NCBI RefSeq assembly: GCF_027532185.1
Contig: NZ_JAPZSV010000011.1
Span: 3,402 to 67,401 of the forward strand
Direction: 5' to 3'
Source of the DNA: Hylemonella sp.
GTDB taxonomy: Bacteria; Pseudomonadota; Gammaproteobacteria; Burkholderiales; Burkholderiaceae_C
DNA: 64,000 nucleotides
Shown here in pieces: positions 1-64,000 of the stretch. The stretch's first letter is position 1, and every line of letters starts with the position of its first letter. The notes beneath the pieces are model-generated. The model was not told the DNA's origin and ran no database searches. It worked only from the letters and a program-made list of their open reading frames with translations. A program made the position numbers and the translations under genes.

Positions 1-17
1 TTCATTGGAGACTACAC

Positions 18-788
18 ATGCTCAAAGGTAAAACTGCTCTCGTCACCGGCTCGACCAGCGGCATCGGTCTGGGCATCGCCAAGGCCCTGGCCGCCCAGGG
101 TGCCAACATCGTGGTCAACGGCTTCGGCGACGCCGAAGGCCCCAAGGCCGAAATTGCCGCGCTGGGTGTGAAGGTGGCCTACCACGGCGCCGACATGAGC
201 AAGGCGGGCGAGATCGAAGACATGATGAAGTTCTCCGCCGCGCAGTTCGGCCGCGTCGATATCCTGGTCAACAACGCCGGCATCCAGCACGTGGCGCGCA
301 TCGAGGACTTTCCGGCCGAGCGCTGGGACGCCATCCTCGCCATCAATCTGACCAGCGCCTTTCACACCACGCGCCTGGCTCTGCCGGCCATGCGCGCGGC
401 GAACTGGGGCCGCATCATCAATGTGGCGTCGGTGCATGGCCTGGTGGCCTCGGCCGAGAAGTCGGCCTATGTCGCGGCCAAGCACGGCATCGTGGGCCTG
501 ACCAAGGTCACGGCGCTGGAGAACGCCACCACGGGCGTGACCTGCAACGCCATTTGCCCGGGCTGGGTGCTGACGCCGCTGGTGCAGAAGCAGGTGGACG
601 CCAAGGCCGCCGCGCTCAAGATCTCCAACGAGGAGGCCAAGAAGGTGCTGCTGGGCGAGAAGGAGCCGTCCATGCAGTTCACCACGCCCGAGGAGTTGGG
701 CGGGCTGGCGGTGTTCTTCTGCTCGCCGGCGGCCAACAACGTGCGCGGCGTGGCCTGGAACATGGACGGGGGCTGGGTGGCGCAGTGA
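18..788 (+). CDS. bdhA: 3-hydroxybutyrate dehydrogenase (classical short-chain dehydrogenase/reductase)
   Basis: 256-aa ORF with the N-terminal TGSTSGIG Rossmann motif and a YVAAK (YxxxK) catalytic motif. Overall it resembles D-beta-hydroxybutyrate dehydrogenases. Confidence 0.8.
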   Translation: MLKGKTALVTGSTSGIGLGIAKALAAQGANIVVNGFGDAEGPKAEIAALGVKVAYHGADMSKAGEIEDMMKFSAAQFGRVDILVNNAGIQHVARIEDFPAERWDAILAINLTSAFHTTRLALPAMRAANWGRIINVASVHGLVASAEKSAYVAAKHGIVGLTKVTALENATTGVTCNAICPGWVLTPLVQKQVDAKAAALKISNEEAKKVLLGEKEPSMQFTTPEELGGLAVFFCSPAANNVRGVAWNMDGGWVAQ

Positions 789-860
789 CGCGCCAACCCC
801 TCGCCGCTCGATCGTCCTGACGCATCTGGCCGGGACCTGTGGTTCCGGCCGGTCCGCGCA

Positions 861-2075
861 TCACACCGCGCGGTTCAGGTCCACGTCCAGCCCGGCCTGC
901 TTCATCGCGCGGGCCAGCAGCAGGTGCCACAGGCCCTCGTCATCAAGACGCAGGTTGCTGATGCCCTGCCATGACGGGGGCTTGCCCGCACCGTTCAGCA
1001 GAAAGCAGACATGGCTGCGGCCCACGGTCGCGAGCACGTGGCCGAGTTCCATCAGCAGCGCCGGCGCAACGGCACTCGGCGCACCCGAGCTCGGGTCCAG
1101 GGACTGGGCGGGCAGCAACACCACGGCGTACTGAAGATCGCGAAGTTCATCGAGCCGGTCGATGAAGAGTTCCGTCTGGGGCGGCGCCACAGCGCTGGCC
1201 GGCTGCAGGCCGAGTTGCTGGACGAAGTCCAGCACAGCCCGGCGGGCTTGTGCCTCACCCCCGAGGACGGCCACGCGCACACGGCTTGGCGGTGCTGCGG
1301 CTGGGACAGGCGCCTGGGCCTGTGCGGCGGGCGGCGCAGCCACCGGTGAGGGGGCCGGCGCGGGCTGGACCGGGGCCGCGGGTGGGACCGCCGGCTTGAT
1401 CGCTGCGGGCGCAGGGGTCGCCGCTGCGGGTGGCAGAGGGGGGACGGCGGCTTGGGCGGGCACCGGTGCCGAGGCCGCGAGCGGTGCCGTACTCGCGGGT
1501 GGAGCGGCTGTCTTGACCACCGCTGGAGCCGGGGGCGCTGCAACAGCGCGAGCGGGGGCCACAGCAGGCGGTGTCGGAGCGGCGGGCGCGGGCACCGATC
1601 GGGGAGCGACCGGGGCCGGTGCCGCGGCGGCGTGCGGCGCGGCTACGGGTGCGGGTGCGGGTGCGGGTGCGGGTGCAGCGACGGGTGCAGCGACGGGTGC
1701 AGGGGGCTGTTGCCGTGAGCGCTCCCGGATCAGGGCCTTGACGCGATCCAGGGTCACGATGGCCTGGGCCACGCTGTCCTGGACCGCCCGTTGCAACTCC
1801 TCGGTGGAGTAGCGACCACCGAAATCCGAGGGCAGCGTGGCATCGAAGGTCTCGATGGCGAATTTGCGGTACTCGGGCGAGTTGTTGCCCAGCACCTCGG
1901 CCAGGGACTCGTTGACGCTCTTGTGCAGACTTTCAAGGACAGGGTCCCAGCGGTCCTGGATGCGGGAGACATCGAAGGCACGCAGCTCCTTGATGCGCCA
2001 GTCCAGCGTGTCCTTGGCGCTGTTCGCGCCAGTCTTCTTGGCGTTGCCGGAGGCTTTGGGGTGGGAGATGGCCAC
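861..2075 (-). CDS. Three-part protein: helical N-terminal domain, ~140-aa Pro/Ala-rich linker, C-terminal TIR-like (COG4271 / CAP12-Pycsar-type) domain
   Basis: 404-aa ORF with a GTG start at 2075. An AGGAG Shine-Dalgarno (2084-2088, minus strand) precedes it and overlaps the TAG stop of the upstream gene. The C-terminal 140 aa (VAVLGG..FVQQLGLQP..YAVVLLP..LLMELGHVLATVGRSHVCFLLNG..PSWQGISNLRLDDEGLWHLLLARAMKQAGLDVD) follows, by eye, the TIR-like family pattern (VFIVHG..LGL.P..AvvLlTpDD..ElGyf.g.lGr.rVc.L..g..lPSDl.G......d..W...LarELkaaGl.vd). Confidence 0.65.
   Translation of the reverse strand: MAISHPKASGNAKKTGANSAKDTLDWRIKELRAFDVSRIQDRWDPVLESLHKSVNESLAEVLGNNSPEYRKFAIETFDATLPSDFGGRYSTEELQRAVQDSVAQAIVTLDRVKALIRERSRQQPPAPVAAPVAAPAPAPAPAPVAAPHAAAAPAPVAPRSVPAPAAPTPPAVAPARAVAAPPAPAVVKTAAPPASTAPLAASAPVPAQAAVPPLPPAAATPAPAAIKPAVPPAAPVQPAPAPSPVAAPPAAQAQAPVPAAAPPSRVRVAVLGGEAQARRAVLDFVQQLGLQPASAVAPPQTELFIDRLDELRDLQYAVVLLPAQSLDPSSGAPSAVAPALLMELGHVLATVGRSHVCFLLNGAGKPPSWQGISNLRLDDEGLWHLLLARAMKQAGLDVDLNRAV
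1647..1700. repeat. In-frame tandem repeat: (GGGTGC)x5 followed by (AGCGACGGGTGC)x2
   Basis: Read directly. Five perfect GGGTGC units span 1647-1676, then two 12-nt units. On the minus strand this encodes the PAPAPAPAPA / PVAAPVAA part of the Pro/Ala linker. Confidence 0.95.
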
Positions 2076-2086
2076 GGTGTGTGCTC

Positions 2087-3580
<1,494 letters not shown>

Positions 3581-3683
3581 GGGTATGCCTAAAAGTACAA
3601 TCGAGGGTGTTTTGCGCGTTCGTTCCGGCCGGAGCGAGCCGCTAGTCTCCCGCATAGCCTAACCATAAAACAAGGACTTTCCC

Positions 3684-4403
3684 ATGGCTGGACACAGTAA
3701 ATGGGCCAATATCCAACACCGCAAGGGCCGCCAGGATGAGAAGCGCGGCAAGATCTGGACGCGTATCGTCCGCGAAATCACCGTGGCGGCGCGTGCCGGC
3801 GGCGGTGACCCCTCGGCCAACCCGCGCCTGCGCCTGGCCATCGACAAGGCCAAGGCGGCCAATATGCCGGCCGACCGCGTCAAGTACAACATCGACAAGG
3901 CCACGGGCAACCAGGAAGGCGTGGCCTACGAGGAAATCCGGTACGAGGGTTACGGCATCGGTGGCGCGGCCATCATCGTCGACACCATGACCGACAATCG
4001 GGTACGCACCGTGGCCGAGGTTCGGCACGCCTTCTCCAAGCATGGCGGCAATATGGGCACTGAAGGCTCGGTGGCCTTCCAGTTCAAGCACTGCGGCCAG
4101 CTGATCTTTGCGCCGGGTACGAGCGAGGACAAGGTCATGGAAGTGGCTCTGGAAGCCGGCGCAGAAGACGTGCTGAGTGACGAGGACGGTGCCATCGAGG
4201 TGCTGACCGCCCCGGGTGACTTCGAGACGGTGAAGAATGCACTGGAGGCAGCTGGTCTGAAGGCCGAGATCGCCGGTGTGACCATGCGTCCCGAGAACAC
4301 GATAGAACTGAGCGGCGACGATGCCGCGAAGATGCAGAAACTGCTGGACGTCCTGGAAGACCTGGACGATGTGCAGGACGTTTTTCACAACGCTGCGCTG
4401 TAA
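3684..4403 (+). CDS. yebC: YebC/PmpR family DNA-binding transcriptional regulator
   Basis: Begins with the [18 protein letters not shown] signature; 239 aa. Confidence 0.92.
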
Positions 4404-4407
4404 GGCT

Positions 4408-4503
4408 CACCCCCAGGCTGCGCGCACTGCGTGTCGCTCCGCCACCCCCCTTGCCGGGGGCGGCACCAGCGGCCCGGCGAAGCCGGTTCCGCGGTGCCCC
4501 TGG
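4408..4503 (+). repeat. Structured intergenic repeat, copy A (forward orientation)
   Basis: Starts CACCCCCAGGC and ends CCCCTGG. It contains a C5-loop-G5 hairpin (4446-4460) and a long bulged hairpin (4462-4498). It aligns over its whole length with the reverse complements of 56312-56410 and 28758-28840. Confidence 0.8.
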
Positions 4504-4509
4504 TTTTTT
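4462..4509 (+). terminator. Probable intrinsic terminator of yebC, formed by hairpin 2 of repeat copy A plus a T6 run
   Basis: GGCACC-A-GCGG-C-CCGG-CGAAG-CCGG-TT-CCGC-GGTGCC, followed by CCTGG and TTTTTT (4504-4509). Confidence 0.55.
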
Positions 4510-4553
4510 GATTTGGCAGGCCTGCCGTTGCAGGCGGATAGGATTAGCAGGAT

Positions 4554-5834
4554 ATGAAAGTACTCGTCATCGGCGGTGGTGGCCGTGAACACGCGCTGGC
4601 CTGGAAGCTGGCCCAGTCGCCGAAGGTGCAGATGGTCTACGTGGCGCCGGGCAATGGCGGCACGGCGCGCGACAAGCGCCTGGTCAATGTGCCCATCACG
4701 GATGTGCAGGCGCTGCGGGAATGGGCGCAGCAGGAGAAGATCGCCCTGACCGTGGTGGGCCCCGAGGCACCGCTGGCGGCCGGTGTGGTGGACGAGTTCC
4801 GTGCCCACGGCCTGCGCATCTTCGGCCCCACCCGGGCGGCTGCGCAGTTGGAGAGCTCCAAGGCCTTCTCCAAGGCCTTCATGAAGCGCCACGGCATCCC
4901 CACGGCTGAATACGACACCTTCACCAACCCCGTGGCCGCCCACGCCTATGTGGACCGGATGGGCGCGCCCATCGTGGTCAAGGCCGACGGCCTGGCGGCG
5001 GGCAAGGGCGTGGTGGTGGCCATGACGCTGGCCGAGGCCCATGAGGCCATCGACTTCATGCTGCTGGACAACAAGCTGGGGGTGACGCACAACGAGGGCG
5101 GCGCGCGCGTCGTCATCGAGCAGTTCCTGCAGGGCGAGGAAGCCAGCTTCATCGTGCTGTGCGACGGCAAGAATGTGGTGCCACTGGCCACCAGCCAGGA
5201 CCACAAGCGCCTGCTCGATGCCGACGAAGGCCCCAACACCGGCGGCATGGGTGCCTATTCGCCCGCACCCGTGGTGACGCCGGCCGTGCACGCCCGCGCC
5301 ATGCGCGAGATCATCCTGCCGACCATCAAGGGCATGGAGAAGGACGGCATCCCCTACACCGGCTTCCTTTACGCCGGGCTCATGATCGACGCGACCGGTG
5401 CGCCCAAGACGCTGGAATTCAACTGCCGCATGGGCGACCCCGAGACCCAGCCCATCATGATGCGTCTCAAGAGCGACCTCGTCGATGTGATGCAGGCCGC
5501 CACCGAAGGCCGGCTGGATCAGGTCGAACTGGACTGGGACCGCCGCATCGCCCTGGGCGTGGTCATGGCCGCGCACGGCTACCCCATGAACCCACGCAAG
5601 GGCGACGTGATCACCGGCCTGCCGGCCGATACGGAGGAGGGGGTGGTCTTCCACGCCGGCACGGCCCTCAAGGAGGGGCAGGTGACGGTCACCGGCGGCC
5701 GCGTGCTCTGCGTGACCGCCCTGGGCGACACCACCAAACAGGCCCAGCAGCGTGCCTACGATCTGCTGCAAGGCATCCGCTTCGACGGCATGCAGTACCG
5801 CCGCGACATCGGCTTCCGCGCGATCAAGGGATGA
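4554..5834 (+). CDS. purD: Phosphoribosylamine--glycine ligase
   Basis: 426 aa, starting MKVLVIGGGGREHALAWKL, with full-length PurD-like sequence. Confidence 0.95.
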   Translation: MKVLVIGGGGREHALAWKLAQSPKVQMVYVAPGNGGTARDKRLVNVPITDVQALREWAQQEKIALTVVGPEAPLAAGVVDEFRAHGLRIFGPTRAAAQLESSKAFSKAFMKRHGIPTAEYDTFTNPVAAHAYVDRMGAPIVVKADGLAAGKGVVVAMTLAEAHEAIDFMLLDNKLGVTHNEGGARVVIEQFLQGEEASFIVLCDGKNVVPLATSQDHKRLLDADEGPNTGGMGAYSPAPVVTPAVHARAMREIILPTIKGMEKDGIPYTGFLYAGLMIDATGAPKTLEFNCRMGDPETQPIMMRLKSDLVDVMQAATEGRLDQVELDWDRRIALGVVMAAHGYPMNPRKGDVITGLPADTEEGVVFHAGTALKEGQVTVTGGRVLCVTALGDTTKQAQQRAYDLLQGIRFDGMQYRRDIGFRAIKG

Positions 5835-6478
5835 TCCCCAACGATTTCCCGCTGCCTTACCCGGTGCAGTTCCGCGGCAGCGCGAGCGCGCGCTGGCTGC
5901 TGCGCCGCATGGGCTGGCGTGTGGATTTCCAGGGTCTGCCGGGCCTGCAGGGGGTGCTGGCCGTCTATCCGCACACCAGCAATTGGGACTTCGTGGTCCT
6001 GCTGCTCGTGAAGTGGGCCATCGGCATCCCGGTGCGTTTCTGGGGCAAGGACAGCCTGTTCCGCTTCCCGGTCTTCGGCCACTGGATGCGCTACCTCGGT
6101 GGCGTGCCCGTGGAGCGCACCAGCGCCAAGGGGGTGGTGGGCGACACCGTGGCCCATATCCAGGCGGCGCGTGACAAGGGCGAATACTTCTGGCTGGCGC
6201 TGGCCCCCGAGGGCACGCGCAAGCTGATCCCGGGCTGGCGCAGCGGCTTCTACCGCACCGCGGTGCAGGCCGGCGTGCCGCTGGCCCTGGTCAAGGTCAA
6301 CTATGCTGCGCGCGAGGTGACCGTGCGCAGCTTCCTTCGCCTGAGCGGCGACGAGGCGGCTGATTTCGCGCGCATCGCCGCCGGTCTGGAGGGCGCCGTG
6401 GGCTGCCGTCCTGAAAACGCCGCGCCCATCCGCCTGCTGGATGCCAGCGTGCCCCGTGAAGAAACGATTGTGAAATGA
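5831..6478 (+). CDS. Lysophospholipid (1-acyl-sn-glycerol-3-phosphate) acyltransferase family protein
   Basis: HTSNWD (HxxxxD) and APEGTR acyltransferase motifs are present. The ATG at 5831 overlaps the purD stop (ATGA). Confidence 0.75.
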
Positions 6479-7407
6479 CCATGGACACCAGCCGCAATGT
6501 GAGTGCCGTACGCGACTACCTGCAGGGTCTGCAGCAGCGCATCACCGACGCGATTGTCGCCATCGACGGCGGCAGCTTCCTGGCCGATGCCTGGCACAAG
6601 GCCCCGGGCGAGCCGCTGCAGGGCAGTGGCCTGACCAAGATCCTCGAAGGCGGGGCCGTCTTCGAGCGCGCGGGCTGCGGCTTCTCCCAGGTGCAGGGGC
6701 CCAGACTGCCGCCTTCGGCCACGCAGCACCGTCCGGAACTCTCGGGCGCCCCCTTCGAGGCCATGGGCGTGTCCCTGGTCTTCCACCCGCGCAACCCCTA
6801 CGTGCCCACGGTGCACATGAATGTGCGCATGCTGGCCGCGCAGGGCCCGGATGGGCAGGAGGTCTGCTGGTTTGGCGGCGGCATGGACCTCACCCCCTAT
6901 TACGGCTTCGAGGAAGACGCGGTGCATTTCCACACCGTCTGCCGCGATGCCCTGCAACCCTTCGGTGCAGACAAGTACCCACGCTTCAAGGCCTGGTGCG
7001 ACGAGTACTTCTTCCTCAAGCACCGCAACGAGGCGCGGGGTGTGGGCGGCGTGTTCTTCGACGATTTCTCGGAGCTGGGCTTCGAGGGCAGCTTCGCCAT
7101 GCTGCGCGCGGTGGGCGATGCCTTCTTGAGCGCCTACCTGCCGATTGTCGAGCGCCGCAAGGCCATGGCTTATGGCGAGCGCGAACGCAACTTCCAGCTC
7201 TACCGCCGCGGCCGCTATGTCGAGTTCAACCTGGTCTGGGACCGGGGCACGCATTTCGGCCTGCAGTCGGGCGGGCGCACCGAGTCCATCCTGCTGTCCA
7301 TGCCGCCGCTGGCGAGCTGGGCCTACCAGCAACAGCCCGAGCCGGGCTCGCCCGAGGACGCGCTCTACACCCGCTTTCTGCCGCGGCGCGACTGGATCCC
7401 GTCTTGA
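6475..7407 (+). CDS. hemF: Oxygen-dependent coproporphyrinogen III oxidase
   Basis: 310 aa, including the [31 protein letters not shown] block typical of HemF. The start overlaps the upstream stop (ATGA). Confidence 0.93.
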
Positions 7408-7424
7408 ACATTCGCAAACTCGGT

Positions 7425-8006
7425 ATGTTCGGCGGCGCCTTCGACCCGCCGCACCTCGCCCACCGTGCGCTGGCGGCGGCGTCGCTGGCGCAGCTGCAGC
7501 TCGATGCCCTGCATGTGCTGCCCACCGGGCGCGCCTGGCACAAGAGCCGCCCGCTGACCGATGCCGCCCATCGTCTGGCCATGAGCCGGCTGACCTTCGA
7601 GGACCTGGGCCCCGTGGTGCTCGATGACCGGGAGATCCGGCGCGAAGGCCCGTCCTACACGCTGGACACGCTGCGCGAGCTGCATGCAGAGCATCCCAAG
7701 GCCGAGCTGTTCCTGGTCATGGGCAAGGACCAGGCCGATGTGCTGCCGACCTGGCGCAACTGGCAGGAGATCGTGGCCCTGGCCACCATCTGCGTGGCCG
7801 ACCGCGATGTGCTGACCGGGCAGGAGACCCGTTTTCTGCCGCCGCCCGAGATGGCCGGGCGTTTCCGCAAGATTGAAATGCCCGCCATGGACATCAGCGC
7901 CACCGGCATCCGCGCCCGGGTGGCCGGCGGACAGGGGATCGCGCCTCTGGTCAGCCCTGCCGTTGCACGCTATATTGAACAAAACCATCTTTATCAAAGT
8001 ACCTGA
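7425..8006 (+). CDS. nadD: Nicotinate-nucleotide adenylyltransferase
   Basis: GMFGGAFDPPHLAH (GxFDPxHxGH) motif. The coordinates use the ATG at 7425. An in-frame TTG at 7404, overlapping the hemF stop, is an alternative start. Confidence 0.85.
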   Translation: MFGGAFDPPHLAHRALAAASLAQLQLDALHVLPTGRAWHKSRPLTDAAHRLAMSRLTFEDLGPVVLDDREIRREGPSYTLDTLRELHAEHPKAELFLVMGKDQADVLPTWRNWQEIVALATICVADRDVLTGQETRFLPPPEMAGRFRKIEMPAMDISATGIRARVAGGQGIAPLVSPAVARYIEQNHLYQST

Positions 8007-8692
8007 TGACCACTGAAACCGCCGCCAAGAAAGACATCCAGAAACTCCAGCGCGCCATCGTCGATGGTCTGGAGGACGTGAAGGCCCAGGACATCCAGGT
8101 GTTCAATACCGAGAAGCTCTCGCCGCTGTTCGAGCGCGTGGTGGTGGCCTCGGGCACGTCCAACCGCCAGACCAAGGCCTTGGCCGCCAGCGTGCGTGAT
8201 GCCGTGCGTGACGCCGGTTTCAACAAGCCGCGCATGGAAGGCGAGGAGAACGGCGAATGGATCATCGTGGACTGCGGCCAGGCCGTGGTGCACATCATGC
8301 AGCCGGCCATCCGCCAGTATTACCACCTGGAAGACCTCTGGGGCGAGACGCCGGTCCGCCTGAAATTCGGCGCCGACAAGCCCACGGCCCAGGCCGTACC
8401 CAGGAAGGAGGAGATCAAGTCGACCAGCCTGAAGCGCTCCAGCGCCGCCAAGAAGGGCCAGACCGAGGCTTTCCCGTCCAGGGCACAGCAGCAGAAGGCC
8501 GCTGCCAAATCCTCCGGCAAGGCACCGGCGAAGAAGGCCGCAGCGGCCAAGACGCCGGCGCGCAAGACGTCCAAGCCCGTGCCCAAGGTGGTGAAGGTCA
8601 ACGCGCCCAAACCGGCGGCCAAATCCGCAGCAGCCAAGAAGCCGGCAGCCAAAAAGGCACCCGCCAAAAAAAGCACGGCTCGCAAGGGCTGA
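8006..8692 (+). CDS. rsfS: Ribosome silencing factor RsfS with a ~100-aa Lys/Ala/Pro-rich C-terminal extension
   Basis: The N-terminal ~115 aa resemble RsfS (conserved position after nadD, before rlmH). The tail reads KKAAAAKTPARKTSKPVPKVVKVNAPKPAAKSAAAKKPAAKKAPAKK. Confidence 0.85.
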   Translation: MTTETAAKKDIQKLQRAIVDGLEDVKAQDIQVFNTEKLSPLFERVVVASGTSNRQTKALAASVRDAVRDAGFNKPRMEGEENGEWIIVDCGQAVVHIMQPAIRQYYHLEDLWGETPVRLKFGADKPTAQAVPRKEEIKSTSLKRSSAAKKGQTEAFPSRAQQQKAAAKSSGKAPAKKAAAAKTPARKTSKPVPKVVKVNAPKPAAKSAAAKKPAAKKAPAKKSTARKG

Positions 8693-8701
8693 TCCCCCGC
8701 G

Positions 8702-9169
8702 ATGAGGCTGCTGATCGTCGCGGTCGGCCAGCGTGTCCCCGACTGGGCCCAGACGGCCTGGGATGACTACGCCAAGCGTTTCCCGCCCGAACTCAAGGTC
8801 GAGCTCAAGGCCGTCAAGACCGAGCCGCGCGGTTCGCGCACGGTGGAGCAGCTCATGGCCGCCGAGCGCAAGCGCATCGAGGAGGCGATTCCCAAGGGCA
8901 CGCGCATCGTCGCGCTGGATGAGCGCGGCGCCCAACTCACGACGGTGGCGTTGGCCGGCAAGCTCAAAGATTGGCAACTGGGTGGCACGGATGTGGCGCT
9001 GGTGATCGGCGGTCCCGACGGCCTGGAGCCGGCCTTCCGCCAGGGCGCGCACGAACGCATCCGTCTTTCGGACCTGACCCTGCCGCACGCCATGGTGCGG
9101 GTGCTGCTGGTGGAGCAGCTCTACCGCGCCTGGTCTATCAACGCCAATCACCCGTATCACCGCGAATGA
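8702..9169 (+). CDS. rlmH: 23S rRNA (pseudouridine1915-N3)-methyltransferase
   Basis: 155-aa SPOUT-type protein ending with the HPYHRE C-terminus typical of RlmH, in the conserved rsfS-rlmH pair. Confidence 0.9.
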
Positions 9170-9771
9170 AGCCGGATTTCATCTACCTCGCCTCCCAGAG
9201 CCCGCGCCGCCGTCAGTTGCTCGAACAACTCGGCGTGCGCCATGAACTCCTGTTGCCCGACGCCGACGAGGATGCCGAGGCGCTGGAAGCCGTGAAGCCG
9301 GGCGAGGCGCCCGCCGCCTATGTGCAGCGTGTGACCCAGCTCAAGCTCGATGCCGCGCTGAGGCGTCTTGAGCGCCGCGGACTGCCGGCCGCGCCGGTGC
9401 TGTGCTCGGACACCACGGTGGCCCTGGGCCGTACGATCTACGGCAAACCGGCCGACTCCGCCGATGCGCGGCGCATGCTGGGGGAGCTTGCGGGCACCAT
9501 GCACCGGGTGCTCACCTCTGTGGCCGTGGGCACACCCCGACGGCGTCTGCGGGCCCTGAGCGCCTCACGTGTCACTTTCGCCCCCATGAGCCGCCAGCAG
9601 ATCGCCGCCTATGTGGCCAGCGGCGAACCCATGGGCAAGGCTGGCGCCTACGCAGTGCAGGGCAGGGCGGCGGCGTACATTAGCCACATCGCCGGGAGCT
9701 ATTCGGGCATCATGGGCCTGCCCATGTTCGAGACGGCCGAGTTGCTGCGGGCTTACGGCTTCAAAATCTAG
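9166..9771 (+). CDS. maf: Maf-like nucleoside triphosphate pyrophosphatase
   Basis: Starts [23 protein letters not shown] and contains the [10 protein letters not shown] motif. The ATG overlaps the rlmH stop (ATGA). Confidence 0.88.
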
Positions 9772-9782
9772 AAAAACAAGTC

Positions 9783-11270
<1,488 letters not shown>

Positions 11271-11288
11271 GCCGAGGTTCGCCGACGC

Positions 11289-12425
11289 ATGCGCATCGCC
11301 ATCATCAACCGAAATTTCTCGCGCAGTGGCGGCGGCGCCGAGAGCTATGCCGTAGCCATCGCCGAGCAGCTGGCCGCACGCCACGAGGTGCATGTCTTTT
11401 CCCAGGAAAGCAACGAGCCCGTGCCTGGCATCACCTACCACCGTGTCGCCAGCACGGGGCGCAAGCTGCGCTGGCTGAACCAGCTGGTCTTCGCGCTCTC
11501 GAGCTGGTGGCAGACGCGCCAGGGCTTTGACGCGGTGCATTCGCACGAGAACACCTGGCATGGCCAGGTGCAGACCATCCATGTGCGACCGCTGCGCTAC
11601 AACCTGCTGCACGGCAAGCGCGGTTGGCGGCGTGCGCTGCAGTGGCTCAAGATCTGGACCAGCCCGCGCCTGGCGACCTATGTCTGGCTCGAAGGTGCGC
11701 GTTTTGCGCGTCGACCCGGCCGCAGCATCGTGGCGACCTCGGAGATGTTGCGCCAGGAATGCGAGCAGGCCTACCCCGGAAGCCGCAAACGTCTGTCGGT
11801 CATCACACCCGGGACGGCCCTGCAGCAGGACAAGGTGACGCGCACCATGGCCCGGCGCATGCTGGAGTTGCCGCTGGACTGCCCTCTGCTGCTCTTCGTG
11901 GCCAACGACTACAAGCGCAAAGGGCTGGACGCATTGCTGTCCGCGCTGCAGCAGCTGCCTCTGGATGTACAGCTGGCGATCGCTGGCAAGCCGGGTGCTG
12001 CACCTCGCTATGTGACGATGGTGCGCGACCTCGGCCTGGAGTCTCGCGTGCATTTTCTGGGCTCACAGGACGATCTGGTGCCGGCCTACCGTGCGGCTGA
12101 TTGCTTGGTGCACCCGACGCTGGAGGACACCTATGCCATGGTGGTGCTCGAAGCCATGTCGCATGGCCTGCCCGTGGTGGTCAGCGGCCCCGTGCACTGC
12201 GGCATCTCCCGCGAGCTCCACGACGGGCAGGAGGCCCTGATCCTGCACGACCCGCGCAATAGCGCGGACCTGGCACGTCTGGTCCGTACCGTGCTTGATG
12301 ACGCCAGCCTGGCCGACCGTCTGCGCGGGCAGGGCCTGGCCTTTGCGCAGGCCCATACCTGGGAGAGGGCGGCGCTAGAATACGAAGCCCTGTACCAGCA
12401 GGCCCTCTCCATCCGTTCCCTATGA
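11289..12425 (+). CDS. Glycosyltransferase family 4 (GT-B fold), LPS core type
   Basis: 378 aa with an N-terminal GGGAESY motif and a C-terminal E-x7-E-like region (PTLEDTYAMVVLEAMSHGLPVV). Confidence 0.8.
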   Translation: MRIAIINRNFSRSGGGAESYAVAIAEQLAARHEVHVFSQESNEPVPGITYHRVASTGRKLRWLNQLVFALSSWWQTRQGFDAVHSHENTWHGQVQTIHVRPLRYNLLHGKRGWRRALQWLKIWTSPRLATYVWLEGARFARRPGRSIVATSEMLRQECEQAYPGSRKRLSVITPGTALQQDKVTRTMARRMLELPLDCPLLLFVANDYKRKGLDALLSALQQLPLDVQLAIAGKPGAAPRYVTMVRDLGLESRVHFLGSQDDLVPAYRAADCLVHPTLEDTYAMVVLEAMSHGLPVVVSGPVHCGISRELHDGQEALILHDPRNSADLARLVRTVLDDASLADRLRGQGLAFAQAHTWERAALEYEALYQQALSIRSL

Positions 12426-13759
12426 CTGACAAACCCCGGCAACGCTGGCTGATCATTTCGCACGCCTTCAATATGGATGGCCGTGCGGCCAGCCACACCA
12501 TCACCGACAAGCTGCCGCACCTCAAGGCGGCTGGCATCGAGCTCGTGGTACTCAGCGGCGTCTCCGGTGAACAGGATCCGGAACTGGAGCACTACCGGCT
12601 CTGGCCCGCCGGACCGGCCGGTTTGCGTTTCGATCTGCGCCATGTGCTGCGCAAGCGTTTTGGCAAAGGTGTGGTCTATCGCGTGCTGATGCTGCTGGCC
12701 TCGCTTGTACTCGTGCCGGGTATGGTGGTCGAGAAGCTGCTGCGCCCGCTGGAGAGCTCCTGGTCCTGGTGGCTCACGGCCTACCTCAAGGGCAGGGCGC
12801 TGGCCCGCCAGCAACCCTTCGATCTGATCTATTCCACCGGCGGCGCCTACGCCGCCCATGTGGCCGGTCGTGCGCTCAAGTTCGCCACGGGAACGCCCTG
12901 GTTGGCCGAGGTCCACGACCCGCTGGTCGTGCCCGGCACCACGCCGCGCACCCCGCACCAGAAGAAGCAGGCGGACATCGAGCGCCAGATCTGCACCGAC
13001 GCTGATCTCGCCATCTGGTTCACGGACCAAGCCTTGGCCAGCGCGCGTGCGCGCCATCCGCAGCTGGGCGACAGGGGCAAGATGATGCTGCCCGGCATCG
13101 ACAAGCCCTTCGACACCTTGCCCCCCTACACACCGGGCGCGAAGTTCGTCGTGGGCCATTTCGGTTCGCTCTCGGCCACACGCAGCATGGTGCCCTTCGT
13201 CAAGGCGCTGGAGCTGCTCAAGATCCGCCGTCCGGAGATGGTGGCGCAGACCGAGTTGCACATCTATGGCGGCGCTATCGATGCACCCGCGGCCGAACTG
13301 CTGCAACATTCTCCAGTACGCGAGCAGGTGCGGCAATTCGGCCGTATCGAGGCCGATCCAGCCACAGGCCTGTCCGGCCGCGACCAGATCCTGCACCGCA
13401 TGCGTGGTGTGGACGTGCTGCTGCTGCTGCACGGCGAGGACCCTCTGTGCGAGGAGTACATCCCTTCCAAGCTCTATGAGTACCTGTGGATGCAGCGCCC
13501 CATCCTTTCCATCGTGCACCGCAACCCGCAGATGGCCGCGATGATTCGCGGCGAGGGACATGTGACGGTGGAGACGGGACGTGTTTCGGGCGACAGCGAT
13601 CCGGCTGCCGTGGCGCAGCCGCTGGCTGCCGAGCTGGAGCAGCTGTATGAGCGCTGGCAGACGCCGGGGCTGCCCGACAGCGGACGTGACAGCCCGTACA
13701 CCACCGGGGCCGCGGTCGGCCAGTTGCTAGGCTGGGCAGCAGCCACCTTCCGCCCGTGA
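12422..13759 (+). CDS. Putative GT-B-fold glycosyltransferase (divergent)
   Basis: 445 aa. The ATGA overlap with the upstream GT4 gene indicates coupling. The C-terminal EEYIPSKLYEYLWMQRPIL resembles a GT1/GT4 donor-binding motif. The family was not recognised precisely. Confidence 0.55.
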   Translation: MTDKPRQRWLIISHAFNMDGRAASHTITDKLPHLKAAGIELVVLSGVSGEQDPELEHYRLWPAGPAGLRFDLRHVLRKRFGKGVVYRVLMLLASLVLVPGMVVEKLLRPLESSWSWWLTAYLKGRALARQQPFDLIYSTGGAYAAHVAGRALKFATGTPWLAEVHDPLVVPGTTPRTPHQKKQADIERQICTDADLAIWFTDQALASARARHPQLGDRGKMMLPGIDKPFDTLPPYTPGAKFVVGHFGSLSATRSMVPFVKALELLKIRRPEMVAQTELHIYGGAIDAPAAELLQHSPVREQVRQFGRIEADPATGLSGRDQILHRMRGVDVLLLLHGEDPLCEEYIPSKLYEYLWMQRPILSIVHRNPQMAAMIRGEGHVTVETGRVSGDSDPAAVAQPLAAELEQLYERWQTPGLPDSGRDSPYTTGAAVGQLLGWAAATFRP

Positions 13760-13862
13760 GTCATAGCCCGGCCATTCTTCTTCATACCTGCATTGCGGGC
13801 GCTGCCGTGATAGCTGCGGTATCCGTCATCCGCGCAGTTGTCCGCCGAACGACTGGGCCCTG

Positions 13863-15374
13863 ATGGACATCCGGCGGACGCTCTATTTCTGGGGGCTGCT
13901 GGCTTATCTGGCCACCCTGCCTGTGGCCCATACCGTGGCCTTGCGCAGCTTGCTGCTGCTGCTGCTGATTGCCGTGCTCACCGTGTCCGTGTTGCGCAAG
14001 GGATGGCGCGAGTCACTGGAATGGGATGCCTGGTCGCTTCCAGTCTGTTTGCCGGTGCTGCTCTGGATGGCTTACCTGTGCCTGTTCCCGCTCTGGGCGG
14101 AACAGGCTGGGCCTGCCTGGGCCAACCTACGAGGGCAATGGGGGCTGTCCATCGTGGCCTGGCTGATCGGCTGGGGTGGTGTGCTGCTGATGGGACGGCA
14201 CGGGCCATCCTTGTTGCAGCTGGCGCTTGCAAGTGGTTTTCTGGTGCTTTTGCACCTTGGTATGAGCCTGTTGGCCTGGTCCGGCCTGCTCGGTGCCGCC
14301 GTTCCGGCGGACATGCCGCTGATGCAGATGTGGCGTTCCTTTCTGTCCGTGGTGGGCGGAGCGGCAGAGGTGGGCTGGCGCTGGCAGCCCTTTCCCTGGG
14401 GGTTTCGCGGCTTCGATCCCATGCACGGCAATCTGGGCTACACCTCGAACCAGGCCATCGTCCTGTTTCTCTGCTGCCTGCTGTTCGCCTGGCGTAGCCA
14501 TGCGTCCCGCGTCACGGGCGTCGCGGCCGCGGCCATCGTGCTCTGCTTCGTTAGTATTGTGGTCGCGTATTCGCGTGGTGCGGTTCTCTACGGCCTGCTG
14601 ATGGCCGTGCTGGCAGGGCTGGTGTACCAGTTTCGCCTGAGGGGGGCTGTCTCTGGAGGCCCGTCTCCGTCTCGGCCGGTATGGAGAAAGGGGCAGCTTG
14701 TGCTGGTGTGGGCCGTGATGGCTTCTTTGCTGGTCGCGGCTACCCTTTCCTTCAAGAAGGATCCGCGCTGGCATCTCATGGTGGACAAGGCCCGTGTGGT
14801 CTTTCTCTTGGTCGATGATCCGGTCCGCTTTCTCTGTGAGGGACCGGATGAGTCCATGCTGCAGGGTTTGCGCCATGAGATGCAGGATCGTGGTCCGGAA
14901 TATGTCTCGGATCTGATCGGCGGTTTGAACGGGGATGGCGCACGTGTGGCTCTTATGCGGGCAGGGTTGGTTCTGGTGGCCGAGCGCCCCTGGGGGCTGG
15001 ATGGTTCCCGGGGCTCATACAAGTTACTGATTCAGACCAAGTGCGGACATCCCCCGGTGATGCTTTATGAGCATGCGCATCAGGGCTGGCTGGACACGGC
15101 CCTGGCTCTGGGGTGGGCGGGAAGCGGCCTGCTGTGTCTGGCCTTTCTCTCGCTGGCCGTCTTTGGCTGGCGCAACCTCAGGCCAGACGCGGCAGGGCCC
15201 TGGGCCTTAGCGCTGCTTCTGTTGTCGGTCTTCTGGATTGCCCGGGGCTTTGCTGACTCCGTCTATCGCGAGCATCTGCTGCAGATGCAGGCCGCTTTGC
15301 TGGGCTACCTGGCAGCTCGTACCAACCTTGAGCGCCGGTTGGCAGCAGTGCAGCATCAGTCGGCGGCGCCCTGA
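13863..15374 (+). CDS. O-antigen ligase (Wzy_C) family polytopic membrane protein
   Basis: 503 aa, many hydrophobic segments, central AYSRGAVLYGLLMAVLAG motif. LPS gene context. Confidence 0.7.
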   Translation: MDIRRTLYFWGLLAYLATLPVAHTVALRSLLLLLLIAVLTVSVLRKGWRESLEWDAWSLPVCLPVLLWMAYLCLFPLWAEQAGPAWANLRGQWGLSIVAWLIGWGGVLLMGRHGPSLLQLALASGFLVLLHLGMSLLAWSGLLGAAVPADMPLMQMWRSFLSVVGGAAEVGWRWQPFPWGFRGFDPMHGNLGYTSNQAIVLFLCCLLFAWRSHASRVTGVAAAAIVLCFVSIVVAYSRGAVLYGLLMAVLAGLVYQFRLRGAVSGGPSPSRPVWRKGQLVLVWAVMASLLVAATLSFKKDPRWHLMVDKARVVFLLVDDPVRFLCEGPDESMLQGLRHEMQDRGPEYVSDLIGGLNGDGARVALMRAGLVLVAERPWGLDGSRGSYKLLIQTKCGHPPVMLYEHAHQGWLDTALALGWAGSGLLCLAFLSLAVFGWRNLRPDAAGPWALALLLLSVFWIARGFADSVYREHLLQMQAALLGYLAARTNLERRLAAVQHQSAAP

Positions 15375-16129
15375 GGTCGGATGAACAGTGGTGCGTGGTG
15401 CCGGTCGCGCTGCACCAGCCAGTTGCGCAGCTTTTCCTTCAGGATGCGCTTGAGCGAATTCCGATAGTGTCTACCGATGCCACCTCCCACGCCGGCAATC
15501 ACCGGCGGAGTACGCAGGAGCAGGCCATGCAGGCCCTGACCAAGAATCGTGTCGCGGAAACACTCTTCCAGACCGTACCCCTTCTCCTTGTCGATGCGGA
15601 GGTGGGCATCGCCCAGATAGCGTTGGTAGGCCTCGACGCTGGCCATGTAGAAGCGAGTGTCGATATACGCCAAGGCGGTCTGTCGGGTGGGTGAGAAGAC
15701 GTCGAGGAAGACCCCTTTGAAGGCCAGCCTGCCGTTCCACTCTGCAAGGCAGGCATGGAAATTGGAGACCCAGAGTTTGGCTGAGCACTTTGCGAAGCAC
15801 TTCGCTTGCGCTATGAAGCGCGAATGCGCCAGTGCATAGCGGACGATTTCCCCCTCGCCGTGGCCTCGACCATAGCGCTGGACGGCCGTGATGTCGTTCT
15901 GAAAATGGAGACACTCGATAGCCGCGCTCGGAAATCTCGCGCTGAGCGGTCCAGAAAAATCGTAACCTGATCCATCGCAGATCACGATCTGCAGATGAGG
16001 ATCGATCCGCAGCCACTCACCAACGGACTCGATCGTGAGCCGCAGACGTTCTTCGGTGTCGGTCAGGGCAACGCCCGTGTCATGGGCGATCACGCTGGAG
16101 GTCAGGAGGATGGGTGGGGTGATGGGCAT
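15356..16129 (-). CDS. Hypothetical protein (LPS cluster, last gene of the msbA operon)
   Basis: The start is trimmed to MPITPPILL (ATG at 16129), 26 nt after the upstream stop. 258 aa, with a VICDGSGYDF segment. No family recognised. Confidence 0.5.
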   Translation of the reverse strand: MPITPPILLTSSVIAHDTGVALTDTEERLRLTIESVGEWLRIDPHLQIVICDGSGYDFSGPLSARFPSAAIECLHFQNDITAVQRYGRGHGEGEIVRYALAHSRFIAQAKCFAKCSAKLWVSNFHACLAEWNGRLAFKGVFLDVFSPTRQTALAYIDTRFYMASVEAYQRYLGDAHLRIDKEKGYGLEECFRDTILGQGLHGLLLRTPPVIAGVGGGIGRHYRNSLKRILKEKLRNWLVQRDRHHAPLFIRPQGAAD

Positions 16130-16155
16130 GGACGCGTGTCGGGGATAGCTTGGGA

Positions 16156-17043
16156 TCAGATGCGGCCGAGGAGCCGGCGCAATCTGCGGCCCGTGCGCGA
16201 GAGCCAGTTTCCGCCCTCGCGAGGCCAGTCCATGTTCCGCTCCCAGGCCGATTGCAGGATGACGCCGCAATACAACTGGGCCAGTTGTTGCTGCGTGATG
16301 CCCCTGCGCCGGTCGCGGTCGAACTGCCATGCGTAGTGGTAGACCTTGAACAAGGCTTGGCATGGGCGCAGTGCAACGGCCTGATAAGCCAGCAGGGCTT
16401 CACCATACCAGCGGGACTCGATCGGGGCTTGTTCGATGGCATCGGCCAAGGTCATGCCGCGCGGTTGTAGGTACCGTTCGTCCAGACTCTGCCAGACGTC
16501 GCGATGCCACACCAGGGGGAAGGGGCCAAAGCTGTAGCGACGCCCTGCACGGGCGAACAGTCCCTGCACCAGATCTGCCTCGCGCACGAAGGCGTCGAGC
16601 ACGCGTTGGCGCCGGTGCTGCAACGCATCTTCCAGCAGATCGTGCGCCTCATCGAGCATGGTGTACGGCGCTCCGTCATGGCCGATGTAATCGGATGTGC
16701 GGATGGTGCGTATGAAATAGGCGTCGGAATCAAGACAAAGGTAGGCGCTGGACAGTCCAAGCCGCCAGAACTCGGACTTGACGACCTGCTGTGCCAGATA
16801 GCCTGGCATAAGGGCTACGCGCTGTGCCATGCCCGGGTGGGAAGCGGCGAGGATGTCCTCGTCGGCCAGCAGTTCCACGTCCAGGGTCGAGAGGTGCTCG
16901 CGAAACAGCGGGAGTTCATTCCCGGGAACGGAGACGTAGAAGGGGAGCTTCTCTGCATTGTGCTGGCGCACCGAGCGGGCCAAGCGCACGACGCGGCGCA
17001 GGTCAGTGCTGTAACTCTTGCAGTAGAGGGCGAAAGGCTTCAT
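16156..17043 (-). CDS. Hypothetical protein, possible nucleotide-diphospho-sugar transferase (DxD-like CLDSDAYF)
   Basis: 295 aa. The start overlaps the deacetylase stop (ATGA). The functional call rests only on the DSD motif and LPS context. Confidence 0.5.
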   Translation of the reverse strand: MKPFALYCKSYSTDLRRVVRLARSVRQHNAEKLPFYVSVPGNELPLFREHLSTLDVELLADEDILAASHPGMAQRVALMPGYLAQQVVKSEFWRLGLSSAYLCLDSDAYFIRTIRTSDYIGHDGAPYTMLDEAHDLLEDALQHRRQRVLDAFVREADLVQGLFARAGRRYSFGPFPLVWHRDVWQSLDERYLQPRGMTLADAIEQAPIESRWYGEALLAYQAVALRPCQALFKVYHYAWQFDRDRRRGITQQQLAQLYCGVILQSAWERNMDWPREGGNWLSRTGRRLRRLLGRI

Positions 17044-17755
17044 CGACGGCGGTCTTCGTAGCCGGTCAAGACCTTGGCGGCGAAGAGCGGCATGTGTGTG
17101 GAGCAGGCCACCATGATGCGACGCAGCGTGTGCCGGTCTTCCCCCGCCTGTACGCGTCCGCGTCGGGTGGTGGTGGCTGTGGTGTAGCCCGACTGCTTGG
17201 CCATCTCCACGTGTTGGGGGAAGAATTGGCCGTAGGGGTAGCAGAAATGGCGGACCGGGGATTGCAGCAGCTGCTCGAGGTCCTGTCGGGAGCCGGCAAT
17301 TTCCTCGCGTGCTGACGCGTCATCAAGCTCAGTCAGACGTGCATGGGTACGGGTGTGAGAACCGATGTCCATGCCTGCATCGCGCCAGCGGTACCAGTCC
17401 TCAAGATCCATGAGTGGCTTCTGGGCGACCAGACCTTCATCCCAGCGGTTGCGGTCACCGAAGAGGCCACTGACGCCATAGATGGTGGCGGTAAAGCGGT
17501 AGCGCTGGAGCACAGGCAGGCCATGCTCGACATTGTTGCGGTAACCGTCGTCGAAGGTGATCCCGACCACCCGGCCGGTTCGCTCGCCTCTGAGGTAGGG
17601 TTCGAGATCCCGCATGGACAGGCCGCGGTAGCCCAACAGGCTGAGCAGACCCATCTGCCGTGCGAATGAGCCCGGCGAAACCACGAGACCACGAAGCGGC
17701 GTACCGCGTGGCGGCGGCTCGTCGATCTGGTGATACATGAGGATCGGAATCCCGC

Positions 17756-17759
<4 letters not shown>
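17040..17759 (-). CDS. Polysaccharide deacetylase (NodB homology domain) family protein
   Basis: Contains ILMYHQI..., FDDGYRNN (the TFDDG motif) and GSHTRTH motifs. The start overlaps the msbA stop (ATGA). Confidence 0.85.
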
Positions 17760-19507
<1,748 letters not shown>

Positions 19508-19707
19508 GGCGGAGCGCTCATGCGGAACGCATCGGCGGTCTTGTGGGCTGGCATGCATGGGGCCTGCCGCGATGCATCGAGTCTACCCGAATCGAACAGC
19601 TGCCTCTGCGCGTGCAGACGCAGCCGTTGGGCGCAGAGGTATGATTCAACGACGGAATCCGGCCCGCGTGCCTTGACCGTCATCCCAGTTCCACGCATCG
19701 GTTTACC

Positions 19708-20496
19708 TTGTCCCGTCTCTCCGTCATCCTCATCACCAAGAACGAAGCCTCGAACATCGAGGCCTGCCTGCGTTCCGTGGCCTTTGCCGACGAGATCGTG
19801 GTAGTGGACTCTGGCAGCACCGACGGGACGGCGGAGATCGCGCGGCGCCTTGGGGCCCGTGTGGAAGTCAAGCCCGACTGGCCCGGTTTCGGCCCGCAGA
19901 AGAACCGGGCCCTGGCGCTGGCCAGCCACCCCTGGGTGTTGTCCATTGACGCCGACGAGCGGGTGACGCCTGAGCTGCAGGCGGAAATTCTGGTGGTGGT
20001 TCAGGGCGACAGCGGCGTCGTTGCCTGGGAGATCCCGCGCCTGACCCAGTTCTGCGGCCAGTGGATCCATCACTGCGGCTGGACGCCGGATCATGTGCTG
20101 CGTCTGTTCCGTGGCGAGGCGGCGCGCTTCAGCGACGACCTGGTGCACGAGCGCGTGCTGGTGACCGGCGGCCCGGTCGGACGGCTCAAGACGTCTCTGT
20201 TGCACTACAGCTACCCCACCCCGAGCCACTACTGGCGCAAGCTGGAGCAATACAGCCAGGCCTGGGCGCAGCAGCGCCACCAGGCGGGTCAGCGCACCAG
20301 CATGACGCGCGCGGTGGCTGCAGGCGTGGTGGCCTTCATCCGCAGCTACATCTTCCGCCTGGGGGTATTGGACGGGGCCATGGGCTTCGCAGTGTGTACC
20401 ATGCAGGCCCAGGCCGCTTTCGGCAAGTATTTCGCCCTGTATTGTTTGAACCGGACCCATGATTCATCGTCTGCCTCTCCTCCGCCGTCTGTTTGA
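19708..20496 (+). CDS. Glycosyltransferase family 2 (LPS core, WaaE/KdtX-like)
   Basis: TTG start. Contains LSVILITKNEASNIEACLRSV..DEIVVVDSGSTDGT and the DADE motif. Confidence 0.82.
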   Translation: MSRLSVILITKNEASNIEACLRSVAFADEIVVVDSGSTDGTAEIARRLGARVEVKPDWPGFGPQKNRALALASHPWVLSIDADERVTPELQAEILVVVQGDSGVVAWEIPRLTQFCGQWIHHCGWTPDHVLRLFRGEAARFSDDLVHERVLVTGGPVGRLKTSLLHYSYPTPSHYWRKLEQYSQAWAQQRHQAGQRTSMTRAVAAGVVAFIRSYIFRLGVLDGAMGFAVCTMQAQAAFGKYFALYCLNRTHDSSSASPPPSV

Positions 20497-21772
20497 GACG
20501 ACCTGCCTCCTGCTCTGCGTGTGGCTGGGCCTGGCCCAGCCGGCTCTGGCCCAGTTCCGCGTCGAGGTCTCGGGCGTTGGCTTGACCCAGTTGCCCATCG
20601 CCTTTGCGCCTTTTCGCGGGCAGGACGCCGCGCCGCAGAAGATCAGCGCCATCGTCCAGGCCGATCTGGAACGCAGCGGCCAGTTCCGCAGCGTGTCGGC
20701 CCGCAGCGGGCAGCTTGACGAGAACGCCCGTCCGGATCTGGTGCCGTGGCGTCAGGCCGGCGCCGATTCGCTGCTGACCGGCAGTATCACCCGTCTGGCC
20801 GATGGCCGCTACGACGTGCGCTTCCGCCTCTGGGATGTGGTTGCGGGGCGTGACCTGGGCGGGCAGAGCTATGCGATTGCGGCGGCTGACCTGCGGTTGG
20901 CCGCGCATCGTATCGCCGACTTCGTCTACGAGAAGCTGACCGGCGAGAAGGGCATCTTCTCCACCCGCATCGCCTACGTGACCAAGGCTGAGCAGCGCTA
21001 CAGCCTGTGGGTCGCCGATGCCGATGGTGAAGGCGCGCAGCCGGCTCTGAGCAGCCCGGAGCCCATCATCTCGCCCAGCTGGTCGCCCGATGGCCGGCAA
21101 CTGGCCTACGTGTCCTTCGAGTCGCGCAAGCCCGTGGTCTACATTCACGACGTGGCCAGCGGCAAACGTCGCCTCGTGGCCAACTTCCGCGGCTCCAACA
21201 GCGCGCCGGCCTGGTCGCCGGATGGTCGCAGCCTGGCGGTGACGCTGAGCCGCGATGGGGGCTCCCAGCTCTATACGCTGGATGTCAACGCCGTCGGCGC
21301 CGAGCCGCGGCGTCTGACCCAGTCGTCCAGTATCGACACCGAGCCGACCTACTCGCATGACGGCAGGCATCTTTACTTCGTTAGCGACCGTGGTGGCAGT
21401 CCCCAGATCTACCGCATGCCCGCGGCAGGCGGCAACCCGGAGCGCGTGACGTTTACCGGCACTTACAACATTTCCCCGGCACTGAGCGCCGACGGGCGCT
21501 GGCTGGCTTATATTTCCCGGGTCAGCGGTGTCTTCAAGCTGCACGTGATGGAGCTTGCCACGGGCACCGTTACCGCGCTGACCGAAACCACGGCCGATGA
21601 GAACCCCAGTTTTGCCCCCAACAGCCGGCTGCTGCTGTATGCAACCAAGCAACAGGAGCGTGAGGCTCTGATGACCACGACCCTGGACGGCAAGATCAAG
21701 GCCCGGCTTGCGGGGCAGGGCGGAGACCTCCGTGAGCCCGACTGGGGCCCGTTCCAGAAGGCCTCCAACTGA
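20459..21772 (+). CDS. tolB: Tol-Pal system beta-propeller protein TolB
   Basis: Signal peptide followed by repeated PxWSPDG beta-propeller motifs (SPSWSPDGRQLAYVS, APAWSPDGRSLAV). Confidence 0.95.
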   Translation: MIHRLPLLRRLFETTCLLLCVWLGLAQPALAQFRVEVSGVGLTQLPIAFAPFRGQDAAPQKISAIVQADLERSGQFRSVSARSGQLDENARPDLVPWRQAGADSLLTGSITRLADGRYDVRFRLWDVVAGRDLGGQSYAIAAADLRLAAHRIADFVYEKLTGEKGIFSTRIAYVTKAEQRYSLWVADADGEGAQPALSSPEPIISPSWSPDGRQLAYVSFESRKPVVYIHDVASGKRRLVANFRGSNSAPAWSPDGRSLAVTLSRDGGSQLYTLDVNAVGAEPRRLTQSSSIDTEPTYSHDGRHLYFVSDRGGSPQIYRMPAAGGNPERVTFTGTYNISPALSADGRWLAYISRVSGVFKLHVMELATGTVTALTETTADENPSFAPNSRLLLYATKQQEREALMTTTLDGKIKARLAGQGGDLREPDWGPFQKASN

Positions 21773-21811
21773 TTCCCTTTACACACACTTTCGCATCCTC
21801 AGGAGTAAGAC

Positions 21812-22339
21812 ATGTCGATCAAGAAATTTGCGCTGCTGGGCGCCATCGCTCTGGTGATGGCCGGCTGCTCTTCCGTGAACCTGGACAACCCGCCGGTGGA
21901 TGATCGCTCCACGGGCGGAGCTGCCGGCAGCGGCGGCGCCAGCAGCACGGTAGCCCAGACCACGGTGGCCCCGGTCGATGACGGCAAGGCAGCCCAGGCG
22001 GCCATCGCAAACGTGTCGCGCCTGGTCTATTTCGACTACGACAGCTATGTGATCAAGCCCGAGTTCCAGGCCTTGATCGATGCCCATGCGCGCCACATCC
22101 GCGCCGACCGCAGCCGCAAGGTTGTGATTGAAGGCCATACCGACGAGCGCGGTGGCCGTGAATACAACCTGGCGCTGGGTCAGCGCCGTGCCGAGGCCGT
22201 GCGCCGCGCACTCGGCCTGCTGGGCGTGGCCGACAGCCAAGTCGAGGCCGTGAGCTTTGGCAAGGAAAAGCCGGCCGTGACGGGCAGCGATGAGGCAGCC
22301 TGGTCCAAGAACCGCCGCGCTGAGATCAGCTACCGCTGA
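21812..22339 (+). CDS. pal: Peptidoglycan-associated lipoprotein Pal
   Basis: Lipobox LVMAGCSS and an OmpA-like C-terminal domain (EGHTDERGGREYNLALGQRRAEAV). Confidence 0.95.
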   Translation: MSIKKFALLGAIALVMAGCSSVNLDNPPVDDRSTGGAAGSGGASSTVAQTTVAPVDDGKAAQAAIANVSRLVYFDYDSYVIKPEFQALIDAHARHIRADRSRKVVIEGHTDERGGREYNLALGQRRAEAVRRALGLLGVADSQVEAVSFGKEKPAVTGSDEAAWSKNRRAEISYR

Positions 22340-23127
22340 TGCGCCGCAGCGAGATGAACAGGATCCTGCGTCTGGCGGCGTTGCTGCTGTGTGCCCTGGG
22401 CAGCACAGCGGCGCACGCCCTGTTCAGTGACGACGAGGCCCGTCGCGCCATTCTCGATCTGCGCCAGCGCGTGGAGAGCATGCGGACGGAGTCCGAGCAG
22501 CGCTCCTCCGATCAGGTGAACCGTCTGACGGAAGAGAACACCCAGCTGCGTCGCAGTCTGCTGGAGCTGCAGACCCAGATCGAGACGCTGCGCACCGAGC
22601 TGTCACGGCAGGTCGGCCAGAACGAGCAGCTGGCCCGTGCCGTGGCCGAGCTGCAGCGCCAGCAAACTGACGTGATCACGGGTCTGGACGAGCGTCTGCG
22701 CAAGTTCGAGCCCTCCAAGGTCAGCGTCGATGGTCGCGAGTTCATGGCCGAGCCGGCCGAGCGGCGTGATTTCGATGCGGCCCTGGGCGTGTTCCGCAAA
22801 GGTGACTTCACCGAGGCGCAGAATGTCTTCACCGAGTTCATCAAGCGCTATCCCTCCAGCGGCTACGTGCCCTCGTCCTACTTCTGGCTGGGCAATGCGC
22901 AGTACGCCACGCGCGACTACAAGGAAGCCATCCAGAACTTCCGCAACCTGCTGACCCAGGCGCCCGACCACCTGCGCGCCCCTGAGGCCGTGCTCTCGAT
23001 CGCCAACTGCCAGGTCGAGCTCAAGGACACCAAGGCTGCGCGCAAGACCCTGGAAGATCTGATCAAGGCCTACCCCCAGTCCGAGGCCGCCGCGGCAGCC
23101 AGGCAGCGCCTCCCGCGCCTGAAGTAG
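22339..23127 (+). CDS. cpoB: Tol-Pal system protein CpoB/YbgF
   Basis: Signal peptide, coiled-coil N-terminal region and C-terminal TPR region. Located immediately after pal. Confidence 0.88.
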   Translation: MRRSEMNRILRLAALLLCALGSTAAHALFSDDEARRAILDLRQRVESMRTESEQRSSDQVNRLTEENTQLRRSLLELQTQIETLRTELSRQVGQNEQLARAVAELQRQQTDVITGLDERLRKFEPSKVSVDGREFMAEPAERRDFDAALGVFRKGDFTEAQNVFTEFIKRYPSSGYVPSSYFWLGNAQYATRDYKEAIQNFRNLLTQAPDHLRAPEAVLSIANCQVELKDTKAARKTLEDLIKAYPQSEAAAAARQRLPRLK

Positions 23128-23166
23128 GCCCCTGCGGGCCCTTGCCCCGGGCTTTAGAATCCGGGG

Positions 23167-24282
23167 ATGCAAACCTCTGACCTCTCCGCACTCAACACCT
23201 TGGTGTTGAGTGCCTCCTTTGCGCTCTCGCTGCTGTTCGGCGCCATCGCCCAGCGCACCCACTTCTGCACCATGGGTGCGGTCAGCGATGTGGTCAACAT
23301 GGGCGACTGGACACGCATGCGCCAATGGGGCCTGGCGATCGGTGTGGCCATGGCCGGCTTTGCACTGCTGGCTTACACCGGGTTCATCGACCCGGCCAAG
23401 ACCCTGCATGGCGGCAACCGCTGGCTCTGGCTCTCCGCCGCCCTCGGTGGCCTGATGTTCGGCTTCGGTATGGTGCTGTCCTCCGGTTGCGGCAGCAAGA
23501 CCCTGGTGCGGGTGGGCAGCGGCAGTCTCAAGTCTCTGGTCGTCCTGCTTGTCATGGGTTGGGCTGGTTTCGCCACCATGAAAGGCATCACCGCCGTGCT
23601 GCGTGTCGATACGGTGGATCGCGTTGCCGTCGATTTCGCCGGCACGGCCAGCCTGCCGCAGGTGCTGGCCGGCCCCTTGGGCCTGGCGCCTGTCACCCTG
23701 CTGCTGGTGCTGGGCCTGCTGATCGGTGCCGTCCTGATGGTCTGGGCCTTGCGCGGCGACCAGTTCCTGCGTGCCGACAACCTGCTGGCCGGCTTCGGCA
23801 TCGGCGGCATCATCGTTGCCATGTGGTGGGTCAGCGGCCATCTTGGCCACCTGGCCGAGCATCCCGAGACGTTGGAGGAGGTCTACCTGGCCACCAATTC
23901 GGGGCGTGCCGAGGCTCTGAGCTTTGTTGCACCGGTCTCCTACACCCTGGACTGGCTCATGTTCTACAGCGACAAGAGCAAGGTGCTCACGCTGGGTATC
24001 GTCTCCGTCTTCGGCGTCATCGTGGGCTCGATGCTGATGGCATTGTGGGGCCGCACCTTCCGTTGGGAAGGCTTTGGCAGTACCGAAGACGTCGCCAATC
24101 ACCTCGTGGGCGCTGTACTCATGGGCGTGGGCGGCGTGACGGCCATGGGCTGCACCATCGGCCAGGGTCTGACCGGCCTGTCCACGCTGGGTCTCAACAG
24201 CCTCGTGGCCTTTGCGGCTATCGTGACTGGCGCGGTGCTCGGTTTCAGGTACCAGATGTGGCGCCTGGAGCGCATGGCCTGA
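23167..24282 (+). CDS. YeeE/YedE family sulfur-compound (thiosulfate) transporter-like membrane protein
   Basis: 371 aa, polytopic, with the duplicated conserved-Cys motifs of the family (THFCTMGAV, SSGCGSKT, AMGCTIGQG). Confidence 0.78.
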   Translation: MQTSDLSALNTLVLSASFALSLLFGAIAQRTHFCTMGAVSDVVNMGDWTRMRQWGLAIGVAMAGFALLAYTGFIDPAKTLHGGNRWLWLSAALGGLMFGFGMVLSSGCGSKTLVRVGSGSLKSLVVLLVMGWAGFATMKGITAVLRVDTVDRVAVDFAGTASLPQVLAGPLGLAPVTLLLVLGLLIGAVLMVWALRGDQFLRADNLLAGFGIGGIIVAMWWVSGHLGHLAEHPETLEEVYLATNSGRAEALSFVAPVSYTLDWLMFYSDKSKVLTLGIVSVFGVIVGSMLMALWGRTFRWEGFGSTEDVANHLVGAVLMGVGGVTAMGCTIGQGLTGLSTLGLNSLVAFAAIVTGAVLGFRYQMWRLERMA

Positions 24283-24287
24283 GACCG

Positions 24288-25052
24288 ATGGTGCAGGTCG
24301 CTGACACCGCCGAGCGCCGTTTCGGCGGGCTGGCCCGGCTTTACGGTGTGGCGGGTGCGCAGTGCATCCGCGCTTCCCATGTGGCTGTGGTGGGGGTCGG
24401 CGGTGTCGGCTCCTGGGCCGTGGAGGCCCTGGCGCGCAGCGGCGTGGGCCGGCTCACGCTGATCGATCTCGACCACGTGGCTGAATCCAATATCAACCGC
24501 CAGATCCAGGCGACCGAAGCCACTCTTGGCCAGGCCAAGGTGCTGGCTCTGCGGGACCGCATCGCGCAGATCAACCCGGGCTGTCAGGTGAAGTGCATCG
24601 AGGAATTTGTCGCGCCCGACAACTGGCCGGCGCTGCTGCCTGCGGGGGTGGAGGCCGTCATCGACGCCTGCGATCAGGTGCAGGCCAAGACCGCCATGGC
24701 GGCCTGGGCCCGCACGAGCAAGGCCTTGTTCATCACGGTGGGCGCGGCCGGTGGCAAGCGCCTGGCACACCAGGTCGACATCGAGGATCTGTCCAAGGTC
24801 ACGCACGATCCCCTGCTGGCCCAGCTGCGCTACCGCCTGCGTAAACAGCATGGCGCTCCGAAAGAGGGACGAAGGATCGGCGTAGCCTGCGTCTACAGCC
24901 GGGAGGCGGTGCGCGGACCTGACGCATCCTGTGCGGTTGAAGGCGATGGCAGTCTCAATTGCAGCGGCTACGGTTCCCTGGTGTCGGTCACGTCCACCTT
25001 CGGCCAATGCGCCGCGGGCTGGGTGTTGAATGCGCTCGCAGCGCGCGCTTGA
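24288..25052 (+). CDS. tcdA: tRNA threonylcarbamoyladenosine (t6A) dehydratase, ThiF/MoeB-like E1 fold
   Basis: RFGGLARLYG...VAVVGVGGVGSWAVEALARSGVGRLTLIDLDHVAESNINRQ, matching the TcdA/CsdL pattern. Confidence 0.85.
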   Translation: MVQVADTAERRFGGLARLYGVAGAQCIRASHVAVVGVGGVGSWAVEALARSGVGRLTLIDLDHVAESNINRQIQATEATLGQAKVLALRDRIAQINPGCQVKCIEEFVAPDNWPALLPAGVEAVIDACDQVQAKTAMAAWARTSKALFITVGAAGGKRLAHQVDIEDLSKVTHDPLLAQLRYRLRKQHGAPKEGRRIGVACVYSREAVRGPDASCAVEGDGSLNCSGYGSLVSVTSTFGQCAAGWVLNALAARA

Positions 25053-25079
25053 AAACGCTGCAAAAAACACGCTATAATT
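25049..25079 (+). promoter_or_regulatory. Candidate sigma-70 promoter of the tRNA-Lys/tRNA-Asn operon
   Basis: TTGAAA (25049-25054), a 19-nt spacer, then TATAAT (25074-25079), about 40 nt upstream of the tRNA. The spacer is longer than optimal. Confidence 0.4.
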
Positions 25080-25117
25080 TAAGGCTTGTCGGGGTACGCA
25101 AAAGCGTCCCGCTGAGT

Positions 25118-25193
25118 GGGACGTTAGCTCAGTTGGTAGAGCAGCGGACTTTTAATCCGTTGGTCGCAGGTTCGAATCCTGCACGTCCTACCA
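25118..25193 (+). tRNA. tRNA-Lys (anticodon UUU)
   Basis: 76 nt. Acceptor stem GGGACGT/ACGTCCT, D-loop AGCTCAGTTGGTAGAGC, anticodon loop CTTTTAA, T-arm GGTTCGAATCC, encoded CCA. Confidence 0.95.
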
Positions 25194-25217
25194 AGTACAA
25201 TTCGAAGCACCGAATAT

Positions 25218-25293
25218 TCCTCGATAGCTCAGTCGGTAGAGCGCCGGACTGTTAATCCGTAGGTCCCTGGTTCGAGCCCAGGTCGAGGAGCCA
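25218..25293 (+). tRNA. tRNA-Asn (anticodon GUU)
   Basis: 76 nt. Acceptor stem TCCTCGA/TCGAGGA, anticodon loop CTGTTAA, T-arm GGTTCGAGCCC, encoded CCA. Confidence 0.95.
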
Positions 25294-25300
25294 AAACAAG

Positions 25301-25333
25301 AAGGCCTTGCAGCGATGCAAGGCCTTTTTTCTT
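25301..25333 (+). terminator. Rho-independent terminator of the tRNA operon
   Basis: Perfect 11-bp stem AAGGCCTTGCA / TGCAAGGCCTT with loop GCGA, followed by a T-run. Confidence 0.85.
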
Positions 25334-25354
25334 GTCTGCATGCCACGCGAGGCG

Positions 25355-25389
25355 CAAAGGAAAAGGGGTCTGATCTTGCGATAAGACCC
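25355..25389 (-). terminator. Rho-independent terminator of tRNA-Lys(CUU)
   Basis: The minus strand reads GGGTCT-TATCGCAAGATC-AGACCC followed by CTTTTCCTTTG. Confidence 0.6.
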
Positions 25390-25398
25390 ATTTTGATC

Positions 25399-25474
25399 TG
25401 GTGGGTCCTGTAGGATTCTAACCTACGACCTACGTATTAAGAGTCCGCTGCTCTACCAACTGAGCTAAGAACCC
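25399..25474 (-). tRNA. tRNA-Lys (anticodon CUU)
   Basis: The reverse complement reads GGGTTCTTAGCTCAGTTGGTAGAGCAGCGGACTCTTAATACG...GGTTAGAATCCTACAGGACCCACCA. 76 nt, encoded CCA. Confidence 0.93.
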
Positions 25475-25569
25475 GAAGCCGCGATTATGGCATAAAACAG
25501 CACGTTCCCGAGAGGGCGGCGAATGAAATGAAGTTCTTTGCGCATTCCCATCACACAGGAGTACCGATC

Positions 25570-25770
25570 ATGTCCCGGCTGTCTGTCATCACCTTGAGTG
25601 TCTTCATGCTGACGGGCTGTGGTGCCGAAACGGCGACCACGGCGGCCACCGTAGGGGCTGCCAAGAAGCAGGAGATCGAGCAGGGCAAGCAGACCCTGGA
25701 GCAGGTGCAGCAGCGGGTGGGCGAGTCCATGCAGCAGATGCAGCAAAGCCCACAGCGCGCTGCTGACTAG
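25570..25770 (+). CDS. Small lipoprotein (66 aa), Gln/Glu-rich
   Basis: AGGAG (25557-25561) lies 8 nt before the ATG at 25570. The signal peptide has the lipobox FMLTGC. Confidence 0.55.
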   Translation: MSRLSVITLSVFMLTGCGAETATTAATVGAAKKQEIEQGKQTLEQVQQRVGESMQQMQQSPQRAAD

Positions 25771-25936
25771 TTCCAACGCCAAACCGCACCGATGCTGCTG
25801 GTCGCACGCCGTTGATCGCGTGGCCGCCAGCGGCTCCGCGCTAAGTGGGCTAGTGCACGGACAGCCTGACCAGGCATTTTGAGAATGCGGTTCAGGGCCA
25901 CCGTCCGGTGGCCCGAGCATCTTCAGGGAGGCTCGC

Positions 25937-26737
25937 ATGCTGTTCCCGACCCATCGGCAAGCGCTCGTTGTACCGGGCCAGGGCGTCCGCTTCGTGAGTC
26001 CCATGGCGAATGCATGGGGAAGAAGTTTTCTGCGCCATCTTTCCGCTGAGCTCATGCCGGTGCCGCACGATGAAGCTCAGCTTTGGGTGTGCCGCATCGT
26101 TCCCCCGGCTCAGGCGCTGTTCGATGCGCGCATGCATGCCCCCACTGATATGGCCGTGTGTACCGTTCTCGGCGTATCGGCGCTGATGGTTTCGGCCTAT
26201 CAGATCACGGGCGTCGAACTGGGCCGCGCGGACAGGGCGCTGGCGCTCGTCGAGCGCGCGTTTGTCCTGACCTATCGGGCCTACATCAGGAACGTCTGCC
26301 TGCCGCTGTTGCAGGGGGGCGAACTTCAGGCGGCTGAACTGGCCAGGATGAACTTCCACGCCTGGGGGCGACCGTTGCCGCCCTCCGCCCAAGGGCACCG
26401 GGACCCGCGCGGGGCCGTCCGCGGTCCCGAGTGGCCAGGTTTCCAGTGCTTCTTCGAGGAGCATGGAGCGCCCGAGCTGGCGCGGATCATGCAGACCGCA
26501 GATGAGACTTGGATCCGCGCCCTTGCTGACCACAGACGCGCGGGCTCGGAGCCAGGATCGCGCGCGTGTGGAGAGTCCTCGGACTTCTCGCCGTTTCACT
26601 TTTCACACGCCCGGGTGCGGCCTGCGCCCCGCCGACGCGACACGGTACTGGAACTGGATCTCGGTACTTCTGCGGCATGGGGGGACGCTCTCGACGAGCG
26701 CCGCCCGAGGGGCTCGGTCTCCAGCGCATCTGCTTGA
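25937..26737 (+). CDS. Hypothetical protein (orphan, 266 aa)
   Basis: AGGGAGG (25925-25931) lies 5 nt before the ATG. Third-codon positions are visibly less GC-rich than in neighbouring core genes. No family recognised. A competing antisense ORF exists at 25892-26599. Confidence 0.45.
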   Translation: MLFPTHRQALVVPGQGVRFVSPMANAWGRSFLRHLSAELMPVPHDEAQLWVCRIVPPAQALFDARMHAPTDMAVCTVLGVSALMVSAYQITGVELGRADRALALVERAFVLTYRAYIRNVCLPLLQGGELQAAELARMNFHAWGRPLPPSAQGHRDPRGAVRGPEWPGFQCFFEEHGAPELARIMQTADETWIRALADHRRAGSEPGSRACGESSDFSPFHFSHARVRPAPRRRDTVLELDLGTSAAWGDALDERRPRGSVSSASA

Positions 26738-26759
26738 AACAGGCTCAGGCCGCTGTTGC

Positions 26760-28703
<1,944 letters not shown>

Positions 28704-28757
28704 CGTTCGTGTGTCGTTGCGCCCTGGAGGAGGCGTAACGAATGAAAGGGTTCAGAT

Positions 28758-28840
28758 GGCGAGCGCCGTGGAGCCGGCCTTGCCGGGCCACTGGCCTTGT
28801 CCCCTGGAGGGGAAGGCGGCGACAGCCGCCACAGGGGTGT
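28758..28840 (-). repeat. Structured intergenic repeat, copy B (forward on minus strand)
   Basis: GCCGTGGAGCCGGCCTTGCCGGGCCACTGGCCTTGTCCCCTG differs at only 3 of 41 nt from copy C. Ends ...CACAGGGGTGT. Abuts the prmB stop codon. Confidence 0.75.
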
Positions 28841-28841
28841 C

Positions 28842-30892
<2,051 letters not shown>

Positions 30893-32065
30893 TCAGCCGT
30901 GCTTCACGTCGAGCGTGATCTCGGTGAAGGACGGTTCGTCGTCGTGGTGGTCTTCGGCCGCCTGGGCCTGGGCCGGCTTCTGGAAGTCGTTCTGCAGACG
31001 CCACATGAGGTTGGTGGGCGAATCGGAGTTGGCCAGGCCTTCCTTGCGGTCGACCACGCCGTCGGTGATGAGCCGGGCGATGTCCTGCTCGAAGTTCTGC
31101 GAGCCCTCGGCCATGGCCTTTTCCAGCGCTTCCTTGATGCTGGAGAAGTCGCCCTTCTCGATCAGCTCGGAGATCAACTTGGTGTTGAGCATGATTTCCA
31201 CCGCCGGAGTCCGTGCGCCGGTCACGGTGCGCAGCAGACGCTGCGAGACGATGGCCTTCATGGCGCTGGCCAAATCACCCAGCATGGTTTGGCGCACTTC
31301 CACCGGGTAGAAGCTCAGGATCCGGTTCAGCGCCTGGTAGCTGTTGTTGGCGTGCATGGTGGCCAGGCAAAGGTGGCCAGACTGCGCGTAGGCGATGGCG
31401 GCCGACATGGTCTCGCGGTCGCGGATCTCGCCGATCATGATCACGTCGGGGGCCTGGCGCAGCGCGTTCTGCAGCGCGGTATGCAGGTTCTTGGTGTCGG
31501 CTCCGATTTCGCGCTGGTTGACCACCGAGCGCTTGTTCTTGAACAGGTACTCGATCGGGTCCTCGATGGTCAGGATGTGGCCCGAGGCGTTCTCGTTGCG
31601 GTAGTCGATCATGGCCGCCAGCGTGGTGCTCTTGCCCATGCCCGTGGCGCCCACCATGAGGATGAGGCCGCGCTTTTCCATGATCAGGTCGCCCAGGATG
31701 GGCGGCAGCGAGAGCGAGCCCAGCGTGGGGATCTCGCCGGAGACAAAACGGATCACGGCCGCCACCGAGCCACGCTGGCGCATGGCACTCAGACGGAAGC
31801 GCCCCACGCCGGCCAGCGGGAAGCCCATGTTGAGCTCGCTGTAGGCATCGAGCTCGGCCATGCGCTCCTCGGGGATGATCTCGGCCAGCAGGTTGCGCGG
31901 CGCCTCGGCCGGCAGGGCCTGGTTGTTGATGGGCACGCACTGGCCGTTGATGCGGATCAGCGCCGGCGAGTGCGCCGACAGATAGATGTCCGAGGCCTTT
32001 TTCTCGGCCATCAGGCGCAGGATCCGTTCCATCGTGCCCATGGGGCGTTCGGCTGTGGTGCTCAT
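30893..32065 (-). CDS. PilT/PilU family type IV pilus retraction-type ATPase (PilU-like)
   Basis: 390 aa. ASDIYLSAHSPALIRINGQ, Walker A GATGMGKSTT, Asp box and His box (ATMHANN) are present. Confidence 0.85.
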   Translation of the reverse strand: MSTTAERPMGTMERILRLMAEKKASDIYLSAHSPALIRINGQCVPINNQALPAEAPRNLLAEIIPEERMAELDAYSELNMGFPLAGVGRFRLSAMRQRGSVAAVIRFVSGEIPTLGSLSLPPILGDLIMEKRGLILMVGATGMGKSTTLAAMIDYRNENASGHILTIEDPIEYLFKNKRSVVNQREIGADTKNLHTALQNALRQAPDVIMIGEIRDRETMSAAIAYAQSGHLCLATMHANNSYQALNRILSFYPVEVRQTMLGDLASAMKAIVSQRLLRTVTGARTPAVEIMLNTKLISELIEKGDFSSIKEALEKAMAEGSQNFEQDIARLITDGVVDRKEGLANSDSPTNLMWRLQNDFQKPAQAQAAEDHHDDEPSFTEITLDVKHG

Positions 32066-32104
32066 GTTTCCTCCGTGTCGGGTCTCGGGCCCTGTCAGTC
32101 GGTA

Positions 32105-32938
32105 TCAGTCGCGCAGCAGGTCGTTCAGGCTGGTCTTGGAGCGGGTCTGCGCATCCACCGTCTTGACGATGATGGCCGCATAGGTGCTGTAGTCCTGGCC
32201 GCCCTTGGTCTTCTTGGGCAGGTTGCCGCTGATGACCACGCTGCCACTGGGCACGCGGCCGTAGACGATTTCGCCGGTGTCGCGGTTGAAGATGGGCGTG
32301 CTCTGGCCGATGTACACACCCATGCCGAGCACAGAATTCTCTTCCACGACCACGCCCTCGACCACTTCCGAGCGTGCGCCGATGAAGCAGTTGTCTTCGA
32401 TGATGGTCGGCCCAGCCTGCACGGGCTCCAGCACACCGCCGATGCCCACGCCACCCGACAGGTGCACGTTCTTGCCGATCTGGGCGCAGGAACCGACTGT
32501 GGCCCAGGTGTCGACCATGGTGTTCTCATCGACGTAGGCGCCGATGTTCACGTAGCTGGGCATGAGGATGGCGCCCTTGGCAATGTAGCTGCCGCGGCGG
32601 GCTACGGCCGGCGGCACCACGCGCACGCCGGTGGCGGCCATCTCTTCAGCCGACAGGTGGGCAAACTTGGTCTGCACCTTGTCGTAGAAGCCCAGATCGC
32701 CGGCCTTGATGACCTCGTTGTCCTTGAGGCGGAATGACAGCAGCACGGCCTTCTTGATCCACTGGTGCACGGTCCACTTGCCCACGGCTTCGCGCGTGGC
32801 CACGCGCAGGCGACCCTTGTTCAGCTCGGAGATCACGTGCTCGACGGCCTCGGCCACTTCCTTGGGGGCGGACTTGACGGAGATGTTCGCGCGGTTGTCC
32901 CAGGCGGCTTCGATGATCTGTTGCAGTTGTTGGCTCAT
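32105..32938 (-). CDS. dapD: 2,3,4,5-tetrahydropyridine-2,6-dicarboxylate N-succinyltransferase
   Basis: The start is set at [16 protein letters not shown] (ATG at 32938). Hexapeptide-repeat C-terminal half. Confidence 0.95.
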
Positions 32939-32949
32939 GTCAGGTGGAC

Positions 32950-34143
32950 TCAGTTTCGGGATTGGACAAATTGGACGATGCGCTCGGCCGCTTCCACGCA
33001 CTCGGCGGTTTCGGCCACCAGCGCCATGCGCACGCGCCCGGCGCCGGGATTGGTGCCATGGGCCTCGCGCGCCAGATAGCTGCCGGGCAGTACGGTGACA
33101 TTGTAAAGAGCGTAGAGCTCGCGGGCGAACTCGGTGTCGGAACCCTGTACGCCAGCCCAGAGATAGAAGGCGGCATCGGGCAGGGCCACGTCGAGCACGG
33201 GCGACAGCATCGGGGTGACGGTGGCGAATTTCTGCCGGTAGAGGTTGCGGTTGTCGATGACGTGCTGCTCGTCGTTCCAGGCCGCCATGCTGGCGGCCTG
33301 CACCACATGGCTCATGGCGCTGCCGTGGTAGGTGCGGTAAAGCAGGAAGGCCTTGATGATGGCCGCATCCCCGGCCACGAAGCCGCTGCGCAGCCCCGGC
33401 ACATTGCTGCGCTTGGACAGGCTGGTCAGTGCGATCAGGTTTCTGAAATCCGTGCGGCCCAGTTTGAGGGCGGCTTCCAGTCCGCCCAGCGGCGGCTCGT
33501 CACGGAAGTAGATCTCGCTGTAGCACTCGTCCGAGGCGATCACGAAACCGTAACGGTCGCTGAGCGCGAAGAGCTTCTGCCACTCGTCCAGCGGCATCAC
33601 GGCGCCCGTGGGGTTGCCCGGTGAGCAGGTGAAGATGAGCTGGGTGCGGGCCCAGACCTCGGGCGGCACCGAGTCCCAGTCCACGGCAAAGTTGCGCGCC
33701 GGATCGCTGGGCACGTAATACGGCTCGGCCCCGGCCAGCAGGGCACCGCCCTCGTAGATCTGATAGAAGGGATTGGGGCAGAGCACCAGGGCACCGGGCT
33801 TCGTGCCGTCCACCACGGTCTGCGTCAGTGCGAACAGCGCCTCGCGCGAGCCATTGACGGGCAGGATCTGGGTGCCGGGGTTGACGGCCACGCCGTAGCG
33901 ACGCTGCAGCCAACCGGCCATGGCCTCCTTGAGCGCAGGTTCACCGGCGGTGGCCGGGTAGCCGGTCAGGCCGGTGCCCAGCGCGCCCGCGAGGGCCTGC
34001 TTGATGAAGTCGGGCGTGGCGTGCTTGGGTTCACCGATGCCCAGGCTGATGGGGCGGTAGGCGGGGTTGGGCGTGATGCCGGCAAAAAGTTGCCGCAGCC
34101 GTTCGAAGGGATAGGGCTGCAGCCTCTGGAGCAGGGGGTTCAT
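32950..34143 (-). CDS. dapC: Succinyldiaminopimelate transaminase
   Basis: 397-aa class I aminotransferase starting [20 protein letters not shown], with an [17 protein letters not shown]-lysine motif. Located upstream of dapD. Confidence 0.88.
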
Positions 34144-34182
34144 GGGATGAATTATCCCGGAACTCCCCCGCCCGTTCGGGGG

Positions 34183-34938
34183 TCAGCGCGGCAGTTTCTG
34201 GGCGCGCACCGCCTTTTGCACCAGCAGGTCGATGGACAGCACCAGCGCGATGCCAATGGCCATGACCGTCACCACGTCGGGCAGGTCGGTGGAAATGATC
34301 ACGCCAAAGCCGCGCGGCGGCGCCAGGCGGTCGGCCGTGGTGCAGACGAAATCGGCTGCGGCCATACCGGTGTAATGCATGGCGCAGACGGCCACGGCCA
34401 TGACCGCTGCGGCGACGAGACGCAGGGCGACCTGTTTGGTGTTGAAGGCCAGCCAGAGGGCTGCCGTGGCGGCGACGATCGCGATCAGGATCGACAGGGC
34501 AACCAGAGCCGACGCCCAGTCGATATAGCCACCAAAACGCATGCCGTACATGCCCAGGTAATGCATGACCACTACGCCCAGGCCCACGGCGCCCCCGGCG
34601 ACCAGCAGACGCTGGCGGTTCGAGGGGTCGCGCGCCACATGGACCAGGCCGAAGGCCGTGGCCGCACAGACCACCACCAGCGAGATCACCGTCTCGACCA
34701 TGGAATACCCGACGCGCAGGTCCATCTTGAGCGCAGCCATGCCGATGAAGTGCATGGTCCAGACACCGATGCCGCCCAGGGCCAGGGTGGCTGCGAGCAG
34801 GTCAAAGGAGTTGATCTTGCCGTTGGGGCCGATCATGCGGCGGGCGGCGGTGAGGGCGACGAAGGAGCCGATGAAGGCCAGGGCAAAAGACAGTGAGACG
34901 TAAAGCGTGTCGTAACTCGAGATGACTTCCGGATTCAT
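34183..34938 (-). CDS. Stand-alone MHYT-domain integral membrane sensor protein
   Basis: 251 aa, about 7 TM segments. Three MHYT-type motifs are present: WTMHFIGM, VVMHYLGM, AMHYTGM. There is no output domain. Confidence 0.8.
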   Translation of the reverse strand: MNPEVISSYDTLYVSLSFALAFIGSFVALTAARRMIGPNGKINSFDLLAATLALGGIGVWTMHFIGMAALKMDLRVGYSMVETVISLVVVCAATAFGLVHVARDPSNRQRLLVAGGAVGLGVVVMHYLGMYGMRFGGYIDWASALVALSILIAIVAATAALWLAFNTKQVALRLVAAAVMAVAVCAMHYTGMAAADFVCTTADRLAPPRGFGVIISTDLPDVVTVMAIGIALVLSIDLLVQKAVRAQKLPR

Positions 34939-35068
34939 GGTGATGCGTTCCTGTTCTGGGGACGACGCATACTAGGCGGGGACGCGATCCCGCGCTGGTT
35001 TGGTGCCCATTTTTTTCGGCTTTGTCCATGCAGAAATGCACAGACTCAAAGCCAGAAATCCTTGCCCC

Positions 35069-35734
35069 TCAGGCGCGTGGGGTATTGGTCAGGTAGCTCA
35101 GCACCAACTTGTCCTGTTGTGTAAGCGAGTGAAAGGCCATGCCCGTGAAATGCGACTCGCCGTCCTGCGCGCGATGGCTGTGGCACACCGTGGCCTTGAC
35201 CGTGATGGGGCTGAGTTCGCCCTCGACCAGGCCCTGGATCGTGAGGCTGATGACCTTGCCGACGGCGGCCACGGTGTCCGGCGTGCTCACCATCGCACCT
35301 TGCAGGCTGATGTCGACCAGCAGGCCTTCCTGCCGCTGCTCGCCCATCTGGGTCACGACGGGCCAGCGGGTCTTGGTGCGCAGGGACTGGCGCACCAGGC
35401 GGGCGTCGACCTGGTTGGGGTAGGCCAGCAGTGCATAGACGAAGGGCTTGTCATAGGTCTGCAGCACCTTGCTGATGAAGGAGAACTCATGCTGGCCCGT
35501 GAAGCCGCGCACGATGCAGACCTCACCTTCAGTCAGACCCGGGTCCTCGCCCTCGGGGCCCTGGGGGCCGACCATGACGCCGCGGTTCTCGATGGCGCCG
35601 AAGAGCTGGGCTTCCTTCTTGCTGGCGCCTTCCACCAGCCGGCGCACCTGCAACGCGATGCCGGGGCGCAGGCCCAGTTCCTTGAGGGTGGTCTGGGCGA
35701 CCTGCGGGGCGTTGTCAGGGGCGGCCTGGTTCAT
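35069..35734 (-). CDS. PilZ-domain c-di-GMP receptor, YcgR/flagellar-brake-like (PilZN + PilZ)
   Basis: The start is set at MNQAAPDN (ATG at 35734). Intact RxxxR (RQSLR) and DxSxxG (DISLQG) c-di-GMP-binding motifs. Confidence 0.75.
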   Translation of the reverse strand: MNQAAPDNAPQVAQTTLKELGLRPGIALQVRRLVEGASKKEAQLFGAIENRGVMVGPQGPEGEDPGLTEGEVCIVRGFTGQHEFSFISKVLQTYDKPFVYALLAYPNQVDARLVRQSLRTKTRWPVVTQMGEQRQEGLLVDISLQGAMVSTPDTVAAVGKVISLTIQGLVEGELSPITVKATVCHSHRAQDGESHFTGMAFHSLTQQDKLVLSYLTNTPRA

Positions 35735-36015
35735 GTTGCGTCTTTTTCTGCGGTCGGTCGGCTCAAAGCTCGTGAATCTACACGCTCTGCCGCGGGTGCG
35801 CCATGGCGACGGGCCACACAGTGTGTACAAATGCAACCAGCCCGGGTTTACCCGGGGCGGGCATCGGGCGTGTTCTCCCTGTTTTTTGGCCGCAGCCCGA
35901 AGGGAATGGGGTCAGCAGGCCTTAGCACAAAAGCAGGGCGCCCAGGCTCCTTTTCACGCTGCGCGGGACGTTATGATTTCGCGTTCCTTCCGTTCCCCCG
36001 ACCGAGTCCACCACT

Positions 36016-39000
36016 GTGCGTCTTACCTCGATCAAGCTTTCCGGTTTCAAGTCCTTCGCCGAGCCGACCAATTTCATGCTGCCGGGCCAGCTGGTGGGCG
36101 TGGTCGGCCCCAATGGCTGCGGCAAGTCCAACATCATGGATGCCGTGCGCTGGGTGCTGGGCGAAAGCCGCGCCAGCGAGCTGCGTGGCGAGTCCATGCA
36201 GGACGTGATCTTCAACGGTACCACCACGCGCAAGCCGGCCAGCCGCTCCAGCGTGGAGCTGGTCTTCGACAATGCGGATCACCGCGCCGGCGGCCCGTTC
36301 CGCGAATACGCGGAAATCGCCGTCAAGCGCGTGCTCACGCGTGACGGCACCAGCAGCTACTACATCAACAACCAGCCGGTGCGTCGGCGTGACGTGCAGG
36401 ACGTGTTCCTCGGTACCGGCCTGGGCCCGCGCGCCTACGCCATCATCGGCCAGGGCACGATCAGCCGCATCATCGAATCCAAGCCGGAAGAGCTGCGCCT
36501 CTTCCTCGAAGAAGCCGCCGGCGTTTCCAAGTACAAGGAGCGCCGCCGCGAGACCGAGAACCGCCTCTCGGACACGCGCGAGAACCTCACACGCGTCGAG
36601 GACATCCTGCGCGAACTTAACGCCAACCTCGAAAAGCTTGAGCGCCAGGCCGAGGTCGCGCAGAAGTACAACAGCCTGCAGGCTGACGTGACGCTCAAGC
36701 AGCAGCAGCTCTGGTACCTCAAGCGTTCCGAGGCCGAGGCCGATCAGACCCGCATCAAGCAGGAGGGCGAAAAGGCCGTCATCGAGCTTGAATCCCGTGT
36801 GGCCGACCTGCGCCACATCGAGGCTGACCTCGAAACCATCCGCCAGGCCCACTACGCTGCCGGTGACCAGGTCAACCAGGCCCAGGGCCTGCTCTACGAG
36901 GCCAGCACCGAGGTGGGGCGTCTGGAAGCGGAGATCCGCTTTGTGGTCGAGGGCCGCCAACGCGTCGAAGAGCGCCTCAACACGCTGAAAGAGCAGACCG
37001 CCCAGTGGGCCACGCGCAAGACCGACGCCCAGGCCGAGATCGAGCAGCTCGCCGAGCTGGCCCTGGTCGGGGAAGAGAAGACCACCGAGCTGGCCGCCCA
37101 GCTCGAAGAACAGTCGATGGCGCTGCCGGATCTCGAGGAAGCTCTGCGCCAGGCGCAGCACAAGGCCAACGAGCAGCGCAGCAGCGTGGGCCAGGTGCAG
37201 CAGCAGATCCAGGTGCTGGCCGCCGAGCAGCGCAGCATCGACGAACAGACGCGTCAGCTCCAGCAGCGCCGCGAACGCCTGGACACCGACAAAAAGGCTT
37301 TGGCCGCGCCCGACGAGGCGCGTCTGCAGAGCCTGCAGGCCCAGTCGGCGCAAGCCACCGAGGCCGCCGCCGTAGCCGAAGCGCGCCTGCACGAGCTGCA
37401 GGACAGCGTGCCCCAGCTTGACGAGGCGCGCCGTCAGCAGCAGGAAACGCTGAACACGGAGGCGGCCAAGCAGACCGATCTGTCCGCCCGTATGGAGGCG
37501 CTCAAGGCCCTGCAGGACAAGGTCAAGACCGACGGCAAGCTCCAGCCCTGGCTGGCCAAGCACGGCCTGGCTGATCTGCAGGCCCTGTGGACCAAGCTGC
37601 ACATCGAGCAGGGCTGGGAAAACGCCCTCGAGGCCGCCTTGCGCGAACGCATGGGCGCGCTCGAGGTCAGCCGCCTGGACATGGTCAAGGCCTTCGGGGC
37701 CGACGCGCCGCCGGCCAAGCTGGCCTTCTACAGCGCGCCGCAGGCCGGCGCGCCGGAGAAGGCCGGTGGCCTGCCACGCTTGGCCGAGCTCTTGCGCGTC
37801 AACGACGCCGGCCTCAAGGCCGTGCTGGTGGACTGGCTGCAGGGCTGCTACACCGCGCCCAGCTTCGAGGAGGCGCTGGCCCAGCGCAGCCAGCTGCAGC
37901 CCGGCGAAACCATCTACGTGAAGAGTGGTCACGCCGTCAGCCTGCACAGCGTGAGTTTTTACGCCCAGGATTCCGAGCAGGCCGGCCTGCTGGCGCGCGC
38001 GCAGGAGATCGAGAACCTCGAGAAGCAGCTGCGCGCGCAGTCGCTGATCAGCGAGGAGGCGCGTACCGCCCTGGTGCGCGCCGAAGCCGCCTACGCCGAT
38101 GCCTCGCAGCGCCTGGTCACGGCACGTCGTGAAGCCAGCGAGACCCAGAGCCGCGCCCACGAACTGCAGGTCGAGACCCTGCGCCTGACCCAGCTGGCCG
38201 AGCAGACCCGCGCCCGCAGCGAGCAGATCGCTGGCGACTTGGCCGAAGTCGACGCCTTGCTCGAAGAGCTGCAGGAGCGCCGCGTCGCGGCCGAGGGCCG
38301 GTTTGAAGAGCTGGACATGCAGCTGGCCGACAGCCAGGAGCGCCACGCCCAGCTCGACGAGCGTGTGCTCGAGGCCGAGCGCAAGCTCAACGCCTGTCGC
38401 GAGCAGCAGCGCGCCCTGGAGCGCCAGGCCCAGGAGGCCACCTTCTCGCTGCGCACGCTGGACGCGCGCAAGGCCGAGCTCTCGCGTGCCATCGAGACGG
38501 CTGAGCAGCAGGCGGCGTCCATCACGGGGGAAGAGCAGCGCGCGCGTGACGAGCTTGCGCGCCTGACCGACGCCGCCGCCCAGGCCGGGCTGCAGAACGC
38601 GCTGGCCCTGAAGTTGGAGCGCGAGCAGGCCCTGGCGGCCAAGAAGAGCGAGTACGACGACCTCACCGCCAAGTTGCGCGCCAGCGACGAGCGCCGCCTC
38701 AAGCTCGAGCGCGAGCTCGATCCCCTGCGCCAGCGCATCCAGGACATGCAGCTCAAGGAGCAGGCTGCGCGCCTGGGGCTGGAGCAGTACGACCAGCTGC
38801 TGGCCGAGGCCCAGGCCGACCTGGCGGCCGTGGCACTATCTATCGCCGACGGCAATGTGCGCCTCACGGGCCTGCAGGGCGAGATCGAGCGCCTGAACCG
38901 CGAGATCGCGGCCCTGGGGGCCGTCAACCTGGCGGCGCTGGAAGAACTGGCCCATGCGCGCGAGCGCAAGCAGTTCCTCGATGCGCAGTCGGCCGACCTG

Positions 39001-39531
39001 ACCGACGCCATGAACACGCTGGAAGACGCCATCCGCAAGATCGACGGTGAAACCCGCGAGCTGCTGGCCGGCACCTTCAAGACGGTCAACGAACATTTCG
39101 GCCGCATGTTCCCCGAGCTCTTCGGTGGTGGCCAGGCCAAGCTCATCATGACGGGCGACGAAATTCTGGACGCTGGCGTTCAGGTCATGGCGCAGCCCCC
39201 GGGCAAGAAGAACCAGACCATCCACCTGCTGTCGGGTGGCGAAAAGGCGCTGACCGCCATCGCCCTGGTGTTCGCCATCTTCCAGCTCAACCCCGCGCCC
39301 TTCTGCCTGCTGGACGAGGTGGACGCCCCGCTGGACGACGCCAACACCGAGCGCTATGCCAAGCTCGTGAGCAGCATGAGCAAGGGCACCCAGTTCCTCT
39401 TCATCAGCCACAACAAGATCGCGATGGAGATGGCGGAGCAGCTCATCGGCGTGACCATGCAGGAGCAGGGCGTCTCGCGCATCGTGGCGGTGGACATGGA
39501 GTCCGCCGTGTCCATGGCCGAGGCCGCCTGA
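36016..39531 (+). CDS. smc: Chromosome partition protein Smc
   Basis: 1171 aa, GTG start. Walker A GPNGCGKSN, long coiled coils, C-terminal LSGGEKALTAIAL and LLDEVDAPLD. Confidence 0.96.
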   Translation: MRLTSIKLSGFKSFAEPTNFMLPGQLVGVVGPNGCGKSNIMDAVRWVLGESRASELRGESMQDVIFNGTTTRKPASRSSVELVFDNADHRAGGPFREYAEIAVKRVLTRDGTSSYYINNQPVRRRDVQDVFLGTGLGPRAYAIIGQGTISRIIESKPEELRLFLEEAAGVSKYKERRRETENRLSDTRENLTRVEDILRELNANLEKLERQAEVAQKYNSLQADVTLKQQQLWYLKRSEAEADQTRIKQEGEKAVIELESRVADLRHIEADLETIRQAHYAAGDQVNQAQGLLYEASTEVGRLEAEIRFVVEGRQRVEERLNTLKEQTAQWATRKTDAQAEIEQLAELALVGEEKTTELAAQLEEQSMALPDLEEALRQAQHKANEQRSSVGQVQQQIQVLAAEQRSIDEQTRQLQQRRERLDTDKKALAAPDEARLQSLQAQSAQATEAAAVAEARLHELQDSVPQLDEARRQQQETLNTEAAKQTDLSARMEALKALQDKVKTDGKLQPWLAKHGLADLQALWTKLHIEQGWENALEAALRERMGALEVSRLDMVKAFGADAPPAKLAFYSAPQAGAPEKAGGLPRLAELLRVNDAGLKAVLVDWLQGCYTAPSFEEALAQRSQLQPGETIYVKSGHAVSLHSVSFYAQDSEQAGLLARAQEIENLEKQLRAQSLISEEARTALVRAEAAYADASQRLVTARREASETQSRAHELQVETLRLTQLAEQTRARSEQIAGDLAEVDALLEELQERRVAAEGRFEELDMQLADSQERHAQLDERVLEAERKLNACREQQRALERQAQEATFSLRTLDARKAELSRAIETAEQQAASITGEEQRARDELARLTDAAAQAGLQNALALKLEREQALAAKKSEYDDLTAKLRASDERRLKLERELDPLRQRIQDMQLKEQAARLGLEQYDQLLAEAQADLAAVALSIADGNVRLTGLQGEIERLNREIAALGAVNLAALEELAHARERKQFLDAQSADLTDAMNTLEDAIRKIDGETRELLAGTFKTVNEHFGRMFPELFGGGQAKLIMTGDEILDAGVQVMAQPPGKKNQTIHLLSGGEKALTAIALVFAIFQLNPAPFCLLDEVDAPLDDANTERYAKLVSSMSKGTQFLFISHNKIAMEMAEQLIGVTMQEQGVSRIVAVDMESAVSMAEAA

Positions 39532-39553
39532 AGCAGCGCGGAGCCGGGCCCCG

Positions 39554-42668
<3,115 letters not shown>

Positions 42669-42671
42669 GGC

Positions 42672-43043
42672 TCAGGCCGACAGCAGCCGAACGATCTCGG
42701 CGCGCAGGGTCGCCTGCGTGAACGGCTTGGTGAGGTAAGCGTGGGCCCCGGCTTCCCATCCGCGCTCCCGATCTTCGGGCCGGTCGTTGGAGGACATCAG
42801 AATGATCTTGACGCCTTGCAGCGCAGCGTCGGCGCGCAGGGCCTTGCAGACCTCATAACCGTCACGCTGTCCCGGCATGACCACGTCCAGCACCACCAGT
42901 TGGGGATGGAGATGCGCTGCCATCTTGAGGCCGGCTTCGCCATGGGATGCCTCGTAGACCTCGACAGGAGCATCGTTCAGGGCCCATTTCACAAGCTGTC
43001 GCGTTTGCGCATGGTCATCGATGACCAGTACCTTCAGCTTCAT
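42672..43043 (-). CDS. Single-domain response regulator (CheY-like receiver)
   Basis: Starts MKLKVLVIDDH, with a phospho-acceptor context LVVLDVVMPG and a conserved K in KPF. No output domain. Confidence 0.85.
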   Translation of the reverse strand: MKLKVLVIDDHAQTRQLVKWALNDAPVEVYEASHGEAGLKMAAHLHPQLVVLDVVMPGQRDGYEVCKALRADAALQGVKIILMSSNDRPEDRERGWEAGAHAYLTKPFTQATLRAEIVRLLSA

Positions 43044-43084
43044 TGTCAAATCTGATGTTAGGCGGCTCGCTCTGACGTCGTCTG

Positions 43085-43546
43085 TCACTCGGGCTTCGCC
43101 GCTGTGTTGTCCTCCGTAGAGGGTTCGATTCTATGCTCGGGGCGTTGCCACAGCCACAGCGCCACACCGCCCATGCAGGCCATTGCCGTCCAGGCCGCCC
43201 AGCGCGGGTGGCCGCTCCACAGCAGGTAAGCGCTCGAGGCTGCCATGAAGCCGCTGGACATCCACTTGGCCTTGCGGCTCACCACGCCGCCGCGGCGCCA
43301 GTCGCGGATCATGGGGCCGAAGGCCGTGTGGTGTTCCAGCCAGTGCAGCAGGCGTGGCGAGCTTCGTGCCGCGGCCCAGGCCGAGAGCAGGATGAAGGGC
43401 GTGGTGGGCAGCACGGGCAGAAAGGCGCCGAGGACGCCCAGCCCCAGGAACAGCAGGGCCAGGGCCAGGTAGACGGCACGTGCCAGGGCCGACAGGGGCC
43501 TGGTCAGGCCGGCGGCGGCGGGCTGGGGCGTCGGATCGGAGGACAT
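43085..43546 (-). CDS. DUF454 (YbaN) family inner-membrane protein
   Basis: [35 protein letters not shown] is a characteristic YbaN motif. The start is tentatively set at MSSDPTP. Confidence 0.75.
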
Positions 43547-43614
43547 CTGCCACCATTGTGCCGCGTCCGTGTGGTGGCGATATGCTTGGGGCATCCCTTC
43601 GTCCCTCCTGCCAT

Positions 43615-44154
43615 ATGACCGTCCGCCAGATCCTCAAGATGGGTGACCCGCGCCTGCTGCGCGTGGCCCAGCCCGTGACCGAATTCGACACCGACGCCCT
43701 GCACCTGCTGGTCACCGATCTGCTCGACACCATGGCCGCGGCCAACGGCGCCGGCCTGGCCGCACCGCAGATCGGCGTGGACCTGCAGGTGGTGATCTTT
43801 GGCAGCGGTGCACCCAATCCACGTTACCCAGAGGCGCCCATCGTGCCGCGCACGGTGTTGTGCAACCCGGTGATCACGCCGCTGGGGGAAGACGAGGAGC
43901 TGGGCTGGGAGGGCTGCCTCTCGGTGCCCGGTCTGCGGGGAGTGGTGCCGCGCTGGCAGCGCATCCGCTACACGGGCTTCGATCCATATGGCGACGCCAT
44001 CGACCGTACGGTGGAGGGCTTTCACGCCCGTGTGGTGCAGCACGAGTGCGACCACCTGATCGGCAAGCTCTACCCCATGCGGGTGCGCGACTTCACCCAG
44101 TTCGGCTACACCGAAGTCCTGTTTCCCGGGCTGGACGCCAGCGAGGACGATTGA
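43615..44154 (+). CDS. def: Peptide deformylase
   Basis: [18 protein letters not shown] and QHECDHL motifs are all present. 179 aa. Confidence 0.92.
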
Positions 44155-44196
44155 GACCGGTGTGGGCCGGAGGTCGGGGCCGGCCCGTGGTGCCCG

Positions 44197-44811
44197 TCAG
44201 AGTGGCTTGATCCGCACCAAGCGCCACTTGATCGGGCCGCCGTTGACGCCCTTGACGCCGGGGCCGAACTGCAGCGCGAAGGGGCCGCTGCTGTACTTGT
44301 CGTTGCGGATCTGCGCAGTCTGCACGCCGTTGAGCCGGACCGTCAGCTGATCGCCCCGGGCCGTGATCTCCAGGGTGTTCCAGCGCCCGCCGGCCTTGTG
44401 CACTGTCGGCACGGGTACGGGCGCGAAGTTCACGATGGCGCCGGTCGCGTAGGTCGGGTCGGGTCGGATGTCCCAGATGTTGGCTTCATAGGAATTGTCC
44501 GCCGTGATTTTGGCGGGATCCGAGGCCCGGAAAAAGATGCCGCTGTTCGTGTCAGTGGCCGCCCAGAACTCCGCATAGATCTCGAAGTCCTTGTAGCTTT
44601 GTTTGGACACGAGGAAGCCGCCCTTGCCCTGGTTGGCGGTGATCCCGCCCCTGTCGACTTGCCAATTGGCGTCACCGATGCGGTTCCAGTTCTCCAGGCC
44701 GCTCTCGCCGTCGATCAGGGAGACCCAGCCGGAGCCTGGCCAGCTGGCGCAGGCGGCAAGTCCCAGGGACAGGGTGAGCAGGGCCAGCCTGCGCGTGAAA
44801 GAGTGCTGCAT
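44197..44811 (-). CDS. DUF1080 (3-keto-disaccharide hydrolase-like) domain lipoprotein
   Basis: Lipobox LSLGLAAC, with NW...GFLVSKQSYKDFEI...FRA blocks typical of DUF1080. The start is set at MQHSF. Confidence 0.7.
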   Translation of the reverse strand: MQHSFTRRLALLTLSLGLAACASWPGSGWVSLIDGESGLENWNRIGDANWQVDRGGITANQGKGGFLVSKQSYKDFEIYAEFWAATDTNSGIFFRASDPAKITADNSYEANIWDIRPDPTYATGAIVNFAPVPVPTVHKAGGRWNTLEITARGDQLTVRLNGVQTAQIRNDKYSSGPFALQFGPGVKGVNGGPIKWRLVRIKPL

Positions 44812-44940
44812 GGAGGTCTCCTCGGGGTCGTTGTGAGCTGCGGACAAGTTCGCCGCAGACACACTATCGCACGCCGGTGTGGAGGCCTGTCAAGCGGGGA
44901 AACGGGGGTGCGCAGCGCCCCGACGCGCGCCGCGTGCGTC

Positions 44941-47532
44941 TCAGGACGCGAGCACGCCCAGCAGCTCGGTCTCGATGGCGATCTGGGCGCGGTTGTTCTG
45001 CAGCTCGGGGCCGTCGACCAGGAAGACGTCGTCGACGCGTTCGCCCAGGGTATTGATCTTGGCCAACTGCAGGTTGATGCGGTGGCGGGCCAGCACGCGG
45101 GCCACCTTGTAGAGCAGGCCGGGCTGGTCGCTGGCCGTGATGCTGAGCAGCCAGCGCTGGGCTTTCTCGTCGGGCTTGAGCGTGACGCGAGGCGCAAAGG
45201 GAAAGCTCTTGACCCGGCGCGAGAGACGGCCGCGGCTGGGCTCGGGCAGCTCGCCCCCTTCGGCAATGACCCGGGCCAGTTCGGCCTCGACCATATGGCT
45301 CATCTCGCGGTAGTGGTCCTGCAGGTCGGGGGTGATGACCAGAAAGGTGTCGAGCGCATAGCCGTTGCGCGCGGTGTGGATGCGCGCATCGAGGATGCTG
45401 AAGCCACCCTGGTCGAAATAGCCGCAGATGCGTGCAAAGAGGTCGGCCTGGTCGGGCGTGTAGACCAGCACCTGCAGTCCCTCGCCCCCGGGCGAACGAC
45501 GCGCACGCACGATGGTCTGCCCGGAGCCCACGTGACGCGAGAGGTGGCGCGTGTGCCACGCGATGTCGTCGGCGTCATGGCGCATGAAGTAGCTCACGTC
45601 CAGTGTGTCCCAGAGCTTCTTGTGGGCTTCATGCGGCAGGCTGTGCAGCGCCAGCTGGACCAGGGCCTCGCGCTTGTGGGCTTCCACCTCGGTGTCGGGC
45701 GAGGGCGCATGGCCGCCGAGCACACGCAGGGTGTAGCGGTACAGGTCTTCGAGCAGCTTGCCCTTCCAGGCGTTCCAGACCTTGGGGCTGGTACCGCGGA
45801 TGTCGGCCACCGTCAGCAGGTACAAGGCCGTGAGGTAGCGCTCGTTGCCGACCTGCTTCGCGAAAGCCTGGATCACGTCCGGGTCGCTGAGGTCGGACTT
45901 CTGCGCGATGCGGCTCATCGAGAGGTGTTCCTTGACGAGGAACTCGATCAGCCGCGCGTCCTCGCGCGCGATGCCATGCTGCCGCGCGAAGAGCCGCACC
46001 TCCTCGGCGCCCAGGTCCGAGTGATCACCGCCACGACCCTTGGCGATATCGTGGAAGAGCGCGGCCGTGTAGAGGATCCAGGGCGCATCCCAGCCCGCGG
46101 CCAGCTGCGAGCAGAAGGGGTACTCGTGCACATGCTCGGCCATGAAGAAGCGGCGCACGTTGCGCAGCACCATGAGGATGTGCTGGTCCACGGTGTAGAC
46201 ATGGAACAGGTCATGCTGCATCTGGCCCACGATGCGCCGGAAGATCCACAGGTAGCGTCCCAGCACCGAGGTCTGGTTCATCAGACGCATGGCGTGCGTG
46301 ATGCCGCGCGGCTGCTGCAGGATCTGCATGAAGGTGGCGCGGTTGACCGGATCGCTGCGGAACTTCGCGGTCATGAGGCCGCGGGCGTTGTAGAGCGCGC
46401 GCAGCGTGCGCGCCGACAGGCCCTTGGCGCCCTCGGTGGTCTGGTAGACCAGGAAGGTCTCCAGGATGGCGTGCGGCTCGCGCTGGTAGAGGTCGTCGCT
46501 GGCGACTTCGATCAGCCCGGATTTGTCGAGGAAGCGCGCGTTGATGGCGCGCGGTGCCTGCGTGTTCGGGTTGAGCCGTTCCTCGATGTTGAGCAGCAGG
46601 ATCTGGTTGAGCTGGGTCACGGCCTTGGCGGCCCAGTAGTAGTGACGCATCAGCGACTCGCTGGCACGCACCTTGGTTCGGACCTCTGCCGTGTCCGAGC
46701 TGTAGCCGAAACTGTTGGCCACGGCCGTCTGCAGGTCGAAGACCAGCCGGTCTTCGCGCCGGCCCGCCGTGAGGTGCAGGCGCAGGCGGATGAGCTCCAG
46801 CATGGCTTCGTTGCGCTTGAGCTGGCGTACCTCGAAAGGCGTGGCCAGGCCATTGCGCGCCAGCTCGTCCCAGCTCTTGCCATAGCCTGCCGCCTGCGCC
46901 ACCCAGAGGATGATCTGCAGATCGCGCAGGCCGCCCGGAGACTCCTTGCAGTTGGGTTCCAGCGCGTAGGGCGTGTCCTCGAACTTGCTGTGGCGCTGCT
47001 GCATCTCCAGCGTCTTGGCGACGAAGAAGGCGCGCGGGTCCATGGCCTGCCGGAATCGCCAGCGGAAGTCCTTGAACAGGGCCGTGTTGCCGCAGATGGC
47101 GCGTGATTCGAGCAGCGCGGTCTGTACCGTCACGTCCTTGGCGGCCTCGGCCAGACACTCGTCGACCGTGCGCACGCTGGAGCCGATCTCCAGGCCCGCG
47201 TCCCAGCAGCTGCTGATGAAGGTCTCGATGCGCTGGCGCAGCGCCTCGTCCGTGTCGGGCGATTGGCCTTCGGGCAGCAGCAGCAGCACGTCAATGTCGG
47301 AATGGGGGAAAAGCTCGCCGCGGCCGAAGCCGCCCACGGCCGCCAGCGTGGGACCTGGGCCAAAGCCAGCCTGCCGCCACAGGGTCTTGAGCGTGTCGTC
47401 GGCCAGGCGCGCCAGCCGACGCAGCGCGGCATGCACACCGCGGGTCGACCTGCCGCCGCCGCTGACGGCCAGCAGCGCCTCGGCTTTGCGGGCGCGGTAC
47501 TGTTCTCGAAGGGTGGGGTAGGTCGCTGGCAT
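44941..47532 (-). CDS. glnD: [Protein-PII] uridylyltransferase / uridylyl-removing enzyme
   Basis: About 860 aa with a nucleotidyltransferase N-terminus ([15 protein letters not shown]), an HD domain ([13 protein letters not shown]) and two C-terminal ACT domains. Downstream of map, as in E. coli. Confidence 0.95.
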
Positions 47533-47553
47533 GGCGACAGACGGCAGCAAGTT

Positions 47554-48369
47554 TCAGGCCAGGGCTGGCTCTGCCTTCACGAAGGCCGGCGGCGGCGGAC
47601 TGCCGGCCGACAGGGTCAGCACCTCGTAGCCGGTCGGCGTGACCAGCACCGTGTGCTCCCACTGGGCCGAGAGCGAGTGGTCCTTGGTCACGATGGTCCA
47701 GCCGTCGCCCAGCTCACGCACCTCGCGCCGGCCGGTGTTGATCATGGGCTCGATGGTGAAGGTCATGCCCGGCTTGAGCTCCTCGCCCGTGCCAGGCTTG
47801 CCGTAGTGCAGCACCTGCGGCTCCTCGTGGAAGACCTGGCCGATACCGTGGCCGCAGAACTCGCGCACCACCGAGAAGCCGTTGCTTTCGGCGAACTTCT
47901 GGATCGCCCAGCCCACGTCACCGAGGCGGGCGCCGGGTTTGACCTGCACGATGCCGTGCCACATGGCCTCGTAGGTCAGGGCGCACAGGCGCTTGGCGGC
48001 AATCGAGGCCTCGCCGACGATGAACATACGGCTGGTGTCGCCGTACCAGCCGTCCTTGATAACGGTGACGTCGACGTTGACGATGTCGCCCTTCTTGAGC
48101 GGCTTGTCGTTGGGGATGCCGTGGCAGACCACGTGGTTGACCGAAGTGCAGAGCGAGGCGGGGTAGGGCGGGTAGCCCGCCGGCTGGTAGCCCAGGGTGG
48201 CGGAAATGCTGCCCTGGGCCTTCATGCACTCGGCGGCCAGGCGGTCGATCTCGCGCGTGGTGATGCCCGGCTTGATGTGCGGGGTCAGGTGGTCCAGCAC
48301 TTCGGAGGCCAGGCGGCAGGCCACGCGCATGCCCGCGATTCCTGCTTCGTCTTTGTAGGTGATCGTCAT
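47554..48369 (-). CDS. map: Type I methionine aminopeptidase
   Basis: The start is set at MTITYKDEAGIAGMR. FCGHGIG and other metal-ligand blocks are present. Confidence 0.95.
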   Translation of the reverse strand: MTITYKDEAGIAGMRVACRLASEVLDHLTPHIKPGITTREIDRLAAECMKAQGSISATLGYQPAGYPPYPASLCTSVNHVVCHGIPNDKPLKKGDIVNVDVTVIKDGWYGDTSRMFIVGEASIAAKRLCALTYEAMWHGIVQVKPGARLGDVGWAIQKFAESNGFSVVREFCGHGIGQVFHEEPQVLHYGKPGTGEELKPGMTFTIEPMINTGRREVRELGDGWTIVTKDHSLSAQWEHTVLVTPTGYEVLTLSAGSPPPPAFVKAEPALA

Positions 48370-48488
48370 GGCCGTGATTATCCCATCGCAGGCGCTTTCC
48401 TGCCCGTCTGCGCCCGATGCCGCACGCCCAGGAAGTAGAATTCCACCTTTCCCCGGACCTCCGTCCACACCCCCTCAAGGCCACCCCC

Positions 48489-51400
48489 GTGACCCTGCAC
48501 ATTTCCTCTTACGAAGGCGGCAGCGCCCTCAGCTCCTTCCGCGTCCAGCAACTCCTGCCTCGTCTGCAGGCCATCCACGACAAGATTTCCGGCATCGCGG
48601 CCCGCTACGTGCATCTGGTGGCCGGTGACACGCCGCCCACGCCCGAACAGCAGCGCCAGCTCGCGGCCCTGTTGAACTACGGCGACCCCTACGCCGGCCC
48701 GGCCGAGGGTCCGCTGGTGGTGGTGGCACCGCGTTTGGGTACGGTCTCGCCCTGGGCCTCCAAGGCTACCGACATTGCCCACAACTGCGGCCTGGCGTTG
48801 CATCGGGTGGAGCGCATCGTCGAGTACCGGCTCACGCTCAAGTCCGGCCTGCTCGGCAAGGCCACGCTGAGCACCGAGCAGCTGGGCCAGGTGGCCGCGC
48901 TGCTGCACGACCGCATGACCGAGAGCGCCCTGGCCAGCCGTGAAGACGCGGCCAGCCTGTTCACCGAACTGCACCCGGCGCCCATGGACCATGTGGACAT
49001 CCTGGGCGGTGGCCGCGCTGCGCTGGAGCAGGCCAACGCTGCCTGGGGCCTGGCCCTGGCCGATGACGAGATCGATTACCTCGTCCAGGCCTTCAACGAT
49101 CTGAAGCGCAACCCCACGGACGTGGAGCTCATGATGTTCGCGCAGGCCAACAGCGAGCACTGCCGCCACAAGATCTTCAATGCCGACTTCACCATCGACG
49201 GCGTGCGCCAGCAGCGCAGCATGTTCGGCATGATCCGCCACACCCACCAGACCAGCCCGCAGCACACGGTGGTGGCCTATTCGGACAACGCTTCCATCAT
49301 GGAAGGCGTGCCGGTCGAACGTTTCATCGCCCGCATGGAGGGTGGCACATCGCCCGCTTACCAAAAGTCGGCCGCCGTGAACCACGTACTCATGAAGGTG
49401 GAGACGCACAACCACCCCACGGCCATCTCGCCTTTCCCCGGTGCCTCCACAGGGGCCGGGGGCGAAATCCGCGACGAGGGCGCCACGGGCCGCGGCTCGC
49501 GTCCCAAGGCGGGTCTGACGGGCTTCACGGTCTCCAAACTCTGGGGCGGCTGGTCGGATCAGCCGGGTGGCAAGCCCGAGCACATCGCCAGCCCGCTGCA
49601 GATCATGATCGAGGGCCCGCTCGGCGGCGCGGCCTTCAACAACGAGTTCGGTCGCCCCAACCTGGCGGGTTACTTCCGCGAGTACGAGCAGACGGTGGCC
49701 AGCGATGCGGACACGGTGCTGCGGGGCTACCACAAGCCCATCATGATCGCGGGGGGGGTGGGCGCGATCGACTCGAAGCTGACCAAGAAGATCGAGTTCC
49801 CCGCCGGTACGCTGCTGATCCAGCTCGGTGGCCCGGGCATGCGCATCGGCATGGGCGGCGGCGCAGCCAGCTCAATGGCCACAGGGGCCAATGCGGCCGA
49901 GCTGGACTTCGATTCCGTGCAGCGCGGCAACCCCGAGATCGAGCGTCGCGCGCAGGAGGTCATCAACCACTGCTGGTCGCAAGGCGACAAGAACCCCATC
50001 CTCGCCATCCACGACGTGGGAGCGGGCGGCCTCTCGAACGCCTTCCCCGAGATCACCAATGACGCCGGCCGCGGTGCGCGTTTCGACCTGCGGGCCGTGC
50101 CGCTGGAGGAATCGGGCCTGGCGCCCAAGGAGATCTGGTGCAACGAGAGCCAGGAGCGCTATGTGCTGGCCATCGCGCCCGAGTCTCTGGAGCAGTTCAA
50201 GGCGTTCTGCGAGCGCGAGCGTTGCCCCTTTGCGGTGGTCGGTGTGGCCACCGACAAGCGTCAGCTGGAGCTGGTCGATGCCGGCAAGGAAAGCCCGGTG
50301 GACATGCCCATGGATGTGCTGTTGGGTAAGCCGCCCAAGATGCATCGTGATGTGAAGACCATCGCGCGCCGCTTCAAGCCGCTGGACCTCACGGGTGTCG
50401 ATCTGCAGCAGGCCGTGATCGACGTGCTGAGCCACCCCACCGTGGCCTCCAAGCGCTTCCTCATCACCATCGGCGACCGTACCGTGGGCGGGCTCACGCA
50501 CCGCGATCAGATGGTCGGCCCCTGGCAGGTGCCGGTGGCCGACGTGGCCGTGACCCTGGCCGACTACGCCGGTTTCGCCGGCGAGGCCATGAGCATGGGC
50601 GAGCGCACGCCGCTGGCTGCACTGGACGCCCCGGCCTCGGGTCGCATGGCCGTGGCCGAGGCCATCACCAACCTACTGGCCGCGCCCATCGAGCTGCCGC
50701 GCGTCAAGCTCTCTGCCAACTGGATGGCCGCCTGCGGTGAGCCCGGCGAAGATGCCGCGCTCTACGCCACCGTGCAGGCCGTGGGCATGGAGCTGTGTCC
50801 GGCCCTGGGCATCTCCATTCCTGTGGGCAAGGACAGCCTGTCCATGCGCACGCAATGGAGCGATGGCCCGGAGAAGAAGAAAGTCACATCGCCCGTCTCG
50901 CTCATCGTGAGTGCCTTCGCCACGCTGCCCGATGTGCGAGGCACGCTGACGCCGCAGCTCGACAACCAGGTCGACACCACGCTGCTGCTGGTGGATCTGG
51001 GCAGGGGCCAGAGCCGCATGGCCGGCTCCATCCTGGCGCAGACTTTGAACCAAACGGGCGACACCGTGCCCGATCTGGACGATGCGCAGGATCTCGTCAA
51101 GCTCGTGAATGCCGTGAACGCCCTGCGCGCGCAGGGCAAGCTGCTGGCCTACCACGACCGCAGCGACGGCGGCCTGCTCGCTGCCGTGGCCGAGATGGCC
51201 TTCGCGGGCCATGTGGGCGTGGCGCTCAATGTCGACCTGCTGGTCACCGAGGGCGACGGTATCAGCGACAGCCGTATGGACACCGGCGACAGCAAGAACT
51301 GGGCGAGCCAGGTCAGCGCGCGCCGCGACGAACTCACGCTCAAGGCCCTCTTCAACGAGGAGCTGGGTGTGGTGCTGCAGGTCAAGACCGAGGACCGCGA

Positions 51401-52484
51401 CGCGGTGCTGGCCGTGCTGCGCGAGCACGGTCTCTCGAAGTTCAGCCATGTGATCGGAAAGACGCGCCCCGCGGGCGGCGCGGTGACCGCCGGCGTGGGC
51501 GAGCTTCAGGTCTGGCGCGATGCCAAGGCCGTGTTCGTTGCCAAGCTGGCCGATCTGCACCAGGTCTGGGACAGCGTGAGCTGGAAGATCTGCCAGCAGC
51601 GCGACAACACGGACTGTGCCGACCAGGAACATGCCGCCGCCGGCGCACCCCATGATCCCGGCCTGCACGTGCACCTGACCTTCGATCCCGCACAGGGCCT
51701 GGCCCCGGCGCTGCTGCAAAACCGCCCCAAGGTGGCCGTGCTGCGCGAGCAGGGCGTGAACTCGCATGTGGAGATGGCCTATGCCTTCAACGCCGCGGGC
51801 TTCGAGGCCTTTGATGTGCACATGAGCGACCTGCAGAGCGGGCGCGCCAACCTCAAGGATTTCAAGGGCGTGGTCGCCTGCGGCGGCTTCAGCTACGGCG
51901 ATACCCTGGGCGCCGGCATAGGCTGGGCGCGTTCCATCACCTTCAACCCGGGCTTGTCCGAGCAGTTCCAGGCGTTCTTTGCGCGCCCCGACACCTTCGG
52001 CCTGGGCGTGTGCAACGGTTGCCAGATGTTCGCCGAGCTGGCCGACATCATTCCCGGTGCGCAGGCCTGGCCGCGTTTCACGACCAACCGCAGCGAACGC
52101 TTCGAGGCCCGCCTGTCCCTGGTCGAGGTGCTCGATTCGCCCAGCCTCTTCCTGCAGGGCATGGCCGGCAGCCGTCTGCCCATCGCCGTGGCGCATGGCG
52201 AGGGCTATGCCAACTTTGCCTACCGCGGCGATGCCGCGAAGGCCATCGCGGCCATGCGCTTCGTCGACAACACGGGGGCGGCCACCGAGGCCTATCCCTA
52301 CAACCCCAACGGCAGCCCGGGCGGTCTGACGGCGGTGACCACGGCCGACGGCCGCTTCACGGCCATGATGCCCCACCCGGAGCGCGTGTTCCGCAACATC
52401 CAGATGAGCTGGACGCCTCTGGACGCAAGCCAGGCCAGTCCCTGGATGCAGATCTGGCGCAACGCGCGACGCTGGCTCGGTTGA
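48489..52484 (+). CDS. purL: Phosphoribosylformylglycinamidine synthase (large single-chain form)
   Basis: About 1330 aa. A GTG start at 48489 gives (M)[26 protein letters not shown], as in orthologs. C-terminal glutaminase domain (GVCNGCQM). Confidence 0.95.
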
Positions 52485-52721
52485 TGTCTTCGACGGGCTG
52501 CAGGCCAGATCGGGCCGAGCCCTCGCGAATCTGAGGCGGCAGGGGCTGGGCCGGCGTTGGGGTCGTTTGCTTCGGCACGGCGTCCCGCCGGGCCACGACC
52601 GACGGTTGCAAGTGCGTGACTCAGGCCAGCGCCGGCTTGACGTGCCAGGGTACTGCCCACATACTGCGGCGCAGGAGATGGCGGGTCTGCCCGGTGGCGG
52701 CCCGGCCTGGAAAGGGCGCCT

Positions 52722-53213
52722 ATGAATACCTACAACCCGCTCGCACAGAACACCGCCATCAATGGCCTCATCACGGCCATCTCGCGCAACAACGAGGACA
52801 AGGCCCTGTCCAAGCACCTCGGCGCGCAGTCCTGGTACATCGTGGCCGACTACCTGCACCCGCAGGCGCATGAGCGTGGCCATGTGCTGATCTCGCAGGG
52901 CGCGCAGGACCGCAAGCTCTATTTCCTCGAGTCAGGCAACCTCAAGGTCGACGTCACGACCGACAAGGGCCTGGTGCAGCTTGCCATCTTGGGGGCGGGC
53001 ACGGTGGTGGGCGAGGGCAGCTTCTTCTCGCACCTGCCTCGCAATGCCTCGGTGGTGGCCTACAGCAGCTGCAAACTCTGGTCCATGAGCCCCGAGGATT
53101 TCGAGGCTTTGTCGAAGAAGCATCCCACCGTGGCGCTGTCCCTGGCCATGGCGCTCGGCGCTATCGTTGCCACGCGCATGGTGGATGTGAGCCGGCGTAT
53201 CGCCAGCACCTGA
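52722..53213 (+). CDS. Stand-alone cyclic-nucleotide-binding (cNMP/Crp-type effector) domain protein
   Basis: 163 aa. GHVLISQGAQDRKLYFLESGNLKV...GAGTVVGEGSFFSHLPRNASVVA matches the cNMP-binding beta-barrel pattern. There is no HTH domain. Confidence 0.72.
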   Translation: MNTYNPLAQNTAINGLITAISRNNEDKALSKHLGAQSWYIVADYLHPQAHERGHVLISQGAQDRKLYFLESGNLKVDVTTDKGLVQLAILGAGTVVGEGSFFSHLPRNASVVAYSSCKLWSMSPEDFEALSKKHPTVALSLAMALGAIVATRMVDVSRRIAST

Positions 53214-53276
53214 GAACTGACGATTCAATCTGTTGCGCTTGCCCTTCGCAAAGATTTCTGCGCCAGTTCTCTCACG

Positions 53277-54167
53277 TCAAGCGGCCCAGGCGGCCATCAG
53301 ATCCTGTGCGGCCTGTTCCGGATCGTTCTGGGCGGTGATGGCGCGCACGACTGCCAGCGAACCCACGCCCGTGGCCTTGATCTCGGGTAGCTCGGCGGCC
53401 GAAATGCCGCCTATGCCCACGCCCGGGTAGTCACGCATCAGCCGTGTGTAGGCGGCCAGCCGACCCGGGCCCTGTGGTGCCGTGGCCATGCGCTTGAGCG
53501 TGGTGGGGTAGACGGCGCCCATGGCGATGTAGCTCGGGCTGAGCTGGTCGGCGCGCAGCATCTCGGCGTAGCCGTGGCTGGACAGGCCCAGGCGCAGGCC
53601 GGCAGCGCGGATGGCGGCGAAGTCGGCGACCTCCATGTCTTCCTGGCCCAGGTGCACACCGTAGGCGCCCGTGGCGATGGCTTCGCGCCAGTGGTCATTG
53701 ATGAAGAGCAGCGCGTCGGTGCCGCGCACAGCCTCCACCGCGGCCTGCACCTCGCGTCGCACAGCGTCAGCGTCTTCGGACTTGAAACGCAGCTGCAGCG
53801 TGGGCATGCCGGCGCGTGCCATGCGACCCACCCACTGGGCCGTGGGCAGGACGGCATAGACGCCCAGGCGTTTCGGGCAGGCGGGGAAAGCATCGGCGCG
53901 CGGCCAGGGTCGCAGGCCGAAGTCGACCGGTTCGTTGGGCCAGGCCAGCGGGTCGAACTGGCGCGTGCGGTTGGACTGGGCCAGCCAGGCGAGCGCCACA
54001 CACTCGGCATCGATGTCGATGAAGCCCAGGGCCAGGCAGGCCTGTTTCGCACTGCGGTAGACGGCGTCATCGCGGCTGTAGTTCAGCGCGGGCGTGCCCA
54101 CGACAGGGATCGCCTTGTCGGCGTGGGCTGCAACGATGGCGCGGGCGTCGGTGTTGAATTCGTACAT
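53277..54167 (-). CDS. thiE: Thiamine-phosphate synthase with a ~90-aa N-terminal extension
   Basis: The C-terminal ~200 aa are ThiE-like (LQLRFK..., INDHW, GVHLGQED, GLSSH, GPVYPT-like AMGAVYPTTLK, GIGGI). Last gene of the thiOSGE operon. Confidence 0.85.
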   Translation of the reverse strand: MYEFNTDARAIVAAHADKAIPVVGTPALNYSRDDAVYRSAKQACLALGFIDIDAECVALAWLAQSNRTRQFDPLAWPNEPVDFGLRPWPRADAFPACPKRLGVYAVLPTAQWVGRMARAGMPTLQLRFKSEDADAVRREVQAAVEAVRGTDALLFINDHWREAIATGAYGVHLGQEDMEVADFAAIRAAGLRLGLSSHGYAEMLRADQLSPSYIAMGAVYPTTLKRMATAPQGPGRLAAYTRLMRDYPGVGIGGISAAELPEIKATGVGSLAVVRAITAQNDPEQAAQDLMAAWAA

Positions 54168-54176
54168 CGTGATGTC

Positions 54177-54971
54177 TCAGGCGTGGTGCCAGAAAGGGGT
54201 ACCTAGAACCGGGGTCGAAGGCTGGGCGGCATCCTGCTCAGTCATCGCGCCCGACAGCCAGGCGGCACGGCCCGCCTGTGTGGCATCCGCAAAGGCACCG
54301 GCCATGGCCACGGGGTCCTGCGCCAGCGCGACCGCGGTGTTGAGCAGCACGGCGTCATAGCCCCATTCCATCACCGTGCAGGCGTGCGAAGGGCGGCCCA
54401 GGCCGGCGTCCACGATCAGCGGCACGTTCAGGCGCTCGCGCAGCATGCGCATGGCGTAGGGGTTGACGGGGCCCTTGCCGGTGCCGATGGGCGCCGCCCA
54501 GGGCATCACGGCCTGGCAGCCCACGTCGACCAGGCGCTGGCAGAGCACGAGGTCTTCGGTGCAGTAGGGTAGGACCTTGAAGCCGTCCTTGATGAGGCGG
54601 TCGGCGGTCTCGACGAGGTTGAGGGTGTCGGGCTGCAGGGTGTAGTCGTCGCCGATGAGTTCGAGCTTGATCCAGGGCGTCTCGAAGACCTCGCGCGCCA
54701 TCTGCGCCGTGGTGATGACCTCCTGCATGCTGTGGCAGCCCGCGGTGTTGGGCAGCACGGGCACGTTCAGCCTCTTGAGCAATTCCCAGAACTGGTTGCC
54801 GGCCTCGTGTGGGACGGCGCCCTGGCGGCGCAGCGAGGCCGTGAGCATGGCGGGCTTGGAGCGCTGCACCGCGGCTTCGAGCACGGCGGGCGAGGGATAG
54901 CGCGAGGTGCCCAGAAGCAGGCGGCTCTGGAAGGTCTCACCGTAGAGGATCAGGGGGTCTTGAGGGGTCAT
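54177..54971 (-). CDS. thiG: Thiazole synthase
   Basis: 264 aa with SRLLLGTSRYPS, IKLELIGDDYTLQPD and VMPWAAPIGTGKG blocks. Confidence 0.95.
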   Translation of the reverse strand: MTPQDPLILYGETFQSRLLLGTSRYPSPAVLEAAVQRSKPAMLTASLRRQGAVPHEAGNQFWELLKRLNVPVLPNTAGCHSMQEVITTAQMAREVFETPWIKLELIGDDYTLQPDTLNLVETADRLIKDGFKVLPYCTEDLVLCQRLVDVGCQAVMPWAAPIGTGKGPVNPYAMRMLRERLNVPLIVDAGLGRPSHACTVMEWGYDAVLLNTAVALAQDPVAMAGAFADATQAGRAAWLSGAMTEQDAAQPSTPVLGTPFWHHA

Positions 54972-54974
54972 GTT

Positions 54975-55172
54975 CTAGCCTCCCGTCACGGGAGAGATGA
55001 TTTCGATGCGGTCGCCTTCGTGCAGCGGGTGCTGTGCGTACTGCGTCTTGGGAACGAATTGCGTGTTCACGGCCGCGGCAAAAGGCGGCTTGGCCTCGAT
55101 GGCCGCCACGGCGTCTGCGACGGTGGCTCCCGCGGAGAGTTCGTGTTCGTGCTTGTTGATGATGACCTTCAT
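54975..55172 (-). CDS. thiS: Sulfur-carrier protein ThiS
   Basis: 65 aa ending in the ...ISPVTGG C-terminal Gly-Gly. The start overlaps the thiO stop (ATGA). Confidence 0.85.
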   Translation of the reverse strand: MKVIINKHEHELSAGATVADAVAAIEAKPPFAAAVNTQFVPKTQYAQHPLHEGDRIEIISPVTGG

Positions 55173-56275
55173 ACGGTGGCTTCTTCCACTTGCAGATCCA
55201 GGGTGCCGGCCAGCGTCGTGCGCTGTTCCTGCACCAGCTCCAGCACCACGTCGAGCAGGGCGGGCGAGATCATGAAGCCGTGGCGGTACAGGCCGTTGAT
55301 CTGCAGCGTGCGTGGGCCGAGCCGGCGGATGGCAGGCAGGTTGTCGGGCAGGGTGGGTCGGCACTGGGTCGCGATCTCGAGGATGCGGCCTTCCCCGAAA
55401 CCGGGATGCACGGCATAGGCGGCGCTCAGCAGCTCCAGCGTGGAGCGCACGCTGGGGGGGGAGAGGTCATTGCTCTCGATCTCGGTCGCACCGATCACAA
55501 AGAGGTGGTCCTGCTTGGGCGCGATGTAGATCGGGTAGCGCGGATGGATCAGACGCGTGGGCCGGCTCAGCGAGACGTCGGGCGCGTGGATGCGCGCCAC
55601 CTCGCCGCGCACGCCGCGCAGCTCGCCCCACTGGGCGGCAGCACCGATGCCGCGGCAGTCGAAAACCCAATCCGGTTGGTGGGGCTGGCCCGGTGCAAAG
55701 TCCTGCGGCCCGCGCGGGCTGTTCCAGAGCAGTTCGACCTTGAGCATCTGCAGCTCGTGCAGCAGCGCGGCCAGCAGCTGGCGGTTGTCCAGCTGCCCTT
55801 CGCCGGGCAGGTAAAGGCCCTGGGCAAATCGGTTCTCAAGCGAGGGCTCCAAGGCCCGCACGCCGGCGCCGTCCAGCGTCTGCAGATGCGGCAGGCCGGG
55901 CACGCGCTCCTGGTTGCTGCGCAACAGGCCGGCAAAGCGCTGGGCTTCAGCCGCGTCCTGGCGGTGCCAGAGGATGAGCGTACCTTCCTGCTGGAAGAAC
56001 ACCGGCTGGCTCAGCTGCGCCAGCAGTTGGGGCCAGCGAGTAAGTGCGTAATGCCCCATGCCGACCACGCTGGGCTCGGTGATGGCCGACTCGGCCAGCG
56101 GTGCCAGCATGGCGGCCGCCACGCGCGCGGGCGAGGTCTGCGCATCGGCCGTGCCGGCCTCGTAGACCGTGACGCGATGTCCCGCGCGTGCGAGCTGCCA
56201 GGCCAGCAGTCGGCCCATGAGGCCGGCGCCGAGCACGACGGACGCAGGAGAGGAGTTCATGGACAGTGAGTTCAT
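55169..56275 (-). CDS. thiO: FAD-dependent glycine oxidase
   Basis: VVLGAGLMGRLLAWQLARAGHRVTVYE dinucleotide-binding motif, in the position before thiS-thiG. The start is set at MNSLSMNSS (56275); an alternative start is at 56260. Confidence 0.82.
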   Translation of the reverse strand: MNSLSMNSSPASVVLGAGLMGRLLAWQLARAGHRVTVYEAGTADAQTSPARVAAAMLAPLAESAITEPSVVGMGHYALTRWPQLLAQLSQPVFFQQEGTLILWHRQDAAEAQRFAGLLRSNQERVPGLPHLQTLDGAGVRALEPSLENRFAQGLYLPGEGQLDNRQLLAALLHELQMLKVELLWNSPRGPQDFAPGQPHQPDWVFDCRGIGAAAQWGELRGVRGEVARIHAPDVSLSRPTRLIHPRYPIYIAPKQDHLFVIGATEIESNDLSPPSVRSTLELLSAAYAVHPGFGEGRILEIATQCRPTLPDNLPAIRRLGPRTLQINGLYRHGFMISPALLDVVLELVQEQRTTLAGTLDLQVEEATV

Positions 56276-56311
56276 ACGGCGTCGCCGCAAACGCGACGAG
56301 AGAAACAATAG

Positions 56312-56410
56312 GGCCAGGGAACGCCGTGGAACCGGCTTTGCCGGGCCACTGGCCTTGCCCCCTGCGAGGGGGGGGGCGCAGCGAACGAAGAGAGCGGAGC
56401 CTGGGGGTGT
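56312..56410 (-). repeat. Structured intergenic repeat, copy C (forward on minus strand)
   Basis: The reverse complement aligns end-to-end with copy A (ACACCCCCAGGCT ... C5-loop-G5 hairpin ... GGCC-A-GTGG-C-CCGG-CAAAG-CCGG-TT-CCAC-GGC ... CCCTGGCC). Confidence 0.8.
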
Positions 56411-56436
56411 TCGATAATCGCGCCAGGAGTACATCT

Positions 56437-57267
56437 ATGGCGACAGAAAAACATTACCCGCGCGTGCTGTCCATCGCGGGGTCCGACAGCGGCGGTGGCG
56501 CCGGCATCCAAGCCGATCTCAAGACCTTCAGCGCCCTTGGCTGCTACGGTATGACGGCGATCACGGCGCTCACCGCGCAGAACACGCAGGGCGTGCGCGG
56601 TATCCATGGTGTACCGCCCGAGTTTCTGGCCGCTCAGCTTGACGCGGTGCTTGAAGACATCGGCGCTGACGCCGTGAAGATCGGCATGCTGCACGCGCCC
56701 GACATCGTTCGGGTTGTGGCGCAGGCCATCCACAAACACAAGCTCAAGCACGTGGTGCTGGACCCCGTGATGGTGGCCACCAGCGGCGACCGCCTGATCG
56801 CCGAGGAGACGGTCTCGGTGCTGGTCAAGGAGCTTTTCCCGCTGGCCACCGTGATCACCCCCAACCTCGACGAGGCTGAGCTGCTGCTGGGCCACACGAT
56901 CGCCGGCATCCCCGCGCTGGAGGGCGCCGCACGCGAATTGCAGGCCCTGGGTGCACAGGGCGTGCTGCTCAAGGGCGGGCATCTCAAGGGCGACGAGGTG
57001 GTCGACCTGCTGCTGCAGGGCCACCGTGCGCCGCTGCGCCTGGCCTCGCCACGCATTGCGAGCGAGAACGTGCACGGCACGGGCTGCACCCTGTCCTCGG
57101 CCATCGCGGCGCAGCTGGCCCTGGGCCACGGGCTGGAGGACGCCGTGCGCCTGGCGCGCGCCTACATCCTGGGCGCGATCGCTGCGGGCGCGGACGTGCG
57201 CACCGGGCGCGGCCATGGCCCGCTCAACCACGGGCACGCGCCGGTGGCCATGCAGCTGCTGGGCTGA
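56437..57267 (+). CDS. thiD: Hydroxymethylpyrimidine / phosphomethylpyrimidine kinase
   Basis: VLSIAGSDSGGGAGIQADLKTF..., VLDPVMVATSGDRL and HGTGCTLSSAIAA motifs. 276 aa from the ATG at 56437. Confidence 0.92.
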   Translation: MATEKHYPRVLSIAGSDSGGGAGIQADLKTFSALGCYGMTAITALTAQNTQGVRGIHGVPPEFLAAQLDAVLEDIGADAVKIGMLHAPDIVRVVAQAIHKHKLKHVVLDPVMVATSGDRLIAEETVSVLVKELFPLATVITPNLDEAELLLGHTIAGIPALEGAARELQALGAQGVLLKGGHLKGDEVVDLLLQGHRAPLRLASPRIASENVHGTGCTLSSAIAAQLALGHGLEDAVRLARAYILGAIAAGADVRTGRGHGPLNHGHAPVAMQLLG

Positions 57268-57332
57268 CACAGACTCGCCTTCCATCTCGTATGCACTCAG
57301 TCGGGGGAGGGGCCATGACCGGGGGTGGTCAT

Positions 57333-57428
57333 CTGGCCGGCTTCCCTGCGTGAGCATTACCTCCATCAGGTTCAAAGGGACTTTCTCAGTCGACGCGGCA
57401 CGGGCCGCGACAACACCCCTAGCGGATG
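57333..57428 (-). promoter_or_regulatory. TPP (THI-box) riboswitch aptamer
   Basis: The minus strand reads CUAGGGGUGUUGUCGCGGCCCGUGCCGCGUCGACUGAGAAAGUCCCUUUGAACCUGAUGGAGGUAAUGCUCACGCAGGGAAGCC. It contains GGGGUG, a 6-bp P3 hairpin, CUGAGA, CCCUUUGAACCUGAU, GGUAAUGC and GCAGGGAA in canonical order and spacing. Confidence 0.85.
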
Positions 57429-57477
57429 CGCTCTGACAGAGCAGGGCGCAGGACTGCATTTTAGTCCTGCACCCGCC

Positions 57478-57503
57478 AAGAAAAAGCCCGCCGGGTGGGC
57501 GGG
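57478..57503 (-). terminator. Rho-independent terminator downstream of the ferredoxin-NADP reductase gene
   Basis: The minus strand reads GCCCGCC-ACCC-GGCGGGC followed by TTTTTCTT. Confidence 0.7.
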
Positions 57504-57540
57504 CTGGATCTGATTTCGGGATTCTTGACCCGGGGCAAGA

Positions 57541-57625
57541 GGCTGCCACGCTCGGCACTTCGTGTTCTCGCTGCCCCCCGAGGGGGCGCTCGCCGGCTTG
57601 GGGCGGCCCTGCGCCTGCTCGGCTC
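57541..57625 (+). repeat. Structured intergenic repeat, partial/degenerate copy D (forward on plus strand)
   Basis: AGGCTGCCACGCTCGGCACTTCGTGTTCTCGCTGCCCCCCGAGGGGGCG matches the 5' half of copies A and C, including the C5-loop-G5 hairpin. The 3' half is degenerate. Confidence 0.45.
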
Positions 57626-57633
57626 GGCTCGGC

Positions 57634-58737
57634 TCAGTCGAAAACCGGCGTCTCCACGCCCAGCACCTTGTGCAGCTTGGGGCTGGTGGTGGTGTACTGC
57701 AGGTGGATCTTGCCCTTGTCCGGGAAGATGATGGGCGCGGCGCCAAAAGCAGCCAGCGCGCATTCGTGGAAACCCGAGAGGATGAGCTTCTTCTTGCCCG
57801 GGTAGGTGTTGATGTCACCCACGGCGAAGATGCCAGGCACATTGGTGGAGAACTTCTCGGTGTCCACCACGAGCTGCTTGCGTTCGATGTCCAGGCCCCA
57901 GTCGGCGATGGGACCGAGCTTGGGCGAGAGGCCGAAGAAGACCAGCAGGGTGTCCAGCGGCACCACGCGGGTCACGCCGTCACCGCCGGTGACCTTGACG
58001 CCCGTGAGCTTGCCGTCCTTTTCCTCGATGGCCGTGATCTGGCCCACCATGAACTGCATCTCGTAGGCGTCGCAGAGCTCCTTCATCTTGGCCACGCTGG
58101 CGGGGGCGGCCTTGAAGCCGTCGCGACGGTGCACCAGGATCACGCTCTCGGCCTTGTTCGGGCCTTCGTTGGTGAAGTTCAGCGTCCAGTCCAGGGCAGA
58201 GTCGCCGCCGCCCACGATGACGAGGTTCTTGCCGGCGAAATCAGCCGGGTTCTTGACGCGGTAGAAGAGCTGGGAGCCCTCATACTTGTCCAGACCGTCG
58301 ACCTTGAGCGTGCGCGGCTCGAAGGCGCCCACACCGGCGGCGATGAAGATGGTCTTGGTCAGGAAGCGCGTGCCCTTGGAGGTCTCGACGTAGAAGCGGC
58401 CGTCGTCCTGCTTCTGCACCGCGGTGACCGTCTGGCCCAGATGGAAGGTCGCGCCGAAGGGCTCGATCTGCTTGAGCAGCGCGTCGGTCAGCTCCTTGCC
58501 TGTGCACACCGGGATGGCCGGGATGTCATAGATGGGCTTGTCGGGATAGAGCTCGATGGGCTGGCCGCCCGGATAGGCGAGCGAGTCGATCACATGGGCC
58601 TTGATTTCGAGCAGGCCGAGCTCGAAGACCTGGAACAGGCCCACAGGGCCGGCGCCGATGATGACGGCATCTGTTTCGATCGGGCCTTCGTGGGCCTGGG
58701 CGGTCTGGATCACGGCGGGACTGAGTTTGGGTTCCAT
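57634..58737 (-). CDS. Ferredoxin--NADP+ reductase, thioredoxin-reductase-like type
   Basis: 367 aa with [16 protein letters not shown] motif, a [14 protein letters not shown] motif and the IYDIPAIP block typical of TrxR-like FNRs. Confidence 0.85.
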
Positions 58738-58752
58738 TCGGTAGGTCGGTAT

Positions 58753-59082
58753 TTAGCGGACCAGCTCGTTGAGCTTGCCGGTTTTGTCTTTCCACTCGTC
58801 TGCGTCGGGCAGGGCGGCTTTGCGTTTGGTGATGCTCTTCCAGGTCGGCAGGCGGGCCAGCTCGGCATTGAGCTTGGTCATATGCTGCTGGTCAGCGGGC
58901 ACGTCTTCCTCGGCATAGATGGCGTTCACCGGGCACTCCGGGATGCAGACCGCGCAGTCGATGCATTCATCGGGATCGATGGTCAGGAAGTTCGGGCCTT
59001 CGCGGAAGCAGTCGACAGGGCAGACGTCCACACAGTCGGTGTATTTGCAGCGGATGCAGGCTTCGGTGACGACGTGAGTCAT
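58753..59082 (-). CDS. fdxA: 7Fe (3Fe-4S + 4Fe-4S) ferredoxin, Azotobacter FdxA type
   Basis: Starts [26 protein letters not shown], followed by [12 protein letters not shown]. 109 aa. Confidence 0.9.
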
Positions 59083-59194
59083 TTTTGTTTTGAGAGATGG
59101 GTAGAAACCCTTGATTTTATTGACTTTTGCGCTGACCGGGGTTTCCCGGCCTTTTCGCTCAGAGGGTTGTTGCGCTGGATCAAGCGCGGAGAGC

Positions 59195-60445
59195 TCAATT
59201 CACCAGCACGGCCCCCGAAGTCTTGTGGCTGGCCGTGTCCACCAGGATCAGCGAACCCAGGGCCCGCGCGCGGGCAAAAGGCAGGGCCACCAGGGCTTCC
59301 TGCAGGGCCAGTTCGACGTGGCCGATGGCATTGGGCTCGAGTTGCTGGGCCTCTTCCTCCGCCAGGGTGTGGATGTTGAGGCGGTGCACGATGCGCTTGA
59401 CTTTGGCCTTGACCCAGCGGTGGCCATGCAGGGCCCAGTAGACCCGGCCGGCCACCAGGGGCTCGTCATCCATCCAGGCAACGGTGACGGCCAGCTCGCG
59501 GCGGGCTTCGCCGTGGGCCGGCGCGAGCAGCCAGTCGCCACGCGAGACGTCGACTTCGCGGTCCAGCACGATGCCCGCGCTGTGGCCGGCGGCCACCTCG
59601 CCCGGCTGACGCACGTGGTCCAGCACCTGGGCCACGGTGGCGGTCTGGCCGCTGGGGAAGACCTTCACGATGTCGCCCGCCTTGACGCTGCCTGCGGCCA
59701 CCCGGCCCCACAAGACGCGGCGACCTTGCGAGGTGTCGCTGGAGGAGGAGAACTTCTCCACCCATTGCACCGGGAAGGCCAGGGGCAGCTCGGTGTCGGC
59801 CTCGGTCGTGGGCAGGGCTTCGAGGATCTGCAGCAGTGTGGGGCCGTAGTAGCCGCACCAGCCGGCCTGGGCCTGGTCCACCACGTTCCAGCCCTGCAGG
59901 GCCGAGACCGGCACGGTGGCCTGCACGGCCAGGCCGGCGCTGGCGGCAAAGGCTTGCAGTGCATCGCGGATGTGCTTGAAGGCCAGGGCCGCGTCGGCTA
60001 CGGCGTCGAGCTTGTTGACGGCAAAGACGATGGAGGGCACACGCAGCAGCTGCAGCAGCAGGCTGTGGCGGCGCGTCTGCGGCAGCAGGGTGAGGGCCGG
60101 GTTCTGCCAGTCGAGCTTGGTGGCGTCGACCAGCACCACGGCGGCATCGGCGCTGGAGGCGGCCGTGACCATATTGCGCGTGTACTGCTCATGGCCTGGC
60201 GCGTCGCCGATGATGAACTTGCGCGTCTCGGTGCTGAAGTAGCGGTAGGCCACGTCGATGGTGATGCCCTGTTCGCGCTCGGCGGAGAGGCCGTCGGTCA
60301 GCAGGGCCAGGTCGGTCTGGCCCTGGCGCTGCACGCCGGCCAGGTGGTCCTGCAGCACGGCACGGGTGTCGACCAGCAGGCGACCGATCAGGGTGCTCTT
60401 GCCGTCGTCAACCGAGCCGCAGGTGATGAATTTCAAAGCGTCCAT
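59195..60445 (-). CDS. cysN: Sulfate adenylyltransferase subunit 1 (GTPase), without a fused APS kinase domain
   Basis: 416 aa with G1 motif GSVDDGKST and G3 DAPGHEQY. Immediately follows cysD. Confidence 0.9.
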
Positions 60446-61390
60446 TCAGAAATACCCGTCCTTCTTGCGCTTCTCCATGGAAGCATCACTGGTCTGGTCG
60501 TCCATGCGCGTCGCGCCGCGCTCGCTGACCTCGGCGGCCAGGGTCTCGATCACGATCTCGGCGGCCGTGGCGGCCGTACTGGCCACGGGGCAGGTGCAGG
60601 TGATGTCACCCACGGTGCGGAAACGCACGTCGCGGATCACCACCTCTTCGCCCGGGCGCGGCGGCGTGAGCTCGGTCACCGGCGCCAGCATGCCGCGGCG
60701 GTCCACCACCTCGCGTTTGTGGGTGTAGTAGATCGAGGGCAGGGCGATGGCCTCGCGCTCGATGTACTGCCAGACGTCCAGCTCCGTCCAGTTGGAGATC
60801 GGGAACACACGGAAGTGCTCGCCTGGGGCCAGGCGCGTGTTGAACAGGGTCCAGAGCTCGGGGCGCTGGGCCTTGGGTTGCCACTGGCCGAAGCTGTCGC
60901 GGTGGGAGAAGATGCGCTCCTTGGCGCGGGCCTTCTCTTCATCACGGCGCGCGCCGCCGATCAGGGCGTCGAAGCGGAATTCCTCGATGGCCTCGAGCAG
61001 CGTCACCGACTGGTGCACGTTGCGGCTCTCACCCGGGTGGGCCAGTCGCACGGTGCCGCGCTTCATGGAGTCTTCGACGCTGCGCACGATGAGCTCCGCG
61101 CCGAGTTCCTTGGCGCGCTGGTCACGGAAATCGGTCACTTCGGGGAAGTTGTGGCCGGTGTCGATCATCAGCAGCGGGTAGGGCAGGCGGCCGGCGCCAA
61201 AGGCCTTCTCGGCGCACTTGAGCATGACCAGCGAGTCCTTGCCGCCCGAGAACAGCAGCGCCGGGCGCTCGAAGGTGGCCGCTACCTCACGCAGGATGAA
61301 GATGGTTTCTTCCTCGAGCGCGTCGAGGTGGGCGTTGCTGAGCTGATGCACCGGTTGGTCCAGGAGGTCGTGTTGGGTACGGGCGTTCAT
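60446..61390 (-). CDS. cysD: Sulfate adenylyltransferase subunit 2
   Basis: LLFSGGKDS PP-loop motif and full-length CysD-like sequence. The start is set at MNARTQHD. Confidence 0.94.
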   Translation of the reverse strand: MNARTQHDLLDQPVHQLSNAHLDALEEETIFILREVAATFERPALLFSGGKDSLVMLKCAEKAFGAGRLPYPLLMIDTGHNFPEVTDFRDQRAKELGAELIVRSVEDSMKRGTVRLAHPGESRNVHQSVTLLEAIEEFRFDALIGGARRDEEKARAKERIFSHRDSFGQWQPKAQRPELWTLFNTRLAPGEHFRVFPISNWTELDVWQYIEREAIALPSIYYTHKREVVDRRGMLAPVTELTPPRPGEEVVIRDVRFRTVGDITCTCPVASTAATAAEIVIETLAAEVSERGATRMDDQTSDASMEKRKKDGYF

Positions 61391-61410
61391 GGGGCTCTCT
61401 TCAATAGGCC

Positions 61411-62031
61411 TCAATGGGCGAGATGCAGGCCGCATTCGCGCTGCGCTTCGCCCTTGGTCGGGTCCACGTAGTCGAAGTTGTTGGGCAGGCCGTGGATCTC
61501 GCAGTACTGGTACAGGTCCTTGGACGACCAGTGCAGCAGCGGGGCGACCTTGATCAGGCCGTCGGGGTTGATGCTCACGGGCTCCATCTGGGCACGCACT
61601 GCGCTGTCCGTGGCGCGCAGCGCAGTGAACCAGACCCTGGGGGCGGTCTCGCGCAGGGCGCGCGCGAAGGGCTCAAGCTTGACCTCTTCGGTGAAGGCGG
61701 CGTGACGCGGGTCGTCGAGCGCGGGCACCGGGCCGTCCACGGCCTCGCGGTGGGCGCGCGAGCGCAGCGGCAGGTAGATCTTCAGGTTCAGGCCGAGTTG
61801 CTTCGTGACTTCGTCGGCGTAGCGGTAGGTCGCCTCGGTGTTGTAGCCGTTGTCCATCCAGACCACGGGTACCTCGGGCTGCACCCGCGTGACCAGGTGG
61901 AGGATCACGGCCTCGAAGGGCCGGAAATTGGTGGTGACGATGGCTTTCTGGCCCAGGCCCAGTGCCCACTTCACCAGCGCGGGCGCATCGCGGCCGAGTT
62001 CGGCGTTGATCTTCGCGAGATCGATGCTCAT
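61411..62031 (-). CDS. cysH: Phosphoadenosine phosphosulfate (PAPS/APS) reductase family protein
   Basis: 206 aa ending in the C-terminal ECGLH motif. It has only two Cys in total, so the CC...CxxC Fe-S signature of bacterial APS reductases is absent. Confidence 0.82.
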   Translation of the reverse strand: MSIDLAKINAELGRDAPALVKWALGLGQKAIVTTNFRPFEAVILHLVTRVQPEVPVVWMDNGYNTEATYRYADEVTKQLGLNLKIYLPLRSRAHREAVDGPVPALDDPRHAAFTEEVKLEPFARALRETAPRVWFTALRATDSAVRAQMEPVSINPDGLIKVAPLLHWSSKDLYQYCEIHGLPNNFDYVDPTKGEAQRECGLHLAH

Positions 62032-62411
62032 GCGGTCTCCCTGACGAAACGCGGGCGGGCCTGCACGGCGTCGCCCTGGTAGTAGCTCTTGAAACGCTCC
62101 AGCTGGCGCTGGGCGACGGCCAAGTCCTGGTCAGCGCGCAGCACGGCCTCACTGAAACCGTTGCGAGCCAGCAGGGGCAGCTGGTCCACCAGCACGTCGC
62201 CGGTGGCACGGATTTCGCCGCGGAAACCCAGGCGGCGGCGCAGCAGGAAGGCCTGGCTGTGGGCGCGCCCGTCGGTGAAGGCGGGGAAATGCAGGTCGAT
62301 GCGCGCCACGCCGTCCAGCGTCAGGCGGCGAGGGTCGGCGTCGTTCGCCAAGGCGAGCACGTCCAGGCTCTGGGGCTCGGTTGTGGCGGTGTCGGCGTGG
62401 ATCAGTTTCAT
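62028..62411 (-). CDS. DUF934 domain protein (sulfite-reductase-associated)
   Basis: 127 aa from MKLIHAD, with the FTDGRAHSQAFLLRRRLGFRGEIRATGDV block typical of DUF934. Sits between cysI and cysH and overlaps the cysH start. Confidence 0.8.
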   Translation of the reverse strand: MKLIHADTATTEPQSLDVLALANDADPRRLTLDGVARIDLHFPAFTDGRAHSQAFLLRRRLGFRGEIRATGDVLVDQLPLLARNGFSEAVLRADQDLAVAQRQLERFKSYYQGDAVQARPRFVRETA

Positions 62412-62424
62412 CACATGCACTCCT

Positions 62425-64000
62425 TCAGGCACTGGTGGCTTCGGCATGGCCGGTTTCGTGCCGGGCCTGGTTGCCGGCCTGCTTGAACGTGTCGTGGCCC
62501 ACACGGCGCAGCGTGTCGATGAAGAGTTCGCCGGCCTGGCGCTGCGCGCAGTAGGTGTCGATCAGGGCCTCGATCACGTCGGGCACCTCGTTGGAGGAGA
62601 AGGACGGGCCGATGACCTTGCCGGGCACGGGCGCACCCGACAGGGTCTTGCCGTCGGAGCCGCCCAGCGTGACCTGGTACCACTCCTTGCCGTCCTTGTC
62701 CACGCCCAGGATGCCGATGTGGCCGCTGTGGTGGTGACCGCAGGAGTTGATGCAGCCGCTGATGTGCAGGTCGATCTCGCCGATGTCGTGCAGCTCGTCC
62801 AGGTCCTGGTAGCGCGCGGTGATGGCTTCGGCCAGGGGCAGCGAGCGGGCGTTGGCCAGATCGCAGAAGTCGCCGCCGGGGCAGGCGATCATGTCGGTCA
62901 GCAGGCCGATGTTGGGCTTGGCCAGGCCCAGATGACGTGCTTCGCGCCAGAGCTCGGCCAGCTGGTCGCAGCGCACCCAGGGCAGCACGAGGTTCTGCTG
63001 GTGCGTCACGCGCACCTCGCCGCCGCTGTAGCGCTCGGCCAGCTGGGCCACGGCGTCGAGCTGGGCCGCGGTGGCATCGCCCGGCGACTGGCCCAGGCGC
63101 TTGAAAGAGAGCGTCACGGCGCGCAGGTCGGGGTTCTTGTGCGCGTGCACATTGCGCTGCAACCAGCGGCCGAACTCGATGTCGTCCTCGGCCGCGGCGC
63201 GCAGGATCTGGGCAATCTTGGCATCCGCGCTCTTGCGGTCGCAGGTCAGCGTGGGCGGCGCGAAATGCGCGCTGACACGCTCGAACTCGGCGGCCGTGAT
63301 GGTATGCGGCGCGCCATCGACCTCGACGATCTGGCGGTACTCCTCTTCCACCTCGTCGATGTAGCGCTGGCCCTCGGCCTTGACCAGAATCTTGATGCGG
63401 GCCTTGTACTTGTTGTCGCGGCGACCCCAGCGGTTGTAGACGCGCACCGCAGCCTCGACATAGTTGAGGATCTGGTCGCAGGGCAGGAACTCGCGGATCA
63501 CGGTGGCGATCACCGGCGTGCGACCCATGCCGCCGCCCACCAGTACCTTGAAGCCCAGCGTGCCTTCGTCATTGCGCAGCAGTTGCAGGCCGATGTCGTG
63601 CCAGGCGATGGCGGCGCGGTCTTCCCTGGCGCCGGTGATGGCGATCTTGAACTTGCGCGGCAGGAAGGCGAACTCGGGGTGCAGCGTGCTCCACTGGCGC
63701 AGGATCTCGGCGAAGGGGCGCGGATCGGCCACCTCGTCCACGGCGATGCCGGCCAGCGCGTCGCTGGTGATGTTGCGGATGCAGTTGCCGCTGGTCTGGA
63801 TGCCGTGCATGTTCACGCTGGCCAGCAGGTCCATGACGTCGGCGCTCTTGTCCAGCGGAATCCAGTTGAACTGCACGTTCTGGCGCGTCGTGAAATGCGC
63901 ATAGCCCGTGGTCAGTCGGCTGCCGATGGCCTTGCCGTCACGCAGCTGGATGTCGCCCAGCTTGTTCTGTGCGGCGATGGCGCCCTGGAAGACCTCGTTC
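62425..64000 (-). CDS. cysI: Sulfite reductase hemoprotein (nitrite/sulfite reductase 4Fe-4S/siroheme family), N-terminus outside the window
   Basis: The frame stays open to the window edge (…GYAHFTTRQNVQFNWIPL…). Siroheme/Fe-S Cys cluster (CPGGDFC...SGCINSCGHH). Confidence 0.9.
   Translation of the reverse strand, partial: NEVFQGAIAAQNKLGDIQLRDGKAIGSRLTTGYAHFTTRQNVQFNWIPLDKSADVMDLLASVNMHGIQTSGNCIRNITSDALAGIAVDEVADPRPFAEILRQWSTLHPEFAFLPRKFKIAITGAREDRAAIAWHDIGLQLLRNDEGTLGFKVLVGGGMGRTPVIATVIREFLPCDQILNYVEAAVRVYNRWGRRDNKYKARIKILVKAEGQRYIDEVEEEYRQIVEVDGAPHTITAAEFERVSAHFAPPTLTCDRKSADAKIAQILRAAAEDDIEFGRWLQRNVHAHKNPDLRAVTLSFKRLGQSPGDATAAQLDAVAQLAERYSGGEVRVTHQQNLVLPWVRCDQLAELWREARHLGLAKPNIGLLTDMIACPGGDFCDLANARSLPLAEAITARYQDLDELHDIGEIDLHISGCINSCGHHHSGHIGILGVDKDGKEWYQVTLGGSDGKTLSGAPVPGKVIGPSFSSNEVPDVIEALIDTYCAQRQAGELFIDTLRRVGHDTFKQAGNQARHETGHAEATSA

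Follow-up and report, generated by a model that had tools for sequence, protein, structure and literature searches.

Thiamine genes lie on both strands of the locus described here, which is part of a 64-kb stretch of Hylemonella sp. DNA (64,000 nucleotides, hereafter the window). A TPP riboswitch on the minus strand points into the 3' end of thiD, and thiOSGE follow beyond thiD on the strand of the riboswitch. The features of the locus are listed below by position.

53277..56275, minus strand: thiO-thiS-thiG-thiE, the proposed regulated genes (Pfam DAO, ThiS, ThiG and TMP-TENI)
56272..57285, minus strand: antisense "bridge" open reading frame (ORF) of 337 codons and a stop, in the codon-aligned frame opposite thiD (from ORF boundaries)
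56276..56436: divergent thiO/thiD spacer of 161 nt, lengthened by insertion of a dispersed REP-like repeat (~56318-56416)
56437..57267, plus strand: thiD, hydroxymethylpyrimidine/phosphomethylpyrimidine kinase (Pfam PF08543 Phos_pyr_kin, E=1.8e-94)
57303..57338, minus strand: predicted expression platform, a hairpin GGCCAGAUGACC/GGUCAUGGCC followed by a C-rich box GGCC-CCUCCCCC (RNAalifold and single-sequence folds)
57326..57430, minus strand: TPP riboswitch aptamer, or THI element (RF00059, our own covariance model and alignment with cytX-linked aptamers)
57458..57463, minus strand: -10-like box TAAAAT of a putative riboswitch promoter, with no good -35 (read directly)
57485..57505, minus strand: intrinsic terminator of the upstream FNR-like gene, an 8-bp GC-rich stem followed by TTTTTCTT (terminator scan)
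57634-58737: FNR/thioredoxin-reductase-like gene, upstream of the riboswitch

The aptamer matches RF00059 over the whole length of the model (window 57326-57430, minus strand; model positions 1-105 of 105) with 58.0 bits against a gathering threshold of 54.3 and E=9e-9, and it is the only riboswitch match across the 64 kb. An earlier note on this DNA had read a complete THI-box between 57428 and 57333 and had proposed this very search, which bears it out. Our own covariance model scores the element at 106 bits. The cores of the TPP class are present, with CUGAGA in P2-P3 and ACCUGAU...GGUAAU...GCAGGGAA in P4-P5, and the alignment and RNAalifold together reveal compensatory changes in 15 of 23 stem pairs. 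The aptamer does not stand directly 5' of a thiamine gene, the nearest annotated gene downstream on the minus strand being thiO, 1.05 kb away across antisense thiD; this bears on its placement and not on its identity. The layout proposed in the earlier note agrees with the coordinates: the minus-strand aptamer converges with plus-strand thiD, whose stop is at 57265-57267, and the next minus-strand gene is thiO at 56275, so that thiD falls entirely within a leader of about 1.05 kb.

Around the aptamer, the TAAAAT box at 57463-57458 is present as first described, and a consensus promoter scan neither called it nor found a -35 element. A TAnAAT box stands 15-40 nt 5' of the aptamer in all relatives, whether the aptamer is linked to cytX or orphaned as in the window. 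The terminator-like site at 57505-57485 is the only one near the aptamer; it was assigned to the upstream FNR-like gene and is predicted to insulate the riboswitch promoter from upstream transcription. On the 3' side, a search for a consensus sigma-70 promoter and an intrinsic terminator found neither, and the hairpin at 57338-57311 lacks a U-tract, again as described. The C-rich box GGCC-CCUCCCCC is able to pair with GGGAAGC-GGCC of the aptamer in a predicted switching, or anti-aptamer, helix. Among six orphan platforms, RNAalifold recovered 9 conserved pairs, one of them with a G-C to A-U double change, and a CCCTGCC box matching the C-rich box lies 5' of the cytX Shine-Dalgarno sequence in cytX-bearing relatives. 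Single-sequence folds of the leader gave no consistent picture of start-codon sequestration in the ligand-bound state; only the anti-aptamer helix is conserved, by the RNAalifold comparison.

Turning to the thiO/thiD spacer, neither Rfam nor our own covariance model finds a second or degenerate TPP aptamer there. The earlier remark that a repeat element occupies this spacer in place of a THI-box holds, with further copies of the repeat at 28764-28806 and 4408-4490. The REP-like repeat is an insertion polymorphism, which the closest relatives lack. An inversion through REP-like copies flanking thiD and the riboswitch was considered and rejected, since inverting both would leave them convergent. 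A GATAAT box is found at 56413-56418, 5' of thiD (likely start ATG 56437), and in most relatives it lies 7 nt before the ATG. In relatives with neither a spacer riboswitch nor an insert, the start codons of thiO and thiD are ~12-66 nt apart, and because part of that distance is used by the thiD -10 box, there is little room for a thiO promoter.

The antisense ORF begins at ATG 57285, 15 nt ahead of the thiD stop in reverse complement, and its TGA at 56274-56272 overlaps the thiO ATG as ATGA, a stop/start overlap of the 1- or 4-nt kind. A Pfam search with the minus-strand ORF over thiD returned no match, and its codon-position GC mirrors the pattern of thiD. The alternative that the ORF is genuine and thiD spurious was discarded, since a strong Pfam match and a normal GC3 are properties of thiD that the ORF lacks altogether. 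No match to a Shine-Dalgarno sequence was found at thiO or at the orphan antisense-ORF ATG; anti-SD duplex energies are -2.1 kcal/mol for thiO, -10.3 kcal/mol for thiG and -6.9 kcal/mol for thiD.

The order TPP(-)/[cytX(-)]/thiD(+)/thiOSGE(-) is shared by the window and 20+ relatives, in which the upstream FNR-like gene is syntenic. In relatives, the position between aptamer and thiD is occupied by cytX, encoding an HMP permease (TIGR02358, E about 1e-70). It is present in L004, L010, L016, L018, L031 and L034, and none was found elsewhere in the 64-kb window. In L028 and L036, cytX and thiOSGE are contiguous. L005, from Curvibacter delicatus NBRC 14919, is of the orphan type. The window aptamer aligns with the cytX-linked aptamers of the relatives and on that alignment is the orthologue of the cytX-leader aptamer, and synteny gives the ancestral layout as FNR-like / TPP / cytX / thiD (opposite strand) / thiOSGE. 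Within this phylogeny the cytX-bearing L004, from Curvibacter sp. AEP1-3, nests inside the orphan clade, as L008 is excluded in 200 of 200 bootstraps and L004 groups with the window clade in 173 of 200. The nesting implies that cytX was lost repeatedly with the riboswitch spared, probably through two or three separate deletions across the orphan lineages. Each loss left the -10 box, aptamer and switching helix in place, and in the lineage of the window the unit of promoter, aptamer and helix now borders the 3' end of thiD at a distance of ~60 nt. The earlier note had allowed that orthologous loci might display a conventional downstream gene simply lost here, and had counted this against a function. 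Such a gene was indeed lost, and the second part does not follow, since the orphan is still conserved.

That conservation is seen in clades composed entirely of orphans, where identity of the aptamer core is 0.92-1.00 against 0.57-0.78 at fourfold sites and 39-94% in the flanks. Thirteen orphan copies share 57 invariant positions that include all ligand-binding cores; pairing is maintained in P3 and P5, P3 being variable in sequence yet paired. Orphan aptamers score 56-62.7 bits with Rfam and cytX-linked ones 55-62.8 bits. By these measures the aptamer is under purifying selection while orphaned.

The antisense strand of thiD carries a second signal. Loci were divided into class 1 (16 loci), in which a TPP(/cytX) unit converges on thiD and thiOSGE lie just beyond without a riboswitch of their own, and class 2, which comprises other layouts. 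In a first set of 15 loci, thiD contained 0 antisense stops against 22.7 expected. With the classes refined after the data had been seen, the 16 class-1 loci contain 0 TTA, CTA or TCA codons in thiD against 14.6 expected (P=4.4e-7, a statistic that treats loci as independent, synonymous sites being near saturation only between the more diverged ones). Control codons are normal in class 1 (41 against 36.6 expected), and class 2 has 18 antisense stops against 19.0 expected. The clearing covers the full length of thiD, including its 3' end. Since genes of very high GC content often have an open codon-aligned antisense frame, and the thiD of the window has an expectation of only 0.8 antisense stops, the signal belongs to the clade and not to the window alone. 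In 14 class-1 pairs, fourfold sites reach similar identity in thiD and in thiO, thiG, thiE and the FNR-like gene, which argues that stop avoidance is selected and not the protein sequence.

The boundaries of this pattern are informative. A broader rule, by which the frame should be open wherever thiO abuts thiD without a spacer riboswitch, failed in three new metagenome loci, L087, L089 and L109, with 1, 3 and 8 antisense stops respectively. These loci have longer spacers and no converging TPP/cytX unit, and the claim was narrowed to loci with a converging unit. The open frame is kept without any riboswitch upstream in L009, L020 and L047, which suggests that the bridge is tied to transcription entering from beyond thiD and not to TPP as such. 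L018 and L034, which have their own thiO riboswitch, display antisense stops and a hairpin gap after cytX. Openness of the REP-like insert was uninformative in the window (no stops in all three frames, P about 0.35) and weak in L006 (P about 0.13).

The ends of the ORF are likewise placed with precision. In 14 of 15 loci, and in 6 of 7 examined subsequently, its stop overlaps the thiO ATG or is at most 3 nt from it, the exact junction being absent in L007 and L083. Overlapping or abutting junctions occur in all three registers. At the other end, the cytX stop overlaps the in-frame antisense-ORF start in 4 of 5 class-1 loci and in 0 of 19 class-2 loci.

Collectively these results suggest that the riboswitch now controls thiOSGE through a translated transcript that runs backwards through the whole of thiD. 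The locus would then be a noncontiguous operon under riboswitch control, with a translated bridge ORF running across it and the orphan riboswitch as the thiOSGE leader, a reading to which we assign a probability of roughly 0.58. Its starting points, namely aptamer identity, cytX-leader orthology, cytX loss, purifying selection, antisense-stop depletion and the start/stop overlaps, are computed. For the narrower proposition that the antisense strand of thiD is kept free of stops so that a bridge with an irrelevant product can carry translation and Rho protection from the riboswitch or cytX to thiOSGE, the chances appear evenly balanced. In the ancestor, a promoter, TPP aptamer, cytX, oppositely oriented thiD and thiO-thiS-thiG-thiE would have formed a noncontiguous thiamine operon, and after deletion of cytX the riboswitch would still serve as the 5' leader of thiOSGE. 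When TPP is low, transcription from the TAAAAT promoter would run antisense across thiD and reach thiO, while ribosomes translate the stop-free, codon-aligned ORF at 57285-56272, whose product is probably irrelevant. Such a spanning transcript has indirect support in the lack of a terminator 3' of the aptamer, the tiny thiO/thiD spacers and the bridging ORF that is maintained. Translation of the bridge would shield the ~1-kb stretch from Rho-dependent polarity, and the ATGA overlap would pass ribosomes on to thiO. When TPP is high, the closed aptamer would free the C-rich box, bridge translation and/or elongation would fail, and thiOSGE would be off. Of the readings offered in the earlier note, it is the long leader across antisense thiD into thiOSGE that the comparative evidence favours, through the open antisense frame and the junctions at thiO, and not the dedicated antisense regulator of thiD, which gains no specific support. 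Beyond the long leader as first proposed, the comparison points to a remnant of a TPP-cytX unit and to an antisense frame that appears to be kept open and coupled to thiO.

Several known systems resemble parts of this arrangement. In Neisseria meningitidis, TPP-cytX-thiO-thiE form one operon without an intrinsic terminator, for which a translational/Rho-type OFF mechanism has been proposed (PMC7237195). That operon, and likewise L028 and L036, has the same aptamer class followed by cytX and then genes of thiazole and thiamine-phosphate synthesis, whereas at the window locus cytX is deleted and a reversed thiD stands between riboswitch and thiO, leaving ~1 kb of antisense to cross. The noncontiguous operon was described by Saenz-Lahoya et al. 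(2019, PNAS) for menE-menC-MW1733-ytkD-MW1731 of S. aureus (reviewed in PMC7154746). There too, related genes of one strand are interrupted by a reversed gene whose full length is overlapped by the transcript, and the window locus, with an opposite-strand gene interrupting thiamine genes of one strand, has this geometry. In described noncontiguous operons the overlap is an internal untranslated region, whereas here, to judge from the sequence, it is stop-free, joined by stop/start overlaps and riboswitch-gated. For the coupling itself, 1- and 4-nt stop/start overlaps in M. tuberculosis have been associated with termination-reinitiation and with a lowering of termination by Rho (10.1101/2022.06.01.494293). 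The junctions there are likewise of the ATGA/TGATG type, and ribosomes on the upstream frame are proposed to keep Rho from terminating transcription; those frames are short leader peptides, in contrast to the 337-codon frame found here as the exact antisense of a functional gene. In E. coli, translational control by riboswitches is reported to be linked to Rho (PMC5499598).

If the proposed operon is real, a riboswitch has outlived its original gene and been put to use again in controlling, at a distance, an operon past a reversed gene, and regulon predictions limited to the next downstream gene would miss such control. Antisense translation would represent a Gram-negative noncontiguous operon's answer to Rho polarity and a previously undescribed way of holding such an operon together, in which opposite-strand translation imposes a novel form of selection on the synonymous codons of one gene without a second protein being encoded. 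Loss of TTA, CTA and TCA from an embedded gene together with ATGA-type junctions would then be a signature that can be searched for genome-wide. A literature search for a TPP antisense case, a translated antisense bridge and Curvibacter transcriptomes returned no precedent and no usable data.

Riboswitch-regulated antisense RNAs are familiar from the B12 riboswitch and AspocR in Listeria and from the S-box antisense RNA of the ubiG operon in Clostridium acetobutylicum. In both, a riboswitch lies opposite a gene of the same pathway and ligand-dependent read-through yields an antisense RNA, and the window locus shares this geometry, with the riboswitch on the opposite strand and read-through overlapping the gene. 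By analogy, the riboswitch could gate an antisense RNA that acts mainly on thiD, either through transcriptional interference or because RNase III cuts the duplex, with thiOSGE expressed independently. Aptamer and promoter do face thiD with no terminator between them, any transcript past the platform would be fully complementary to the thiD mRNA, and both riboswitch-dependent antisense RNA and cross-regulation in noncontiguous operons are documented concepts (PMC7154746). Yet such a regulator would leave unexplained the specific clearing of antisense stops, the end of the ORF on the thiO ATG and its beginning on the cytX stop, and the loss of these features in loci with their own thiO riboswitch. 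The AspocR and S-box RNAs are non-coding with the overlapped gene as target, whereas here a maintained ORF leads into biosynthetic genes; the selective openness of the frame and its coupling to thiO speak against an antisense RNA with no coding role at all. The regulatory sign would also be counter-intuitive, as an OFF-switch for TPP would produce its antisense RNA chiefly under TPP shortage, reducing thiD just when the cell requires it, and thiD of Neisseria is constitutive (PMC7237195). A primary role of this kind is possible and on balance unlikely. Under the noncontiguous operon, overlap with the thiD mRNA is unavoidable because the leader reads through antisense thiD into thiOSGE, and an antisense effect on thiD may well arise as a by-product.

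Transcription could instead end early, giving only a short TPP-responsive leader, either as a by-product that selection on another role preserves, such as insulation or termination of thiD or of the FNR-like gene, or as a trans-acting RNA, with an unrecognised thiOSGE promoter inside thiD. A stable hairpin does follow the aptamer, no promoter is recognisable anywhere by consensus so that hidden ones are possible, and in L087, L089, L109 and L047 thiOSGE neighbour a thiD on which no TPP unit converges. A U-tract is missing from the hairpin, however, and a short leader would account neither for stop clearing along all of thiD, 3' end included, nor for the overlaps of cytX stop and antisense start. 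These omissions make it a doubtful account of the locus.

An overlapping protein gene of ~337 aa, controlled by TPP, coupled to thiO and with a function of its own, would fit the fact that diverged lineages maintain a long ORF coupled by start/stop overlaps at either end. Antisense overlapping genes have been reported for bacteria (PMC7103648, PMC9927249), and pop antisense to ompA in EHEC (PMC7103648) is likewise a long embedded antisense ORF in a codon-aligned frame. At the window locus, by contrast, the encoded protein shows no trace of selection, and translatability is what appears to be selected. The ORF belongs to no Pfam family; the fourfold sites of thiD, which are the first codon positions of the ORF, diverge as fast as those of neighbouring genes, so that selection on the antisense protein is not detectable; and the N-terminus of the ORF and its passage through the spacer and REP-like repeat vary freely between close relatives. 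A functional protein product is accordingly improbable.

Although the gene once headed by the riboswitch is gone, a stranded, decaying cytX-leader relic without function is hardly credible, as the earlier note had already suspected from the intact cores, given the purifying selection on the core against neutral sites and flanks, the pairing kept despite sequence change, Rfam scores that match those of cytX-linked copies, the sparing of the riboswitch at every cytX loss and a divergence within clades that argues against a very recent orphan state. As to where the deletions left the reading frame, the ATG of the orphan arrangement may be the former start codon of cytX or that of the bridge ORF. 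An identical junction of ATG plus 15 nt occurs in two clades, and it may reflect common descent, allele transfer or selection for the frame.

A full-length match to the TPP riboswitch family RF00059 lies on the minus strand at 57326-57430 (58.0 bits against a gathering threshold of 54.3, E=9e-9) and is the sole Rfam riboswitch match in the 64-kb window. The earlier note on this DNA had read the aptamer from its conserved cores, together with a TAAAAT hexamer and a hairpin without a U-tract, and both of these lie where it placed them. The aptamer converges with thiD, a plus-strand gene supported by Pfam, and its odd position is real. The features of the locus are as follows.

56275 to 53277, minus strand: thiO, thiS, thiG and thiE, beyond thiD from the aptamer
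161 nt between thiO and thiD: spacer with a dispersed repeat
56437-57267 (most likely extent), plus strand: thiD (Pfam Phos_pyr_kin, E=1.8e-94)
57285 (ATG) to 56274-56272 (TGA), minus strand: bridge ORF, the frame codon-aligned with thiD between riboswitch and thiO; its TGA overlaps the thiO ATG at 56275
57505-57485, minus strand: clear intrinsic terminator of the FNR/thioredoxin-reductase-like gene
57634-58737, minus strand: FNR/thioredoxin-reductase-like gene, upstream of the aptamer

Since GC-rich DNA (66% GC in the window) leaves ORFs open on both strands, the coding strand at thiD was checked. Pfam finds no match in the minus-strand ORF overlapping thiD, and the GC content of that ORF by codon position mirrors that of thiD. 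Within thiOSGE, thiS starts within an ATGA that also holds the thiO stop (55169-55172) and thiS and thiG are separated by 3 nt (54971-54977), so the thiOSG part is itself tightly coupled for translation. Elsewhere in the window, Rfam identifies three tRNA genes at 25118-25474, two on the plus strand and one on the minus strand (65-78 bits).

The window comes from a member of the Comamonadaceae that resembles Curvibacter and Hylemonella. The locus was compared with loci (L-numbers) that encode close relatives of ThiD, 80 of them from genomes and 80 from metagenomes, in which aptamers were mapped with Rfam and a covariance model made from the first matches, and genes by tblastn. A TPP unit converging on thiD recurs among them. 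The recurrent order is thiE-G-S-O (minus), thiD (plus), cytX (minus), TPP aptamer (minus) and FNR-like gene (minus), as in L004, L010, L016, L018, L031 and L034, where the gene between aptamer and thiD encodes an NCS1 permease matching TIGR02358, 'putative hydroxymethylpyrimidine transporter CytX' (E about 1e-70). In the orphan loci, namely the window, L002, L003, L005, L006, L008, L055 and L081-L086, cytX is absent, the flanks are unchanged and 57-97 nt separate the aptamer from the thiD stop. In L028 and L036, cytX is directly upstream of thiOSGE. The earlier note had named a lost conventional downstream gene as a finding that would refute it; such a gene does exist, as cytX, but the element has been conserved while orphaned. 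Judged by these comparisons, the origin of the odd position is ordinary, being cytX loss, whereas its retention is not.

In a bootstrapped tree of ThiO, ThiD and FNR (NJ only), the cytX-bearing L004 falls inside the orphan group. It joins the window and L005 clades to the exclusion of L008 in 200/200 replicates, and in 173/200 its partner is the window clade; no more than 1/200 recover a monophyletic orphan group that excludes L004. Therefore, either cytX was removed two or three times or a deletion allele spread by recombination. On this tree, the promoter, aptamer and expression platform (the hairpin and C-rich box 3' of the aptamer) were spared at each removal.

A stranded relic, the third reading of the earlier note, is rejected. 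In clades made up of orphans only, the aptamer core is 92-100% identical, as against 57-78% at fourfold-degenerate sites of neighbouring genes and 39-94% in intergenic flanks. Comparison of 13 orphan aptamers shows 57 positions without change, every ligand-binding core included; variation is confined to P3, where sequences differ with pairing kept, and a U-A/C-G exchange in P5. By alignment these aptamers are clearly orthologous to the cytX-linked ones, and a TAnAAT box is kept 5' of both. The C-rich box pairs with GGGAAGC-GGCC of the aptamer in a conserved helix that has one compensatory change and is incompatible with the closed aptamer. The core identity, invariant cores, TAnAAT box and C-rich helix together show purifying selection on the orphaned element. 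Folding of the leaders gave no demonstration of how TPP would block a start codon. The TAAAAT -10 box in the window is flanked by a 7-bp inverted repeat, GCAGGAC...GTCCTGC (57448-57470, minus strand), with an imperfect copy in L002 and none in other relatives, which may be an operator or have arisen by chance.

A stop in the minus-strand frame codon-aligned with thiD arises only where thiD uses TTA, CTA or TCA, and the expected number of these codons was taken from their frequency in neighbouring genes of the same locus. The first 15 loci with thiO abutting thiD and no spacer riboswitch had none of them, where 22.7 were expected; other layouts had 25 against 22.2. Since these groups were formed after part of the data had been seen, the test was repeated on metagenome loci, where six new orphans and L099 had 0 against 4.7 expected. 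The thiO and thiD genes are likewise adjacent in L087, L089 and L109, yet these carry 1, 3 and 8 antisense stops, so adjacency alone is not the rule; they have longer spacers and no TPP/cytX unit converging on thiD. Two classes were then distinguished. In class 1 (16 loci), a TPP unit, which may or may not include cytX, converges on thiD and thiOSGE lies just beyond without its own riboswitch; in class 2 (19 loci) the unit also converges, but thiOSGE is elsewhere or has its own riboswitch. With classes redrawn in the light of the data and independence between loci assumed, TTA/CTA/TCA number 0 against 14.6 expected in class 1 (Poisson P=4.4e-7) and 18 against 19.0 in class 2. Control codons CTT/TCT/AGT number 41 against 36.6 and 41 against 48.3, respectively, and the class 1 depletion is specific to antisense stops rather than a general codon bias. 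With only 0.8 stops expected, the window alone gives a weak signal. The frame is also open in L009, L020 and L047, where no riboswitch lies upstream. In L020 (2806-3521, minus strand), a HigB-like (Gp49/DUF891) and HTH_37 antitoxin module occupies the TPP-cytX position between the FNR-like gene and thiD, and the antitoxin TAG overlaps a GTG of the open frame (TAGTG).

The bridge ORF stop overlaps the thiO ATG or lies within 3 nt of it in 14 of the first 15 loci and six of seven further loci, the exceptions being L007 and L083. The junctions take the forms ATGA, TGA-ATG, TGA-N-ATG, TGA-NNN-ATG and ATGGCTAA, covering all three registers. At the other end, the cytX TGA overlaps an in-frame bridge ORF start in four of five cytX-bearing class 1 loci (TGATG, TTGA, GTGA, ATGA) and in 0/19 class 2 loci; the latter show either a gap with a hairpin (L018, L034, L088) or cytX and thiD overlapping tail to tail. 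In most orphans the reverse complement of the thiD stop is preceded, at exactly 15 nt, by an in-frame ATG. No SD match was found at this ATG or at thiO, where the duplex is -2.1 kcal/mol (cytX -5.6, thiD -6.9, thiG -10.3); at thiO this fits initiation by termination-reinitiation. One- and four-nucleotide overlaps, linked to suppressed Rho termination, occur in M. tuberculosis uORFs (10.1101/2022.06.01.494293). A true overlapping protein-coding gene antisense to thiD is disfavoured by the lack of synonymous-site constraint: thiD and the neighbouring genes do not differ in fourfold-site identity, so the antisense protein sequence is without detectable selection, and translatability alone of the bridge ORF appears to be selected.

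As the earlier note described, the thiO/thiD spacer holds a repeat and no TPP aptamer by Rfam or our covariance model. In relatives without a spacer riboswitch, the two start codons are about 12-66 nt apart. In most relatives (L001-L047) much of this gap is filled by a conserved GATAAT box about 7 nt before the thiD ATG (..CTGATAATTTTCGCCATG..; 56413-56418 in the window), a position that suggests a thiD mRNA with a short leader or none. A thiO promoter would hardly fit in what remains, so transcription of thiOSGE is expected to begin within thiD or beyond it. The window and L002 differ in having a 15-19 nt thiD leader with an AGGAG SD. The longer spacer of the window is due to a REP/MITE-like GC-rich repeat (GGAACGCCGTGGAACCGGC...GCCCCCTGCGAGGGGGG...) at 56318-56416. 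Other copies lie at 28764-28806, 4408-4490 and about 57560-57620, the last of these between the stop codon of the FNR-like gene and the terminator that follows it. A related copy occupies the same spacer site in L006 and L083 and is absent from the close relatives L005 and L085; the insertion is therefore recent and polymorphic.

Taken together, the comparisons favour control of thiOSGE by the riboswitch via a translated antisense bridge across thiD, which would make the whole system a TPP-gated noncontiguous operon. When TPP is low, transcription from the TAAAAT promoter would pass the platform and run antisense through thiD, ribosomes on the bridge ORF would prevent Rho-dependent polarity over the roughly 1-kb stretch, and those finishing it would reinitiate at thiO. 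When TPP is high, the closed aptamer would free the C-rich box, bridge translation and/or elongation would fail, and thiOSGE would be off. The earlier note's long leader through antisense thiD into thiOSGE is favoured by the stop depletion and junctions; co-transcription, bridge translation, Rho involvement and the step at which TPP acts are inferred. Less probably, only a short leader transcript is made and thiOSGE is expressed from a hidden thiO promoter. Dedicated antisense control of thiD, also raised in the earlier note, fits the geometry, but it leaves the bridge ORF and its junctions unexplained and would reduce thiD at times of TPP shortage; such control may be a side effect. The proposed bridged operon combines known kinds, namely a TPP riboswitch, a noncontiguous operon and termination-reinitiation coupling. 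Descriptions of noncontiguous operons speak of an 'internal untranslated region' facing the embedded gene (PMC7154746), whereas here a translated antisense bridge is proposed, for which no precedent was found in the literature searched.

Some relatives depart from the common cytX arrangement. On the Polaromonas-like contig L037 (1134-2442), cytX is kept next to thiD with about 76 nt between cytX and the FNR-like gene and no TPP aptamer detected, the converse loss. L012 (4822-6316) and L094 (2608-4118) have a permease other than cytX between TPP aptamer and thiD, in L012 one that weakly matches Pfam SSF, suggesting a swap of the transporter behind the same riboswitch. In Polaromonas-type loci (L017, L023, L024, L027, L029, L030, L096, L097, L100, L102, L107), cytX and thiD share a conserved convergent overlap of 17 nt, tail to tail, and a thiE-like gene takes the place of thiOSGE upstream of thiD.
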